DNA from: an uncultured Gammaproteobacteria bacterium
Lineage (GTDB): Bacteria > Patescibacteriota > Patescibacteriia > UBA9934
Reading direction: 5' to 3'
DNA length: 64,000 bases
Assembly: GCA_964344145.1 (NCBI GenBank)
Contig: CAYFME010000008.1
Location: forward strand, 1,913-65,912
Shown here: piece after piece, positions 1 to 64,000 of the stretch
Layout: every line of letters starts with the position of its first letter
How positions within the stretch are numbered: position 1 is the first letter of the stretch
Notes under the pieces: generated by a model
What the model was told of the DNA's origin: nothing
Seen by the model: only the letters and a program-made list of their open reading frames with translations
Databases searched by the model: none
Position numbers and translations under genes: made by a program

Positions 1-644
1 TCCGTCTCGTAGCTGGAGAAGGCCTCGGCGTCCGGCGGCGGGTTGTAGTTCGGGCAGCCGGCGAAGCTCTCGTCGTAGGGCACCGGGATGGGCGGGGCCT
101 CGAGGCTCCCCAGACCGGTGCTCGTGTAGCCGGAGCGGGTCCGGACCGTCGGCTCCGTGGGCGCGCGGCCGTCGTGGAGCTCGGTCTGGATGCGCTTGAT
201 CTCGCCGCGCACGGTCTCCAGCTCGCCGGAAGCCTGCGTGTAGGTCGCGGCCGCCTGGATGCCGGAGCGCTGGGCCTCCTCCATGGTCTCGCTCTGCGCG
301 GCGACGATGCCTTCCAGGTCCTGGACGTACGCGTCGTGGGCGGTACGCACACCGGGCTCCTCGGGCGGATCGCCCAGGGCGACCATGGCGTCGGTGGCCT
401 TCTTGTGCTCGCGCCAGGCGGACTCGTAGTCGCCGATGGCGCTCGCGCACGTGGCGCTCGCCTCGCCGCGCGTGGCCAGGAGCGTGGACTCCTGCGCGCG
501 CAGGTCCTCCAGGTAGGCCTGGTTCGCGGCGCGCACGCTGACCTCGTAGGTCTCCGTCGCCTCTTCGACGGTCTCGGGGTTGTCGTTGTTGCCGTCGGCC
601 GCGAAGGCCGGGGCGGTGATCAGGGAAAGGGCGATGAGCAGCAC
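1..644 (-). CDS. Secreted/signal-peptide protein, C-terminally truncated by window edge (GTG start at 644)
   Basis: Minus-strand frame open from GTG 644 to position 1 with an in-frame TGA just upstream. About 97% GC3 codon bias. N-terminal hydrophobic signal VLLIALSLITAPAFAADGNN followed by an A/E-rich region. Missed by the ORF track because no stop falls in the window. Confidence 0.55.
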   Translation of the reverse strand, partial: MLLIALSLITAPAFAADGNNDNPETVEEATETYEVSVRAANQAYLEDLRAQESTLLATRGEASATCASAIGDYESAWREHKKATDAMVALGDPPEEPGVRTAHDAYVQDLEGIVAAQSETMEEAQRSGIQAAATYTQASGELETVRGEIKRIQTELHDGRAPTEPTVRTRSGYTSTGLGSLEAPPIPVPYDESFAGCPNYNPPPDAEAFSSYET

Positions 645-866
645 GGCTCAGGTCCTCATGGGTTTTGGCGCTTATCGCAACGGGCTAAGGATAGGTCCAT
701 CCGTCCGAGTCAGCATCTCAGACTAGCACGAAACGGCCGTACTGTCAACCCGTGGCTGACAAAGCACGAACCCCGCCGGCATGCGCGAGGGCATGGGCGG
801 GGCACAGGCCAGATACTTTTGGAAGCTACTCAACGCGAGGTCGAGAAGATTTCAGAAATGCCTGGA

Positions 867-1388
867 CTAGTTGGAGGTGGTTGCGACACGGGTGTCGACT
901 TCGTGAACGACGCGGAACAACGTCGCTTCCTTGGCCTGGGGTGGCTTGGGATACAGGCCGTCGTCGAGGAAGTTCTCGAGACATGCTCCGAGCTGTCGAT
1001 CTCCCTGGAAGGAGCCACCGTTGGCGCGTCCGGATGGGCTGACGACGAGCTGCGCCTCTACGAGCATGAACTCGCGACGAGTCTTGAGTCCCGTACCCTG
1101 GGCGCACGCCTTGATGGCGTCTCCCTTCTTGTCCAGCACGTCGTTGACGACCTTCTCGACCTCTGCCGGATCGACGTAGCCGTCGACGTACAACATCTCA
1201 CTGTACCAGCCGCGGTAGTAGTCGGGGATCGGCTCAGGCTGATGATCTTCGGCCGGAAGCGTCTCGTGTTCGTCGAGTCGCTTGGTGAGGGTCTCGAGCT
1301 TGACCTCCAGCTCGATGACGCGGTCCTCGAGGGTTCCTGCCATCGCAAGGGTCGTGCCCATCAGGGCAACGATGATCCAATATCGCAT
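867..1388 (-). CDS. Secreted coiled-coil protein (hypothetical)
   Basis: ORF 867..1427; internal ATG at 1388 preceded by AAGGAGAAG RBS; signal peptide MRYWIIVALMGTTLAMAG; heptad-like ELEVKLETLTKRLDE. Confidence 0.6.
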   Translation of the reverse strand: MRYWIIVALMGTTLAMAGTLEDRVIELEVKLETLTKRLDEHETLPAEDHQPEPIPDYYRGWYSEMLYVDGYVDPAEVEKVVNDVLDKKGDAIKACAQGTGLKTRREFMLVEAQLVVSPSGRANGGSFQGDRQLGACLENFLDDGLYPKPPQAKEATLFRVVHEVDTRVATTSN

Positions 1389-1464
1389 GCTTCTCCTTGT
1401 GTTGCAGGCGTGTCCTGACTGTAGCACAGCGGACTAACGAGACTGCCAGAAAATGGCGTCTTTG

Positions 1465-2148
1465 TCAACCCTCGGATCGTTTGTCCGACTGCTCTTTGCG
1501 CCACTTGGCGATTTCTTTGTGATTGCCTGAGAGTAGGACTGACGGAACGGTTAGCTTTTTTCGTTTGAGTCCATCGCGCAACGAGTACTCTTCAGGCTTT
1601 GTGTATTGCGGGTACTCGAGCACGCCCGGTTCGCTGTGGGATTCTTCTTTAAGCGACATCGCCTCGCCAAGCACGCCTGGTACAAGTCGCGCAATGGCAT
1701 CGCTCATGACCATGGCTGGCAGCTCACCACCGGTAAGGACGTAGTCGCCGATCGACAGACTTTCGTCGGCGATGTGTTGCTCGACTCGGGCGTCGACACC
1801 TTCATAGCGTCCGCAGATAAAGATCAGCTGGTCGTATTTGGACAGGCGTTTGGCGTCTTGCTGAGTGAAGCGCTTCCCGCTGGCAGCTGTGAGAATCACG
1901 CGAACTTTCTTACGACGTTTCTTGACCTTGCGCACCGCGCTATCGATCGGTTGGACGGTCATCACCATGCCAGGTCCTCCGCCGTAGGACGTGTCATCGA
2001 CCTTACCATGTTTGTCTTTTGAGAATGGACGAAGATCGTGCGCTTCAATCGCAATTAGTTTCTTCTTTTGCGCACGTCCAAGAATCGACTCGCCCATGTA
2101 GGCGTCGATGGTTTTTGGAAATAATGTGATGATGTCGAAGTGTTTCAT
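1465..2148 (-). CDS. trmD: tRNA (guanine37-N1)-methyltransferase
   Basis: MKHFDIITLFP...YGGGPGMV...LSGNH motifs typical of TrmD; TGA stop. Confidence 0.9.
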   Translation of the reverse strand: MKHFDIITLFPKTIDAYMGESILGRAQKKKLIAIEAHDLRPFSKDKHGKVDDTSYGGGPGMVMTVQPIDSAVRKVKKRRKKVRVILTAASGKRFTQQDAKRLSKYDQLIFICGRYEGVDARVEQHIADESLSIGDYVLTGGELPAMVMSDAIARLVPGVLGEAMSLKEESHSEPGVLEYPQYTKPEEYSLRDGLKRKKLTVPSVLLSGNHKEIAKWRKEQSDKRSEG

Positions 2149-2210
2149 AGAAGTAGTGTAGCAGACGAACAAAAAACCACGCTCGAGAGTGTGGTTTTTT
2201 GTTTTGTTGT

Positions 2211-2585
2211 TTAGAAGGTGAGGTCGTCGACTGAGGACGTGTCCATCTCTTCATCATCGGATCCTGTGTCCTCGTCGTCCGCTGGTGCGGCAGCTGCGGC
2301 TGCAGCTTTCTGTGCGAGGTGCTCTTGGCGGGATCCTTCTGGCTCGTAAATTTTCAGGTTTACGCGCGCGTTGTTGCGAGCTCCGATTTTCTTGAGAAGC
2401 GTTCGGATTGCGCGTGCGGTCTGTCCCTGTCGTCCGACCACGTAACCCATGTCTTCTGGGTTGATGTGGAGGGTGATGAGGACTCCGCGCTCGTCTACGG
2501 TTCGCTCGGTCTTCACGTCATCCGGGTGGTTGACGATCGCGCGAACGATGTACTCCGCAAACTCTTGATCAAATTCCTGTGCCAT
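2211..2585 (-). CDS. KH-domain RNA-binding protein (KhpA/YlqC-like) with acidic C-terminal tail
   Basis: FAEYIVRAIVNHPDDV...VVGRQGQTARAIRTL, a GxxG KH motif, and a conserved position between rpsP and trmD. Confidence 0.75.
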   Translation of the reverse strand: MAQEFDQEFAEYIVRAIVNHPDDVKTERTVDERGVLITLHINPEDMGYVVGRQGQTARAIRTLLKKIGARNNARVNLKIYEPEGSRQEHLAQKAAAAAAAPADDEDTGSDDEEMDTSSVDDLTF

Positions 2586-2654
2586 ACGGTACTTAGAGTT
2601 TCTTGAATTATCTGCCTTCATTCTAGCAAAGCGATGAGAGCTGTCAAAGCGGGC

Positions 2655-3152
2655 TTATTCAGCTGATTCTTCTGCTGGTTTTTCCTCTGCTGGAGCCTCT
2701 TCTGGTGCGGCAGGGGCTTCTGCTTCAGGTGCTTCAGCTTCTGCTGGAGCCTCTGCCTCAGCAGCTGCTTCAGCCTCTTTTTCCTTTTCAGCTTCGGCAG
2801 CTGCCTTTGCAGCCTCCTCAGCTTCTTTCGCCTTTTCCGCAGCTTCTGCCTGTTTCTCCTCCATCTTTGCCGAGCGTTTCTTCGAGATGCGTACGCTCTT
2901 TTGCTTGTCAGCCTTGATAAGTCCAGCGTTCACGAGCAGGTTGTGAACCGTGTTGGATGGCTGTGCGCCCATGGAAAGCCAGTACTCAATGCGTTCCTTT
3001 TTAAGAATGACATTATCTTTCTCGGCACGTGGGTTGTAGTTACCGAGGATTTCCTTGGCGGGAGACCATGGATCACGGTGCTTTTCCATAAGCACGATGC
3101 GGTACTGAGGAGCCTTTTTCTTTCCCGTTCGGGAGAGTCGAATGGTTAGCAT
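2655..3152 (-). CDS. rpsP: 30S ribosomal protein S16 with ~80-aa A/E-rich C-terminal extension
   Basis: MLTIRLSRTGKKKAPQYRIV... is a bS16 N-terminus; the tail is an AEAxxEKEAEAAAEAEAP low-complexity repeat. Confidence 0.9.
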   Translation of the reverse strand: MLTIRLSRTGKKKAPQYRIVLMEKHRDPWSPAKEILGNYNPRAEKDNVILKKERIEYWLSMGAQPSNTVHNLLVNAGLIKADKQKSVRISKKRSAKMEEKQAEAAEKAKEAEEAAKAAAEAEKEKEAEAAAEAEAPAEAEAPEAEAPAAPEEAPAEEKPAEESAE

Positions 3153-3326
3153 GTTTAATATCAATAACAATTATGGCGAAAAGGTACCCTTTGGTCGTTT
3201 TTTTGTCAAGCCCTGTCGGGGCAAATCAATACGCCACCCGGTGGCGTATTCTCTTTGGATGCACAGACGCCGAGCATCGGAGGATCCGACACTCGGCGTC
3301 ACGAGGTCTGCCTTGCGGCGTGTTGC

Positions 3327-5318
3327 CTAGAAGAGGCCCTGGAAGAACGGGACGAGGACTCCCATGACGATGGCGGCGGCCACGCCCACGAGACCTTCGC
3401 CGGCGATGCCGCCAGCGCCGATGGCTCCGGAGTAGTTCTCCATCCACGCCGGGCGCTTGACCTTGATGGTCAGGTAGACCATGGAGCCCAGGAACATGGA
3501 GAAGGAGTACATGTAGGGCACGATCATGGCCACGCCAAGGCCAATGGCCGAGGGCATCCACGCGCGCACCTTGGGCGACACGCTCTTCTCCACGATGGTG
3601 ATCAGCACGCCCAGGACGATGCCGACGATGAGAGCTGGCACGGCCATGGGGGGCAGGGCGCTCACGCCCTTGGCCATCATGGTGGCGAGTCCGGCCCAGG
3701 TGATGGCTGCCGGGGCGGGCCACATCTCGGAACCGATGGGGTGCGCCTGGATCAGGACCCAGAAGATCGCCGCGCAGAAGGGAGCGCCGATGAGTACGCC
3801 CATGAGCTGTGCGTAGACCTGCCGCTTGGGCGTGGCGCCCAGCAGCCAGCCGGTCTTCAGGTCCTGCATCATGTCGGCCGCCTCGGAGGCGCCACCAGCG
3901 GCCACGCCACCGGTGAGCAGGTTGGCGCTGGTGATGGAACCGACGCCCGCGGAGCTGCCGGTCTGCAGGGCGCCGAAGGCGATCTGCGTGACCGAGCCCA
4001 TGGTACCCACGGGGTTGATGTCCGTCTCGCCCGTCGCGCGCACGGCGATGACCGCGAGCATGAAGGACAGGGCGATAGCCAGGATGCCGAAGTACCACGG
4101 CACGCCGAAGCGGATCTGGAGCATGCCCATCACGCCGATGGAGGCGACGATGAGGCCGCCGACCCACTGCCAGGTGGGGACTTCCAGGTGGGCGATGGGC
4201 GACACGCCGCCACTGCGGCGGAACATGCTGCGGATGGCCTTGAGGATGATCTTCCACTGGTAGGCGGTCGCGGTGAGGCCCGCGGCGATCATCATGCCGA
4301 TGGCGGGCCACATGAGCCACTTGACCATGATGGAGTAGTAGCTCTGCGCCTGCACGTCCGCGAAGTACTTGCAGTTGTCCGCGAAGAAGGCGGCCTGCTG
4401 CTCAGTCGGCTCCGCGATGGCGAAGATGGCCTGGCAGTCGGCCACGACGGCGTCGGGGGTCATGCTCGTGGCGATGGTCACGTCGATACCCTGACTCACG
4501 AGCCAGGGCGTCAGGACGACCCAGGCGATGATGCCGGCCACGCCCAGCGAAGCGCCGATGCGCGGGCCGATCAGGAAGCCGGCGCCGAACATCATCGGCG
4601 AGACCGCGGCACCGACCGTGAGGTTGGCTAGCGGGATACCACCGACCTTCCAGCTCGCCGGGGCCATGACGTAGCTCGGGATGAACGCGGGCCAGCCCTG
4701 CTGGAACCAGGTGATCACGCCGGAGACGAGACCGGTGATGCCCAGAGCCTTGGCCTTGTTCATGGCCTGCGCACCCTTGGCGTGCATCGCCGTGATGGTC
4801 TCGGCGCAGGCGGTTCCGGTGGGGAAGCGCAGGCGGTCGATGACCAGGATCTGGCGGCGCAGCGGGATGGCGAAGAAGACGCCCAGGAAGCTCGTGAAGA
4901 ACACCCACAGCAGCACGTCCATGAAGGTCGGCGCCTGGCGGATGATGCCGTCGGCCGCGAGCAGGAAGAGCGCCGGGATGACGTTCACGATGTTGCCCAG
5001 CGACCCGGCCGCGCTCGCGAAGGTCTGCGTCGCGTTGTTCTCGAGCACCGAGTAGCTGCGCCCGAGGATCCGCATGATGGCGAAGCCCAGGATGACGGCG
5101 ATGAGCGAGCCTCCCTCACCCCAGCCGGTCTTCAGACCCATGTAGATGTTGAAGGCGATCATCAGCGCGCCCAGGCCGATCGAGACCAGGATGACCTGGA
5201 TCGTCAGCTCGGGGAGCTTGTCGCCCTTGTAGGTGTGGGTCAGCCAGTGACGTTCTGCCCGCTCGACTTCTTCTGCCGAGCGCGGTTGGACGTCAGCGGT
5301 AGCGCTGTCGTTCATCAT
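3327..5318 (-). CDS. OPT-family oligopeptide transporter (high-GC gene)
   Basis: About 660-aa polytopic membrane protein with OPT-superfamily-like TM pattern; 65% GC with GC3 bias; start MMNDS at 5318 chosen from GGGGG RBS-like context (alternative TTG at 5399). Confidence 0.7.
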   Translation of the reverse strand: MMNDSATADVQPRSAEEVERAERHWLTHTYKGDKLPELTIQVILVSIGLGALMIAFNIYMGLKTGWGEGGSLIAVILGFAIMRILGRSYSVLENNATQTFASAAGSLGNIVNVIPALFLLAADGIIRQAPTFMDVLLWVFFTSFLGVFFAIPLRRQILVIDRLRFPTGTACAETITAMHAKGAQAMNKAKALGITGLVSGVITWFQQGWPAFIPSYVMAPASWKVGGIPLANLTVGAAVSPMMFGAGFLIGPRIGASLGVAGIIAWVVLTPWLVSQGIDVTIATSMTPDAVVADCQAIFAIAEPTEQQAAFFADNCKYFADVQAQSYYSIMVKWLMWPAIGMMIAAGLTATAYQWKIILKAIRSMFRRSGGVSPIAHLEVPTWQWVGGLIVASIGVMGMLQIRFGVPWYFGILAIALSFMLAVIAVRATGETDINPVGTMGSVTQIAFGALQTGSSAGVGSITSANLLTGGVAAGGASEAADMMQDLKTGWLLGATPKRQVYAQLMGVLIGAPFCAAIFWVLIQAHPIGSEMWPAPAAITWAGLATMMAKGVSALPPMAVPALIVGIVLGVLITIVEKSVSPKVRAWMPSAIGLGVAMIVPYMYSFSMFLGSMVYLTIKVKRPAWMENYSGAIGAGGIAGEGLVGVAAAIVMGVLVPFFQGLF

Positions 5319-5455
5319 AACCCCCAGTGGGAGAGGAAAGGTGCTCTGTGGAAAGTTCCACATTGCTCGTTGTTTACCGGACTGAGGAGCTTTCGTCAAT
5401 CCATTGTTCCCCTGTCACACTTTCTTTCTTTGCGGCATAGTATAGGTAGAACGCT

Positions 5456-5956
5456 ATGCGAATTGATGAAAAACGGGCGGATTTTGAGGCGCAGTATGAT
5501 GAGTTGTTTGATTTGGTTTACCGATATGTGGCGTATCGTATTCCAAACCGTGCAGACGCCGAGGACGTTGTGGCGAGTACGGTTGAGAAAGCTTATCGCA
5601 AGCTTCGTCAATTTGATCCAGTGCGAGGAGAGCTGCGTCAGTGGGTGAGTGGTATCGCCAGAAACGAGGTGACGGCGCACTGGCGACGGTCGCGTCCAAT
5701 GATCTCACTCGATCAGCTCGGATCAGTCGAAGATCTTTCGCCATCAGCTGACGAAAAACTTTCAGACGAGATGATGGTTGAACATCTAACTCGACACCTT
5801 CCGCCAGAGGCAAAGGTATTGCTGACCATGCGCTATGTAGACGATCTGACATATAAGGAGATTGCGCGATGTGTGAACAAGCGTCCGGCGGCCGTGCGCA
5901 AGTGGTTCTCCCGCATGCATCAGCGTCTCTCGACCCAACTAAATGAAATGTTATGA
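5456..5956 (+). CDS. ECF-family RNA polymerase sigma factor (sigma-70 regions 2 and 4)
   Basis: VYRYVAYRIPNRADAEDVVASTVEKAYRKL is a region-2 motif and LPPEAKVLLTMRYVDDLTYKEIA is a region-4 HTH; ATGA overlap with the downstream gene. Confidence 0.85.
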   Translation: MRIDEKRADFEAQYDELFDLVYRYVAYRIPNRADAEDVVASTVEKAYRKLRQFDPVRGELRQWVSGIARNEVTAHWRRSRPMISLDQLGSVEDLSPSADEKLSDEMMVEHLTRHLPPEAKVLLTMRYVDDLTYKEIARCVNKRPAAVRKWFSRMHQRLSTQLNEML

Positions 5957-7881
5957 GTCTTAAGAAAATTATTCATATGATGAGTCAGCGTGACGAGAGT
6001 GAGGTCGAGGTTAACGAATCACTCAAGCGATCCGTTCGAGGTAAGCTCGGTGAGCAAAAGCCATCGTGGAAGAAGCTTATTCCATTTGGTGGCTTGGTAG
6101 GAGCGATGGTGGTGTTGGCGATCTTTCTGCAGATCGATCCGATGATCCCTCCTTACGATGATTGGGTATTTGAGTATGAAGAGAACGTCGACGATGGTGC
6201 CTATTCGTCGTCTTGCCCGTATTGTGCTGTCACCGGGTCAACGGGTTCATCAGGTGGTGGTCTGCTCGATAGCTTTAGCTCTTTCACAGAAGGCTCCGTT
6301 TCGGCACCAAGCGTTTCCTACGACGCTGAGGAGTCTTTGGGATTTGCCGTGGGAGGTGCGAACGACATTCAGACATTCCGCGACAACATCGCCGAGGGCT
6401 ATCTGCCAAATCCATCATCACTCACATACGAGGGACTGTTCTACGAATATTTCTTCGACACCGGCCAGCAAGAGGCGTGCGAGGAGCTGTTCTGTGCTTC
6501 CTATGTACAAACAGCCAGTGCCGACCCGATCTCGGGCGAGACAGATCATTATCTTTCTGTGGGACTAAACTCTGGTATTACGGAAGCAGACTTTGAGCGT
6601 CGACCGTTGAATCTGATCATTGTGATGGACATCTCCGGATCGATGGGGTCGGCATTTAATTCGTACTACTACGATCAACCGATCCTCGATACGTGGAGCG
6701 AGGAGGAGCTCGACCTCTACTATGAAGATGCAGAAAAAACAAAGATGGAAATCGCCAACGAGGCGGTGGTTGGTCTGATGGATCATCTTCAGGACGATGA
6801 CCGGTTTGGTATGGTGCTGTATGACGATGAGGCGTTTTTGGCAAAGCCGATGAACGTGGTTGGCAACACGGACATGGATGCGATTGCTGATCATGTGATG
6901 GACATTCGAGATCAGGGTGGAACAAACATGGAGGCGGGTATGGAAATGGCTTCTGCGATGTTTGAGGATCTTTCGGCCTCTAAGATGGAAGGCCACGAAA
7001 ATCGCATTATCTTCGTGACTGATGCGATGCCAAACACGGGCGATACGTCTGAGGACGGACTGCTGGGCATGGTAACGAGCAATGCGGACGATGGCGTTTA
7101 CACCTCGTTCATTGGCGTGGGCGTAGACTTCCAGACGGACCTCGTGGAGGCCCTTACAAAGGTACGCGGAGCAAACTACTACGCCGTGCACACGCCGGCC
7201 GATTTCAAGGAGCGCATGGATGAGCAGTTTGATTTTATGGTGACACCTCTCGTGTTCGATCTGTCACTGAGCTTTGATTCTGATGACGTGTCGATCGCGC
7301 AGGTGTATGGATCGCCAGATGCGGACAAGGCGACGGGTGAGTTGATGTATGTGAACACGCTGTTCCCATCTGCGTCCGAAGGTGGCGAGGTGCGCGGCGG
7401 TGTGGTGCTCTTGAAGCTCGAGGGTGCGTCAGAGGGTTCGTTGGTTGATCTGGTGGTGAGCTACGAGAATCGGTATGGAGAAGCATTTCTACAATCAGAT
7501 AGTATTACGATTGATGGAGGGAAGGCAGAGTCTACGGGTGTTACGAAGGCTGTCCTTCTCGCGCGCTACGCGGACTTGCTCTTGAACTGGTTGATCGATA
7601 CAAATCAGCAGGCCCCTGAGCCAACCGTGACGATCTTTGAAGGCATTGTTGTTCCCGCAGAATGGGTGTTGAGCGAGTGGGAACAGACATCAACCGAGTT
7701 GACCGTGTCTGATGCGTACAAGGAACTGTTTGCAACGTTTACGGCGCACATGGAACAGCAAATCGCCGCACTAGGCGACGATGAGCTGTATCAAGAGGTT
7801 GATTTGTTGGAGTTGTTGCAGCAAGCAAGTAGTGGATCGTATAGCGGCGACGGTTCAGGGGGTGATGATTGGGAGTACTAG
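5953..7881 (+). CDS. Anti-sigma-like membrane protein with extracytoplasmic von Willebrand factor A (vWA) domain
   Basis: Single TM LIPFGGLVGAMVVLAIFL after a short cytoplasmic N-term; a MIDAS DISGSMG motif and vWA-like core (LNLIIVMDISGSMG...FVTDAMPNTGD); translationally coupled to the ECF sigma. Confidence 0.7.
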   Translation: MSLKKIIHMMSQRDESEVEVNESLKRSVRGKLGEQKPSWKKLIPFGGLVGAMVVLAIFLQIDPMIPPYDDWVFEYEENVDDGAYSSSCPYCAVTGSTGSSGGGLLDSFSSFTEGSVSAPSVSYDAEESLGFAVGGANDIQTFRDNIAEGYLPNPSSLTYEGLFYEYFFDTGQQEACEELFCASYVQTASADPISGETDHYLSVGLNSGITEADFERRPLNLIIVMDISGSMGSAFNSYYYDQPILDTWSEEELDLYYEDAEKTKMEIANEAVVGLMDHLQDDDRFGMVLYDDEAFLAKPMNVVGNTDMDAIADHVMDIRDQGGTNMEAGMEMASAMFEDLSASKMEGHENRIIFVTDAMPNTGDTSEDGLLGMVTSNADDGVYTSFIGVGVDFQTDLVEALTKVRGANYYAVHTPADFKERMDEQFDFMVTPLVFDLSLSFDSDDVSIAQVYGSPDADKATGELMYVNTLFPSASEGGEVRGGVVLLKLEGASEGSLVDLVVSYENRYGEAFLQSDSITIDGGKAESTGVTKAVLLARYADLLLNWLIDTNQQAPEPTVTIFEGIVVPAEWVLSEWEQTSTELTVSDAYKELFATFTAHMEQQIAALGDDELYQEVDLLELLQQASSGSYSGDGSGGDDWEY

Positions 7882-9344
7882 GGGTTGATTAACTCGGCAA
7901 CACCCGTTCCGTTGCTTGGCGCCTTCCATTCGCTGTCGTCGAGTCCGCCGAGGTTCATAATCATGTATTGCTGCATTGGGTCATCCGTTGGCATGAAGAT
8001 GACATGGTCGCCAAGCCCTGATTCTTCGTTGTCAGCCAGAAGCGTTCCGTCAGGCCAGAGGAAGTGGACATCGCGTGCGTCGTCCTGCGACTCCCACGCG
8101 TCGATCGTGAGCTCACCGTCTTCATTGGCGGTGGCATAGAGAAGATGGAATGGCTTTGCGTCGCTGAGAAGATTGGACTCTCTGTATTCGTAGTACAACT
8201 TGTATTGATTGTTTCCAAGAGAGACGATGACGGGTCCGTGTGCAGCGTCGACGAGCATTTGCGCGCAGCCGTCGTCGTTTTTCGTTACGTTCCATTGATC
8301 GTCCCATGTGGCAAAGAACAATCCGTCGCGCGTCTGCTCGCATTCGTCCGCGCCAGTGATAACGGCAAAGGCGTACTCATCTCGGTTCCAAACGTTCATT
8401 TCTGGTGACCAACCAATCTTTGTTTGTCGAACTTGTGTGAGACCGTTGTCGTTGTTGTAGCCATCGGTCGTCACGCCGATCTCCAGCTGGACGGAGCAGG
8501 CATTTGGCGTTGTGTAGAGCTCTGAGCATTCGCCAACGTCCGAAAAGGTGAGTCCGTCGCTTTCAATGGAGATGAGTCGTTGTTGGATTGCATCTTGCCC
8601 TTTGGCACCAGGAATGTGTTCCTGATCACTCGCCTCTAGGAAAAGGCTATATCCATCTGATCGACGAATGGCTTGGAACGTTGAATAGTAGAGTGCGTCC
8701 TGATCACGATAGATCTCGAAGGACTCGGCCTGCTCGAGGCTTTCGATGATATCATCGATGTCACCACTATCTACGATGATCGACTTAAGACGAATTGTGC
8801 TTGTTCCGTCGTCCTGTTCAGGGTAGAAGAACAGGAGACCGCGATCGCCGCCGAGCACTGGGAGCATGTAGGTTGCGGCAACGCCCCAAGAGGTGAGGTT
8901 GGTGACGGTTTCGTAGGATGATCCTTCGCCGTGGATTTGCCAGTACTCCTCGCCGGTGGACGCCTGCTGTGTCAGCTCGACGGGATTGGTGCAGATGAGA
9001 TCTTCGCAGGCGGTCAGGGTGAGCGTGTAGTCTGTTGCAGATCGTAGTCCGGTGAGGGTTAACTCTGTGCTGTCCGACCCGACGTCCCAAGCGTGGATCG
9101 GTTCGTCCGCTTCGTCGCTTTGAGCAGTGATGCTGACAACATCAAGATGATCCATCGCCGACCATCGGGCCTGCAGGCTTGTAGACGAATCGTAGACGTG
9201 TCCGTCATGTTCGGTCGTCACAGAAACAACCGAGAAGGTGAGCTCTGCCTGTGTACTCGGATCGTCGACAACAGGAGGGGGCGTTTGTGAGAAGAGGGGC
9301 ACGAGAAGCATCAGTAAGAGAACAGGAAACGTCATCATATGCAT
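7878..9344 (-). CDS. Secreted protein with FN3-like N-terminal domain (hypothetical)
   Basis: Signal peptide MTFPVLLLMLLVPLFSQT; LTLTGLRSATDYTLTLTA is a fibronectin-III-like strand motif; convergent with the anti-sigma gene. Confidence 0.6.
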   Translation of the reverse strand: MHMMTFPVLLLMLLVPLFSQTPPPVVDDPSTQAELTFSVVSVTTEHDGHVYDSSTSLQARWSAMDHLDVVSITAQSDEADEPIHAWDVGSDSTELTLTGLRSATDYTLTLTACEDLICTNPVELTQQASTGEEYWQIHGEGSSYETVTNLTSWGVAATYMLPVLGGDRGLLFFYPEQDDGTSTIRLKSIIVDSGDIDDIIESLEQAESFEIYRDQDALYYSTFQAIRRSDGYSLFLEASDQEHIPGAKGQDAIQQRLISIESDGLTFSDVGECSELYTTPNACSVQLEIGVTTDGYNNDNGLTQVRQTKIGWSPEMNVWNRDEYAFAVITGADECEQTRDGLFFATWDDQWNVTKNDDGCAQMLVDAAHGPVIVSLGNNQYKLYYEYRESNLLSDAKPFHLLYATANEDGELTIDAWESQDDARDVHFLWPDGTLLADNEESGLGDHVIFMPTDDPMQQYMIMNLGGLDDSEWKAPSNGTGVAELINP

Positions 9345-9395
9345 GAATTGTAAAACAAAAACACCTCAGGCCGAAGCCCGAGGCGCTTTTTGTTT

Positions 9396-10076
9396 TTACT
9401 GAACGAGCAGTACGTCTAGTCCGATGGTCATCATGTCGTCGATCAATACCTCGATGGCATCTCCGAGCAATGTCTCAGATCCAAAGCGAACATCCCACTT
9501 ACTGCGGTCGAGCTCGAACTGCGCGACGAGATGATATCCGTCGTCAGTCATTGTCACCTCTGCTGGGAACTCAACCGAGTCCGTGATTCCCTTCATGGTG
9601 AGTTCACCCATTACAAGGAAGTTCTCATCTGCGTCTTGTTCTTCAAGATCAGTGATCGCAAACGTTGCGGTTGGGTACTCTTCAACAGAGAAGAAGTCGT
9701 CTGACTCGAGGTGCTCAACGAGCGATGCGTTGGAGTCTTCGTCCTCGATGTCGAGCACAACAATAGACGTCATGTCGATCACCACCTCACCCGTCTCCTC
9801 TTCACCAACGGAAAGAGATCCTTCGGAGATTCCGATTGTTCCATCGTGCGCTCCACCGGTCTTTCGACCAACCCAGGTGATGGTGCTGTTTTCAACGTCA
9901 ACGGTGTAATCACCTTCTGCGAGCTCAAACTCGTCTTCATCTTCTCCTTCCCCCATTTCATCTTCGATCTCTTCGTCCATGTCGTCATCAAGAACGACTT
10001 CCGAAGAAGAGAAACATCCGGCTCCAACGAGCGCGAGCAGCGCAAAGGCTGTTAAAAATCGTGCGAACTGATTCAT
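9396..10076 (-). CDS. YceI-like family lipoprotein
   Basis: Lipobox LALVGAGC; ITWVGRKTGGAHDGTIG matches the YceI-domain signature; acidic linker. Confidence 0.7.
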   Translation of the reverse strand: MNQFARFLTAFALLALVGAGCFSSSEVVLDDDMDEEIEDEMGEGEDEDEFELAEGDYTVDVENSTITWVGRKTGGAHDGTIGISEGSLSVGEEETGEVVIDMTSIVVLDIEDEDSNASLVEHLESDDFFSVEEYPTATFAITDLEEQDADENFLVMGELTMKGITDSVEFPAEVTMTDDGYHLVAQFELDRSKWDVRFGSETLLGDAIEVLIDDMMTIGLDVLLVQ

Positions 10077-10118
10077 ATAAACGTGTTACAAATAAGCGCT
10101 GGCATTTTAGCAAATGCC

Positions 10119-11285
10119 TTATCGCTCCACCAAATCCTTCCCGCTAAAGAGGCTAATCGTCCAGGAAAATGCTACACGCAGCTTGTTGGTAGGGCCGGGT
10201 GTTTTAAATAGGTACACGGTTCGCCAGAGCCACCAGGCTGGAAAGCCCTTGAGCGTGATGCCAAAGAGATCGCCCGCACCATTGTATGTGCCGAGGGAAA
10301 CGAGCATGCCTTTCAGATCCACTTTGTAAGAGCGAAGGTGTTTGCGCTTTTTGTGCAAGCGCTTGATGTTCTCGGCGACAACGGATGCTTCTTGTGTGGC
10401 GGTTTGGGCGAGCTTTGGGATGCGTACGTCGCCCATGGAAATGACGTCGCCAAGCGCGAAGACGTTTTTGTAGCCTTTGACCTGGAGGTGTTCGTTGACG
10501 TCGATGTGCGTGCTTTCGTTTAGAACGTCGGCGGCGCACTCGGTACGCGGCGTTACACCTGCTGCGAGAATGGTGAGGTTGGTATCAAAGTCGCCGACCG
10601 ATGTTTTTATGGTAGTTGCTGTCAGTTCCTTAGCGATCGCATTGAGAACAACTTCGATCCCGGCTTTCTCGAGCGTCTTTTGTGCGTATCGTTGAATGCG
10701 TTGCGAGAATGGACGGAGCAATGTGTCGCTCGCGTTGATGAGTCGCAGGTGATAGTTGAGATCGGAGTTGAACTTCTTAAGCTCTTTAAGCAAATCTGAG
10801 AGCTCGAGGATGAGCTCCATGCCGGTTGGACCTCCACCGATGACATTTAAGCATACGCGCTGTTTTGTGCCTTGTGCGAGCTCGAGCACGTGGCGTTTGA
10901 TGCGCAGCGCATCTTCTACGGACTTGAGCGTGTGACAGTGCTCGGTGCCTTTCATGGAGTAGAAGTTGGTCGCTGATCCGGTGGCAATGACGAGGTACTG
11001 GTAGCTGTACTTTGTGTCTCCAACGTGGAGATGATGTTTTTCAAAGTTGATTTTGTCGACATGACCGCGAACAAAGCGAAAGTGTTTGCTGTCAAAAAAA
11101 TCAGAGTATTCAAACAAGATGTCTTTGCTAGTGAGGTTGCCGGTTGCGACTTCGTGCAGGAGGGGGGTGAAGGTAAAGTAGTTGTGTTCGCTGATAAGCA
11201 AAACGGGCAGTCCGGCTTTGAGTAGGTTTTTAGCCGTGTACACGCCGCCAAAGCCGCCGCCAACAATAACAATCGGTGATTTCAT
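10119..11285 (-). CDS. ndh: Type II NADH dehydrogenase (NDH-2), FAD-dependent
   Basis: MKSPIVIVGGGFGGVYTAK Rossmann dinucleotide motif; second NAD(P)-binding motif VIGGGPTGMELILEL; GDV..MGDVRIPKLAQ. Confidence 0.85.
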   Translation of the reverse strand: MKSPIVIVGGGFGGVYTAKNLLKAGLPVLLISEHNYFTFTPLLHEVATGNLTSKDILFEYSDFFDSKHFRFVRGHVDKINFEKHHLHVGDTKYSYQYLVIATGSATNFYSMKGTEHCHTLKSVEDALRIKRHVLELAQGTKQRVCLNVIGGGPTGMELILELSDLLKELKKFNSDLNYHLRLINASDTLLRPFSQRIQRYAQKTLEKAGIEVVLNAIAKELTATTIKTSVGDFDTNLTILAAGVTPRTECAADVLNESTHIDVNEHLQVKGYKNVFALGDVISMGDVRIPKLAQTATQEASVVAENIKRLHKKRKHLRSYKVDLKGMLVSLGTYNGAGDLFGITLKGFPAWWLWRTVYLFKTPGPTNKLRVAFSWTISLFSGKDLVER

Positions 11286-11360
11286 ACGGTGTAAGTATAG
11301 CAAATGCACGATCGCCCCGCGGACCGAGTGGTCCGGGGGCGCGGAGTAGGCGAGGCCTGC

Positions 11361-12227
11361 TCAGCTTCGGGAGAAGAGGGCGAGGCAGCGCTGCAGGCAG
11401 ATGTTGAGGTTGTGGGCCTGAGCCTCGCCAGCGGCGACGTTGTCACCGTGGTCGAGGACTTCTTCCATCCCGTTGGTGTGGAAGGCCAGAGCGATCGCCT
11501 GCCAGCCGTAGAGGTGCGCGATGCCCAACGACACGAGCAGACTCATGCCGATGGAGAGGCAGCCCTGACTCGCGCGCAGACGCTTGGTGAAGAGGCTCTC
11601 GACGTCGGTACCTCGCTCCAGGGCGTAGATGCCCGTGGCGACGGTCAGTCCATCGATGTCCTGCAGGGCGTCGCGCGCCGGCATGGTGAGCGTGCCCAGG
11701 TGGTCAGGGCAGATGACGGCCGAGGCCGAGCAGTGCTCGGTGAATGGCGTCTCCATGCCAGGGGCACGGTGGATCTGCTCGACCACGACGACGGCACCAG
11801 CGGGCGCACTGTCGTCATCGAGGCCACCGGCGCCGCAGGTTGTCAGCAGGTTCTTCACTCCCAGGTGGGCGAACATCTCGAACTGGTAGCGCATGGCGCG
11901 GTACACCTTGTCGCGACGCTTGGCGAAGGTGACGTCGTTGAGATGAACGCGACCGTCCAGGACGAAGACGCGCTTGCCGCCCACCGTCGCGATGCCCGCC
12001 CGCAGGGCGTGACCCTTCTTCTTGCGAACGGCGCGGAAGATCTTGAAGGTCTTGCGCAGGTCGCACGAGACCTCCAGCTCCACCAGCGCTCCCCAGCCGG
12101 TGCCCAGCACCACGAGCGTGTCGAGCTCTTCGTCCGGGCCGAGACCGAGCGCCTCACGCAGCTTGCGTGCCATCTTCGCCGACGCCTTCTTGAATCCCCG
12201 GTCCGGGGTCGGACGCTTGTTTTCCAT
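11361..12227 (-). CDS. Purine nucleoside phosphorylase / MTA phosphorylase family enzyme (high-GC gene)
   Basis: VVLGTGWG...GGKRVFVLDGRVHLNDVT...LLTTCGAGGL matches PNP-family motifs; start MENKR at 12227 with GGAGAG RBS. Confidence 0.75.
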   Translation of the reverse strand: MENKRPTPDRGFKKASAKMARKLREALGLGPDEELDTLVVLGTGWGALVELEVSCDLRKTFKIFRAVRKKKGHALRAGIATVGGKRVFVLDGRVHLNDVTFAKRRDKVYRAMRYQFEMFAHLGVKNLLTTCGAGGLDDDSAPAGAVVVVEQIHRAPGMETPFTEHCSASAVICPDHLGTLTMPARDALQDIDGLTVATGIYALERGTDVESLFTKRLRASQGCLSIGMSLLVSLGIAHLYGWQAIALAFHTNGMEEVLDHGDNVAAGEAQAHNLNICLQRCLALFSRS

Positions 12228-12303
12228 GATCTCTCCAGGAGGCTGGACGTTTTTTATCAAAAACAAACACACCGGTCAAAGCCGATGTGGTTGTTGCGGA
12301 AGT

Positions 12304-14547
12304 CTATCGTCGTGAGGTGGTCCCCGTTTCCACGTCTTCTAGGTTCACGCTGATTAGGTTTGAAATTCCATCGTCACCCATCGTCACACCGTAAAGCAGA
12401 TCGGCACGCTCCATGGTCGCACGATTGTGGGTGATGACAATGAACTGCGTGAGCTTTCGCAATTCGTCGAGGATGTTGGCGAAGCGCACCGTATTAGCTT
12501 CATCAAGCGCGGCGTCGACCTCATCGAGCACCACAAACGGTGATGGATTGGTGGCCATGATGGCTGATAGCAGCGCGATCGAAGTCAACGCTCGCTCACC
12601 ACCGGAGAGCAGGTTCAGCGCCTTGAGCTTTTTGCCAGGCGGTGTTGCCTCAATTTCAATGCCGGTCACATGATCTTTACGCTTCTTCACGCGCTTTAAA
12701 ATCGCCTCCACCGATTCATTGTCTTCTTCGATTTGATCTGACGCCAGCTCTTCCATCGCACGATCAAGTGTCACGTGCGATCCCTTCTCACCGTCCTCCT
12801 TGCTGTCGCGCACGCGTACAAGCCGACACGACCCACCGCCAAAGAGGACCTTGAAGTACTTCTGAAACTCTTTGTTGATGGTGGTGAAGACTTTTTCCGA
12901 TCGCTTTCGGATCTGTTCATCCAATTCATCGATGACCTTCTCCGTGGATCCGATTGCTTCGCGGATGTCGGTCGCTTGCGAGCTTAAGAAGTCGAGGCGT
13001 TCGGTCGTCTCGTTGAACTCAGCAACCGTCTCTTCATCAATTCCACCGATCAGCTCGAGCTGGTGCTTGAGCTTGAGCATCTGCCCGCGCAGCTCGTCGA
13101 GATTGCGCACGCGATGGTCTGGTTCCTGGGTCGTGACACTCTTTTTACGATCACCAAGCTCCTCTTTCATCTCACGCTCTACGCCCTCTAAGCGCGTTTC
13201 CGTTCGTGCTTGCTCGATCTCAATGGCGTTACGCTTATTTTCCAATGCGTGCACTTCCTGTTGGAGATTTCGCAACGCGCGTTGCATCTCAAAGATTTGG
13301 CTTTTATTTTCTGAACTCTCACTCTGTTTCGTCTCCGCAGCTTTCTCAGCTTCATCGAGCGCTTTCTTTGCCTTGGAAACATCCTTGCTAGCTTCATCGA
13401 GCGCTTTCACGAGCTTTTTGTCCGGCTTCACATCCTCGGGACGAGGACGCGTGAGGCGCGCGCGCAGCTTCTTGATCATGCTCATGATCGCAGAGCCCTT
13501 GTCTTCCTTTAAGATCGCATCGAGCGATTTGATGATGTCGGTCAGGGGCAATGGTGCCCACGTAGACTGCGCTCGCACTTTGGCAAGCTCAAGCTCTCGC
13601 TGCGCCTCAAACTCTTTCTCACGTGCCTTGGAGAGTTCCTGCTGCGCGGCCTTGTACGCCTTGTGTAGTGCTGGACGCCCACCGTCGTCTTTGCCCGTAC
13701 TCATTTCTTTCTCCAGGCGTTCAAGATCCTTATCACCCATAGCGAGCTTGTCGCGTGTTTTCTCCAAGCTTCCGTCTACCTTGCCAAGACGATCGCCAAT
13801 GGCATCCATCTCGTCTTTCAGATTCCACCACAGTGTTCCAAAGTAGCGACTTTGCACGTCCCGCAGTTCAAACTCCACCTGATCGCGTTTCTCCAGCCGT
13901 CGCACTTGGCGCTTGAGCGATCGCAATCGAGGTTCGATCTCCGAGAGCAGCATTTGGACCTCCACCAAGTTCTCGGCAGCCTTGCGCAGCTTTAACATCG
14001 ATTGATGACGTTTGATCTGCAGGCTGCGCACACCGGTGGCATCGTCAAAAAAGATTTTTCGTTCTTCAGGGGAGGAGGTGAGCACATGATCGATCATGCC
14101 CTGACCAACCACACTGTACGATCGCTGACCCACACCAGCTTCAGCTAGCAAGAGTTGGATGTCGGCGAGACGAACTTTTTTTCCGTTGAGGCGATACTCC
14201 GAGTCGCCGTCGCGGTAGAGTCGACGCGTAATCGAGACTTCGTTGAAGTCGATGGGCATCGCGCCATCGCTGTTGTCGATCACCATGGTGACCTCAGCGA
14301 ATCCCGCACGCGCTTTTCCTTTAGACCCAGAGAAGATCACATCCTGCCCACTTTTTCCGCGCAGCAGCTTCATGGACTGCTCGCCCAAACACCACCGAAT
14401 CGCGTCTGAGGCGTTGGATTTACCCGATCCATTTGGTCCGACCACGACCGTGAGTGCGTGATGGGACTTTTTGGGTGCGGGGAATTCTAAAATCGTTTTC
14501 TTGGCAAACGTCTTAAAGCCCTGGAGTTCTAATCGCGACAAGTACAT
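12304..14547 (-). CDS. smc: SMC-family chromosome segregation ATPase, unusually short (747 aa) with no recognisable hinge domain
   Basis: N-terminal Walker A VVGPNGSGKSNASDAIRWCLGEQS; C-terminal signature LSGGERALTSIALLSAIMATNPSPFVVLDEVDAALDE; long coiled-coil middle; only a vestigial hinge-like WAPLPLTDI segment. Confidence 0.8.
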   Translation of the reverse strand: MYLSRLELQGFKTFAKKTILEFPAPKKSHHALTVVVGPNGSGKSNASDAIRWCLGEQSMKLLRGKSGQDVIFSGSKGKARAGFAEVTMVIDNSDGAMPIDFNEVSITRRLYRDGDSEYRLNGKKVRLADIQLLLAEAGVGQRSYSVVGQGMIDHVLTSSPEERKIFFDDATGVRSLQIKRHQSMLKLRKAAENLVEVQMLLSEIEPRLRSLKRQVRRLEKRDQVEFELRDVQSRYFGTLWWNLKDEMDAIGDRLGKVDGSLEKTRDKLAMGDKDLERLEKEMSTGKDDGGRPALHKAYKAAQQELSKAREKEFEAQRELELAKVRAQSTWAPLPLTDIIKSLDAILKEDKGSAIMSMIKKLRARLTRPRPEDVKPDKKLVKALDEASKDVSKAKKALDEAEKAAETKQSESSENKSQIFEMQRALRNLQQEVHALENKRNAIEIEQARTETRLEGVEREMKEELGDRKKSVTTQEPDHRVRNLDELRGQMLKLKHQLELIGGIDEETVAEFNETTERLDFLSSQATDIREAIGSTEKVIDELDEQIRKRSEKVFTTINKEFQKYFKVLFGGGSCRLVRVRDSKEDGEKGSHVTLDRAMEELASDQIEEDNESVEAILKRVKKRKDHVTGIEIEATPPGKKLKALNLLSGGERALTSIALLSAIMATNPSPFVVLDEVDAALDEANTVRFANILDELRKLTQFIVITHNRATMERADLLYGVTMGDDGISNLISVNLEDVETGTTSRR

Positions 14548-14603
14548 AACGCCGGTATTCTATCAAAAAGGCCGATTGAGGTATAATCAGCAGGTAATGA
14601 GTA

Positions 14604-15227
14604 TTGTTTTGTATGCAAAGAATGATCCCTTTGTTTTTGATGGCGCTTTTGGTTGTTGGAGCTGGCTGCAGCGAACCTCAGGCGAATGACGATACGCTCG
14701 ATGCGTTGACTGAGCTTGGGACGGACATCGAAGAGATCGCCGATGAGGAGGATGAAGAGGAAGAGGGGGCGGAAGACGATGAGGAGGCGGATGAGGCCGA
14801 AGATGATGATCAAGTAGCAGAATCATTGCCAGTCGATGATGATGCTGACGACACAGACGTTGGCGAGGAGCCCGAGCTTGAGTCTGAGGAAGATGACGAT
14901 GCGGCCGAGCAAGAAGCGCAGGATCTTCCAGAAGAAGACGATGACGAAGAGAAGGACGAGTCGCTTTATGTCTCCATGGAGTCGGGAAATTTTTTCTTCA
15001 GTCCAAGCTCCATCGCCGCAGAGCCTGGTCAGACCGTTGTTATCACCATTGAGCAGAACGCTGGAACGCACACGCTTGTGATCGATGAGATTGGCTACAA
15101 GTCCGGCGTGAGTATTGGCGATGTTCTTACATTCACCGCACCAACCGATCCAGGATCATATGCCTACTACTGCGACGTTGGATCACATCGTGCACTTGGC
15201 ATGGAAGGGACGTTGATTGTGCAATAG
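14604..15227 (+). CDS. Cupredoxin (plastocyanin/azurin-like blue copper) lipoprotein with ~100-aa poly-acidic linker
   Basis: Lipobox LLVVGAGC; C-terminal type-1 copper ligand pattern YYCDVGSHRALGMEG (C..H....M); the linker is a D/E-rich run. Confidence 0.7.
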   Translation: MFCMQRMIPLFLMALLVVGAGCSEPQANDDTLDALTELGTDIEEIADEEDEEEEGAEDDEEADEAEDDDQVAESLPVDDDADDTDVGEEPELESEEDDDAAEQEAQDLPEEDDDEEKDESLYVSMESGNFFFSPSSIAAEPGQTVVITIEQNAGTHTLVIDEIGYKSGVSIGDVLTFTAPTDPGSYAYYCDVGSHRALGMEGTLIVQ

Positions 15228-15272
15228 CGTTTCAAAAAACGGGCTACAGGGTCCGTTTTTGAATTCTGTAGG

Positions 15273-15301
15273 TTGACAAAACCGCCAATTTATGCTATAT
15301 T
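15273..15301 (+). promoter_or_regulatory. Sigma70-like promoter (TTGACA-N17-TATATT) upstream of the DGR target gene
   Basis: Exact TTGACA at 15273-78, a 17-nt spacer and TATATT at 15296-301; follows a cupredoxin-gene terminator hairpin (15234-15260). Confidence 0.6.
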
Positions 15302-15446
15302 CACTGCCTGTTCCTTGTGATTTTTGGCTTTCTTGTTGTCTATTTTTCTAGGTAGACGGCAAGAAGGCCGGAAACAGATAGGTCTTCCCCTTTGCCGTGT
15401 TGGCGAGGGGTACGGCTTTCCCGAAAAGGGGAGGCAAGGATACAAC

Positions 15447-15923
15447 ATGGACACGCTGCTTTCCGCGGCCCACCTGCGTCGTGAGCTGGGCGAGGAGCTC
15501 TTCAAGGCTCTGGTGAGCTCTGACAACACCGGCAAGGTGCGCACGTTCGCCCAGAGCCTCGTCAACGCCGCCAGCGACCGGCTCCCCACCGAGCTGACCC
15601 TCGGCGATCGCACCTACGAGATCCTCGGCTTCCTCAAGCCTGGCGAGACCTCGGTCAAGGGTGACGTCATGGTCCAGCGCGCCAAGGAGATGAACGCCCA
15701 CCTCGGCAAGGAAGACGGCCAGTGGTTCCTGGACCACCAGGACGACATCCCTGAGAGTCTGCGCGGCAAGGTCGCCTTCGTCTTCACCGACTGGCGTTAC
15801 CCCGACGCCTCGCGCGACGTCTACTACGTCTTCTGGCACGACGCTTCCCGTCGCTGGTTCAGGCACTGGCACCACCTCCCCTCCCTGTGGCTTGACCTCG
15901 ACCGTCTTGTGCGTCGCAAGTAG
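15447..15923 (+). CDS. DGR variable (target) protein, 158 aa, variable repeat at extreme C-terminus
   Basis: ATG 15447 preceded by AAGGGGAGG RBS; 62% GC; last 43 codons form the VR matching the downstream TR; no signal peptide seen. Confidence 0.8.
   Translation: MDTLLSAAHLRRELGEELFKALVSSDNTGKVRTFAQSLVNAASDRLPTELTLGDRTYEILGFLKPGETSVKGDVMVQRAKEMNAHLGKEDGQWFLDHQDDIPESLRGKVAFVFTDWRYPDASRDVYYVFWHDASRRWFRHWHHLPSLWLDLDRLVRRK
15792..15920 (+). repeat. DGR variable repeat (VR), 129 bp
   Basis: Aligns gap-free to 16267-16395 with 15 mismatches; every mismatch position is an A in the other (TR) copy. Confidence 0.85.
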
Positions 15924-15984
15924 GCTCTTGGGTCCTGGGGTTCTTGGCACCTGTCTTGGCCCTCGCTCCCTTGGTCCTCTCCGT

Positions 15985-16029
15985 GGCCCCGCATCTTGCT
16001 TGCAAGGTGCGGGGCTTCGACGTTTTTTT
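15985..16029 (+). terminator. GC-rich hairpin plus T7 run downstream of the target gene (terminator and/or DGR VR-flanking stem-loop)
   Basis: GGCCCCGCA-tcttgcttgcaagg-TGCGGGGC followed by cttcgacgTTTTTTT. Confidence 0.6.
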
Positions 16030-16266
16030 ATGCTAAATTTACTTCGGACGGTAAACTTGCAAGGCTCGCGGCCATGGCTTCGAGCGGTTGAAATCCGGAC
16101 GCTGTGACACGCCGGAATATATCAGGCTACGGCTCGGTATAGAGTGCTGTCGCAGCCCCCCAAATGAATATACTTGGTGCGATGTGCTGGTGAGATCACT
16201 TCTCCAAATACGATTCAGCCCAGAGAAGATCGATGGGTGGTGGTGTAGATGGCGCATGGCATACAT

Positions 16267-16395
16267 TGGCGTAACCCCGACGCCTCGCGCGACGTCTACT
16301 ACGTCTACTGGCACGACGATTCCCGTCGCTGGATCAGGAACTGGAACAACCTCCACAACCAGTGGAATGACAACGACCGTCTTGTGCGTCGCAAG
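16267..16395 (+). repeat. DGR template repeat (TR), 129 bp
   Basis: Intergenic copy of the VR. It holds about 30 adenines, 15 of which differ in the VR. In the VR frame it encodes WRNPDASRDVYYVYWHDDSRRWIRNWNNLHNQWNDNDRLVRRK, with the adenines concentrated in AAC/AAT codons. The in-frame TAA where VR has TAC confirms it is non-coding. Confidence 0.85.
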
Positions 16396-16406
16396 TCTGT
16401 TCATTG

Positions 16407-16436
16407 CAAACACTCCCGCTGATTCGGGAGTGTTTG
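16407..16436. other. Perfect 12-bp stem-loop immediately 3' of the TR and abutting the avd stop codon
   Basis: CAAACACTCCCG-ctgatt-CGGGAGTGTTTG. Confidence 0.6.
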
Positions 16437-16437
16437 G

Positions 16438-16758
16438 TTATCTCGCGTGCTTCATCCAGCCACCGAGCATTTTTCCTATCTCCGCTAGTTGTTGAGAGAG
16501 TCGTGCGAATGCCTTGTGATCTACGAGCTTCATCTCCCAGGCGAGCTGCAGGAAGAATTTGAGCGCATCAAATTTCGCGGCTGCCTTCTCAAGAATTGAT
16601 CGCTTATCATGTTTGCTCGAGAATGAAGCCAGTAGGATGAGCTCAATCGTTTCCGTAAATAGGGAATCTATTTTTACTCCAATGGTGTAACGGGAAAGCC
16701 GTGGTAGGTTGGACAACGTTCCATGCCAACATTTATATGCATCGCTGAGTTTATGCAA
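16438..16758 (-). CDS. avd: DGR accessory variability determinant (Avd; four-helix-bundle / 23S-rRNA-IVS protein family)
   Basis: 106 aa; AYKCWHG...FDALKFFLQLAWEMKL...LAEIGKMLGGWM resembles Bordetella bAvd (ATKCYDQ...LAMLRFWLRFLAG...AEVGRILGSWI); TTG start at 16758; on the opposite strand to the TR and RT. Confidence 0.75.
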   Translation of the reverse strand: MHKLSDAYKCWHGTLSNLPRLSRYTIGVKIDSLFTETIELILLASFSSKHDKRSILEKAAAKFDALKFFLQLAWEMKLVDHKAFARLSQQLAEIGKMLGGWMKHAR

Positions 16759-16850
16759 AATCGTAACATCACCTCGGAGATTATCGGGGGGGGGGTCGCA
16801 AAAGAGGTCTGTTTTCGCATACGCTCGAGGAGATTGTTTCGTTTGATAAT

Positions 16851-17795
16851 GTGTTACTTGCCTGGTCGGAGTTTGTCAAAGGCAAACGATCGAAGCAGGA
16901 TGTGCAGGTCTTTTCCAGAGCGTTGATCGACAATATCGATGTGTTGCATTGGGAGTTAGCATCAGGATTGTATCGTCATGGCGGGTATCAACATTTTGTT
17001 ATTCATGATCCCAAGCGTCGGGATATTCATAAGGCCTCTGTCCGCGATCGTTTAGTGCATCACTGTGTACATAGAATGCTCTATCCCTATTTTGATCGTC
17101 GATTTATCGCAGATAGTTTTTCGTGCCGAACAGACAAAGGCACGCACCGAGCAATGGATCGCTTCCGTTCCATGGCCAACAAGGTGAGTCACAATCATAC
17201 GAGGACGTGCTGGGTACTGAAGATGGATATTCGTAAGTTTTTCGCGAGCATCAACCAAAACACATTGCTCCGTCAGCTTGACGGTTTTATTGTTGATACA
17301 CGGATTGTTTATTTGTTGAGAGAGATTATTTTCAGCTTTCATACAGTGCCCGGCTTTGGGCTCCCTCTTGGCAATCTCACATCACAGCTTTTCGTAAATG
17401 TGTACATGAACGAGTTCGATCAGTTCGTGAAACATGCGTTGGGTATCAAGTTCTATATTCGTTATGCGGATGACTTTGTAATCCTTTCGCGCGATCGTGA
17501 GCACCTGAATGAATTGATTCCCGAGATCGATGCGTTTTTGTTCGAAAGATTGCTCTTGCAACTTCATCCGGATAAGACGTTCATCAAGACGCTTGCATCC
17601 GGAGTGGATTTTTTGGGATGGGTTCATTTCCCTGATCATCGAGTCTTACGCCGCTCAAGCCGTCATCGCATGTTTCGCAAGTTGCGGGGGGATCCACGAG
17701 AGGAGGTTTATCAGTCGTATAGGGGTCTGTTAGCCCATGGTAATGGGGGAAAACTTCAGAGAAAGTTACTGGATGATTATTGGATGTTATCGTGA
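16851..17795 (+). CDS. DGR-type reverse transcriptase; annotated from first in-frame GTG but conserved N-terminus continues upstream to 16767
   Basis: RT motifs 1-7 include CRTDKGTHRAM, the DGR-diagnostic LPLGNLTSQLFVNVY (SQ in place of QG) and IRYADDFVILS (YADD box). It closely parallels Bordetella phage bRT. 42% GC. Confidence 0.9.
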   Translation: MLLAWSEFVKGKRSKQDVQVFSRALIDNIDVLHWELASGLYRHGGYQHFVIHDPKRRDIHKASVRDRLVHHCVHRMLYPYFDRRFIADSFSCRTDKGTHRAMDRFRSMANKVSHNHTRTCWVLKMDIRKFFASINQNTLLRQLDGFIVDTRIVYLLREIIFSFHTVPGFGLPLGNLTSQLFVNVYMNEFDQFVKHALGIKFYIRYADDFVILSRDREHLNELIPEIDAFLFERLLLQLHPDKTFIKTLASGVDFLGWVHFPDHRVLRRSSRHRMFRKLRGDPREEVYQSYRGLLAHGNGGKLQRKLLDDYWMLS

Positions 17796-17845
17796 TACAG
17801 CGTCGATATTGACGGTTTTTGATTTTCGGTTTAAGCTTCTCCGCT

Positions 17846-18820
17846 ATGTCCCAGATCCTCTATAGACAAATTCGCCAGCAAATCGATCAGGCTGATCGCA
17901 TTTTGCTGCTGACGGATGAGCGTATCGACGGTGATACGCTTGGTTCGACGTTGGGGATGTATCACGTGTTGTTGGCGATGGGAAAGGACGTGACGGTCTA
18001 CTCGCCAAAGCCGCTGTCGGAGATGTTTGCCTTTTTGCCAGGATCTCAGGATATCGTACGCGATCCCACAATCTTTGCTGACGATACGATTGATTTGGTG
18101 ATGATCTTCGACTGCTCTGACGGCGAGTATATCCAGGAGCGCGATAAGATTCCTGCCATGAAGCGCCGCGTGCCGCTCGTCTCTTTTGATCATCACGCTA
18201 CCAACCCACGCTATGGCATGGTGAACCTCATTGAAGAGGATGCGGCCTCCACCGCTGATGTGGTGTGGCGATTTATTAAAGATCAGAAGCTACCGATGAA
18301 CAAGAACGCCGCGCAGTGCATCTTGACTGGTATTTGTCACGACACCGTTGCTTTTAGTACGACGAACACAACGGCCGCCTGCTTGAGTGCGGCGCACGAG
18401 TTGTCTGCGCATGGTGCACGGCTGCAGGAGATCGTGTATCACACGATGATGAATAAGTCCGTTGAGACGTTGAAGCTGTGGGGGTTGGCGTTTGAGCGTC
18501 TTCACTATAGTAAGGAGTTTGATGCGACCTGTACGGTGATTACGCTTGCGGATATTGAACGGTTGAATGTGAAGGAATCCGAAACGCGCAGTTTGATGGA
18601 TTTTCTAAATGTGATGCTCGATGCCGAGGATGTCATTCTGATTCTCAAAGAACGACCCGATGGATCAGTGAAAGGGTCATTGCGATCGCATACCCGTGAT
18701 GTATCTGAGCTTGCCAAGCAATACGGAGGAGGGGGGCACAAAAACGCGGCTGGCTTTAAAATCGAAAACGCCCACCTTCAGGAAAAGGATGGGTCGTGGA
18801 TCGTTGTTGAAGACAAGTGA
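17846..18820 (+). CDS. nrnA: Bifunctional oligoribonuclease / pAp phosphatase NrnA (DHH-DHHA1 family)
   Basis: DHH N-domain (FDHH at 18181 region) and C-terminal GGGGHKNAAGF DHHA1 motif. Confidence 0.85.
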   Translation: MSQILYRQIRQQIDQADRILLLTDERIDGDTLGSTLGMYHVLLAMGKDVTVYSPKPLSEMFAFLPGSQDIVRDPTIFADDTIDLVMIFDCSDGEYIQERDKIPAMKRRVPLVSFDHHATNPRYGMVNLIEEDAASTADVVWRFIKDQKLPMNKNAAQCILTGICHDTVAFSTTNTTAACLSAAHELSAHGARLQEIVYHTMMNKSVETLKLWGLAFERLHYSKEFDATCTVITLADIERLNVKESETRSLMDFLNVMLDAEDVILILKERPDGSVKGSLRSHTRDVSELAKQYGGGGHKNAAGFKIENAHLQEKDGSWIVVEDK

Positions 18821-19081
18821 TAAAGAGAGATGCGCCGCCGCGTCCTCAGGTGCAGCGGGGCACATGGGTCGCGACGGCGCGGCAACGAAGTGGGATCAGG
18901 TCCCGGACATTGCGGAGGCACTCCTCGAAGTCGGCCCAGGGGGAGGATGGGGCCGAGCGCTAGTAAGATACCATGAACGTGGCCTTTTGTCAAGTTTCTG
19001 TGAACAAAAAAAGGCATTTATCCCCTGTTTTAAAGGGGTTTTGTTGTTTATTAGCAGTCGTCGTGTTATTCTGCTAAGCGT

Positions 19082-19699
19082 ATGCAACAGCAAAACAATG
19101 ATATTCTTCCCGAAATTCGCTCACAGGTGCTTATTCCTACGGTTATTGAAAAAACCCACCATGGAGAGCGGGCGTATGACATTTATTCGCGCCTTTTGAA
19201 GGATCGCATCATCTTTCTTGGCTCTGCGATCGATGACACCATTGCTAACGCGGTCATTGCGCAGCTCTTGTTCCTTGAAAGCCAGGATAAGGACCGTGAT
19301 ATCAAGCTTTATATCAACTCCCCAGGAGGATCTGTCACGGCTGGATTAGCCATTTACGACACGATGCAATACATCAAACCGGATGTTTCTACGATCTGTG
19401 TTGGCTTGGCGGCATCCATGGGAGCAGTGCTTTTGACAGCAGGAGCTTCTGGAAAGCGTTTTGCTCTGCCAAACTCTGAGATCATGATCCACCAGGTTTT
19501 GGGCGGCGTTCAGGGACAGGCAACGGACATTAAGATCCATGCGGAACGTATCTTGCAGATGAAAGAATCACTGAACAAAATCATTGCCGATCACTCAGGG
19601 CAGCCTTTGAAGAAGGTGACAGATGATACAGAACGCGATAATTTCATGATCGCGAAGGACGCGGCAAAGTACGGTTTGATCGATAAAGTGATCAAATAG
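19082..19699 (+). CDS. clpP: ATP-dependent Clp protease proteolytic subunit
   Basis: [22 protein letters not shown]...[11 protein letters not shown]...IMIHQ is the ClpP Ser/His catalytic context. Confidence 0.9.
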
Positions 19700-20250
19700 T
19701 CTCGCATTGAGGACAAAGGGTGGATAAGCTGTTTACAGGAGCTGAACGAAACCGTTTTTAGATTATTGTTTCTTTTCGATAAATTTTGTATACTAAGGGT
19801 GAGTTTTGTTAGCTATTGCTGAACAAAATAAGTGTACAAGGCTTGACAGAGGGGTGAAGCCGTGATAGAGTACAGCGTTCATTACCCTTTGTAATCTGCA
19901 GCCACGACAAGCATGGGGGTATATCAATTGTCTAATTCCGGCTCCGGCTGGTCCTATACCATCGATATATCTTCTTGGCTGCAGTTTGTAATGGGGAATG
20001 TCCCAGATTTGGCCATCTCGTTGTTGCGGGATGCGCCACTCGCTCAACGACCAGTATAGGTCGTCTCACGAGCTGGCTTTCCCGCGCCTAGAGCTGACCT
20101 AAATCTGAAACATTCCCACTATGTCGCCTGCGGGCGTTGTTTTGTTTTGCAAAAAGAAACACCCGCTTGTGCGGGGTTTCTAGCGGACTGGCTCCGGACT
20201 CATCATAGACATTTAAGCAGTTTATTTGTGAACTGTCAAACACATACTTC

Positions 20251-20320
20251 GGTGGACCCGTGGGGAGTTGAACCCCAGACTCTCGGATTGATGAGTCCAG
20301 AGCCGCAGCCCGCCGGGCCC
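20251..20320 (-). ncRNA. tRNA-like element (70 nt) with canonical acceptor stem and T-arm but aberrant D/anticodon region
   Basis: Minus strand GGGCCCG...TGGGG-TTCAACT-CCCCA-CGGGTCC-A-CC; the T-loop matches the T-Psi-C-A consensus; a 9-bp hairpin plus T-run terminator follows at about 20150-20190. Confidence 0.3.
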
Positions 20321-20888
20321 ACGGAAGCATGCGTTTAACACAAAAACTCTCCAGCTCATTAAGAGAGGAGAGTTTTCTTGTATATTCATTACCTCACTTT
20401 TGACGCGTTGCGTCAATGGCTTGTGTGGATCCAACAAACAAAACACGCTAGAGTTGGCGCTCCAGCGTGCTTGTTCCGCATATTTTGTTTAGCAACCTTA
20501 CACTTCAACGCCACAGTCATTTTATACAGAGTTTTGTCTCTGAAATTCATTTGATGACGAGGTTTAGTCCCCGTGTGGGCGTATTCGACCTCTCCGCCAT
20601 AGAGAGGGTTTCGAGTTGTTCGTCACTTTCCCGTACGAAGCGGGCAGTAGCCATTGACCCGTAAGCTGACGAAAGCATCGGCTTGGTTCGGCTGGTGAGG
20701 CTTACGCATCCTCTTCATTTCCGTTCGCGACTATCGGAAACCTTGGCCCAACTGCTTAGCTCCAAACGCACGGGTCGGTCAATAGGAGTTTCATAATATA
20801 TGAAAGTAGTTATTAACCGACCCTCATCGGATCGCTCCGAGGTTAGCATATTGGAAGCCCAAGTGTAAAGCTTTCTCGCTATGTTTTT

Positions 20889-22985
20889 TTACGCTTCGTC
20901 TTCGTCAATGGATGACTCTTCGTCGGCTGTATCTTCCTCCGCTTCTTCGGCGTCGCCATCGCCCTCTGGGTCTTCGTCTGTTTCATCGCCTTCAGCATCT
21001 TCATCCGTATCCTCCCCCGTATCTTCAGGACATTCCTCTTCATCAGGGTTACAACTTAGCTCTTCAACACCGACCAAGCAGATCCATGGAAGAGATCGGT
21101 ACGTTGAGGTGTAGGTCTTTGCGTGTTGCTCGCCTTCCTCGTAATCAACATAGTACGTGAAGCTCGCCGTTGCCCCCGGATGTGGTGACTGGCACTGTTC
21201 CTCGCCTGGAGCGAGGTCGAGCGTTTCAATATATTCCGTTTCCCCGTATCCAGTCCATGAGAGGATAACTGGCGCTGTGTAGTATCCCTCGCGACCGTCA
21301 GACGTTCCCCAGAATGTGAAGATCAACTCGTAGTTGTACAGATCAACCTCGGTTGTCAGCAAGACGTAGTTGTCCGTATCGTTGCGCATCTTGTAGTCCG
21401 GCGCTGGATCGTAGATCGTGGCATCGGTTCCCGGATTGCCGTTTGACGGATCGTTGTAGTAGGAGACAACAAGCGAGTGGTTACGTCGTTCAACAACCTC
21501 CAATCCTGCATTCATCGTCGCGCGGAACGTGGTCGTTCCAATCTGACAAAGTCCTCCGCCAACCTCAGGCTTGATCTCATCCCCTTTAATCACCAGCTCT
21601 GGCAAGTAGCCGTCGGCAACGGTGAATGGACCGAGTTCATCGATCAAAGATAGTGTTTCCCCTGGTGCTAGCAGGATTCCGTTGAGTTTTGATGCACCGT
21701 GGCGAATGTTTGAAACACGGTTGGCAGGGGAGCCGGAGAAGTCTGAGATACCAACGCCGAGAATCTCGTTGATACCCAAATTGTTCACGCTGTCAGTGGT
21801 GACGTCAGCCTCCGTTTCCATGGTGACGATTTCAACGGGCACAGGATTGTCATCTGGGCCGGCGATGCGCTCCTCAGAGTTTAGATCGCCGTGATACTCC
21901 TCAATATGTTCACCCCACACGTCCGCCAACGCTTCGATCGTTGCCTCTTCGTCAAACGTCACACCGCTTTGCGACCCTGAGAACTCTGTCACGCGGTCGC
22001 CTTCGATGGTGAAACGTGCATCGACGGGTTCGACGTCAACGGTTTCGTGAATCTCTTCGATGAAGTCCTCAAAGCCCTCACCGGCCAGCGCGAGAACCAG
22101 CTCATCGTCTTCCCACGCGGGAATGAGCCACGCTACGAGATCATCAAAATCAATCTCCCAGCTGTAATCACGATACGACTGTGATGTGTGGGTGAGCTCA
22201 TACGGCGCGTACCAAAGAATGTCTCGCAATTCGACCGTGAGCTCACGGCCAGCTTCCTCTTCGCTTACGTCTACCGATTGTTCGATGAGCGCGAGCTTAA
22301 TGGAATCTACGGCGAAGTTCTGTGCAGCTGACTCTAGGTCTGCAAAGAAGGTCTCAAAGTCAAAGATGGTTCCTGGTGTGCCTTCGATGATCTCGATGGC
22401 AATTGTGTGGCCTTCATAATACGCATCGTAGTGCGTTGGCTCACCCGGTTCTTCCAGCACATCTAGCTCGCGCGCGACGAGAAGTTCGCGAATCGTTTCT
22501 TCCAGCTCGTCTTCCAGCACGGTCACTTCTGGAAAGAGGGCGACGTTGTTATCAATGGCAAGAAAGACCGCTGACAGAGCGTCAAAAATAGGCCGATCGG
22601 ATCGCGCCACGTTGTACGCTTCCTCAACCACCCCGTCTACGTCGACATAGAGGCGATCGCTGATAAGATCCGGATCATCCGCTCCTGAAGCGCGCAGGTC
22701 GATGGTAAGTGTTTGTCCTTCGACCTCCACAACAAGGCCGTCATCAAGCATGGTCTGTAGCTGCTCATCAACGAGTTGATACGCCTCCTCCTGCGTCATG
22801 CCACCGACGTTCATGGAGTCGATCCAGACGTTTGGATAAATCTTGCCTTCATACGCCTTCACGTAAGCGAAGGTGCCGGCGCTGATCAAAAAGAGGATGC
22901 CGATCACAACACCACCGACCACGAGGATCGGTGTTTTCTTGTTTTGCCATCCAGAACGGACGTGATCTAGCAGATTATGCTCCAT
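20889..22985 (-). CDS. VanW-family protein with N-terminal TM anchor and acidic C-terminal tail
   Basis: Conserved VanW motif PEVGGGLCQIGTTTFRA; start MEHNLL at 22985 with GGGAGGAG RBS; D/E-rich C-terminus. Confidence 0.75.
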   Translation of the reverse strand: MEHNLLDHVRSGWQNKKTPILVVGGVVIGILFLISAGTFAYVKAYEGKIYPNVWIDSMNVGGMTQEEAYQLVDEQLQTMLDDGLVVEVEGQTLTIDLRASGADDPDLISDRLYVDVDGVVEEAYNVARSDRPIFDALSAVFLAIDNNVALFPEVTVLEDELEETIRELLVARELDVLEEPGEPTHYDAYYEGHTIAIEIIEGTPGTIFDFETFFADLESAAQNFAVDSIKLALIEQSVDVSEEEAGRELTVELRDILWYAPYELTHTSQSYRDYSWEIDFDDLVAWLIPAWEDDELVLALAGEGFEDFIEEIHETVDVEPVDARFTIEGDRVTEFSGSQSGVTFDEEATIEALADVWGEHIEEYHGDLNSEERIAGPDDNPVPVEIVTMETEADVTTDSVNNLGINEILGVGISDFSGSPANRVSNIRHGASKLNGILLAPGETLSLIDELGPFTVADGYLPELVIKGDEIKPEVGGGLCQIGTTTFRATMNAGLEVVERRNHSLVVSYYNDPSNGNPGTDATIYDPAPDYKMRNDTDNYVLLTTEVDLYNYELIFTFWGTSDGREGYYTAPVILSWTGYGETEYIETLDLAPGEEQCQSPHPGATASFTYYVDYEEGEQHAKTYTSTYRSLPWICLVGVEELSCNPDEEECPEDTGEDTDEDAEGDETDEDPEGDGDAEEAEEDTADEESSIDEDEA

Positions 22986-22986
22986 A

Positions 22987-23370
22987 CTATTCAAGCTCCT
23001 CCCTGACGGGTACGACCATCTCACCATGTGCCTTGGGTATGGTCAATGTCAGGACACCGTTTTTCACTACAGCATCAGCCTCGTCTGCTTTGACGTGTGT
23101 TGGTAGGACGATCGATCGTGAGAAGACGCCCCAGAAACATTCTTGAAAATGCACTGTCGATTGGTCGACTTCCTTCATGTTTTTGCGCTCGCCGCGAATG
23201 GTCACCAAGTCACCTGTCACATGCACATCCAACTCTTCTGGCTTCACGCCAGCAATCGCCGAGCGGATGATGATCTGCTCGGGTGTTTCAATAACGTCCA
23301 CGGCCAACTGACCCTCTTGGGTGTCAAAGGCAAATGGGCTATCTAAGTTGGAGTCGGCGAATGTATTCAT
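22987..23370 (-). CDS. Hsp20/alpha-crystallin family small heat-shock protein
   Basis: LAVDVIETPEQIIIRSAIAGVKPEELDVHVTGDLVTIRGERK...VLTLTIPK is an alpha-crystallin domain. Confidence 0.8.
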   Translation of the reverse strand: MNTFADSNLDSPFAFDTQEGQLAVDVIETPEQIIIRSAIAGVKPEELDVHVTGDLVTIRGERKNMKEVDQSTVHFQECFWGVFSRSIVLPTHVKADEADAVVKNGVLTLTIPKAHGEMVVPVREELE

Positions 23371-24034
23371 ACAGAGGACCGAGGATCAGACCAACGCCCA
23401 GCGACCAGATGATCAGATCACTGGGCACAGATCCAATCGAACCGGAAGATTCAACAACGCTGATGGCGATCGGTAGACCAGTAAAGACGGCAGCAAGCTC
23501 ACCGGCGAGGAAAACGATGAAGCCTGTCAACAAGGCACTCGCGATGGCATCGTAGAGCAGATCGTGTCGGTGACTCACAACGTAGATGGTCAGCATGACG
23601 GCTGCGAGTAGTACTGAGCCGGCCAAGCTGACGGAAAAGGCAAGGGTGAGCAGGAGGGTCATCCAAACAAAGAACAACAGGGCAAGGAGGAGGCGGATGA
23701 GCCACCACTGCGCAAGCGATTCGATCGACTCGCGACGTTTCTTGCTCGGCAGAAGGTGGTAGTGCTTTCCAAGCACGGCGTGGAAGAGTACGCCGGCGAG
23801 GCTGGCAATCACATAGGTGAACAGCAGGTCCGCGAAGGTCAGCTGCGAGAAGCCGTAAGAGGCATCGGTGCCTTGAAGAACCGTGAACGACAATGGTAGC
23901 AGGAAGAGACCAAGGACTCCCAAGGCGAGCATCTCAAGACGCAGCTCGCGTTCGTGAATAAAGAGCACAACCCAAAGGACGACCAGTAGGCCGGTCGTGA
24001 GTTCATAGGTAGAAAACACCTCCAACATATGCAC
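23339..24034 (-). CDS. Polytopic membrane protein (hypothetical)
   Basis: 6-7 predicted TM helices; 3' end overlaps the hsp20 start. Confidence 0.5.
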   Translation of the reverse strand: MHMLEVFSTYELTTGLLVVLWVVLFIHERELRLEMLALGVLGLFLLPLSFTVLQGTDASYGFSQLTFADLLFTYVIASLAGVLFHAVLGKHYHLLPSKKRRESIESLAQWWLIRLLLALLFFVWMTLLLTLAFSVSLAGSVLLAAVMLTIYVVSHRHDLLYDAIASALLTGFIVFLAGELAAVFTGLPIAISVVESSGSIGSVPSDLIIWSLGVGLILGPLYEYIRRLQLR

Positions 24035-24074
24035 GCATTATAAGTCGAATGCGCTTCTGATACAATGCACGTAT

Positions 24075-26114
24075 ATGAAAGATCGACTTCTTTTGCTTGT
24101 GTTGATGGTGGCGGCGTTGTCCGTGGCCGCGGTTGGGTTCTTCGCATGGATTGGAAGACCGTCGATTGAAGTGGTCGATGATGCGCCAATTCGCTATAGC
24201 GCCGGCGAGGATGAGCCTGGAGTGTCGATCGATTTAGCGCTTGTTGGGGAGTATGACCTTAACGACCTTCTTGGTTTCCCTGAAGGAAATACGCTGAAGA
24301 TGCACGACGTGTGTTGGGATGATGAGCTGCAGCAGGGGTATGCCGTGGGGATCATGAGTCCTGAGATTGCGGTGTTTGATGCGACTGGAGAGGTGATTGG
24401 CTATATCGACACAGGTATTGGTGAAGGAGATTTTTCTCTTAAGTACATCACGTGTGATGGCGGACGAGCCTATGTGGCTGACGAGAATACGCTGGTGCGC
24501 ATTGATGGCGAGGCTATGGAGGTTGAGGCGAGCACCCGCCTGCGCGAGCCTCTGTTTGTCAACGAGATCTACTATGACAACGTCGGATACCTCCTCATTC
24601 CAAATCCGACAGATCTAACGATCGAGATGTTTCATTCTGACCTTCGGGTGATCGAGAGTCTTCCGTATGATTTGTCTGACATTTTCTATACAGCCGAGGG
24701 TGATTTGGTAGTGTTGGAGATTGGTGAGAATGCAGCGACGTTTCCTGTGACGATTTTGAGTGGTCAGAGTTTGCTGCCGCTTCAGGAGATGACGCTGGAC
24801 ATTGGCGCGCGCGTTGAGGATTCCGCATACGATCCGGACCTGAATGATTTGTGGGTGCTGACCAGTGACCGCGTGCTCGTGTTTGATCTTGACGATCCTG
24901 CGGCACGTCCGGACGTTGTGCGCGTTGTGCCAGATCCGGCGGAGATCGACTACGGCGGAGGTATGGTCGCGGTCATTACGCACAACGGCTACGACGATGA
25001 GGTGTCGGGCGGGTTCCGCGGGGGTATTTCGATCATCGAGGCCGAAACGCGTAAAGAAGTCGACCGGCAGGAGCTCGAGCACATTCACAAGTCGCTCGAT
25101 GTAGACGCTGCTGGTGAATATGTATACGTCACAAGTAATAACGACAACTCGGTCATGCGCATCAACATGCATGACAGCTCCATTCTGGAGATCGATGCCG
25201 GAACGTCAGCTGAGCATGGTGTGGTGAGCGCTGATGGTGATGTGTTTGTAGCAAATCGTTTGGGTGGTAGTACATTGGTGCAGTTAAGCAGTGACGGTGA
25301 GCTTGTGCGAGACATCGACGTTGAGAACTGGCCTGTTGGAAGCGCGTACTCGCAAGGGCTCGACACCGTGTATGCGTATACGATGTTAAGCGGCGAGGTG
25401 CTGGCGATTGATCCGGCATCAGGCGAGGTGGTTGATCGGTTTGATCTTGGCGTTGGCGAGGCGGAGACCGACGGTATCGGTCATCTGTCGCTTGATCAGA
25501 CGGACCTCCTTTTGTACGTGACGATTCCGGAACAGAATGAAGTGGTGGTCGTTGACGCGAAGAGCGGCCGCGTTGTTGAGGTCATCTATGTTGAGGACTA
25601 TCTTGATGACTACACCGACCTCGCGGGTGCGGGCATGTTGGTCACGCAACCGCATGAGCCCTCAGGGCGTGTGTTCGTGTACGCGCATGGCGCTCACAGC
25701 GTGTACGTCTACGATCGTCACCTCGACTATGCCCTCGTCGGTACGATCGAGGAGATCACCTCGCAGGGCATCAAAGACCACGCGTACGCCCTGTTTGTTG
25801 ATCAGGGACGTGATGTTCTGTACGTTGGTGAGCAAATGTACGATGTGTATTCGCTCGAGCATCTTGGTGAGCTTTCGTATGGAAACAATGTTGCCGCCAT
25901 CGACTACGAACGTGATTTCATGATGACAGCTGACGTTGATAGCGATGGTCAGGAGACGTTGTACGTGCTGACGCGCGCGGGTGCGTACGTGGATCAGATT
26001 CGTCTGTTTGATGATCAGTACGTGAAGGCACGGTTTGCCTACGATCAGCATCTTGGCGTGCTGTGGGCGTTTTCGATGGCAGATGCTAAGGTAATGAAAA
26101 TCGAACTGTTTTAG
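24075..26114 (+). CDS. Exported beta-propeller repeat protein (YVTN/PQQ-like repeats), N-terminal signal anchor
   Basis: Signal anchor LLLLVLMVAALSVAAVGFFAW; recurring D-G-x-YV/-T-N-type repeats (YVADENT, YVTSNNDNS, VFVANRLGG, LYVTIPEQN). Confidence 0.6.
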   Translation: MKDRLLLLVLMVAALSVAAVGFFAWIGRPSIEVVDDAPIRYSAGEDEPGVSIDLALVGEYDLNDLLGFPEGNTLKMHDVCWDDELQQGYAVGIMSPEIAVFDATGEVIGYIDTGIGEGDFSLKYITCDGGRAYVADENTLVRIDGEAMEVEASTRLREPLFVNEIYYDNVGYLLIPNPTDLTIEMFHSDLRVIESLPYDLSDIFYTAEGDLVVLEIGENAATFPVTILSGQSLLPLQEMTLDIGARVEDSAYDPDLNDLWVLTSDRVLVFDLDDPAARPDVVRVVPDPAEIDYGGGMVAVITHNGYDDEVSGGFRGGISIIEAETRKEVDRQELEHIHKSLDVDAAGEYVYVTSNNDNSVMRINMHDSSILEIDAGTSAEHGVVSADGDVFVANRLGGSTLVQLSSDGELVRDIDVENWPVGSAYSQGLDTVYAYTMLSGEVLAIDPASGEVVDRFDLGVGEAETDGIGHLSLDQTDLLLYVTIPEQNEVVVVDAKSGRVVEVIYVEDYLDDYTDLAGAGMLVTQPHEPSGRVFVYAHGAHSVYVYDRHLDYALVGTIEEITSQGIKDHAYALFVDQGRDVLYVGEQMYDVYSLEHLGELSYGNNVAAIDYERDFMMTADVDSDGQETLYVLTRAGAYVDQIRLFDDQYVKARFAYDQHLGVLWAFSMADAKVMKIELF

Positions 26115-26873
26115 ATGAAAAAGGTGAGACAACTTAGCGGCAAAACCTTGGAGCTTTTAGGGCTTAAGGAAAAAGACATGCAGGTGTACAAAGCGCTGTT
26201 GTCGTTGTCATCGGCACCGCTTCGGCGGGTGGCGCAAGAGACAGGCTTGAATCGTGGAACAACCTACGATGCGCTGAAGCGGTTGATGGATGCGGGGTTG
26301 GTGAGTTTCGTTGACGCGAAGGCGCATCGCTATTTCACCGCCGAGGATCCTAACAAGCTTCGTGGCCTTGCCACGCGACGGGAGCTTGAGATGAAGAAGG
26401 CTCGCGAGCAGCTCGACGCCGCCTTGCCGGGACTGCAGAGTCTTGTTGGTCAGAGCGAGCACCGACCATCAGTGCGTTACTATGAAGGGAAGGCTGGAGT
26501 GAAAGATATTTTGCTTGATGTTCTTGCGCAAACAAAAGCGACGCGTGAGAAAACGTATCGCGTGTACTCAAGCTCGGGTATTCGTGATCTCATCGGCTCG
26601 GCATGGCCACGCTTTAGCACGCAGCGAAAGAAGGAGGGCATTCGTGTGCGTGCGATCGCCTTGGGGGAAGGTGGTCGTACGGTTGGATTGGACGAGCGCA
26701 AGTGGCTCACGCAAAAAGAGTCCGCACCGACGTATATTTTTATCTATGCAAACAAGACGGCGTACGTATCGCTGGATGATCGCAAGCGATTGTTCGGCGT
26801 GATTATCGAAGACGGCGCCATCTCCAAAACACAGCGCATGATTTTCGATTCGCTCTGGCGGAATTTGAGCTAA
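26115..26873 (+). CDS. TrmB-family transcriptional regulator (winged-helix)
   Basis: N-terminal HTH LELLGLKEKDMQVYKALLSLSSAPLRRVAQETGLNRGTTYDALKRL typical of TrmB; start overlaps upstream stop. Confidence 0.7.
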   Translation: MKKVRQLSGKTLELLGLKEKDMQVYKALLSLSSAPLRRVAQETGLNRGTTYDALKRLMDAGLVSFVDAKAHRYFTAEDPNKLRGLATRRELEMKKAREQLDAALPGLQSLVGQSEHRPSVRYYEGKAGVKDILLDVLAQTKATREKTYRVYSSSGIRDLIGSAWPRFSTQRKKEGIRVRAIALGEGGRTVGLDERKWLTQKESAPTYIFIYANKTAYVSLDDRKRLFGVIIEDGAISKTQRMIFDSLWRNLS

Positions 26874-26905
26874 CGCGGTATTCTTTTTTTATAACTCTTC
26901 CCCTT

Positions 26906-28249
26906 TTGCGTATGCGTACACATGTTTTATGTTGGCGATCGCTTGTTGGCGTCGCTATTTTGTTTACGATGGCTGCAGCACCGATGCTTGCTGGTGCCGC
27001 AACATTCCCCGTCCCAGATGGAGTCGATAGCCAAGAGATCGGTTCTTCCGAGTTGGGAAATGGTTGGGAGCCAAGCGGCATTGTGTGGCACGAAGCACGC
27101 GGCACCTATATTCTTGTCAGTGACGACGGTATTGTCGCCGAGCTTTCAACGTCAGGAGAGTTGTTGAATCATTGGTCTGGCCTTGGCTATGACCTCGAAG
27201 GTGTGACAGTCGCCGACAGCGCGAGCTCTCTTGTTTATCTTGCAGCCGAGCGTCGAGGATTGATTCTCGAGTTCGATCTGTCATCTGCGTCGTTGACCGG
27301 AACGGCCTGGGACGTGTCAGCGTGGTTACCAAACACCGACTCCAACCTCGGCCTTGAGGCGTTGACCTTCGTGCCAGACGGCGTGCATCCGTACGATGAT
27401 ACGTCCTTTGGTGGAGTCTTCTACGCTGGACTTCAGGAAAATGGAAACATCTACGTCTTCTCCGTCGATGATGGTCCAGCCCACTTGGACACGATGGAAT
27501 CGGAATGGTGGCTGACGGATATCTCCGGGCTTTCCTACGACAATGCAACTGGCTACCTTGTTGCGATTCACGATGGCTACAACCTTGGACGCTTGTACAC
27601 GCCAGCCGGAGCGTTTATTGCGGACATGGATTTGCCAGGCGACAACCAAGAAGGTGTAGCAACACACGTTTCGTGTCCCGATGCCGTTTTGCAGGTGACG
27701 ATTGCCGAGGATGCTGGATCTGGAGCGTCAGAGGTATGGGTCTATGGTTATGACGACGTTCCAATCTCGCCTGTACACTGTCCTGAGGTTGAGGCAGAAG
27801 AGCCTGAAGAGGTGTGTGTTGATGTGCCAGCAGATACCTCCAGCGTGAAGTACGCCGCAACGACCGACTGTCAGTATCTCGTTGAGTCTAACGGCCGATA
27901 CGTATTTGTGTACGATATCGATGGTGATCGTGTTGCTCGACGCTACCTCTACCGAAAAGTGCCAGGAGCATTTGATTTGGCAGTGAGCGACCTCTACAGC
28001 GATGGAGTGGATGACATTCTTGTCGCGAACATGCCGCCAAAGCGTAGCAACGGACGTCTCTCGGTTCTGCAGTTTGACGGCTCGAGCCTCACGAAGACGG
28101 GATTTGCAAAGACGCCAGTATCGTCTGATCGCGCGGCCGAGATCGAACACGTTGACGATCAGTTTGGTAGCGTGATTGTGAACTTCGGATCAGACCAGGT
28201 GATGTTTGGTGTGTACAAAGATGGAAAGGCAGCAGTTGCCGAGTACTAG
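26906..28249 (+). CDS. Secreted repeat protein (hypothetical; possibly SdiA-regulated/phytase-like beta-propeller)
   Basis: Signal peptide VGVAILFTMAAAPMLAGAAT; EPSGIVWH and ISGLSYD-type motifs; family assignment uncertain. Confidence 0.5.
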   Translation: MRMRTHVLCWRSLVGVAILFTMAAAPMLAGAATFPVPDGVDSQEIGSSELGNGWEPSGIVWHEARGTYILVSDDGIVAELSTSGELLNHWSGLGYDLEGVTVADSASSLVYLAAERRGLILEFDLSSASLTGTAWDVSAWLPNTDSNLGLEALTFVPDGVHPYDDTSFGGVFYAGLQENGNIYVFSVDDGPAHLDTMESEWWLTDISGLSYDNATGYLVAIHDGYNLGRLYTPAGAFIADMDLPGDNQEGVATHVSCPDAVLQVTIAEDAGSGASEVWVYGYDDVPISPVHCPEVEAEEPEEVCVDVPADTSSVKYAATTDCQYLVESNGRYVFVYDIDGDRVARRYLYRKVPGAFDLAVSDLYSDGVDDILVANMPPKRSNGRLSVLQFDGSSLTKTGFAKTPVSSDRAAEIEHVDDQFGSVIVNFGSDQVMFGVYKDGKAAVAEY

Positions 28250-28421
28250 ACGAGTCATATATCAAGTCCTGTAGGGCCAACAACACCCACTGTATAAGTG
28301 GGTGTTTGTTGTTGTTTATGCACGCATCATGCCTTGACAGAAGGCGTTTTTTCGTGTAACGTATCAGTCGCTGCTCTTTTATTGACTTGCATTGGTGAGC
28401 TCAACTTCAACGAGGTTTCCC

Positions 28422-29429
28422 ATGCACATTCTTCTGCTTCTTCTCGCCGCCTGTTCTCCCGAGCCCGCGTCGATCCCCACGACTGACCAGACATCGACTC
28501 CCTCCGCAGAGGTGCCGCCGATGCTGGAGCGGGTCTACACCAAGAACTACCGCCCGACGTTCGTGGACGGCGCTCCGTTTGACGAGTGGGTTCCGGACCA
28601 AGACCGTGACTGGCTGGGGTGTGATGGCGGGGATGGCTGCAAGGCCTACTACCAGCTGCAGCACAAAAAACGTCTGACGCGCTACACGAGACCGGACCGA
28701 CAGAGTGAGTGGATGATCATCGAGGGTCCACGCCACACGGACACACATGGCGTCTCTGGCGCTGTGTGCCTCGATGGCACTCCTGGTGCCGGTGGTCCAT
28801 GGGCTGTCCGTGATCGGCTGCGTGATGATCCGGCAACGGGCTCCGCGTGGTGTGAGACCGTTCAGGTGGGCTACCCGATCTACCGTGCGGGATGGACGAT
28901 GTATCCAGATGACGGCTCAGAGCCTCAGGACACGTTCAAGGCGCAAGGTTCGCTCTCGATCCCCTTCAACGACCGGCCGATCGGCTTCGCCTTCAGCCAT
29001 CTCCCGGGCTACGACACCTTCCTCGTCACCGAGCACTACGTCATGCGGCGGGGTGGGAGCGGCTACGAGATCGCTCATGCTGTCACCGACAGCGACATCG
29101 GGGGCATGGAAGGGACGATGGTCTGGCCTGTCCGCAGGTCTGAGCGCCAAGTGTTCCCTGTCGTGGACGTGAAGCGGGGCCCTGACGGCTACACGGTCTT
29201 CCGTGGCTTGCTCTACCGCAAGCTCGACGACTCGTGGCACGTCGTTCCATGGCCCCACGATCAGCCCATGCATCTGCTGTACATCGAGGTCACGGAAGTG
29301 GCCGGTGGGGCAATCGTAGAGCTCATGTCGGACCTACATTCAGACGAATGGTCCTCCATGCGTTCCCGGATGAGCTTCACGTTCACGGGGTTCGCGGAGC
29401 CTGCCGTGGAGACCGAGTTCCCCTGGTAG
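28422..29429 (+). CDS. Lipoprotein (hypothetical; high-GC gene)
   Basis: MHILLLLLAACSPEP lipobox after a GAGG RBS; 62% GC. Confidence 0.6.
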   Translation: MHILLLLLAACSPEPASIPTTDQTSTPSAEVPPMLERVYTKNYRPTFVDGAPFDEWVPDQDRDWLGCDGGDGCKAYYQLQHKKRLTRYTRPDRQSEWMIIEGPRHTDTHGVSGAVCLDGTPGAGGPWAVRDRLRDDPATGSAWCETVQVGYPIYRAGWTMYPDDGSEPQDTFKAQGSLSIPFNDRPIGFAFSHLPGYDTFLVTEHYVMRRGGSGYEIAHAVTDSDIGGMEGTMVWPVRRSERQVFPVVDVKRGPDGYTVFRGLLYRKLDDSWHVVPWPHDQPMHLLYIEVTEVAGGAIVELMSDLHSDEWSSMRSRMSFTFTGFAEPAVETEFPW

Positions 29430-29521
29430 ATCGAGACAACGTTCGCCAACGTGCCGCCCTAGGTCGCCTTACCTGTCGGGCGGCTTCGTGCATTAAGCCA
29501 GTTTTGTTAAACTGCCATTGT

Positions 29522-29797
29522 ATGAAAAAAGTAGACACAACGTATCGTAAGCTTGTCCTTGTATGTCAGAACCTTCGCGAGGGCGGGGCGAACTGTTGCA
29601 TGCAGCGCGGAGCGGGTGAGCTCTATCCAGCGATCAAGGCGGCGGTCAAGGAAGCGACCACGGATGTGCGCGTTTCAAAGACAGGCTGCCTTGGCCAGTG
29701 CTCGACGGGTTCGACGGTCGTCATCATGCCAGATGACATTTGGCTCGGAGAGGTAACAGCTGACGACATTCCCGAGATTATCGACATCGTGCTATAG
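29522..29797 (+). CDS. Thioredoxin-like [2Fe-2S] ferredoxin domain protein
   Basis: LVLVCQNLREGGANCC...GCLGQCSTGSTVVIMPD has the four-Cys pattern of NuoE-like 2Fe-2S ferredoxins. Confidence 0.7.
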   Translation: MKKVDTTYRKLVLVCQNLREGGANCCMQRGAGELYPAIKAAVKEATTDVRVSKTGCLGQCSTGSTVVIMPDDIWLGEVTADDIPEIIDIVL

Positions 29798-29820
29798 CGT
29801 AGGTGGCAAAGGGGGTCGAG

Positions 29821-29838
29821 ACTGGACAAATGTCCAGT
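29821..29838. promoter_or_regulatory. Perfect 8-2-8 palindrome (ACTGGACA-AA-TGTCCAGT), candidate operator upstream of the PP2C gene
   Basis: Seen directly in the sequence; lies in the promoter region between the ferredoxin and phosphatase genes. Confidence 0.45.
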
Positions 29839-29909
29839 TTTGTGGTATCTTCTCTTGTCCGACAATTCAGTTCAGGACAAAGGAGCTACGACAACACTGG
29901 AGGTGTGTC

Positions 29910-30686
29910 ATCCCCATCAAGATCGGATACGCGGCGACGACGGACGTCGGTCGCGAGCGTACGAACAACGAAGACAGTTACATGGCCCAGCTCAACCACC
30001 AGGGAGCCCTGTTCGCCGTCGCCGACGGCATGGGTGGACCCTCGTGTGGTGAGGTCGCCAGCGCGGCGGTCATTCGTGCTGTTCCCAGGATGCTCGACGG
30101 CAAACCTCGCCCGACTGCCAAGGGGATGATCGACGGCTACACGGAAGCTCGCAGGGAGATCAAGCGCGAGGCAGACCGTACGGGGGCTCACGACATGGGC
30201 ACCACGCTCACGGTGCTGTGGCTCGACCGCGTGCGCGTCGGTACGACCCTGCGCGCGCTGATCGGTCAGGTCGGCGACACTCGCTGCTACCACGTCGTGG
30301 GCCATTGCGTCACGCAGCTCACCTGGGATCACTCCGAGGCCGAAAGGCTCATCCGTGCTGGTCGTTGCACACGCAAGAGCCCGGTCGGCGGCCACATCCT
30401 CAACCGCACTATGGACCTGAACGTGCACGGCCCTGATCCGGACCTCTTCCGTGCGCTGCTGCGCCCGGGCGACGCTATGGTGCTGTGCAGCGACGGCCTC
30501 TACGACCTGGTGGATCTGGAGCGCGAGGACTCGCCGGAGCTGCGCCAGCTCAAGCGCCAGATCGCGGACGCGCGCACCAAGCGTGAACTGCAGGACATCT
30601 GCGATGCCCTGGTCGCCCTGGCCAACGCCCGCGGCGGACACGACAACATCACCGTCGTGATCGTCAAGTACTTCTCCGTCTCGTAG
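29910..30686 (+). CDS. PP2C-family Ser/Thr protein phosphatase (high-GC gene); start set at ATC 29910, since first in-frame ATG/GTG/TTG (29982) would delete conserved motif 1
   Basis: Translation upstream of ATG 29982 reads IPIKIGYAATTDVGRERTNNEDSY, the PP2C motif-1 signature. GGAGG at 29899-29903 sits 6 nt before ATC 29910. Later motifs FAVADGMGG and GGHDNITVVIV are present. Confidence 0.65.
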   Translation: MPIKIGYAATTDVGRERTNNEDSYMAQLNHQGALFAVADGMGGPSCGEVASAAVIRAVPRMLDGKPRPTAKGMIDGYTEARREIKREADRTGAHDMGTTLTVLWLDRVRVGTTLRALIGQVGDTRCYHVVGHCVTQLTWDHSEAERLIRAGRCTRKSPVGGHILNRTMDLNVHGPDPDLFRALLRPGDAMVLCSDGLYDLVDLEREDSPELRQLKRQIADARTKRELQDICDALVALANARGGHDNITVVIVKYFSVS

Positions 30687-30796
30687 CTACGAACGTCGTG
30701 TGGCGCCCGTCCCTTCGCAGGGGCGGGCGCTGTGGCATTTCATCATTGACAACTGTTGATTTTTTTTCTATCCTACCGCTGCAAATGCCGCATGAC

Positions 30797-30871
30797 GGCC
30801 CCATCGTCTAGTGGTTAGGACGCCAGGTTTTCATCCTGGAAACAGGGGTTCGATTCCCCTTGGGGTCACCA
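30797..30871 (+). tRNA. tRNA-Glu (anticodon UUC)
   Basis: Canonical cloverleaf GGCCCCA..GTCT-AGTGGTTA-GGAC..CCAGG-TTTTCAT-CCTGG..AGGGG-TTCGATT-CCCCT-TGGGGTC-A-CCA; terminator hairpin 30874-30904. Confidence 0.9.
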
Positions 30872-30930
30872 ATAAAACCGCAGGATTTTCCTACGGTTTT
30901 ATTGTCTCTAAGATGACTGTCAAACGCTTA

Positions 30931-32013
30931 TCAGTTCTCCAGAAGCGAGTAAAAACGTTTATTGACAAAAAGTTTGTTACGGCCCACTTTAATTGATTCT
31001 AAGATTCCGATTGCCTCTAGCTCATTGAGGTATTTTGTTGCAGTGATGCGAGTACCCAAGCCCGCCTCTATAAGATCGTTGATTCTTGTATAAGGCATGC
31101 TGAAAAGAATCTCAAGCAAGTCCTTTGAGTAAGTGGTTGGTGCCTTATCCTTAATCTCACCTTTTGTCTTATCCATTAACTCGACAATTTTTTGGATCTT
31201 ATTTGTCATCGCAAGTGATGACTGCTCAACGCCGTCGAGCATGTAGGTAATCCATTCTTCCCATTTCTGCTGTTCTGTCACCTCTCTGAGCCCAACATAA
31301 TAATCGTCTTTACTATCGAGAATATATTGACTGAGAAAAAGCATAGGGTGATCCAGTAGCCCTGCAAAAACCAAGAAGAGCACGTTTAGAATTCGCCCAG
31401 TTCGACCATTACCGTCGTGAAACGGGTGAATAGCCTCGAATTGATAATGGATGACCGCCATCTTTATTAGCGCATCTACCCCATCGTCTGTGTTAATGTA
31501 TTCCTCAAGATTTCGTAACTTTTCTTGAATAACATCCCCTCCTTCTGGTGGAGTATAGATGATCTCTTTGGTTTTTTCATTGGCTATCTTTACACCTGGG
31601 ATCTCACGGATTCCTCGATCGTTTTCCTTGATCGTATTCACAATTTTTATCAGTGTATTTGTGGTGATAACCCGTTGTGTTTTTAATAGGTTAAATCCCT
31701 GCCATAGCGCATCTAGATAATGTAGAACCTCACGTGTATTCGGATCGACTGACTTGTCTTCGATTGCCAACGCTCGAAATAACTGATCGTTCGTTGTGAT
31801 AATGTTTTCAATTTCAGAGCTCTCCTTAGCCTCTAAAAGATAAAGGTTGTTGTAAAATACAGCTTCGTTTGGAAGTTGCTTTGCAGCCATTCTTAAACCA
31901 GCCAACGCTCTGTTGGCGGAAATGGCTTTTTTTAAAACAGCCTTACTATCAATCTCGCACTCTGGAGGTAGCAGAGGAAGACTGTTATGCGGTGTATTTC
32001 TATCAAAGCCCAT
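30931..32013 (-). CDS. fic: Fic/Doc-family protein (AMPylation/phosphocholination-type) with C-terminal wHTH; low-GC gene
   Basis: Fic motif HPFHDGNGRTGR (HxFx[DE]GNGRxxR); 38% GC. Confidence 0.85.
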   Translation of the reverse strand: MGFDRNTPHNSLPLLPPECEIDSKAVLKKAISANRALAGLRMAAKQLPNEAVFYNNLYLLEAKESSEIENIITTNDQLFRALAIEDKSVDPNTREVLHYLDALWQGFNLLKTQRVITTNTLIKIVNTIKENDRGIREIPGVKIANEKTKEIIYTPPEGGDVIQEKLRNLEEYINTDDGVDALIKMAVIHYQFEAIHPFHDGNGRTGRILNVLFLVFAGLLDHPMLFLSQYILDSKDDYYVGLREVTEQQKWEEWITYMLDGVEQSSLAMTNKIQKIVELMDKTKGEIKDKAPTTYSKDLLEILFSMPYTRINDLIEAGLGTRITATKYLNELEAIGILESIKVGRNKLFVNKRFYSLLEN

Positions 32014-32251
32014 AGCTACAAGTTACACTATATGTATAATTTTGTCAAAATATTATACACATTAGACCAACATGTATAGTCAATAAAGGTATGTTTGGTT
32101 TGTGAATAATCTGTGTGGATTTTTATTCATTTCACCTTGAAATTTCATCCAACCCTGTAATTCTTCCATAAACTGGTTCCAAGGAAGTCGCCGAAGGGTC
32201 ACCAAAAGAACACGCCTTGGCGTGTTCTTTTGTTCGTCAGTTGGTTGGCTG

Positions 32252-33289
32252 TCAACGCTTCTCCAGCATCCCACTCTTGTACAGCTCCACGACCACCATC
32301 AGTGCCGCCAAGATTGTCGGACCGAGGATGAAGCCGATCGCTCCAAACAACTGCAGTCCACCCAAGATCGACACGAGAATCAACAGTTCGTTCATCTTCG
32401 TCTTTGATCCAATCAGCTTTGGCGAGAGTAGGTTGTCGACCAATCCAACCACGACGACGGACCAGATCGTCAGACCAATCGCTGCACCAATGCTGCCGGT
32501 GATCGCAAGGTAGGCGATGGCAGGAATCATGATAAGTGCCACGCCCAGCATTGGTACTTGAGCCGCGATGATCACCAGCGATCCCCACAACAGAGCACCA
32601 GGCACGCCAAAGACTGCCATACCGATCGTGGCAAATGCGGCTTGCACAATTGCGATGATGAGCGCTCCGAAGACCACCGAGCGGACGGTGCGGGAGATAC
32701 GCTTGAGGATCTTGTCGTCGAGCTTGTCAGTAAACGGACTTAGGTCCAACGCGAGCGTGCGGATTTTGTCGCGGTCAACAAGCAGGTAGTACAGCGCGAC
32801 AAAGAAGATAAACGTATGGAAGACGAGCTGGGCGGTTGACGAGAAGATCTGTCCGACATTCTCAAACGCCCACTGCGCAAGACCCTTTCCAAGCTCAATC
32901 ACGTCAACGGCCAGGAGCTGTTCTTGTACAACCGGTGGGAGCGACGTCACCAGGACGTTTTGGGAGATATCAAATGAGTAGACCCAACCATCTTCCCCAA
33001 TCGACAAGTCGATAATGTCCGAAGCTTCCTGCACCATTAGCACACCGGCGATGAATAGCGGTACGACGATAATCAGGAAGAAGCCTAGGACCATCGCGAG
33101 TGCTGAGAGTCGCTGCGACTTGATGAGTCTGCGTACGCGCTTATCAATCGGTGCGAGCAAGATGGCAGCGATCCCGGCGGTGATCAGAACAACCGCGAAT
33201 GGTTGAACCACTTGCCAGAACAAATACAGCACCAGTACACTTATCACGATGAAGAACCACCGTGTGGTTTGAGAGGAGGGAGTTTTCAT
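32252..33289 (-). CDS. AI-2E family transporter (PerM/YdiK-like, UPF0118)
   Basis: 8-TM topology with an AI-2E-like central loop; terminator hairpin AAAAGAACACGCC-ttgg-GGCGTGTTCTTTT at 32205-32235. Confidence 0.7.
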   Translation of the reverse strand: MKTPSSQTTRWFFIVISVLVLYLFWQVVQPFAVVLITAGIAAILLAPIDKRVRRLIKSQRLSALAMVLGFFLIIVVPLFIAGVLMVQEASDIIDLSIGEDGWVYSFDISQNVLVTSLPPVVQEQLLAVDVIELGKGLAQWAFENVGQIFSSTAQLVFHTFIFFVALYYLLVDRDKIRTLALDLSPFTDKLDDKILKRISRTVRSVVFGALIIAIVQAAFATIGMAVFGVPGALLWGSLVIIAAQVPMLGVALIMIPAIAYLAITGSIGAAIGLTIWSVVVVGLVDNLLSPKLIGSKTKMNELLILVSILGGLQLFGAIGFILGPTILAALMVVVELYKSGMLEKR

Positions 33290-33317
33290 ATAATCAATAA
33301 CGAGTCTATTCTAGCGT

Positions 33318-34352
33318 ATGACGAAACCATTGGCCATTGTGATGAGTTTGGCGATCGTGCTGTTGGCAGCGGTCGCTGTGTTTGTAACGTATACGACGTT
33401 CATCGATCGTGATGAGTCCGAGTCCCTTGAACAAGAGGATGAACAGGTGCAAGAAGAAGAGGAAGAAGAGATTGCTGAGGAAGATGAGCAGGAGGCGCCA
33501 GCGCTGTTTGGTGTGGAGGTTGTTGGCGAAGAGCTCGACGGTGCGGTGGTGAAGCGAGAGGCATGGATTGAGAATCCGACAACGGGCGATCGTCAGTCTG
33601 TTCGACTGTACGAACCCTCCGAGCTTGGTCCGTGGCCGATGGTTGTGTTAATTCCAGGTGGGACGGGTGATGGTTCGTCCTTTGAGCGACCAAATATCGA
33701 CGGTCCAGATGACACATCAGACGCAGTGCTTCTGGCGGCGGAAGGGTTTGTCGTTGTTGTCTACAGTCCATTGGGTACAGGGGACAGTGATGGGGACGTA
33801 AACTATCAAGGTCACGACGATCAGGATGGTTTGGCAGCGATTATTCAAGCGGTTGCCGACTTGCCGTCAACTGATCCGGATAACATCGGACTGGCGAGCT
33901 TTTCCTACGGCGTGACCGGCGCTGCGGGTGTACTAGCGCGCTATCCTGAGCTTGGCGTGAAATACTGGTCAGATTGGGAGGGTCCTTCGAGTCGTGAGTT
34001 TACAACGGTTGGATGCACAGGACGAGTCTCCAATTCGATCAGTCCGGCGAATCTTGATTGCGATGACGACGAGGTGTGGAGCGAGCGTGAGGCGGCAGCG
34101 TTTGCCAAGACGCTCAGCGTTGATTACTACTGGCGCATTCAAGAAGAAGACGATCACGTTCAGTCCACGTACGGTCACACGCTGGAGATGGTGAACAATG
34201 CGGTTGAGAATGAGAACATGCCTTGGGTAAAATTAAACGATGGCGATGTCAACGCCACCTATGTCGCTGCGACGGTGCCTGCCGTGGGCAATGCTAATCA
34301 TTTTGTTGCCTACGCAATGCCGCACATCATCGCGATGAGCGAGATGGACTAG
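33318..34352 (+). CDS. Membrane-anchored alpha/beta-hydrolase fold protein
   Basis: N-terminal TM, acidic linker, GLASFSYG nucleophile elbow (GxSxG). Confidence 0.6.
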   Translation: MTKPLAIVMSLAIVLLAAVAVFVTYTTFIDRDESESLEQEDEQVQEEEEEEIAEEDEQEAPALFGVEVVGEELDGAVVKREAWIENPTTGDRQSVRLYEPSELGPWPMVVLIPGGTGDGSSFERPNIDGPDDTSDAVLLAAEGFVVVVYSPLGTGDSDGDVNYQGHDDQDGLAAIIQAVADLPSTDPDNIGLASFSYGVTGAAGVLARYPELGVKYWSDWEGPSSREFTTVGCTGRVSNSISPANLDCDDDEVWSEREAAAFAKTLSVDYYWRIQEEDDHVQSTYGHTLEMVNNAVENENMPWVKLNDGDVNATYVAATVPAVGNANHFVAYAMPHIIAMSEMD

Positions 34353-34849
34353 ATATGGCACACGGCGCAGGCGTTGTTCAGGCGTTTGGCTGAGTAGTGC
34401 AAGGCAGCTGCCGTGAGAGCTAGAGCAAAGATCGCAAAGTAGATACGGTACTCAACCACGAAGGCTGTTGCTCCTAGACCAAACAATGAAAGAATGGACG
34501 AGTAGCAGGCGGCGCAGGCGAGCGTTGCCGCAAGCGAGCCGGTGAGAATGCCCGTGAGGGTTGTCGCCTTGACAACCTTCTTGGCAGCCGAGCTCGCTTT
34601 GCGTTTGTGATGGATGACCGTCTGCATGGTCAACAGCAAACCGTTGCCGATCGACAGGACAGTGACAAGAGCGGTGCCGGGCGCACCGAGTAATTCGATT
34701 TGAAACAACAAGTCGTTTCCGGGCGTGGTCCACACAGGAATCAAGAGCAACAACAAGAACAATCCAACGGAGCTGACCACAAAAACCGACCACCCGCAGG
34801 GGTCAGCAAAGGTTTGGCGTAGCGCTTGTTTCCACATCATTATTGACAT
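34349..34849 (-). CDS. Small polytopic membrane protein (hypothetical)
   Basis: 4 TM helices; C-terminal CAVCH. Confidence 0.45.
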   Translation of the reverse strand: MSIMMWKQALRQTFADPCGWSVFVVSSVGLFLLLLLIPVWTTPGNDLLFQIELLGAPGTALVTVLSIGNGLLLTMQTVIHHKRKASSAAKKVVKATTLTGILTGSLAATLACAACYSSILSLFGLGATAFVVEYRIYFAIFALALTAAALHYSAKRLNNACAVCHI

Positions 34850-34946
34850 GGCGCTATGATAGCACCGTTGACCCCCCAGGTGAAATATGGTCTTATGGAT
34901 GACGTTGGAGAGAGACGTTGTGGGACCTGCACTAAAGAGGTGTGAA

Positions 34947-35225
34947 ATGCCCGATGAAGATCTGGAAGGCCATAGGCGCGTCGAGGAGGGGATACGTGGG
35001 TTCGTTGCGTTGATGACGGATTACCCGAAGGAGGTAGAGGTCGTGGCGACGCCGGGAGAAGCCACCATGGTGATGATCCTCATCCGGGTCAATCAGCGTG
35101 ATCTCGGTCGCGTGATCGGCAAGAAGGGGAAGTGGCGAGAGGCTCTTCAGAAGCTGATCGAAAAGCCGATTTCTGGAGCGCGCGGTCACCGCTATCGCCT
35201 CGACGGTATTATCGCCCTCTCGTAG
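34947..35225 (+). CDS. Second KH-domain RNA-binding protein paralog (KhpA-like)
   Basis: ATG at 34947 with AAGAGGTG RBS; DLGRVIGKKGKWREALQKLI is a KH GxxG motif. Confidence 0.6.
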   Translation: MPDEDLEGHRRVEEGIRGFVALMTDYPKEVEVVATPGEATMVMILIRVNQRDLGRVIGKKGKWREALQKLIEKPISGARGHRYRLDGIIALS

Positions 35226-35398
35226 GGTCGTTACGTTGCGTAGGCTCGCCTTCTCAGGCGAGCCTTGGTGCATCCAATTTTTTTACCTAACCTTCGTCTT
35301 GTTTTGTACGTTTTTACTTGACAAACGGGGGGAAATTTGCGAAAGTCAAAAGGACAGGACATACGTCCTGACTCTTTCCAATCCGGAGGACTAACACC

Positions 35399-36070
35399 AT
35401 GCTGATGCTCATCACGATGATGCTGACGATCGGGACCGCGATGGCCCAGGAGCCCGCGTCCGTTCAGACCGACGAGATCGAAGAGACCGAGCAGACGGAT
35501 CGGCCCGTCCAGGTCGAGTCCGAGCCCGCGCCGGTCGTCGAGTCCACGGTGGCCGACTGCGAGGGCGTGACCCTCGCGACCTTCGAGACCGCCGACGAGA
35601 CCGCCGCCGCCCTGCTCATGGACCTGGAGACCGAGAAGCTTCTCACCCTGGAGCTCGACACGATCGCCAAGCTGATCTGTCTGGATGGTCGTCTGACGCC
35701 CTCGGCGTCGGCCTCGATCCACGGCATGACGGCGATGGCCTCGCTGGTCGATCCCCAGCGTGACGAGTCCCAGGTGCGCGCGGCGCTCTATGCCGCCGGT
35801 CTGGCCTCGGCGACCTACGAGCTGCCGAGCATCATCCCCCGCACGCACAAGCTGCGCACCATGCAGGCGGATGCCGCTGCCTACGCCAGCGCGATGGACA
35901 CCATGTCCGCCCCCGAGGGCTCTGTCCTCGTGGTCGACGGCGTGACCAGCCGCACTCGGCGCATCGGCGCCCCGGCAGTCGTGCAGATCCAGACGGACGG
36001 CGAGATCTCCTCGACCGTCTACCTCGCCCCGGCCGTCGCCTTCGACAGCGGAGGTGACGATGCCCAATAG
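35399..36070 (+). CDS. Secreted protein (hypothetical; high-GC), translationally coupled to downstream kinase
   Basis: Signal peptide MLMLITMMLTIGTAMAQEP; 65% GC; 3' end overlaps the kinase start. Confidence 0.55.
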   Translation: MLMLITMMLTIGTAMAQEPASVQTDEIEETEQTDRPVQVESEPAPVVESTVADCEGVTLATFETADETAAALLMDLETEKLLTLELDTIAKLICLDGRLTPSASASIHGMTAMASLVDPQRDESQVRAALYAAGLASATYELPSIIPRTHKLRTMQADAAAYASAMDTMSAPEGSVLVVDGVTSRTRRIGAPAVVQIQTDGEISSTVYLAPAVAFDSGGDDAQ

Positions 36071-37832
36071 TAGCCCACAACCACTAGATCCTGGAGGACC
36101 TATGTCGACGAGACCGTCGTCCGAGGCCCTCCAGCGTGAGGGTCTTGCTGCTGTCTACGATGACCTGGAGGTCATCGCCGCTGGTGGTGCAGGGATCGTC
36201 TTCTCTGGTGTCCACCGTGGTCTGCGCCGGAAGGTGGCAATCAAGCTGCTCCTTCCGGCCATGATGAAGTCTGTGCCGATGCGCGAACGCGCCCTGCGCG
36301 AAGCGCGAGCCATGGCCCAGGTCGAGCACCCCAACGTCGTTCGTGTCTACAACGCTGGGATCATCCAGCTCACGGGTGCGGACGTCGCACTGCTCACCGA
36401 GGGTCTCACCGCTCTGCGTATCGCGGCAGTCTTTCCGCAGAACGCCAAGACCGTGTTCATCGAGATGGAGTGGGTCGAGGGAGGTACGCTGCAGGACTAC
36501 ATCGCCAAGGGGCAGCCCTTGGTGCAGGCCCGGGCAGCGGCTATCTTGCTCGATTTGCTGAGCGCTCTGGATGCCGTCCACGCCAATGGGATCGTCCATC
36601 GCGACGTCAAGCCGGCCAACGTCATGCTCACCGAGGATGGCGATGTGAAGCTCACCGACTTTGGTCTGGTGAACTCGCAGGAGGCTGGTCTCACGCGCGT
36701 GGGCACCAAGATGGGAACGCCCGGCTACATGCCGCCGGAGCAGGATCGTGATGCCAAGTCGGCTGATCTCACGGCTGACCTGTACGCCGCGGCCGTGGCC
36801 TTCCACTGCCTGCTGCGTGGACGCGATCCGGTCGGAGCACACTGCCACGGCGTGCTCGCGCCGATGTTCTGCGATCTGGTGGAGGACCGGGAGCGCGATC
36901 CCGAGCGCCCGGAGCTTGCGAACTTCTGGCGTGACATCGGAGAGCCGCTCAGGGCCTTCATCATCCGCGCAACGCGTCGGGCGCCAGAAGACCGCTTCGA
37001 CAGCGCTGCGGAGATGGCCACGGCTCTGCGCGAGATCGAGAATGAGCTGTTGGTAACGCTACCTTCGCCTGAAACGCTGGTGGCCACCGAAGGTGTCGAC
37101 TCGCTGCTGGACGACGGACACACGCATCCCATCGAGCTTGGTCAGCTGCCGCTGGTCGATCTCGATGATGAGGACGACATCCTTCGACCTGCCTCTGACG
37201 ACGACCTACCCTGGGATCCGAACCCGACGCCGCGTCGCCTCGGTCGCTGGATCGCCGCAGCTCTCGCGCTGGTCCTGGTGATCGGTGTGGGGGCGTGGAG
37301 CTTCAACGGTCAGGGTGAGTCCGCTCCGCCAGCTGATGTCGCGTCGCTCAACCCCATCGAGCAGCCCGTACAGATGGTCGAGACGGTCGCGTCTCCTGAA
37401 CCCGGGCCCAGCACGGAGCTCGCTGCTGCCCTGGTGCAGCCTGAGCCCGAAGTCGAGCCCGTCGGGTCATCCGACCCGACGGCCCGGTCGAATGACCGGG
37501 CTGAGCCCGAAGTCGAGCGAGCCGTGAAACGAACGGTTCCAGTGCGCGCCAAGACCGCAGTGGTTGAGGTCGTCGAACTGGAACCCGAGCCCGAGATCGA
37601 AGCGCCCCCGCGCATCACGGTCTCCGGCGACGCCAAGGCCGTCTGGCTCTCGCAACGTGGCACCTTCCACCAGCTTCCTGCGGATGTCCCGCCTGGTACC
37701 TACCGCCTGTTCGTCCAGTACGAAGGTGGTGAGCGCAAGCAGGCCCTCGATGGGTTCATCGAGGTGACTGACGGACCGGCAACGGTCCTGTGCAGCTCCC
37801 AGGCTGATGTCTGCAAGTGGCGCCCGATGTGA
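36060..37832 (+). CDS. Hanks-type Ser/Thr protein kinase with single TM and extracytoplasmic C-terminal domain
   Basis: G-loop AAGGAGIVFSG, VAIK, catalytic loop HRDVKPANVML, DFG, GTPGYMPPE; TM RWIAAALALVLVIGVGAW; start could also be GTG 36054 or ATG about 36102. Confidence 0.85.
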   Translation: MPNSSPQPLDPGGPMSTRPSSEALQREGLAAVYDDLEVIAAGGAGIVFSGVHRGLRRKVAIKLLLPAMMKSVPMRERALREARAMAQVEHPNVVRVYNAGIIQLTGADVALLTEGLTALRIAAVFPQNAKTVFIEMEWVEGGTLQDYIAKGQPLVQARAAAILLDLLSALDAVHANGIVHRDVKPANVMLTEDGDVKLTDFGLVNSQEAGLTRVGTKMGTPGYMPPEQDRDAKSADLTADLYAAAVAFHCLLRGRDPVGAHCHGVLAPMFCDLVEDRERDPERPELANFWRDIGEPLRAFIIRATRRAPEDRFDSAAEMATALREIENELLVTLPSPETLVATEGVDSLLDDGHTHPIELGQLPLVDLDDEDDILRPASDDDLPWDPNPTPRRLGRWIAAALALVLVIGVGAWSFNGQGESAPPADVASLNPIEQPVQMVETVASPEPGPSTELAAALVQPEPEVEPVGSSDPTARSNDRAEPEVERAVKRTVPVRAKTAVVEVVELEPEPEIEAPPRITVSGDAKAVWLSQRGTFHQLPADVPPGTYRLFVQYEGGERKQALDGFIEVTDGPATVLCSSQADVCKWRPM

Positions 37833-37936
37833 TCTCAAGTGCCCCGCCCCCGGAACTCCGGGCGGCGGGGCATCGTGCGTGTGGATGCACGACACCCACC
37901 CGGAGTCCCCAGGTGGGTGCTTGTCGTCGTAGACCG

Positions 37937-47399: not shown

Positions 47400-49247
47400 T
47401 CACGCGCCGGCGATTTGCATCTTCGGCGCTTTCTTTGCTGGGCCGACCAGCTCTTCAAATTCTTCTTTCTCGATCGTCTCCTTCTCAAGCAGGGTGCCGA
47501 CAATCGTATCGATTTTCTCGCGGTTCGTGCGGATAATTTCCTTTGCCGTTTTCAGCGCACTGTTGACCAGTCCGAGGATCTCCTCATCGATCTCTTCGGC
47601 CGCCTTGTCGGAGTAGTCGCGTTTCGCTCCCATGTCTTTTCCAAGGAACACGAGGTCATCGCGCTGTCCGTAGGTACGAGGTCCCATCTTCTCGCTCATT
47701 CCAAATCGGGTAACGATGTTGCGCGCGAGCTTGGTTGCCTTCTCCAGGTCGCTCGATGGTCCGGTGGTGATGTCGCCAAAGATTTCCTTCTCAGCGGCGT
47801 AGCCTCCGAGCATCATGGCCATCTCTTCGATGTATTCCTGACGGAAGTGCATCTTCTTGTCTTCCGCCGGCAAGCTCATGGTATAGCCGCCTGCCATGCC
47901 GCGGGAGATGATCGAGACTTTGTGAACTTCATCGCAGTGCGGCAGCATGTGACCAACGATAGCGTGTCCCGCCTCGTGATACGCCGTGAGCGTGCGTTCG
48001 TCCTCTGTTTTAATATGACTCTTGCGCTCTGGTCCAAGCATGACTTTTTCAATGGCTTCGAGCAGATCAGCTTGAGCCGTCTTCTTCTTGTTTTGTCGTG
48101 CGGCAAGGATCGCTCCTTCGTTCATGATATTCATCAAGTCGGCTCCGGAGAACCCAACCGTGCGCTCGGCAATGCGCTTCAAGTTTACATCGCCTTCAAG
48201 CGGCTTGTCCTTGGCGTGGATGTTGAGAATCTCTTCACGATCTTGGCGTGATGGAAGGTCCAACGTCACACGACGGTCAAATCGTCCTGGGCGCAGCAAT
48301 GCTGGATCAAGAACATCTGGTCGGTTGGTTGCGGCAACGACGATCACACCAGCGTTTGGATCAAAGCCGTCCATCTCAACGAGGATTTGGTTCAAGGTTT
48401 GCTCACGCTCATCATGCCCTCCACCAAGACCCGTTCCACGCTGACGTCCAACCGCATCGATCTCGTCAATAAAGATGATGCATGGCGCTGCCTTCTTGGC
48501 TTTGGTAAAGAGGTCACGCACGCGGCTAGCACCCACACCCACGAACATCTCCACGAACTCAGAACCAGAAATGTGGAAGAACGGGGCGTTTGCTTCACCA
48601 GCGATGGCGCGGGCCAAAAGCGTCTTACCCGTTCCGGGAGGACCCATGAGCAGTACACCCTTTGGAATCTTTGCACCGACCTCGGTGAACTTCTTTGGGT
48701 TTTTGAGAAAGTCGACGATCTCGGACACCTCTTCCTTTACTTCCTTAGCACCGGCAACGTCTTTAAAAGTAACTTTGTTCTTCTTGTTGGTCACCTCGCG
48801 TGCTTTTGATTGTCCGAATGACAACGCGCGGTTGTTAGCACCCTGCATCTGATTCATCAGGAACCAGAAGATCAGGACGAATCCGACCAAGAAGATGATT
48901 GTCGGTAAGATGCTTTTGAGCAGTGATACAAATACGCTCGGCTCAACAACTTCAACATTGATGGCTGCGAGTTGTTCAGCTGTAACGCCGTAGTTGGTTA
49001 GAAGATCTGAGAGAGCTTCGCCGGATTCTTTCTTTACGGTGAATTCGGTTTCGTCGGCTGTGAAGACAGAAAGGGTATCCTCGCGAACTTCGATCTTGGT
49101 GACTTCCTCAGCTGTGATCTTCTCCACGAGCGTGGAGGTACCGATGGTTTCAGGCTTGTCGTCGGTGATGCTGTATTGGGAGAAAATGAGCCCCAGGGCA
49201 ATGACAACGAGTAGTCCGATGATGATGTTTTTTGAGAGTGGCTTCAT
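47400..49247 (-). CDS. ftsH: ATP-dependent zinc metalloprotease FtsH
   Basis: AAA Walker [22 protein letters not shown], and zinc motif HEAGHAIVG; start MKPLSKN at 49247 (TM follows); the ORF extends to 49340. Confidence 0.9.
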
Positions 49248-49704
49248 AGAAGGACTAACCCATTTGGGCCATTTTCGGTTTATGGAGCCTCTGTTTGACC
49301 TCGCCGTACGTATCAGTACGCCTCGGCCAAACATCTCCATGCACCGAAACTGTCACCAAATGTGTACGTCCTGCGGTAGTTCGCAGAGCGTGTTTCTTAA
49401 CGCGTGTGATTGTGGCACAGAGGGGCAATGGTGTCAATCATGAATGTTGTGTCATTCCGACCGACCGAGCGTTAGCGAGGGAGTGGAGGAATCTCCGTGG
49501 ATGCGACACGGTCCCATAATTTAACCGATCGGTGAAGTTATGGGATGTAAGTTTATGCGGCGGATTTCGCACGATCGTTCAAAATTCGCCGCAAAAGGAA
49601 TATCATTGCAGGATGGTCGTATACTTTTTGCACCCTCGCACAGAAAGCACGATGCCCCGCCGCCTGGCGTTCCAGGGGCGGGGCGTTCACGATGTCGCTC
49701 GGCG

Positions 49705-51150
49705 CTAGTGGCCGAAGCGGCGCACCGAGAGGGTGCCGTAGCCGATGTGGCGGACGGTCACGTAGCCGAAGCGGCCGGCGTAGACGACGTCCTTCTTCTC
49801 GACGTTGCCGCAGAGTCCACCTTGCGTGATCTGTCGGTTGATCTCGCGACCGTCGGCCGTGGGATCGATGACGAACAGGAGCGTGCCGCGCGCGTCCCAG
49901 TGCTCGAAGGCGAGGCGGTTGTGGCACTTGGCCGGGCGGATGGCGTTGTTGACGTCGTGCAGAGCCACGCGCACCGTGAGCCACTGTTCGAAGTCGTGCC
50001 GCTGACCGTCGCGATCGAAGATCATCAGCTCGTTGTCCAGGCGCTCGTCGCCGCCACGCTCGGTGTAGGCGACCAGGTGCGTGTTGCCGAAGACGAAGAG
50101 CTCGCGCACGACGCAGTCTTCGTACCAGTCCGTCGCCCAGTCGCTGCCGGGCGAGACCAAGCGCCAGCGAGAGACGTTGCCGCCCTGGAATTCCTCCTCG
50201 ACGACGATGTCTCGCTCGCCCATGCGGGTCGCCTTGAGCATCGCGAACTGGAAGGTGTCACCGCGGGCGACGACTTCGGTGGCCGCCGGGATTCCCCAGT
50301 AGCGCCAGCGCAGGATCTCCGGAATGCCGTCGTCCATGCGGTGCTCGAGGAAGGTCATCTCGCCGTCGTGGTGGACACGGATGCTCGGAAGGATGGGCTG
50401 GTGTACCTCGTCGGTGATGCGTGATCCCCAGCGCAGGCGTCCGACGCTGGAACGGTAGCGCGTACCCATCAGCCAGAGGGGCTTGTTGTAGAAGTGACCG
50501 ATGCAGCAGACCTCTACGCCATCGGGCGTACGGTCCATGGACATGAGCTGTCCGCCAGAGGCGATCTTGACGTGGATCGCATGCCAGTCCATGCGTTCGT
50601 CGCTGGGCGGGCAGGGCAAGACGAAGGACTCGACACCCTCTGCGCGCCAGTGGACAAGGGGGCTGTCCTCCAGTCGACGAGAGAACTCGCGGAGCTCTTC
50701 CTCTTCGAACTCACCTCCGTCTCGGTTGGCGATCACCGCCTCGCCCGCGCCGTAGCGCAAGCGCAGGCTCTCGCCCTTCTCGGCGATGACCCAGAAGAGC
50801 AGGGTGAGGTTGCCCAGGGCGTCGAACTCCATGCGTTCGATCCATCCTTCATCGCGCTCGCCGAAGACCTCCTTCCACGACGTCGGATCGAAGAGGGTGC
50901 CCAGCAGCACCACCGTGGAGTTACCTCCGCTGTCGCGCCGACCCGCCACGGCGATCTTTCCGGTGGGCGAGATCTGGATGTCGTTGATGGTCTGCAGCGG
51001 GCACTCGAAGCGGCCGACCTCGCCGCGCTCGTAGTCGAGCTCGGTGGGGGCGCCCTGCGCGGCCTTGATGGCGCGCGCGACGTCCTCCTTGCTGCAGTCT
51101 CCCTTGCCGACGGTGGTCATCAGCTTCTCGTAGAGTCCTTTCCAGGACAT
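49705..51150 (-). CDS. Hypothetical protein (481 aa; 63% GC)
   Basis: ATG 51150; no signal peptide; no family recognised. Confidence 0.5.
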   Translation of the reverse strand: MSWKGLYEKLMTTVGKGDCSKEDVARAIKAAQGAPTELDYERGEVGRFECPLQTINDIQISPTGKIAVAGRRDSGGNSTVVLLGTLFDPTSWKEVFGERDEGWIERMEFDALGNLTLLFWVIAEKGESLRLRYGAGEAVIANRDGGEFEEEELREFSRRLEDSPLVHWRAEGVESFVLPCPPSDERMDWHAIHVKIASGGQLMSMDRTPDGVEVCCIGHFYNKPLWLMGTRYRSSVGRLRWGSRITDEVHQPILPSIRVHHDGEMTFLEHRMDDGIPEILRWRYWGIPAATEVVARGDTFQFAMLKATRMGERDIVVEEEFQGGNVSRWRLVSPGSDWATDWYEDCVVRELFVFGNTHLVAYTERGGDERLDNELMIFDRDGQRHDFEQWLTVRVALHDVNNAIRPAKCHNRLAFEHWDARGTLLFVIDPTADGREINRQITQGGLCGNVEKKDVVYAGRFGYVTVRHIGYGTLSVRRFGH

Positions 51151-51426
51151 GGCTGTTCTCGTTGTCAGTGTCGAACGAGCAGGATCCGAACGCCCAGGTA
51201 TCATTACCTGAAACGCCCTTGGCTCCTCGCCGACGTACGTGCCGCCTGCCTGCCGGAAGGCTGGCGTGAGCGACACGGTAAGTTTGCATGAAAATATAGA
51301 TCTGTCAATGCTAACCACCCCTAACCCCTCCTTGAAAAGGAGGGGGACCGGAGTAACGAAAAACACGACTCATTTGAGTCGCGTTTTTCTCCGCGGGCAT
51401 CTGCTCGACATCCGCGAACATCTATA

Positions 51427-52647
51427 CTACTGAATCGCTGGTTCCTTTTCTTCCGCTTTCTCCGCAGCCTCCCCCTGCCCCTCCATAACTGGAGGGGTGT
51501 CTCCTTGTGACTCCTCTTCAGCTGCTGGCTCACTCTTGGCATTCATAGCCTTGAGCGAGAGACCGAGTCGGTGTTGATCAGGCTCGATGGAAACAATCTT
51601 GAACTCCCTCTTCTCACCAGACTTACCAATCGTCTTTGGATCACTCACCGGCTTGTCGGAGAGCTCACTGACGTGGGCAAGACCGTGGATGTCGGCATCC
51701 AGCTCAACGAAGAATCCAAATGGGTTGACCTTCAAGATCGTTCCTTCAACAACATCACCAACCTTGTACTTCTTCTCAACATCCTTCCAAGGGTCATCGA
51801 TCAACTTCTTCATAGAGAGGAAGATTTTTGATCCTTCAATGCCGATGATCTGCGCCTTCACGGTTTGGTGTGGCTTGAGCAAGTCCTTTGGATGATCAAT
51901 GCGCTGCCAAGCGATCTCGGAGATGTGCACCAGACCTTCAAGCGCGGTTGCATCGTCACCTTCAGGATAGAACTTCACGAACGCTCCGAAGTCAGCCAAT
52001 GCCGTGATCTCACCTTCGATCGTCTGACCAACCTTGATTTGATCAATAATGTTCTTCTGCTCAGATTCCCAAACGGACTTCTCAGACACGATCAGCTTTT
52101 CATCCGTCTCGTTGAGGTCCAGGATTTTTACACGTAGCTTCTGACCAACAAACTCCTTGAGCTTGTCGAGAATCTTCTGCTTGTCACCACCGCTCACACG
52201 AGGATAGTGCTCAGGTGCCAACTGTGAGACCGGCAAGAAGCCTTGCAAGTGGCGGACCTTCATAATCAGACCACCCTTGTTGGCATCGAGGACCTTTGCC
52301 TCAATGATCTCACCTTCAGAAAGTTGGGTTCGCATTTCTTCCCATGCCTTCTTGTTGCCGGCGTAGCGGAAGGACAGCTCAACTTCACCGTTTTCGTTCT
52401 CAAGATCGATGACGGTTGCCTCGACCTTGTCGCCTGCCTTGAGGTTGGCGTAGTCGCCACTCTCGGTGAAGAGCTCCTTTCCACGAACGACACCGGTGGT
52501 CAGACCGTTGACGTCCAACCGGATCTCGCGACCCTGGGTGGAGAGGACGGTAGCGGAAATTAAATCACCCAGCGCGGGGACGGCTAGGTACTGCTCTTGC
52601 TCCTCAAGCAACTTCTGGAGCTCGGAATTGGTTGTTACATCACTCAT
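51427..52647 (-). CDS. rpsA: 30S ribosomal protein S1 (multi-S1-domain)
   Basis: Repeated S1 OB-fold motifs (G.KV.G.V, GLLH.SE.); start MSDVTT at 52647. Confidence 0.85.
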   Translation of the reverse strand: MSDVTTNSELQKLLEEQEQYLAVPALGDLISATVLSTQGREIRLDVNGLTTGVVRGKELFTESGDYANLKAGDKVEATVIDLENENGEVELSFRYAGNKKAWEEMRTQLSEGEIIEAKVLDANKGGLIMKVRHLQGFLPVSQLAPEHYPRVSGGDKQKILDKLKEFVGQKLRVKILDLNETDEKLIVSEKSVWESEQKNIIDQIKVGQTIEGEITALADFGAFVKFYPEGDDATALEGLVHISEIAWQRIDHPKDLLKPHQTVKAQIIGIEGSKIFLSMKKLIDDPWKDVEKKYKVGDVVEGTILKVNPFGFFVELDADIHGLAHVSELSDKPVSDPKTIGKSGEKREFKIVSIEPDQHRLGLSLKAMNAKSEPAAEEESQGDTPPVMEGQGEAAEKAEEKEPAIQ

Positions 52648-52746
52648 AGATATTCCTGACGGCGTTTTGTCTTGAAACAAGACGCTAGGCCTTCAGGTGC
52701 TAAGAATTAGAAAGCGTGAGAAGTGTAGATAATCGGCGAAGATTTG

Positions 52747-54774
52747 TCAAGAATAGGCTTGGATAATGCTGGATTTGATGAGATTGTTGCTTGCTTCATT
52801 TGGAAGGGTAACGTGCATACCTTCGTGAGCTTCCATCGCGCGCTTGGCTGCAAAGACCGCGCCTTTGTTTCGTGCCCAAGCGCGTCGTGCGAGACCGTTT
52901 GAGACATCCCAAGCAAGCATGCTCTCAATGCGCCGATCGCAGGCCTGACCACCGTCGAGCACCATGCCAAAGCCACCGTTGACGACTTCGCCCCAGCCTA
53001 CGCCTCCACCGTTGTGCAGGCTCACCCACGTTGCGCCACGGAAGGCATCGCCAATCACATTATGCACGGCCATGTCGGCACACAGGTTGCTGCCGTCGGT
53101 GATGTTTGCTGTCTCACGGTACGGCGAGTCGGTTCCAGAGACGTCGTGATGATCGCGACCGAGCACGATCGGTGCTGAGATCTCACCATCGCGTACGGCC
53201 TTGTTGAAGGCACGAGCAATGCGTCGGCGCCCTTTTTCATCCGAGTACAAGATGCGCGCTTGTGATCCAACGGTCATCTGATTGCGCTCCGCTTCTTCAA
53301 TCCACTTGAGGTTGTCCATGAGTTGCTGGCGTGTTTCTTGCGGTGCTGTGGCGAGCATTTCGCGGATAACACGCGCGGCGATCTGATCGGTCATCCGTAG
53401 ATCCTCGATCGACCCACTTGTGCAGACCCAACGGAATGGGCCAAAGCCATAGTCAAAACACATCGGTCCCATGATGTCCTCAACGTACGATGGATAACGG
53501 AAACTGCCGTCGGGATTGGTGATGTCCGCACCTGCACGCTTGGATTGCAGAAGGAAGGCGTTGCCGTAGTCCCAGAAATACATGCCGCGCTCGCACATCG
53601 CATTGATAGCCTGCGCCTGTCGACGCAGCGAATCGTCAACGCGCTGCTTAAACATCTCCGGGTTGTTGCTCATCATCTGGTTCGCTTCCTCAAAGGTCAT
53701 CCCAGCTGGGTAGTAGCCGCCAGCGTAGGGATTGTGAAGCGAAGTTTGGTCTGATCCAAGATCGATCTGCACGTTATTGCGCACTAAATGCTCCCATAGA
53801 TCGACAATGTTGCCTTGGTAGCCAAGCGAGAGCGGCTCTTTGGCAGCGCGCGCTTGCTCAATGCGCGCAACGACGCGATCGAGATCGGTCTCGACTTCCT
53901 GCAACCACCCCTGTTCTTTGCGACGAGCGATAGCTTTTGGATTGATCTCCGCAATAACGCCAATCGCTCCAGCAATGACGGCTGCCTTTGCCTGTGCGCC
54001 ACTCATGCCTCCAAGACCGGAGGTCACATACACGCGTCCCTTCAGTCCCTCTTCTTCAGATGTTTGTAGATATTTGCGCCCGGCATTCATCAGCGTGATC
54101 GTCGTACCGTGCACGATGCCTTGCGGGCCGATATACATAAAGCTTCCAGCCGTCATCTGACCGTAGGAGGTTGCACCAAGGGCGGCGATACGTTCGTAGT
54201 CATCAGGCGAGCTGTAGTTGGGGATCATCATGCCGCAGGTAAGCACGAGTCGCGGTGCGTCGGGATGCGATGGGAAGAGCCCGAGTGGGTGACCAGAGTA
54301 AAGAACAAGCGTTTGGTTCTCCGTCATCTCAGAGAGATATTTCATGGTTAGCAAATACTGTGCCCAGTTTTGAAAGACGGTTCCATTACCTCCGTAGGTG
54401 ATGAGTTCGTGTGGGTGCTGTGCGACCGCAGGATCGAGATTGTTCTGGATCATCATCATGATCGATGCCGCTTGGCGAGAGTTGGCTGGATAGGCATCGA
54501 TGGGACGAGCGAACATGTCATACGTTGGACGAAAGCGACGCATGTAGATGCGACCGTCGCGTGCGAGCTCGGCAGCGAACTCGGGCGCGAGGGTTTCGTG
54601 CATGCTCGACGGGAAGTAGCGAAGCGCGTTGCGAAGCGCCAGTTCTTTCTCATTAACACTCAGAACTTGTCGTCGCGGCGGCGCATGGTTTACGCCTACT
54701 TCTTCTGGTGGCATGGACGGGAGCGTACTTGGGATCCCCTGACGAAGAGCTTCTTGAAAGGCATCGTTGTTCAT
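52747..54774 (-). CDS. hutU: Urocanate hydratase (urocanase), 675 aa
   Basis: ELITYGGNG and NAD-binding VTSGLGGMSGAQAKAAVIAG motifs. Confidence 0.85.
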   Translation of the reverse strand: MNNDAFQEALRQGIPSTLPSMPPEEVGVNHAPPRRQVLSVNEKELALRNALRYFPSSMHETLAPEFAAELARDGRIYMRRFRPTYDMFARPIDAYPANSRQAASIMMMIQNNLDPAVAQHPHELITYGGNGTVFQNWAQYLLTMKYLSEMTENQTLVLYSGHPLGLFPSHPDAPRLVLTCGMMIPNYSSPDDYERIAALGATSYGQMTAGSFMYIGPQGIVHGTTITLMNAGRKYLQTSEEEGLKGRVYVTSGLGGMSGAQAKAAVIAGAIGVIAEINPKAIARRKEQGWLQEVETDLDRVVARIEQARAAKEPLSLGYQGNIVDLWEHLVRNNVQIDLGSDQTSLHNPYAGGYYPAGMTFEEANQMMSNNPEMFKQRVDDSLRRQAQAINAMCERGMYFWDYGNAFLLQSKRAGADITNPDGSFRYPSYVEDIMGPMCFDYGFGPFRWVCTSGSIEDLRMTDQIAARVIREMLATAPQETRQQLMDNLKWIEEAERNQMTVGSQARILYSDEKGRRRIARAFNKAVRDGEISAPIVLGRDHHDVSGTDSPYRETANITDGSNLCADMAVHNVIGDAFRGATWVSLHNGGGVGWGEVVNGGFGMVLDGGQACDRRIESMLAWDVSNGLARRAWARNKGAVFAAKRAMEAHEGMHVTLPNEASNNLIKSSIIQAYS

Positions 54775-54839
54775 ATGGACCTATCTTTGCTGTCTCGCCG
54801 AGCTCTGTCAACATGCACCGTGTGTTATCATAATGACGT

Positions 54840-55523
54840 ATGCAACATCCCCATCAATCTTTTTTGAATCAGTTCCAGATCGCTATCGACAAGCTCGTGC
54901 CGCTCACGCCCGAGGAGGTGATTGAGGAGGCCAAGAAGCTTCACAAGGAGCTTTCCGAGAATGTCGAATCATCCGATAAGCAGATCCATCAGGCGCTCTC
55001 GCTCATCGGTCGCAAGGAATATCCGTATCGCAAGGCGTATGAGGAGTTGTGCGCGGGTGATGAAGAGCAGCGGTTGCAGGCGGCGGTGTTTGATCGCCTC
55101 GAAGATAGCGTGAAGCGCAAGGTGCAGGAGATGACCAAGCATGGCGTGATTTTGGAGGACTATGTGAGGAGTCCATTGTTTGACGACCAGCTCGGTGCCG
55201 ACGAGCGGTATCAAGTGGAGCAGGCGATTTTGTTGTGCGATGAGGTGCTCGATAATCAATGTGACGAGCGTGCGCATGCGCGTGCGAAAAAGTATGAGGA
55301 GCTGGTTGAGCATTGGACAAAAGAGGCCGCGCGGCTGCAGGGAATGATCGATCGCCTGCGCTCGATGGGGCAGGAGGATCGCCAGTGGCAGGGCGAAATC
55401 GACTCGGTATGCGATAGGCTTGAAGAGGGATGGTCTGTGGTGGAACGAGATCCATCTGAGGAAGAGATTGTGAAAGAAATGGAGTACTGGAATACGGTCC
55501 TACACGAGGCGGATGACGTGTAG
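54840..55523 (+). CDS. Hypothetical coiled-coil protein
   Basis: ORF with charged coiled-coil character; no family recognised. Confidence 0.45.
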   Translation: MQHPHQSFLNQFQIAIDKLVPLTPEEVIEEAKKLHKELSENVESSDKQIHQALSLIGRKEYPYRKAYEELCAGDEEQRLQAAVFDRLEDSVKRKVQEMTKHGVILEDYVRSPLFDDQLGADERYQVEQAILLCDEVLDNQCDERAHARAKKYEELVEHWTKEAARLQGMIDRLRSMGQEDRQWQGEIDSVCDRLEEGWSVVERDPSEEEIVKEMEYWNTVLHEADDV

Positions 55524-55558
55524 ACAAAGACGCAATTCGTTGATAAAATACGGACGTT

Positions 55559-56209
55559 ATGAAAATCTCTTGGAATGGACTCGGAAGCGTTACGATCACC
55601 GGAAAACCGGTTGAAGGGGAGGTCACGCTGGTCACAAATCCTTATCAAAACAGCACCGGATTGCGCTTTGCTCGTACCCTCAAGGCAAGCGTGGTCGTGA
55701 GCTCTCACGACAGTCCAGAGGCAGACAATCTTGAGGCGGTGGCAGGCGAAGGGCAAAACAGCACACTGTTTGTTGTACGGTATGCAGGTGAGTTTGAGGT
55801 GCGCGGCATCTTTGTCACCGGCATCTCCACGCCACTGAAGGACAAGACACCGCACACCATCTATCGATTTGATCTCGAGGGAATGGCAGTAGGATTTTTG
55901 GGAGCTCTTGATCGACCGCTAACGGACAAAGAAGTAGAACAGCTCGGATCAATCGACGTTCTGCTTGTCCCATCAGGCGGAGGAAGTGTGTTGGACGCAA
56001 AGGGCGCCGCGGAAGTGGTCGCACAAGTCGAGCCACGGATGGTCATTCCAACCTACGTTCACGCAAAGGGGCAGAAGTCCAAAGCATCAGGTCCCGAAGG
56101 GATTTGCAAAGAACTCGCGTGTGCACGCGAGGACGTCAATACATTGAAGCTGAAAAAATCCGCCCTGCCTGTTGAAGACATGCAGATCGCTGTGTTAAGT
56201 CGAAGTTAA
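55559..56209 (+). CDS. Hypothetical protein (possible degenerate metallo-beta-lactamase-fold)
   Basis: VVVSSHDSPEAD and LLVPSGGG segments; weak. Confidence 0.4.
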   Translation: MKISWNGLGSVTITGKPVEGEVTLVTNPYQNSTGLRFARTLKASVVVSSHDSPEADNLEAVAGEGQNSTLFVVRYAGEFEVRGIFVTGISTPLKDKTPHTIYRFDLEGMAVGFLGALDRPLTDKEVEQLGSIDVLLVPSGGGSVLDAKGAAEVVAQVEPRMVIPTYVHAKGQKSKASGPEGICKELACAREDVNTLKLKKSALPVEDMQIAVLSRS

Positions 56210-56218
56210 ATCGTTTGT

Positions 56219-56617
56219 ATGCACGTCATCAAAGACCCAAAGCACGTTCATAAGCATCGTCTGGTGATGATCTTTACGTTCATCGGCATTCTGATTGTGT
56301 TTGGCGTGTGGGCTGTGCAGCTCAAGCAGATGTTTGCCCAGGAGGCGGCTGAGGAGTTGGTGCAGGGTGCGGATGACGAGACGACGGCTGCGGCTCAGAA
56401 CTACATTGATCAGCTTGATGTCCTTGTTCCTGGCATCGAGGCGACGTTTGGGGATGTTATTCGCGCGCAAGAGGAAGAAGTTGCAAAGCTCCAGGCGCAG
56501 CAGGACAGTGAGAATCTTCTCGCTGAGGAGTTGATGAAACGATTTGAGCAAAAGGCACAAGAGGAAGCGGCTGCGGAAGAAGCGGCGGCTCTTGAAGGTG
56601 AGGGGGTCATCGAATAA
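56219..56617 (+). CDS. Small membrane-anchored protein, translationally coupled to gyrA
   Basis: [21 protein letters not shown]; stop 3 nt before the gyrA ATG. Confidence 0.45.
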
Positions 56618-56619
56618 CT

Positions 56620-59235
56620 ATGGCGAAAAAGCAAGCGGCAGAAGAACCATCGGCAAATCCGATCGGGCAGATCCTTCAACAAGGTATTACAGATGAGATG
56701 AAGCGCGCGTACTTGGATTACGCGATGTCTGTGATTGTTTCGCGTGCTCTTCCTGACGTCCGCGACGGGCTAAAGCCTGTTCAGCGGCGTATTTTGTATG
56801 CGATGTGGTCGATTGGTCTGCGCGCCAACGCCAAGTTCCGCAAGTCAGCGAATGTCGTCGGTGAAGTGATGGCAAAGTACCACCCGCACGGTGACTCTTC
56901 GATCTACGAAGCCATGGTTCGCATGGCGCAGGACTTCTCCTATCGTCACGAGCTTGTGAAGGGTCAGGGAAACTTCGGTTCCATGGACGGCGATGCGGCT
57001 GCTGCTATGCGTTACACCGAGGCGAAGCTGCAAGCGATTGCCGAGGAGTTGCTTTTGGATATTGAACGAAACACGGTTGACTTTAGACCAAACTACGATG
57101 GCTCTCACAAAGAACCATCCGTGCTGCCCGGGAAGCTGCCGAATTTGTTGCTCAACGGTACGCTTGGTATTGCCGTTGGAATGGCAACAAATATTCCTCC
57201 GCACAACCTGCGTGAGATTGGGGCGGCGATTTTGACGTTGATTGATAATCCTGATGCCACGCTTGCGGATCTGCTTGAGCATGTGAAGGGACCAGATTTT
57301 CCAACCGGAGCCATTGCGTACGGCCAGAAAGATATTCAGGCGGCGTATGCAACGGGCCGTGGAGGTGTGGTGGTGCGCGCGGCGGCTGAGATCGTTGAAG
57401 GGAAGAAGGGGTCCTTTAAGATTGTGGTCAGCGAGATCCCATACATGGTCAACAAAGCATCGATGCTCGAGAAGATTGCTGACTTGGTTCGTTCCAAAAG
57501 GATCGACGGGATTAAGGATTTGCGTGATGAGTCTTCAAAGGAGGGCGTTCGCGTTGTCGTTGAGTTGAAGAAGGATGCGTATCCGCGCAAGGTGTTGAAT
57601 CGACTGTATCAGATGACGCAGTTACAAACGTCCTTCCACTACAACATGGTATGTTTGGTTGAAGAAGGTCGCCAACCACGCACCTTGAACTTGCAGATGA
57701 TTCTTGAGGAGTATATCAAGCATCGCCAGAACGTCGTACGACGTCGCACCGAGTTTGATTTAACGAAGGCTCAGGAGCGTGCACACATTTTGGAAGGACT
57801 GCGCATTGCCCTTGCGAAGATCGACAAGGTCATCGCAACGATCAAGAAGTCGAAGGATAAGGATATTGCCCGCGCGAATCTGATGAAGGCGTTTAAGATG
57901 AGTGAGCGCCAGGCAGTGGCGATTCTGGAGATGCGTTTGCAAAGCTTGGCAAACCTGGAGCAGTTGAAGATTGAGCAGGAGTATAAGGAGAAGATGAAGC
58001 TTATTAAGGAGCTTGAATCGATTTTGAAGTCCAAGAAGAAGATGATGGGCGTGATTCGCTCAGAGCTTGAAGAGGTCATCGAGAAATACGGTCAGGATCG
58101 TCGCACGAAGATTGTGAAGGCTGGCGTGAAGGATTTCTCCATGGAGGACGTCATCGCGGACGAGCAAACGATTGTGATGATGACCAAGGATGGTTACATC
58201 AAGCGCATCGCACCCGACACCTTCAAGACACAGACGCGTGGCGGGAAGGGTGTGGTTGGTCTTACGACAAAAGAAGCCGACACCGTTGAGGATATTTTCT
58301 CCACCACGACGCATCAGGACATCATGTTCTTCACGTCCCGTGGGCGCGTGTTCAAGCTGAAGGTGTATGAGATTCCAGAGACGTCTCGAACGGCCAAGGG
58401 TCAGGCGATTGTGAACTTCTTGCAGTTGGCTCCAGGTGAGACGGTCACGACAACGATGAAGTCGAATGATTTGGAGAACGCCAAGTACATCTGCATGGTG
58501 ACAAAGAACGGTACGGTGAAGAAGACCGACATCGCTGATTTTGAGAATGTCCGCCGTACAGGATTGATTGCGATCAAGCTGAAGAACGGTGATGCTCTTG
58601 AGTGGGTGCGTACAACCAGCGGAAAGGACGAGATTATTTTGGCAACAGCGCGTGGAATGGCCATTCGGTTCACCGAGGGTGACGTGCGTCCGATGGGGCG
58701 TGTCGCATCTGGTGTGCGTGGAATCAAAATGAAGGGGGAGGATCACGTGGTTGGAATGGGTGTGGTTACAAAGGATGAGACCAGCGATCAGTTTATGGTC
58801 ATCACGCAAAACGGGTACGGAAAGCGAACGGCGCTCAGGGAGTACAACGTGCAGAAGCGTGGCGGACTTGGTGTGCGCACAGCAAAGATTACAGACAAGA
58901 CCGGAGCGATTGTCACTGGACGCATTGTGAAGCCAAAGGACACGCGCGATTTGCTTGTGATCTCTTCGGGAGGGCAGGTGATCCGCATGGCGGTGAAATC
59001 TATCTCGTCGCTTGGGCGAGCAACGCAAGGTGTGCGCGTGATGCGGTTTAAGAAGAGTGGCGATCAGGTTTCCAGCGTGGCCTTTGTTGAAAACGGTGCC
59101 AAAGAAGTCGAAGTGCCTGTTGTAGAAGAAAAGAAGCCTGAGAAGAAGCCGGTGGTCAAGGAAAAGAAGAAAGCACCGGCAAAGAAAAAGGCCGTGAAGA
59201 AGAAACCCGCAGCAAAGAAGAGAAAGAAAAAGTAA
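56620..59235 (+). CDS. gyrA: DNA gyrase subunit A with Lys-rich C-terminal tail
   Basis: [28 protein letters not shown]; active-site Tyr region; the C-terminal tail is [34 protein letters not shown]. Confidence 0.95.
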
Positions 59236-59340
59236 GTTAGATGCACAGCACCCGCTCCGGCGTTCCGGGGCGGGCGTTTGAGGTTGACCGTCCGTGTCTT
59301 CGTTGCCGGCGCGCGGCAGCGATTACAGAGAGTGTCAACG

Positions 59341-64000: not shown

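Follow-up and report, generated by a model that had tools for sequence, protein, structure and literature searches.

The locus described here is very probably a genuine and complete chromosomal diversity-generating retroelement (DGR) of the Patescibacteria (CPR) type. It lies in a 64-kb stretch of DNA (the window), and its components follow the order target gene with variable repeat (VR), structured leader RNA, template repeat (TR), inverted avd, simple-sequence repeat and reverse transcriptase (RT). As a class the element is already known and ordinary, the type being common in ultra-small "candidate phyla" bacteria. The interesting part is what is found clade-wide: the leader RNA and the repeat between avd and the RT.

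A complete retroelement in a cellular neighbourhood

The hallmark features of a DGR are all present, namely a TR/VR pair, a 3'-terminal VR, an RT resembling Bordetella bRT and an Avd-type accessory protein. A sequence-only reading of this DNA had proposed a complete DGR, and all four components (target with VR, TR, Avd and RT) were found at the positions it gave. It had also placed the cassette in a housekeeping rather than a prophage setting, which agrees with the families encoded nearby: SMC_N, DHH/DHHA1 and ClpP, together with cupredoxin, VWA, YceI, NDH-2 and VanW. The ORFs of at least 150 aa within ~10 kb gave no match to an integrase or phage family.

Upstream of the target gene there is a putative promoter (15273..15301, + strand; TTGACA-17-TATATT with a TG before the -10 hexamer) that matches the consensus at 11/12 positions. 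It was the sole match of the promoter scan, which found no consensus promoter for the TR RNA, avd or the RT. Downstream of the target gene a GC-rich hairpin, CCCCGCA...TGCGGGG followed by a run of seven T (15987..16029, + strand), is likely to be its terminator, the terminator scan having left it uncalled because the T run begins 8 nt past the stem. A second hairpin, of 12 bp (16409..16434), is seen in the sequence and in the MFE fold between the convergent TR RNA and avd, where it could act either as a bidirectional terminator or as an Avd-binding stem-loop.

Target gene, variable repeat and template repeat

The target gene (15447..15923, + strand) encodes 158 residues, its homologues likewise starting at MDTL. 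In the protein three helices are predicted at the N-terminus and a C-type-lectin-like domain after them at the C-terminus, the structure model being similar to C-type lectin domains. There is no evident signal peptide. It had been described as belonging to no recognisable family, and searches of Pfam and NCBIfam indeed gave no match; nor does the family have a name in the sources searched.

The VR (15792..15921, + strand) forms the final 43 codons of the target and aligns with the non-coding TR (16267..16396, + strand) ungapped and in register over 130 nt, with a spacer of 345 nt. The two repeats had been correctly located before, with the length given as 129 rather than 130 nt. There are 15 mismatches, each of them a TR adenine that is C (8) or T (7) in the VR and each at codon position 1 or 2. 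As adenine makes up 30 of the 130 TR bases, the probability of all 15 falling at adenines by chance is ~2.8e-10. The VR thus bears the footprint of adenine-specific mutagenesis templated by the TR, and the A-independent differences that the sequence-only reading gave as the mark of an ordinary duplication are not seen. The TR retains its AAC codons, and its 22 mutable codons could encode ~4.5e17 protein variants.

Over the final 23 nt (GACCGTCTTGTGCGTCGCAAGT) VR and TR are identical and the flanks diverge from the next base; judged from the sequence, this shared end would be an IMH/IMH*-like invariant 3' end. No further VR or copy of the TR was found on either strand of the window, even when any base was allowed at the A positions. 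Three other assemblies carry the element, all of them from one project, and their VR is identical to that of the window.

Reverse transcriptase and Avd

The RT (16797..17795, + strand) matches RVT_1 and carries LGNLTSQ (17367-17387) and YADD (17463-17474). Its best match among solved structures is Bordetella bRT (8ub7) with an E-value of 2.1e-41, the next best being group II or retron-type RTs at 5e-18; LGNLTSQ aligns with IGSLTSQ of bRT, the (I/L)GxxxSQ motif of motif 4. Matches to the NCBIfam group II and retron models are weak and all far under the cut-offs. The earlier assignment to the DGR clade is therefore upheld, and by its structure matches the RT is bRT-like rather than a retron or group II enzyme, the placement that had been named as counting against a DGR.

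The avd gene lies on the opposite strand (16438..16758) and encodes 106 residues from a TTG start preceded by GAGGTG. The protein scores 52.9 bits against Pfam bAvd (E = 5.9e-14, cut-off 40), which supports its earlier assignment to the Avd family, though at 71 bits it misses the equivalog cut-off of 80 for NCBIfam DivGenRetAVD.

Relatives in Patescibacteria

At least 7,848 homologous RTs were found at E ≤ 1e-60, and at least 589 related RTs are in Patescibacteria genomes. The cassette anatomy is common to dozens of related loci. In all 76 of the 76 related loci that have upstream sequence, avd is found in the same place and on the same strand, so the inversion noted earlier is real but is the norm in the Patescibacteria clade and does not set this locus apart. 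Of 80 loci, 65 have an A-biased TR/VR pair in the same order. Going by a single-line description in Wu et al. 2018 (PMC5758913), we take the layout of target-VR, TR, opposite-strand avd and RT to be the architecture termed "B3" there.

Related elements vary their VRs between samples at TR-adenine positions, i.e. they are active in nature. Two of them (L117 and L118) differ at 15 positions in 3,396 bp, all within the VR and 14 at TR adenines. Another (L108) differs from two relatives (L111 and L112) at 11 and 14 VR positions respectively, and the 14 distinct positions are all at TR adenines.

These observations bear on the simplest alternative, that an ordinary 130-nt duplication happens to lie near an unrelated retron or group II intron RT. 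All that can be said for it is the generic nature of the RVT_1 match and the weak NCBIfam matches described above. It is already refuted by the adenine specificity of the differences (15/15 at adenines of one copy, P ~3e-10), by the structural match to bRT, which is the best by 23 orders of magnitude, and by the sharing of the cassette among dozens of loci; no intron or retron RNA family was found either. We consider the chance of its being correct to be negligible.

A structured RNA precedes the template repeat

The ~130 nt directly 5' of the TR form a structured RNA (16137..16280, + strand) that is conserved and supported by covariation. It contains three helices, P1 (16177-16188 pairing with 16251-16262), P2 (~16189-16205) and P3 (16218-16221 pairing with 16235-16238). 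When 41 loci were analysed with RNAalifold, compensatory changes were seen in 18 of the 22 leader pairs. In the leader alignment 94.9% of cells are paired as against 74.0% in shuffles, none of 500 shuffles reaching as high a value, and there are 226 double-change cells as against 65 in shuffles. A covariance model of the leader (R1) has a single match in the window, of 94.8 bits, and also finds loci outside its training set. A search of Rfam with the leader region gave only chance miRNA-like matches.

The leader and the TR are bracketed by a duplex between a1 (AAUGAAUA; 16163..16170, + strand) and the complementary a2 (UGUUCAUU; 16398..16405, + strand). Adjoining a2, CAAG at 16392-16395 pairs with CUUG at 16173-16176. 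Across the clade 84% of the a1/a2 positions are paired, compared with 65% when partners are shuffled (0/2000 shuffles as high). Folding of the window sequence alone recovers a1/a2, P1, P3 and the terminal hairpin in the MFE structure (z = -2.9). The junction is also conserved, with A47, U49 and G52 invariant in 45/45 sequences and G168 present in 42/45.

Neither a leader RNA 5' of the TR nor a repeat between avd and the RT is mentioned in Wu 2018, Roux 2021, Handa 2024, Paul 2022 or Weinberg 2017, or came up in full-text literature searches.

The reverse transcriptase start and the repeat between avd and RT

The start of the RT had been placed at GTG 16851, and this has to be revised. Homology to bRT and to the clade RTs begins at ~16818 (TLEEIVSFDN), and GTG 16851 is simply where the RT frame has its first canonical start codon. 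After a stop at 16764-16766 the frame is open from 16767, with no ATG, GTG or TTG ahead of 16851. In most relatives the RT has its own ATG; in 19 loci, the window element among them, it has no start of its own.

Between the divergent avd and RT lies a G10/C10 homopolymer (16786..16795), the window's sole G/C run of at least 7. Nearly all relatives have a G-run or a dinucleotide repeat at this site, a dinucleotide repeat replacing the G tract in six related loci, and the repeats are of the types G8-17, (GT)n, (GA)n and (TC)n. Of the runs of at least 8 in 745 kb of related loci, 68 are at the avd-RT site and 2 elsewhere. At a tract length of G10 no canonical start is in frame with the RT. At G11 the RT would be read from the ATG at 16753 and avd, on the opposite strand, from the ATG at 16820. 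The start-less loci (19/19) all have an upstream ATG whose frame enters the RT at some tract length, as do about two thirds of the RTs that have their own start.

We infer that expression of the RT, and perhaps of Avd too, probably depends on the G10 tract. As a canonical RT start comes into frame with G11 and not with G10, the window copy may be in an OFF or low-expression state, which slippage of the DNA or during transcription could reverse. The tract is G10 in 4/4 assemblies of the window element. One population pair (L053 with G9 and L089 with G10) is identical over 9,409 bp save for tract length. This is the only same-population comparison in which the length is not constant: five other contig groups showed no difference, tract length being monomorphic in P0147, P0159, P0183 and P0137, and P0126 and P0201 were uninformative because the tract is inside a called ORF or absent.

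Several further readings of the repeat were rejected. The relative frame of avd and RT is approximately uniform across loci (18, 33 and 24), so the two frames are not tied across the repeat by a coding constraint, nor is there enrichment for an ON phase. In all 19 start-less loci the RT and Avd are ON at the same tract length. This was not accepted as independent evidence, since the upstream ATGs, in the cases inspected, are antisense to the opposite gene's His (CAT) codons in a codon-aligned frame, which makes the shared length largely a by-product. The poly-G is not a Shine-Dalgarno mimic, as the spacing of 13-19 nt to the RT ATG is too long, and pairing with the CU-rich tail after a2 was ruled out because the tail does not covary where (GT)n or (GA)n replaces the tract.

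Could the missing start instead reflect decay, a frameshift in the G tract having severed the RT from its start so that the VR differences are fossils of past activity? Such a history would fit with the absence of any in-frame ATG, GTG or TTG between the stop and GTG 16851, when homology begins at ~16818, and with a VR that is identical in every assembly carrying the element. We nevertheless regard it as unlikely. The RT frame is uninterrupted over ~330 codons and keeps all of its motifs, the TR keeps 30 adenines and its AAC codons, the leader still scores 94.8 bits and relatives in the clade are active. The same start-less arrangement is found in 18 other loci with unbroken RTs of 57-63% identity, and this recurrence is not what independent decay predicts.

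A more serious alternative to a slippage switch is that the G tract and the dinucleotide repeats have a fixed role in structure or regulation, whether as an insulator of non-B DNA separating two divergent promoters, as a portion of a promoter spacer or as a motif in the 5' UTR, with the RT starting at a non-canonical codon such as CTG 16809 or ATT 16833. Poly(G), (GT)n and (GA)n are each well known to form non-B DNA, tract length is stable in almost all same-population contigs, the uniform frame relation shows no enrichment for ON, and most relatives have their RT ATG downstream of the tract. Start-less relatives read R-R-I-Q-F where the others read M-K-I-Q-L, and the Ile codon could therefore act as the RT start. 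However, the only property that G8-17, (GT)n, (GA)n and (TC)n have in common is that they are repetitive, and (GT)13-16 is too long for a promoter spacer. Neither the excess of read-through ATGs in the start-less loci (19/19 against about two thirds) nor the pair differing by a single G favours a fixed element. On balance we see it as a real possibility, albeit one somewhat short of probable.

Comparison with known systems

DGRs of CPR/Patescibacteria are reportedly the subject of Paul et al. 2017. The window element is a member of this group with no difference in kind. Judged from its relatives, it shares the host group of the CPR elements described as B3 (PMC5758913) and as "DGR clade 2" (Roux et al. 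2021, PMC8144416) and, on our reading of B3, the order target-VR, TR, inverted avd and RT. Like them it is cellular and not viral, and has a small target that lacks a recognisable domain or membrane segment and carries its VR in a predicted C-type-lectin-like fold.

The DGR of Bordetella phage BPP-1 (mtd, avd, TR, Sp, brt) has a homologous RT (E = 2e-41) and likewise a four-helix-bundle Avd partner, adenine-specific transfer from TR to VR, an identical 3' end of the two repeats and a C-type-lectin-fold protein that carries the VR at its 3' end, this fold being predicted for the window target. The two differ in that the BPP-1 target is a phage tail fibre and the window target a small chromosomal protein, and in that avd of BPP-1 is co-oriented and upstream of the TR whereas here it is inverted and downstream. 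The structured RNA is 3' of the TR in BPP-1 (Sp; Rfam-type motif RT-10, PMC5737381) and 5' of it in the window. The window element also lacks the GC hairpin that directly follows the VR of BPP-1, which in turn has no homopolymer at brt corresponding to G10. Treponema TvpA, Thermus TaqVP and archaeal AvpA are small stand-alone variable proteins with a C-type-lectin fold; none has detectable sequence similarity to the target, whose N-terminal three-helix segment is specific to its own family. TvpA has a lipoprotein/secretion signal, and none is evident in the window target.

The a1/a2 duplex gives the RNA the topology of retron msr-msd RNA, in which an inverted-repeat duplex joins a 5' structured non-coding part to the 3' end of the template. 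By analogy, a nucleotide on the 5' side could prime from its 2'-OH. The analogy is functional only, there being no relationship to retrons in sequence or RT clade, and the product is msDNA in retrons as opposed to a homing cDNA in a DGR.

The repeat recalls phase-variable loci of Neisseria, Haemophilus and Campylobacter, where poly-G/C or dinucleotide tracts occupy the 5' end or the promoter region of divergent genes. As in contingency loci, such tracts are otherwise absent from the genome and one population pair is one repeat unit apart. Its position between avd and the RT is that of a contingency-locus repeat, and the window element is a candidate for such a locus, with putative ON/OFF switching. 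The differences are that the host here is an uncultured Patescibacterium and that the function gated would itself be a mutator.

A proposed mechanism and its implications

From these comparisons a working model can be put forward. A separate non-coding transcript would run from ~16150 to ~16436 and comprise the folded leader, the TR and a short 3' tail. The a1/a2 duplex and the CUUG/CAAG pairing would place the leader beside the 3' end of the TR, where RT-Avd may begin cDNA synthesis through cis-priming. The first templated base would probably be the almost invariant G in the TR's terminal ...CGCAA, by analogy with G117 of the Bordetella TR. The RT would misread template adenines and the resulting cDNA would replace the VR, so recoding a surface of the C-type-lectin-like domain in a putative binding protein that is small and apparently cytoplasmic. 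The priming site and the role of the repeat are both modelled on other systems.

Extended to the clade, the proposal is that a primer-bearing structured RNA lies 5' of the template, permuted in retron-like fashion relative to the Bordetella TR-Sp RNA and closed by a1/a2, and that RT/Avd output is gated by a slippery repeat between or within their 5' ends. We offer this tentatively, as something that could be so but is rather less than probable.

For cataloguing, the element contributes a further un-annotated target family to the thousands of CPR DGRs, a useful but unsurprising addition. The conserved slippery tract where the RT and Avd frames begin provides a concrete, testable hypothesis for DGR regulation, to which the many clade RTs without a start codon of their own are also relevant. 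The current model of DGR reverse transcription comes from one phage, in which a structured RNA follows the template; the strongly covarying RNA of the present, very large clade lies ahead of it, on the opposite side. If priming does work from the 5' side, the RNA requirements of DGRs would be more plastic than assumed, with a bearing on the engineering of DGRs for directed evolution. If the gating proposal is also true, a targeted hypermutator would itself be switched or throttled by a second, untargeted hypermutable tract.

A complete diversity-generating cassette

The target ORF (15447-15923, + strand) encodes a protein of 158 residues. Its final 130 nucleotides, the variable repeat (VR; 15792-15921), are repeated without gaps and on the same strand as the template repeat (TR; 16267-16396). 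The two copies differ at 15 positions, each of which is an adenine in the TR and a cytosine or thymine in the VR, and all 15 fall at the first or second position of a codon. Given 30 adenines in 130 nucleotides, the probability that 15 random differences would all lie at adenines of one copy is ~2.8e-10. The adenine-independent differences that the sequence-only reading had set out as the alternative to a diversity-generating retroelement (DGR) are not seen. No further copy of the TR was found in the 64-kb window, even with the adenines treated as wildcards. The TR contains 22 mutable codons, giving ~4.5e17 possible protein variants. None of the 15 substitutions is A to G (eight are A to C and seven A to T); pooled over 66 TR/VR pairs from the Patescibacteria (CPR) relatives, A to G makes up 58% of 1,186 changes. 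The share per locus is overdispersed, ranging from 0 to 0.96, and one other locus, L071, likewise has 0 of 14. The missing class could reflect a spectrum specific to the reverse transcriptase (RT) or selection favouring aromatic or hydrophobic side chains.

The accessory gene, avd (16438-16758, - strand; 106 residues), matches the Pfam family bAvd with 52.9 bits, above the cut-off of 40. Its earlier assignment to the Avd family therefore stands at the level of Pfam, but not of the strict NCBIfam equivalog, where it scores 71 bits, under the cut-off of 80. The RT ORF, which ends at 17795, matches RVT_1, and among all solved structures the closest is the Bordetella phage RT, bRT (8ub7; E 2.1e-41), with LGNLTSQ of the RT aligned to IGSLTSQ of bRT. 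The next best, group II or retron-type RTs, reach only E 5e-18, and the enzyme is DGR-like rather than of either of those types. The neighbouring genes are of chromosomal housekeeping types (SMC_N, cupredoxin, DHH/DHHA1, ClpP, NDH-2, YceI and VanW) and, as had been proposed, neither an integrase nor a phage family is seen among flanking ORFs of at least 150 residues within ~10 kb. All four components (target with VR, TR, Avd and RT) are present as first described; the identification as a DGR is real and was rightly interpreted, though the class itself is common.

Several other features of the region were noted. GC content contrasts strongly within the cassette, from ~64-66% in the target gene to ~42-48% in avd and the RT gene, the mean of the window being 55%. 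From a promoter-like site to its ATG the target gene has a leader of ~145 nucleotides (15302-15446) containing a hairpin (15315-15379), for which Rfam gives chance miRNA-like matches alone. In the cupredoxin-domain protein upstream (14604-15227) the N-terminal half is long, highly acidic and of low complexity, and its coding sequence consists of imperfect GAN repeats. At 62953-63030, adjoining a tRNA-Arg, ARAGORN predicts a tRNA with the four-base anticodon cgtc and no assigned identity.

Relationship to known DGRs

A protein search returned at least 7,848 RT homologues at E ≤ 1e-60, and at least 589 loci with related RTs were found when one genome was scanned for each species. The best 80 of these are 55-63% identical and bear names of Patescibacteria-type or unclassified MAGs, except for two contig pairs labelled "uncultured Gammaproteobacteria". 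Upstream sequence is available for 76 loci, and in every one of them the gene next to the RT on that side is avd, in the opposite orientation; the inverted Avd is therefore the norm for the clade. An adenine-biased TR/VR pair in the same order as in the window is found in 65 of the 80 loci; most of the others are cut off upstream. The layout runs from the VR through a spacer of ~260-600 nucleotides to the TR, which ends 0-41 nucleotides before the 3' end of avd. Two descriptions in the literature fit the element: the B3 architecture, which accounts for 90% of CPR DGRs and is almost absent elsewhere (Wu et al., PMC5758913), and DGR clade 2, which is restricted to Patescibacteria, cell-encoded and has targets without recognisable domains (Roux et al., PMC8144416). 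As it shows every defining DGR feature that could be tested and fits B3, the element belongs to an already known kind.

The target protein

The target has no match in Pfam or NCBIfam, in agreement with the sequence-only reading, and its family is un-named. The protein search suggested there yielded 86 homologues, mostly of 152-160 residues, from Patescibacteria and Magasanikbacteria MAGs and metagenomes. Their alignment shows a conserved N-terminal two thirds and, in the last 45 residues, conserved Trp and RVLRRK alternating with variable columns. Foldseek gave a single, weak match (E 0.03). A C-type-lectin-like scaffold has been predicted for CPR targets (Roux et al., PMC8144416), and a divergent, minimal version of it is a supported, though not proven, model for this protein.

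The close homologues P0035 (L084) and P0042 (L085/L086) are solitary: metabolic genes surround them, and within 4 kb of either there is neither an RT or TR nor the leader RNA (see below). They could be paralogues that are not diversified, or targets served by a DGR at a distant site. P0016 is followed directly by the leader RNA at a contig end. In L087 ~3.4 kb separates a homologue with the leader RNA (1-629) from a gene resembling Zot, of filamentous-phage assembly, so a mobile element may carry at least this relative. P0002-P0004, at ~270 residues about twice the usual length and with bit scores above those of single-length relatives, may be tandem fusions.

Activity in situ

An identical RT with the same G10 tract between avd and the RT gene occurs in three more assemblies of the same project, and the two that reach the VR carry the same VR as the window. 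L081-L083, independent assemblies of the window's population, have breaks within the cassette, at 15535, at 15671 and, within the TR, at 16277; four SNPs of L081 (15662-15708) fall in the target's non-variable part.

Elsewhere in the clade, contigs from different samples (L117/L118/L120 and L108/L111/L112) are the same but for the VR, where they differ nearly always at sites of TR adenines. L117 and L118, which carry the RT P0183, have 15 differences over 3.4 kb, all in the VR and 14 at TR adenines. Those carrying the RT P0169 (L108/L111/L112) have 11 to 14 differences, again all in the VR, and all 14 distinct positions are TR adenines. Such VR-only differences between samples are direct evidence that DGRs of this clade are active in situ.

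A conserved structured RNA precedes the TR

Immediately 5' of the TR, 130-140 nucleotides are conserved throughout the clade and fold into a 12-bp long-range helix, P1, around two hairpins. Compensatory changes are seen in 18 of the 22 pairs of this leader RNA. Within the alignment 94.9% of the cells are paired, as against 74.0 ± 0.9% in shuffles of the same alignment (0 of 500 as high) and 31-56% in register-shifted controls, and there are 226 double-change cells as against 65 in the shuffles. A covariance model has a single match in the window (16137-16280; 94.8 bits) and also matches immediately 5' of the TR in ten loci outside its training set. Rfam 15 has no family at this position. On its 3' side the TR is followed by the antisense of avd; the covarying structure lies 5'.

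Just 5' of P1, the segment a1 (AAUGAAUA; 16163-16170, + strand) is complementary to a2 (UGUUCAUU; 16398-16405, + strand), which directly follows the TR. Over 45 loci the seven a1/a2 pairs are 84% canonical, compared with 65 ± 2% for shuffled partners (0 of 2000 as high), with 44 double changes against a shuffle mean of 12. Nearly invariant nucleotides (xACUUGG opposite CGCAACU) extend the duplex into the 3'-terminal bases of the TR. Folding a single 286-nucleotide sequence from the window recovers a1/a2, P1, the helix P3 and a terminal 12-bp hairpin (z = -2.9). In many relatives (L003, L005, L009, L029, L044, L055, L070, L078 and L080) a1 can also form a hairpin with a complement lying a few bases 5' of it (CUUCA-AAAAA-UGAAG and compensatory variants), which would compete with a1/a2; this hairpin is absent from the window.

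A simple repeat between avd and the RT

The RT had been placed at 16851-17795. Its end is correct; homology to bRT and the clade RTs already begins at ~16818 (TLEEIVSFDN), upstream of that start. GTG 16851 is the first ATG, GTG or TTG past the in-frame stop at 16764-16766, and the frame is open and conserved 5' of it (16767-16850). Starting at 16851 would cost the N-terminal extension conserved residues; in bRT this extension contacts Avd (bioRxiv 10.1101/2023.10.23.563531).

Between the divergent avd and RT genes lies a tract of G10 (16786-16795), the sole G/C run of at least seven in the window. Related loci totalling 745 kb have 68 G/C runs of at least eight at the avd-RT site and two elsewhere. 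A tract of 6-17 nucleotides (mode 10) is present in 70 of 77 loci, the window and 69 relatives, and six of the remaining seven have (GT)n, (GA)n or (TC)n in its place; L066, without avd sequence, is a seventh dinucleotide-repeat locus. In 19 loci (the window and 18 relatives) there is no canonical RT start from the tract to the conserved N-terminus, and for each of the 19 there is a tract length at which an ATG 5' of the tract is in frame with the RT: the assembled length in five, one base more in seven and two bases more in seven. In the window G11 would bring ATG 16753 into frame with the RT and, on the opposite strand, ATG 16820 into frame with avd. L053 and L089, from one population, differ over 9,409 bp solely by G9 versus G10. 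We infer that the tract is a slippage-prone element throttling or switching the production of RT and Avd. Against a simple switch, all other same-population groups are monomorphic for the tract, the G10 length being repeated in four assemblies, the frame of avd relative to that of the RT is approximately uniform over loci, and most clade RTs have their own ATG 3' of the tract. A fixed role, structural or as a UTR, is a serious rival to slippage.

Discussion

In Bordetella a structured RNA, Sp, lies 3' of the TR and bears the priming adenosine, and reviews describe DGRs as having such a "trailing" RNA (PMC8867640, PMC5737381); here the structured RNA precedes the TR, on the side opposite to Sp. 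The search of other DGRs by Handa et al. covered only 40 nucleotides upstream and 100 downstream of the TR. In topology the leader and a1/a2 resemble a retron msr-msd, and by this analogy the leader might provide the primer strand, at the junction of a1/a2 with CUUG/CAAG. We found no description of the leader RNA or the repeat in the DGR literature searched, which did not include Paul et al. 2017, so an earlier description is possible. Both are properties of the whole clade and not peculiar to this locus, which opens two concrete, testable questions, on the priming of DGRs and on their regulation.

Follow-up and report, generated by a model that had tools for sequence, protein, structure and literature searches.

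Diversity-generating retroelements (DGRs) of CPR (Patescibacteria) bacteria were reportedly addressed by Paul et al. in 2017. The reference system for the mechanism is the DGR of the Bordetella phage BPP-1, which comprises mtd, avd, the template repeat (TR), and brt. Handa et al. (bioRxiv 10.1101/2023.10.23.563531) described a 'cPRT Stop' duplex and an Avd-binding stem-loop in the DGR RNA of a Bordetella phage. On the cellular side, Roux et al. 2021 (PMC8144416) defined a CPR-restricted DGR clade ('clade 2'), the targets of which have neither transmembrane nor recognizable domains. Wu et al. 2018 (PMC5758913) described a 'CPR set', reported VR classes whose fold could not be deduced from sequence, and found GC hairpins downstream of the IMH in only 34% of DGRs. 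The locus analyzed here is situated in a 64-kb window, which is the whole stretch of DNA under study, and it was compared with about 110 related loci. The results very strongly suggest that it is a chromosomal DGR of a Patescibacteria (CPR) lineage.

The variable repeat (VR; 15792..15921, + strand) occupies the last 43 codons of the target gene, and the TR (16267..16396, + strand) lies at an offset of 475 from it. The gap-free alignment of 129 bp between 15792-15920 and 16267-16395 given in the first-pass annotation was reproduced, and identity continued for one further base (T at 15921 and 16396), resulting in 130 nt. Re-alignment revealed exactly 15 mismatches, and the TR base was A at all 15 and C, G, or T at none, as had been claimed. 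At these sites, the VR carried C in eight cases and T in seven. The TR contains exactly 30 adenines and the VR 15, in agreement with the earlier statement that half of about 30 TR adenines were substituted. Over these 130 nt, VR and TR differ nowhere but at TR adenines, which argues for recent action of the DGR. No other long repeat of this type occurs in the 64-kb window, and no second VR turned up when the whole window was searched for repeats.

The mismatches changed 12 codons, which had been listed correctly. The proposed AAC/AAT codon design was also borne out: in the target frame, the TR has seven AAC codons and one AAT codon, and its adenines occupy codon position 1 in 10 cases, position 2 in 20, and position 3 in none. 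A stop codon can be reached by A-mutagenesis only from the last TR codon, AAG, and the number of protein variants reachable from the TR adenines is about 4e17. Both the A-only mismatches and the codon design are direct observations on the two repeats.

The first-pass annotation had argued from a TAA in the TR that the TR could not be a coding duplicate. This triplet is out of frame, the TR codon in the target frame is AAC, and the TR reading frame is open (ORF 16249-16422). Stop codons therefore do not exclude a coding remnant, which is the point in favor of an ordinary origin of the pair by partial gene duplication or gene conversion, with A mismatches caused by chance or compositional drift. 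However, the probability that all 15 mismatches fall on A by chance was 3e-10 (binomial) or 1e-11 (hypergeometric), the TR is embedded in a non-coding RNA that is conserved, structured, and preceded by a predicted promoter of its own, Avd and a DGR-type RT adjoin the pair, and the A-only pattern recurred in 37 related loci. A duplication is thus extremely improbable and effectively refuted, and the conclusion that the TR is not a coding duplicate stands on these grounds instead of the TAA.

At their 3′ ends, VR and TR are identical over an IMH-like stretch (15899..15921 in the VR, + strand), and they diverge completely right after it. The presence of this identical end was recognized in the first-pass annotation, and its length was corrected from 21 to 23 nt. 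The stretch contains three unsubstituted adenines, and the adenines of the shared CGCAAG were unsubstituted in the relatives as well. In one relative (L024), a single TR/VR difference at a non-A base was located inside this stretch, matching the expectation for IMH versus IMH*.

Patescibacteria MAGs and groundwater metagenomes provided 37 related loci with the same layout and mismatch pattern. In these loci, 663 mismatches were found at TR A and 64 at non-A positions, the latter mostly at alignment ends. Since the same layout and the A-only mismatches recurred in these loci, the element probably belongs to the known DGR class of the ultra-small CPR bacteria. In L011, L017, and L024, for example, the order target-TR-avd(-)-RT(+) was accompanied by A-only mismatches. 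Lone target genes in other genomes were also compared with the TRs of other genomes, and the differences were found mainly at TR adenines. The lone target of L007 differed at 19 of 32 A positions and at 3 of 90 non-A positions (p = 4e-11). Relatives of both RT and target were detected in Magasanikbacteria, Uhrbacteria, Falkowbacteria, Buchananbacteria, and Paceibacter MAGs and in groundwater metagenomes. The labels of the genomes carrying target-family loci were Patescibacteria lineages or were uninformative or doubtful. In metagenomes, at least 470 RT relatives were found, many of them in groundwater.

The avd gene (accessory variability determinant; 16438..16758, - strand) encodes 106 amino acid residues from a TTG start and has the opposite orientation to the TR and the RT. 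In the relatives, every avd match was likewise on the strand opposite to the RT and just upstream of it. The product matched Pfam bAvd PF22296 with 52.9 bits (cutoff 40). It scored 71 bits with NCBIfam DivGenRetAVD, which is under the cutoff of 80, and had no sequence match in PDB; these two observations were counted against the DGR reading.

The RT gene (16797..17795, + strand; RVT_1, 5e-24) starts about 400 nt downstream of the TR. The conserved N-terminal residues of its product begin at 16797, directly after a G-run. LGNLTSQ was found at residues 191-197 and YADD at 223. The best PDB match was 8ub7, a 328-aa 'Reverse transcriptase' (E = 2e-41), and identity to reverse-transcriptase genes in phage genomes was 35-39%. 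On the basis of its motifs and the closest solved structure, the RT is predicted to be of the DGR type. We also considered a group II intron, a retron, or a defense system (Drt/Abi) as its source, with no relation to the repeat, because NCBIfam returned sub-threshold matches to group II intron RT/maturase (132 bits, cutoff 300), Drt3a, and retron RT. All of these matches were far under their cutoffs, however, and group II intron RTs of solved structure reached only about 1e-17. The protein has no maturase or endonuclease extension, Rfam revealed no group II intron or retron RNA, and the RT is linked to Avd and carries the DGR-type LGNLTSQ motif. Such an origin is therefore highly implausible. 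With a bAvd-like gene, a DGR-type RT, a C-terminal VR, and a TR inside a structured non-coding RNA beside the pair, as well as the A-biased mismatches of the 37 loci, the DGR interpretation of the first-pass annotation was supported.

The TR is part of a non-coding RNA. A conserved TGnTAnAAT block at the 5′ edge of alignment A4, represented here by the extended -10 element TGCTAAATT (16031..16039, + strand), is inferred to act as the promoter of this RNA. It is followed by a multi-helix structured domain of about 230 nt 5′ of the TR (16045..16262, + strand), including an invariant GAUACUUGGUGC block at 16169-16180. Across 38 loci, the domain comprised 46 pairs, 37 of which showed compensatory changes. 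Pairing was retained at 92.3%, compared to 40-49% in slid controls, and 442 cells were changed on both sides, compared to 132 +/- 13 in shuffles, with none of the 500 shuffles reaching the observed value. No Rfam match was obtained for this domain. Downstream of the TR, the 3′ tail of the DGR RNA (16398..16435, + strand) consists of a duplex strand and a stem-loop. The strand UGUUCAUU (16398-16405) pairs with AAUGAAUA (16163-16170) upstream of the TR, with compensatory changes across many loci, and it is followed by an 11-bp stem-loop formed by 16408-16418 and 16425-16435. The duplex flanking the TR and the stem-loop correspond to the elements described by Handa et al. for Bordetella phage DGR RNA. 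The gene and RNA parts of the element and their conservation with covariation across the lineage were likewise observed directly.

The target gene (15447..15923, + strand) encodes a protein of 158 amino acid residues with the VR at its C-terminus. Its promoter (15273..15301, + strand) consists of TTGACA, a 17-nt spacer, TG, and TATATT, with 11 of 12 consensus matches, and TTGACAAAA..TATAnT was likewise found upstream of homologous target genes. The mRNA has a structured 5′ leader (15302..15446, + strand), which was modeled with alifold on alignment A5 of 16 loci. The structure includes two hairpins in addition to a long outer helix. One of them, CUCUUUGCC/GGCGAGGAG, is invariant in sequence, and the other sequesters the Shine-Dalgarno sequence. 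Pairing was retained in 88.5% of cells, compared to 50-60% in slid controls, and 19 pairs were changed on both sides, compared to 10.6 in shuffles, none of 500 of which reached the observed value. In an Rfam search of 15200-17900 with E up to 1, only two chance miRNA matches were obtained, and they lay over the leader hairpin.

No signal peptide and no Pfam or NCBIfam family were detected in the target protein, a PDB sequence search with the target profile gave nothing useful, and no record of the exact protein was found on other contigs. It is built on a W-rich scaffold (W..W..W..W) and ends in a conserved RVLRRK. In the AF2 model, three N-terminal helices are followed by a compact domain with a distant C-type-lectin fold, and the domain predicted to display the VR resembles a C-type lectin.

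From these parts, the following mode of action can be proposed. A discrete non-coding RNA, consisting of the structured domain of about 230 nt, the 130-nt TR, and a short tail, would be transcribed from its own promoter. The tail would pair back upstream of the TR and end in the stem-loop. The RT and a pentameric Avd would then copy the TR with misincorporation opposite adenines, and the cDNA would replace the VR at the 3′ end of the neighboring 158-aa gene. In this way, up to about 20 residues could be re-drawn on a small C-type-lectin-like domain, while A-free codons (the W, R, and L scaffold) would remain fixed. Cis-primed cDNA synthesis, the role of Avd, and homing were taken from the Bordetella phage model and presumably apply here by analogy.

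Between the stop codon and the terminator of the target gene, a CTTGG-like repeat array was found (15922..15986, + strand). It followed every VR of the clade and was absent after the TR. The motifs occurred at 4.6 per 75 nt, whereas windows drawn at random from these loci had 0.84 (p = 4e-27, for a motif defined from the same data), and their spacing was mostly 7-8 nt. The signal is strong only clade-wide, and a per-locus test with dinucleotide shuffles was weak (p <= 0.05 in 7 of 37 loci). The array is followed by a terminator-like hairpin read from the sequence, CCCCGCA...TGCGGGG and then seven T (15987..16029, + strand), which would end the target transcript. Equivalent GC hairpins with a T-run were found in the relatives. 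This terminator, 66 nt downstream, is the GC hairpin nearest to the IMH-like stretch, and the array intervenes between them. The lack of a GC-rich hairpin directly after the IMH-like stretch was counted against the DGR reading.

A G10 tract (16786..16795, + strand) is located between the divergent starts of avd and RT, and nowhere else in the window does a run of G or C reach 7 nt. A tract of G8-12 was present at the avd/RT position in 63 of 73 related loci, and (GT)7-11 or (GA)6-13 replaced it in five others. In most loci, only about 10-25 nt separated it from both start codons, so that it may be part of the 5′ UTRs and not of a -35/-10 spacer. The RT ATG came after the tract in 45 of the 63 loci, and among the loci whose RT ORF reads through the tract, 8 were in frame and 10 were out of frame. 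A function of poly-G as a Shine-Dalgarno sequence was rejected, because the RT ATG is usually 14-25 nt past the tract, after which there is also a separate AAGGA. A coding function (GGG/PPP) as a general explanation and a need for poly-G specifically were also rejected, given the position of the ATG in the 45 loci and the (GT)n or (GA)n repeats in several others.

In the assembled sequences, the tract length differed within two near-identical pairs. L075 and L076, 99.8% identical, had G10 and G11, and L036 and L037, 98% identical, had G9 and GGTG8, although sequencing error in the G-runs is possible in both pairs. Equal lengths were found in three other near-identical pairs and between the window (G10) and L116, L117, and L118. 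As a repeat of a hypermutable-length class at a conserved position, the tract has the sequence signature of a contingency locus, and its presence between avd and RT throughout the lineage looks like an on/off switch. As a tentative proposal, the simple-sequence repeat might turn hypermutation on and off by slipped-strand changes, with G10 in the window as the 'off' state, and, separately, the CTTGG-like array after the VR might mark the recipient site in this lineage in place of the IMH-proximal hairpin of the phage.

A related, rather doubtful explanation is that the element is a true DGR that is switched off or was recently inactivated here, G10 leaving the RT without a usable start and the VR frozen. 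In the RT frame, no ATG, GTG, or TTG occurs from the upstream stop TAA at 16764-16766 to GTG 16851, and a start at this GTG would cost 18 conserved N-terminal residues; by frame logic, G11 or G8 would bring ATG 16753 into the RT frame. The read-through loci, about half of them in frame and half not, point in the same direction. So do L116, L117, and L118, three independent assemblies from the runs ERR2281800 and ERR2281801, in which the VR and G10 were identical to those of the window, although consensus assemblies hide minority variants. At this consensus level, no VR variants were found among contigs with identical RT, and their four differences were all upstream of the VR. On the other hand, VR and TR have no non-A difference, a non-canonical start (CTG or ATT) or G11 in a minority of the population would suffice for activity, and minority variants are invisible in consensus assemblies. 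Irrespective of its current state, the element is still best read as a DGR, and the lack of a canonical RT start before GTG 16851 and the VR identity in three assemblies were counted against that reading.

The DGR itself is one more example of a class already cataloged in CPR bacteria, and its identification is correct and unsurprising. More is gained from comparing about 110 loci, for what this reveals about the CPR DGR class. The comparison defines, with covariation, a non-coding RNA for a lineage of DGRs remote from the Bordetella phage model, in which the TR-flanking duplex and the stem-loop were retained despite a different gene order and strand. If the simple-sequence repeat gates expression, targeted hypermutation itself would be under stochastic on/off control, which would bear on how the cost of a mutator is limited and on why many DGR targets look static in metagenomes. 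The array after the VR is a testable candidate for the recognition of recipient VRs, among them the numerous lone target genes found at other places in these genomes.

Compared with the BPP-1 DGR, the locus shares a TR/VR pair that differs only at adenines, a protein of C-type-lectin fold (here in the AF2 model) that ends in the VR, Avd and an RT with an IGxxxSQ-type motif, an identical IMH-like 3′ end, and the duplex up- and downstream of the TR with a stem-loop just after the TR. In contrast to the phage system, it is chromosomal in a CPR bacterium, avd is on the opposite strand between TR and RT, and a structured RNA domain of about 230 nt precedes the TR, whose RNA is apparently a separate transcript with its own promoter. 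The stretch directly after the IMH-like sequence is a CTTGG-like array and not a GC hairpin, the target has 158 residues, lacks a signal peptide, and is not a tail fiber, and a simple-sequence repeat separates avd and RT. Relative to the solved C-type-lectin DGR proteins Mtd (1yu0) and TvpA (2y3c), the target is much smaller, with 158 amino acid residues in all, has no detectable sequence similarity to them, and is distinguished by the W..W..W..W scaffold and the RVLRRK C-terminus.

The hifA/hifB (TA)n switch of Haemophilus influenzae (PMC2651432) provides a precedent for divergent promoters controlled by a simple-sequence repeat, the class of which varies between hif loci. The locus described here likewise has a simple-sequence repeat between divergent genes, with a mono- or dinucleotide class depending on the locus and with apparent length variation between near-identical sequences. 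It differs in that the tract is mostly about 10-25 nt from both starts and in that the controlled genes would constitute a mutagenesis machine and not surface structures. In the literature collection searched in full text, nothing relevant was found that ties DGRs to poly-G, homopolymers, or phase variation. The repeat tract, the array after the VR, the 5′ RNA domain, and the target leader are not mentioned in Roux et al. 2021, Wu et al. 2018, or Handa et al., and the avd/RT repeat, the CTTGG-like array, and the conserved target leader are apparently unreported. With respect to the DGRs of Roux 'clade 2' and the Wu 'CPR set', the element is equally cellular, belongs to Patescibacteria, and has a small target without transmembrane or known domains, and nothing contradicts its membership in this group.

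The template repeat (TR, 16267–16395) and the variable repeat (VR, 15792–15920) gave a gap-free alignment, as claimed in the first-pass annotation; their offset was 475 nt, and the identity extended by one base, to 16396 and 15921, respectively. All 15 mismatches fell on TR adenines and none on other TR bases (p = 3e-10, binomial; 1e-11, hypergeometric), also in agreement with that annotation, and the VR base was C at eight positions and T at seven. The TR contained 30 adenines and the VR 15. In the target frame, 10 TR adenines were at codon position 1 and 20 at position 2, with none elsewhere. The codon table proposed earlier was correct; AAC occurs seven times in this frame and AAT once. A stop codon can be reached by mutation only at the last TR codon (AAG), and about 4e17 protein variants are possible. 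The residues produced by the 15 VR substitutions were Y, F, A, H, P, S, and L. The argument that a TAA in the TR speaks against a coding duplicate did not hold, because this triplet does not lie in the target frame, where the codon is AAC; the TR frame is open (ORF at 16249–16422). A repeat search of the whole window found no further long repeat of the VR/TR kind. The observation is confirmed, and its interpretation as a diversity-generating retroelement (DGR) is supported. A-to-G changes were absent from the 15 VR substitutions of the window but made up 54% of 663 across the lineage; their absence suggests selection or an atypical spectrum of errors.

The target gene (15447–15923) encodes 158 amino acid residues, the VR forming its C-terminal 43 codons, and matched no family in Pfam or NCBIfam. 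The 86 homologues found in a search, of about 153–160 residues, were all unannotated, and those with an organism name belonged to Patescibacteria. In their alignment, the N-terminal and central parts were conserved and the C-terminus was hypervariable, anchored by W, R, and L residues that do not vary and ending in RVLRRK. A 106-aa ORF (16438–16758), which follows the TR but is encoded on the other strand, was assigned to the accessory variability determinant gene avd; it scored 52.9 against Pfam bAvd, above the gathering score of 40, and 71 against the NCBIfam DGR Avd model, just under the cutoff of 80. The reverse transcriptase (RT) gene follows avd on the plus strand, ends at 17795, and encodes an RVT_1 domain (5e-24) with LGNLTSQ and YADD motifs. 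The closest solved structure was 8ub7, a 328-aa "Reverse transcriptase" (E = 2e-41), which is probably the Bordetella phage bRT; group II intron RTs gave about 1e-17. The RT shared 35–39% identity with reverse-transcriptase genes of phage genomes, including those of Bordetella phages. Genes for SMC, a cupredoxin, a DHH/DHHA1 phosphoesterase, and ClpP flank the cassette, and these housekeeping genes indicate that the element is chromosomal. The GC content of the target gene exceeded that of its flanks by 10–30 points in nearly every genome examined (L001–L034), with GC3 of up to 0.93; the values were 0.65 versus 0.52 in the window and 0.62 versus 0.33 in L007, a genome locus with a lone target gene. 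Since both A and T were depleted, this GC richness is not simply adenine avoidance.

Approximately 230 nt 5′ of the TR, starting with a TGnTAnAAT element (16031–16039), were conserved across the lineage and matched no Rfam entry. RNAalifold analysis of 38 loci predicted 46 base pairs, 37 of which had compensatory changes. In this upstream RNA domain, 92.3% of cells were paired, compared with 40–49% with slid partners, and both-side changes occurred in 442 cells versus 132 ± 13 in shuffles, a value reached by none of 500 shuffles. A conserved AAAUGAAGA directly precedes the invariant GAUACUUGGUGC block and forms a duplex with UCUUCAUUU, located 2–5 nt past the TR (16163–16170 with 16398–16405 in the window); compensatory variants of this duplex were present in many loci. 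A stem-loop (16408–16435) comes after the TR, followed in most loci by a U-run.

An array of short repeats lies between the target stop codon and the terminator (15922–15986). In 37 loci, every lineage VR, whatever the target family, was followed by four to seven CTTGG-, CTTTG-, CTCAG-, or CTTAA-like repeats spaced mostly by 7–8 nt, whereas none of these repeats followed the TR. With the motif defined after seeing the data, the density was 4.6 per 75 nt versus 0.84 elsewhere in the loci (about five-fold, p = 4e-27). The array may mark the recipient. The region preceding the target (15273–15446) contains a sigma-70-type promoter, which is strong, and a 5′ leader of about 145 nt that is conserved and structured; both were also examined upstream of the targets in L001–L033, and the leader has no Rfam entry. 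The leader comprises an outer helix with covariation, an invariant CUCUUUGCC/GGCGAGGAG hairpin similar to an anti-SD/SD pair, and another hairpin that sequesters the Shine-Dalgarno sequence; it may act as a translational control element. Short inverted-repeat inserts (CATTCCCGC...GCGGGAATG), which look like miniature mobile repeats, were located in or beside the leader in some genomes (L002, about 4878–4905; L009, in the leader; L001, about 4650–4720).

The target family was encoded at 32 genome loci of Magasanikbacteria, Uhrbacteria, Falkowbacteria, Buchananbacteria, Paceibacter, and others. Only L011, L017, and L024 had the window-like layout, with the TR, avd on the minus strand, and RT on the plus strand beside the target, and their VR/TR differences were confined to TR adenines except for one non-A mismatch each in L011 and L024, the latter inside the IMH-like 3′ stretch. 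At the other loci the target gene stood alone, and its surroundings were unrelated; in L001 it is flanked by the genes for the small and the large subunit of a NiFe hydrogenase. For most genomic copies (L001, L002, L004–L010, L012–L016, and L018–L035), RT, avd, and TR were absent within 6 kb. The VRs of lone targets differed from the TRs of other genomes mainly at TR adenines; for L007, 19 of 32 A positions differed from a foreign TR versus 3 of 90 non-A positions (p = 4e-11). From these patterns, we infer that a similar TR rewrites the lone targets in trans, or did so until recently, making them trans or recently orphaned targets. Scanning metagenomes with an RT alignment revealed at least 470 relatives. 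We retrieved 80 loci; wherever avd was found, it lay just upstream of RT on the opposite strand. VR and TR could be paired at 37 loci, in 35 of which the VR preceded the TR and shared its strand, and the mismatches numbered 663 on TR adenines versus 64 on other TR bases, the latter mostly at alignment ends.

A G10 tract (16786–16795), the only run of seven or more G or C in the window, separates the starts of avd and RT, which are divergently oriented. We compared the equivalent position in L036–L115, L011, L017, and L024. Among 73 related loci, 63 had G8 (8), G9 (22), G10 (25), G11 (6), or G12 (2), one had G6, five had (GT)7–11 or (GA)6–13, one had an interrupted G-run, and three had nothing. 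The RT ATG was 7–43 nt beyond the tract in 45 of the 63 loci, and on the opposite strand avd started, usually with TTG, about 10 nt beyond it. In most cases the tract is thus non-coding. In the subgroup in which the RT ORF ran through the tract, it was in frame at eight loci and out of frame at ten. Two of five near-identical locus pairs differed here: L075 and L076, 99.8% identical, had G10 and G11, and L036 and L037 had G9 and GGTG8. Such length differences could alternatively reflect sequencing error in G-runs. Length polymorphism and repeat-class interchange at one site are hallmarks of contingency loci, as in the hifA/hifB (TA)n switch (PMC2651432), and by this analogy we hypothesize that the avd–RT tract is a contingency (phase-variation) locus, with a role in transcription initiation as an alternative. 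In our literature search, no publication connected DGRs with tracts of this type.

As for the activity of the window element, zero non-A differences between VR and TR over 130 nt argue for recent rewriting of the VR by homing. Other sequence features point away from recent activity. The RT frame has no canonical start from the upstream stop (TAA, 16764–16766) to GTG 16851, a start that would lose 18 conserved residues, and ATG 16753 would join the frame if the tract were G11 or G8 instead of G10. Furthermore, three further contigs from two runs (L116–L118), independent assemblies of the same population, had the same VR and G10 as the window. The only four differences from the window, seen in L116 (15662, 15675, 15693, and 15708), affected the part of the target gene that precedes the VR. 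None of the three contigs spanned the whole cassette: two broke off in the target gene, at window positions 15535 and 15671, and one at the TR 5′ end, at 16277. These ends and differences suggest that the sample contains another allele of the target or a paralogue.

The element and its relatives fit published descriptions of a cellular DGR clade restricted to Patescibacteria (CPR) with targets lacking recognizable domains (Roux et al. 2021, PMC8144416) and of a "CPR set" with unclassified VR types (Wu et al. 2018, PMC5758913). It is a new member of this known class, and its interest comes from the lineage-wide features rather than the VR/TR pair. Handa et al. (bioRxiv 10.1101/2023.10.23.563531) described a "cPRT Stop" duplex and an Avd-binding stem-loop in the Bordetella phage RNP and predicted both in CPR DGRs. 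The TR-flanking duplex and stem-loop observed here correspond to these elements and, given this match, the mechanism is most likely the known one. In contrast to the Bordetella phage element, the TR here is predicted to be on a separate transcript, a large RNA domain lies 5′ of the TR, and avd is antisense, between the TR and RT.

Follow-up and report, generated by a model that had tools for sequence, protein, structure and literature searches.

The RT gene of the DGR analysed here has no start codon ahead of its conserved N-terminus and is preceded by a run of ten G residues, which raises the question of where translation of this RT begins and whether the run acts as a switch on it. The locus lies in a window of 64 kb, the term denoting the whole stretch of DNA that was analysed. 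Unrestrained mutagenesis of a target gene is costly. A search of the accessible literature returned no paper in which homopolymers, simple repeats or phase variation are connected with the RT genes of DGRs. The reading favoured here, with a confidence somewhat above even, is a slipped-strand switch on RT synthesis, possibly supplemented by slippage at the RNA level, that would be OFF in the window.

Judged by its sequence, a complete DGR of the Patescibacteria type is present in the window, comprising a target gene with a VR, a TR, an avd gene on the opposite strand and an RT gene:

15273..15301, + strand: sigma-70-like promoter 5' of the target gene, with TTGACA and TATATT separated by 17 nt and with TG
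15324..15923, + strand: DGR target gene, 199 aa, with the VR at its 3' end and no Pfam family
15792..15921, + strand: variable repeat (VR), a 130-nt direct repeat of the TR
16267..16396, + strand: template repeat (TR), the 130-nt repeat compared with the VR
16438..16758, - strand: avd accessory gene, Pfam PF22296 bAvd (E=5.9e-14), divergent from RT
16797..17795, + strand: RT body, RKRGLFSHTLEEIVSFDN..., stop codon 17793-17795, Pfam RVT_1 (E=6e-24)

TR and VR are 88% identical and differ at template adenines, as all mismatches (15/15) fall on adenines of the TR. The RT is of the DGR type, combining the RVT_1 match with similarity to Bordetella bRT, and an Avd adjoins it. In common with the BPP-1 DGR (bRT, bAvd, TR/VR), the window has related RTs, a bAvd-family protein, adenine-only TR/VR differences and a VR at the 3' end of the target. 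The prototype BPP-1 has avd followed by RT on one strand. In the window, in contrast, avd lies on the opposite strand, head to head with RT, a simple-sequence tract occupies the junction and the RT has no start of its own. With regard to current mutagenic activity, the VR is identical in contigs of both samples, which is weak evidence as these are consensus sequences only; L001 differs from the window at 4 positions, all outside the VR. The promoter-like site at 15273..15301 is the sole strong one on the + strand between 15200 and 17100 in a consensus scan, and it may drive one long transcript through target, TR, antisense avd and RT, in which case it would also serve RT transcription.

The junction between avd and RT contains the following features:

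16753..16785, + strand: upstream leader ORF, MQNRNITSEII..., codon-aligned antisense to the first avd codons
16786..16795, no strand assigned: G10/C10 simple-sequence tract at the avd-RT junction, the proposed switch element
16800..16802, + strand: AAA codon at the site of the initiator Met of the family and of Bordetella bRT, 6 codons before the conserved His 16818-16820
16818..16820, - strand: ATG antisense of the conserved His codon of RT, with an ORF at 16674-16820
16851..16853, + strand: GTG start in public gene calls, giving the 314-aa product P0001

Behind a TAA at 16764-16766, the frame of RT (coordinate mod 3 = 0) stays open from position 16767 onwards. It reads HHLGDYRGGGRKRGLFSHTLEEIVSFDN and holds no ATG, GTG or TTG before GTG 16851, and the conserved RT N-terminal motif starts directly 3' of the tract. 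ATG 16753 and a second in-frame ATG at 16723 belong to another frame (mod 3 = 1), reading MQNRNITSEIIGGG into the G10 run one base out of step with RT. One additional G yields a continuous ORF of 347 aa (MQNRNITSEIIGGGGRKRGLFSH...), and deletion of two Gs restores the frame as well. The open frame from 16767, its lack of a start codon before 16851, the out-of-frame ATG 16753 running into the tract and the fusion by one extra G had been described in an earlier note on this DNA and hold on inspection. Generally, ATG 16753 is in frame with RT at a tract length of n = 2 mod 3 (G11, G8) but not at G10, so a change in repeat length toggles the frame between start codon and protein body, as it does in contingency loci. 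The run also has another hallmark of a simple-sequence contingency element, being a long pure repeat at a gene start that is unusual for the genome; it is the only run of G or C exceeding 6 within the window. The leader ORF at 16753..16785 is a candidate for the true N-terminus of RT. The peptide across the fusion of leader, tract and RT would be MQNRNITSEIIGGGGR, and an interrupted version of the G-run is GGAGGTGGAGG.

The simplest way to dispense with the tract would be initiation of RT at GTG 16851 with a functional, truncated N-terminus. This codon is the first canonical start in the RT frame and the choice of the gene callers, and the earlier note had named it as the alternative that would undo the proposed switch. 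Such a start would delete H8, I13 and S15, each at least 90% conserved in the family alignment, along with the invariant N18. The Met codon of the family and Met-1 of bRT lie 17 codons further upstream, and no Shine-Dalgarno-like sequence can be read 5-10 nt ahead of the GTG. The best solved relative of the RT is Bordetella bRT (8ub7, E=1.9e-41, residues 23-328), and the likeness of the N-termini described in the note is real. In the phmmer alignment to 8ub7, HTLEEIVSFDNVLLAW of the window matches bRT residues 7-22, and the GTG start would remove the segment aligned to residues 7-17. GTG 16851 is thus probably not the functional start, and a truncated RT to which the tract is irrelevant is regarded as extremely improbable. 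The protein from this codon would begin with MLLAWSEF. RT homologues of the window number in the thousands, and the named ones are Patescibacteria RTs.

A miscounted homopolymer, with a true G11 and an ordinary continuous RT ORF from ATG 16753, is very improbable too, although the earlier note had listed it among its readings. G10 is found in all three available assemblies, which represent two runs and two assemblers: those of ERR2281800 and ERR2281801 (MEGAHIT) and the Logan assembly of ERR2281800. Tract length does not vary among these three assemblies of the window's lineage, and a search of JGI metagenome contigs gave no further allele of this tract. Errors are common in long runs of G, contigs often break at such tracts, and the three assemblies share one project and platform, so that a systematic miscount is conceivable. 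Among related loci from independent projects, however, the out-of-frame state is the majority (25/45), corrections would be needed in both directions (13 of -1/+2 and 7 of +1/-2), and one out-of-frame G9 recurs in 9 contigs from 9 samples.

The comparison of orthologous loci that the earlier note had proposed was carried out on 135 non-redundant related Patescibacteria DGR loci. A simple repeat was found at the avd/RT junction in 125 of these (~93%), as G7-G14 in 117 loci and sometimes as (GA)n, (GT)n or (CT)n. No G/C run of at least 8 occurred outside the junction in 560,594 nt of flanks of related loci, and none of 8 phage DGR outgroups had such a run or any repeat at the RT start; avd was annotated in 6 of these 8, upstream of RT on the same strand. 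The divergent arrangement of avd and RT is common to 108 related loci and also appears in public gene calls. The (GA)n repeats form a sub-clade with tracts of 12-37 nt in which all three phases are represented; dinucleotide repeats are classic substrates of replication slippage. Long poly-C at the junction of three loci (L005, L046 and L053) was treated as a probable assembly artefact. L005 adjoins a scaffold gap and L053 is at a contig end.

Two classes of loci can be distinguished by the position of the RT start. In class A (79/125 loci, ~63%), RT starts after the tract, which is then outside the RT ORF, and an in-frame ATG or GTG is located at anchor 0/+3 in 65 of the 79. Class B, to which the window belongs, comprises ~37% of loci and has no ATG or GTG after the tract. 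Canonical starts for both avd and RT were present in 38 of 111 loci. Since the tract precedes a normal RT start in 63% of loci, it must have a role that is independent of frame as well. To judge from this distribution, frame switching cannot be its sole role and may be a secondary effect in the window. As a general role, a Shine-Dalgarno function of the G-run for RT was rejected, because the distance to the ATG ranges from 4 to 47 nt (modes of 13 and 19 nt) and repeats of other types can take the place of the run.

If class B loci depend on an upstream start codon, an open path from that codon to the tract should be kept. An uninterrupted ATG-ORF reaching the tract was found in all 45 class B loci (45/45) and in 39 of 76 loci with their own start (Fisher 4e-10). 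About 60% would be expected from the locus-specific background (P about 1e-11). In a stricter set, the ORF was present in 42 of 42 loci, whereas virtual positions within the antisense-avd sequence of these loci predict 25.5 (P = 2e-12) and shuffles 24.1 (P = 6e-11). The GC content upstream is equal in both classes (0.43), and the difference holds in each GC stratum. Class B is not a single clade, as it is spread over at least 29 transitions in a crude RT tree. The counts show selective retention of the predicted upstream ORF in class B. L022 is an architectural twin of the window: ATGCAA again forms the start, the tract again follows after 33 nt, and its G12 puts the RT in frame.

The phase of the upstream ORF relative to RT in class B is random. 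It is in frame in 20 loci, where 45% would be expected by chance, needs -1/+2 in 13 and +1/-2 in 7, and is ambiguous in 5. RT ORFs that are out of phase are intact, with a median of 332 codons, and their conservation equals that of the in-phase ones. As read from these alignments, random phase together with intact ORFs is the signature of a frame restored by slippage and not of decay. The lack of in-frame enrichment fits a switch and equally fits irrelevance of the DNA phase. Programmed frameshifting, another reading offered in the earlier note, is not upheld in its fixed-direction form: random phase across the 45 loci excludes a ribosomal frameshift of this type as the conserved mechanism.

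Random phase with intact RT ORFs would also be expected from recoding without a heritable switch. Here, the DNA tract would be stable, slippage of RNA polymerase (or of the ribosome) would mix the frames irrespective of DNA phase, and initiation at the upstream ATG would yield RT at a low and fairly constant level whatever the allele. We consider this rather unlikely. It likewise predicts that selection maintains the upstream ORF and keeps the run long and pure, and that tract length is constant across many samples of one lineage. Tamas et al. are said to have described in 2008 how transcriptional slippage on long poly(A) tracts rescues frameshifted genes in endosymbionts. Like the genes rescued in this way (poly(A) in Buchnera/Blochmannia, Thermus dnaX, transposases of IS elements), the DGR loci have intact out-of-frame ORFs joined by a long run, and in class B a DNA phase without visible selection. 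In contrast, the known cases are runs of at least 9 A or T, the only type for which we know bacterial transcriptional slippage to be established, whereas the DGR tract is G, or (GA)n in the sub-clade. G/C runs form the most stable RNA-DNA hybrids, and the (GA)n sub-clade is hard to fit to slippage of RNA polymerase. Recoding is further weakened by DNA length alleles between near-identical strains.

Such alleles, with identical flanks, were found in two related lineages. The P0092 lineage has an out-of-frame G9 in 9 contigs, and a strain of 99.2% identity carries an in-frame G8. Among contigs of the P0004 lineage from the Hainich aquifer, G9 in three and GGTG8 in one are out of frame, and G10 in one is in frame. 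Two of the variant alleles (L185 and L106) come from contigs of 4-5x coverage, one with an odd T inside the run, and may reflect sequencing error. Five sets of near-identical contigs have a constant tract (G9 in 9, G9 in 10, G9 in 4, G10 in 6 and G10 in 2 contigs). The stability of the tract in near-identical genomes implies that any switching is too slow to alter the consensus between samples. The link between the upstream ATG and the RT frame through the tract, as originally suggested for the window, is supported jointly by the conservation of the repeat, the retained ORFs, the twin locus and the alleles of these two lineages.

The position of the tract outside the RT ORF in most loci (79/125) would suit a regulatory or structural element acting independently of its length, such as a promoter spacer, a leader or a binding site, the RT of the window then being null, decaying or initiated non-canonically. 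On the opposite strand, typically 6-9 nt separate the tract from the start of avd. In one sub-group, TAnnnT immediately follows the tract in 17 of 22 loci and is itself followed by exactly 7 nt up to the ATG, together with a -35-like hexamer and spacers of 15-19 nt, which is the geometry of a promoter for leaderless mRNA. Total spacers of 16-18 nt were seen in 13 of the 16 sub-group loci with a -35-like motif, a promoter assignment that is by consensus only and in which this motif is the antisense of the avd start, its position being otherwise constrained. Run length and the non-G part of the putative spacer were weakly correlated (rho = -0.37, p = 0.2). The identical VR of the two samples, with no sign of ongoing diversification, also speaks for this reading. 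Despite this support, a length-independent element is judged distinctly unlikely as the explanation for the window. It leaves unexplained the ATG-ORF running into the tract in all 45 start-less loci as well as the intact out-of-phase RT ORFs. Replacement of poly-G by (GA)n, (GT)n and (CT)n argues against a sequence-specific binding site, and near-cognate starts (CTG, ATT, ATA, ACG) are not enriched at the consensus Met position. No RNA element emerged either: an Rfam scan of 15200-17200 with E up to 10 gave chance matches only, and RNA folding of 16700-16860 was not better than shuffles (z = +1.1).

The sub-group resembles promoter-spacer phase variation as known from the poly-G/C between -35 and -10 of porA/opc in Neisseria meningitidis, the (TA)n repeat in the overlapping divergent promoters of hifA/hifB in Haemophilus influenzae and poly-C at Bordetella fim. 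Its tract fills the spacer between a -35-like hexamer and TAnnnT and lies between divergent genes, as in hif. This porA/hif-type geometry is not seen in the window, where TCGCAA follows the tract with no ATG, and the scan found no promoter at this site. For loci with the tract in the RT leader, an analogy is offered by tlpB of Helicobacter pylori, whose mRNA leader has a variable G-repeat that is targeted by the sRNA RepG (PMC8295292). A G repeat of variable length is located in the 5' leader in 63% of the relatives, although the likeness to tlpB is by analogy only.

The architecture of the window most resembles poly-G/C contingency loci, e.g. the capsule and flagellar-modification genes of Campylobacter jejuni, pilC, lgtA and siaD of Neisseria and outer-membrane protein genes of Helicobacter pylori. 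Shared features are a pure run of ~8-13 G just past the start codon, a protein body toggled by a change of one base, apparent length alleles among close relatives and out-of-frame alleles that are otherwise intact. Several features differ. The gated gene would be a polymerase for targeted mutagenesis instead of a surface structure or methyltransferase, and its carriers are Patescibacteria from the environment rather than pathogens adapted to a host. The tract occupies one site across a deeply diverged gene family (about 60% aa identity) and lies between two divergent, overlapping genes. Its consensus length is constant within a lineage, and the switching rate may be much lower.

The clade shares a simple-sequence tract, usually G8-G12, in a very short divergent avd/RT junction, and the RT of the window has lost the usual Met codon after it. 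According to the slippage switch favoured here, translation would therefore have to start within the antisense of avd, at ATG 16753 or at 16723. The tract would be translated as Gly-Gly-Gly(-Gly), followed by the conserved RT N-terminus. Tract length would set the frame, with G11 or G8 giving full-length RT and G10 a short dead-end peptide, so that the dominant genotype would be OFF in both samples. Slipped-strand mispairing at replication would change tract length and thereby turn RT on or off in a heritable and reversible manner, and the target gene would gain or lose adenine mutagenesis accordingly. If RNA polymerase also slips on the tract, a small leaky supply of in-frame mRNA may result. 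That switching occurs in the population of the window, at what rate and with what effect on DGR activity, is what we infer from this arrangement.

If the tract gates RT, the bacterial radiation with the highest known richness in DGRs would have its diversity generator switched on and off stochastically and heritably. The phase of the tract in metagenomic reads should then predict VR diversification at each locus in >100 populations, which is testable in public data. A broader proposal is that the tract is a selected, hypermutable master switch of the DGR across a Patescibacteria-restricted clade, with three interchangeable architectures: promoter spacer of a leaderless RT mRNA, RT leader, and inside the RT ORF as in the window. 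We hold this to be possible while leaning slightly against it. If true, the DGR would be ON, stochastically, in only a fraction of cells or populations, and evolvability would have two tiers, a contingency locus gating a targeted hypermutator. A master switch would also explain the low measured activity of this clade of DGRs; the activity of the Patescibacteria-restricted DGR clade 2 is below average (Roux et al. 2021, PMC8144416).

Public calls of these RT genes frequently have an incorrect N-terminus; in the window they start at the GTG and give 314 aa, and in one lineage they range from 305 to 353 aa. Contigs ended at the tract in 8 of 29 cases, compared with 0.7 expected, and in 11 of 45, compared with 1.8 expected, while a control at the downstream end was at expectation. 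This excess counts in favour of the switch, although breaks at poly-G can be a sequencing artefact. Where assemblies break at the tract, the parts of a DGR may end up on separate contigs and be missed in surveys.

The same junction contains the start of avd, a TTG on the - strand (16758-16756) with GAGGTGAT as Shine-Dalgarno-like sequence 9 nt upstream, as read from the sequence. The second avd codon, CAT, is the reverse complement of ATG 16753-16755, so avd and the leader ORF abut head to head, which bears out the overlap described in the earlier note. The frame of the minus-strand ATG 16818..16820 crosses the C-tract as Pro-Pro-Pro and would join the Avd frame at n = 2 mod 3. In 19 of 21 class B loci, the length that joins the upstream ATG to RT also joins this ATG to Avd. 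A coordinated switch of RT and Avd was nevertheless rejected, as joint phasing follows geometrically from the codon-aligned antisense overlap. Avd mostly has its own TTG or ATG 6-9 nt past the tract, and joint phasing thus adds no independent support. When avd was examined in the mirror-image way, all 111 of 111 loci had an upstream ATG-ORF extending to the C-run, so that this test is non-discriminating. Similarly, a conserved + strand peptide 5' of the tract (MPQQISLF...) is not an RT leader peptide; it is the reverse complement of the conserved ...YxxWH of Avd. Some relatives seem to have a hairpin (cttttgc...gcaaaag) on the 5' side of the tract, at a place where the other strand codes for the Avd N-terminus (LPVLQK).

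The window locus is a complete diversity-generating retroelement (DGR) with the following parts.

15324-15923: target gene, with the variable repeat (VR) at its 3' end
15792-15921: VR, from the repeat comparison with the template repeat (TR)
16267-16396: TR; 15 of 15 TR/VR mismatches are located at TR adenines
16438-16758, minus strand, opposite the RT: accessory gene avd (Pfam bAvd, E=6e-14)
Frame open from 16767: reverse transcriptase (RT) gene (Pfam RVT_1; best solved relative is bRT of the Bordetella phage DGR, 8ub7, E=2e-41)

A promoter scan found a single strong sigma-70-like site on the plus strand, upstream of the target gene. An Rfam scan of the region around the avd-RT junction returned no family.

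The junction is arranged as the earlier note had described it. The RT frame, reading HHLGDYRGGGRKRGLFSHTLEEIVSFDN, contains no ATG, GTG or TTG before GTG 16851. The ATG at 16753, with a second in-frame ATG at 16723, lies one frame over from the RT and reads MQNRNITSEIIGGG into a G10 homopolymer at 16786-16795; one additional G, or the loss of two, gives a continuous ORF of 347 aa by computation. The head-to-head overlap with avd is likewise present: avd begins with TTG 16758, followed by a codon that is the reverse complement of ATG 16753. The G10 tract is the only G/C run longer than 6 nt in the 64-kb window. A sequencing error, proposed among other readings, is very unlikely, since three assemblies (two MEGAHIT, one Logan) from two sequencing runs agree on G10. 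An in-frame counterpart is found in the related locus L022, which has the same gtttATGCAA start abutting avd and the same 33 nt to the tract, followed by G12 and CGC, and which reads MQRGDIASNRVGGGGRQRVCLEH in a single frame. In the window, CGC is preceded by G10 and T, one base short relative to the in-frame reading of L022. An RT start at GTG 16851, which the earlier note had set against its own reading, is the one chosen in public gene calls (P0001, 314 aa), but it would delete H8, I13 and S15 (at least 90% conserved in the family alignment), the invariant N18 and the segment aligned to bRT residues 7-17, and is hardly credible.

In many RT homologues (~60% identical; Patescibacteria where named), the conserved FxHxFEDIIS motif of the N-terminus is immediately preceded by GGG or GGGG. 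From reference genomes and metagenomes, 160 related loci were collected. The 135 non-redundant loci with enough upstream sequence were surveyed for a repeat within ~35 nt of the codon aligned to window position 16797, and a simple repeat was present at the junction in 125 of them.

Simple repeats at the avd-RT junction (number of loci of 125)
G7: 2
G8: 15
G9: 43
G10: 34
G11: 15
G12: 5
G13: 2
G14: 1
(GA)n: 5 (L012, L057, L079, L082, L173)
(GT)n: 2 (L063 and one other)
(CT)n: 1 (L008)

The dinucleotide repeats replacing poly-G are 12-37 nt long and occupy the position homologous to window 16786-16795. According to their translations, the (GA)n loci encode similar Avd and RT N-termini; all are without an RT start after the repeat, and all three phases are present.

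No G/C run of 8 nt or more was found in 560,594 nt of flanking sequence of the same loci. In all 108 loci examined, avd occupies the minus strand and forms a head-to-head pair with the RT gene, separated from it by the tract; public gene calls show this arrangement too. The RT start is free of repeats in eight phage DGR loci whose RTs are 27-38% identical; six of the eight have an annotated avd, which in each case is located upstream on the strand of the RT. Tract and divergent avd in combination thus mark this clade, which matches the 'clade 2' of DGRs, restricted to Patescibacteria, in Roux et al. 2021 (PMC8144416). In four public MAG contigs (L005, L046, L053, L021), the junction is bordered by runs of N or by poly-C as long as 51 nt, involving scaffold gaps in L005 and L021 and a contig end in L053; these stretches probably arose as artefacts of assembly at the tract.

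Two architectures can be distinguished. In class A (79 of 125 loci), an ATG or GTG in the RT frame follows the tract, and the tract is outside the RT ORF. This start is nearly always located 5-6 codons before the conserved His, where Met-1 of bRT also aligns; the window has AAA (16800) at this position. In class B (46 loci including the window), no ATG or GTG is found between the tract and the conserved N-terminus, and conserved basic residues (GGG-R-K/R-R...) directly follow the tract, so that translation has to start at or before it. Both classes are interspersed on a crude RT tree, with at least 29 changes among 121 taxa. G11 is found in 15 of 76 class A loci and in none of the 41 class B loci with poly-G. 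In class B, G9 and G10 are the commonest lengths, and a minor second maximum is seen at G12. This distribution may be due to frame constraints, as n = 0 mod 3 is what most class B loci require for an in-frame reading, or to sampling.

Translation of class B RTs from upstream through the tract would predict that an ATG-initiated ORF is kept up to the tract in class B and not elsewhere. Such an ORF is present in 45 of 45 class B loci versus 39 of 76 class A loci (Fisher 4e-10). For background, tract positions were placed virtually in the antisense-avd sequence of the same loci, using a stricter set, and shuffles gave a second estimate. Class A matches this background (37 of 69; expected 35.5 and 40.4, respectively), whereas all 42 class B loci have the ORF, with 25.5 (P = 2e-12) and 24.1 (P = 6e-11) expected. 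Upstream GC is equal in both classes (0.43), and the contrast is present in every GC stratum. The upstream ORF is in phase with the RT in 20 of the 45 class B loci; 13 need -1/+2, 7 need +1/-2 and 5 are ambiguous. The in-phase share matches the 45% expected by chance, given 16 loci with two open phases. The RT ORFs that are out of phase are intact, with a median of 332 codons, and their conservation equals that of the in-phase ones.

A kept upstream ORF, a long pure repeat, random phase and an intact RT together have, as judged from sequence, the look of a slippage-dependent gene. Among the readings listed in the earlier note, a heritable slipped-strand switch on RT translation is considered the best, with slightly better than even confidence. 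Slipped-strand changes in length would convert the G10 of the window (OFF) to G11 or G8 and thereby turn RT translation ON; RNA-level slippage on the tract may add a leak of RT. A programmed frameshift of fixed direction does not fit the random phase across the 45 class B loci, and recoding without DNA switching is, as a stand-alone explanation, unlikely. Decay of class B RT genes is at odds with the kept upstream ORF, the pure repeat and the intact RT ORFs; a length-independent element combined with a null RT is rated somewhat less likely again than recoding. Sequencing error does not fit the out-of-frame loci, because the corrections needed run both ways and an out-of-frame G9 recurs in 9 contigs from 9 samples.

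Among essentially identical contigs of five lineages, no variation in tract length was found: G9 is present in 9 contigs of lineage P0092 (though a synonymous SNP segregates), 10 of P0069 and 4 of P0110, and G10 in 6 of P0117 and 2 of P0018. Tract length does vary at ~0.4-4% divergence. L186 (99.2% identity to the P0092 contigs) carries G8, and the ATG of MIEIRCGGGIIGKIRLVH is thereby in frame. In one Hainich aquifer lineage, G9 (three contigs) and GGTG8 (one contig) are out of frame, and G10 (one contig) reads MQQRQNRRGGGVIGRILFRH in frame. Protein clusters mirror these alleles, with members of 305-353 aa differing only at the N-terminus. Three more distant relatives (80-92% nt identity) have G9, G10 and G9, with indels in the flanks and frame solutions that differ. 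The length alleles at small divergence, two of them on contigs of only 4-5x coverage, are suggestive of tract variation. Two paralogous DGRs of the window's architecture in one Kaiserbacteria MAG (L007 and L051; MFLL01000027 and MFLL01000032) have near-identical junctions with G10 and G9, one out of frame with the upstream ATG and the other in frame.

Contigs end at or inside the tract far more often than expected (8 of 29 versus 0.7; 11 of 45 versus 1.8), and a downstream-end control is at expectation. This excess fits heterogeneity and fits poly-G sequencing trouble as well. Contigs ending at the tract (~6-11x expected) include L015, L041, L110, L124, L145, L148, L152, L153, L156, L172 and L182, and in several public contigs the G run is the first sequence. 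As a consequence, the DGRs of this clade are frequently divided between contigs.

Of 111 loci, 38 have a canonical start for each of the two genes and nevertheless retain the tract. Where the distance between tract and ATG is exactly 13 nt, a sub-group of relatives, TAnnnT directly follows the tract, with 7 nt to the ATG, in 17 of 22 loci, and a -35-like T[TG]G[ACT][AG]A is located upstream at total spacers of 15-19 nt, mostly 16-18. By consensus match, this geometry looks like a sigma-70 promoter whose spacer contains the tract and whose RT transcript would be leaderless, resembling porA-type phase variation. Members are L039, L043, L049, L060, L067, L070, L081, L114, L120, L121, L129, L138, L146, L147, L150, L167 and others; the window is not included. 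A Shine-Dalgarno-like AGAGGA/AAAGGA is found between tract and ATG in other class A loci; the window has AAAGAGG after its tract, without a start codon behind. On the avd side, the C-run lies 6-9 nt before the usual start (mostly TTG, also ATG; reading M-P-V/I-L), where a Shine-Dalgarno sequence is expected, and 42 of 111 loci have no ATG, GTG or TTG for avd within 30 nt. A presumed length instability of the repeat is what all architectures and repeat types have in common.

Simple-repeat phase variation and DGRs are each well known separately. No description of a conserved repeat gating a DGR RT was found in the literature searched; such gating would matter to specialists in DGRs and CPR bacteria and can be tested directly on public reads. 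Roux et al. 2021 (PMC8144416) report activity below average for this DGR clade, consistent with an OFF state at many loci.

Compared with the window, contig L001 (sample ERR2281800) shows T>C 15662, C>G 15675, A>G 15693 and A>G 15708. All four are clustered in the target gene, 84-130 nt from the VR on its upstream side; no other difference is present in 5.2 kb. An imperfect inverted repeat of 20 nt (15675-15694 / 16529-16548) has two of the four positions in its first arm, and its other arm lies inside avd. A short GC-containing hairpin, CTTGTGCGTCGCAAG, is found at the TR 3' end (16381-16395), and an identical copy at the VR 3' end (15906-15920) directly precedes the target gene stop codon; it may be a DGR hairpin/IMH-type element.
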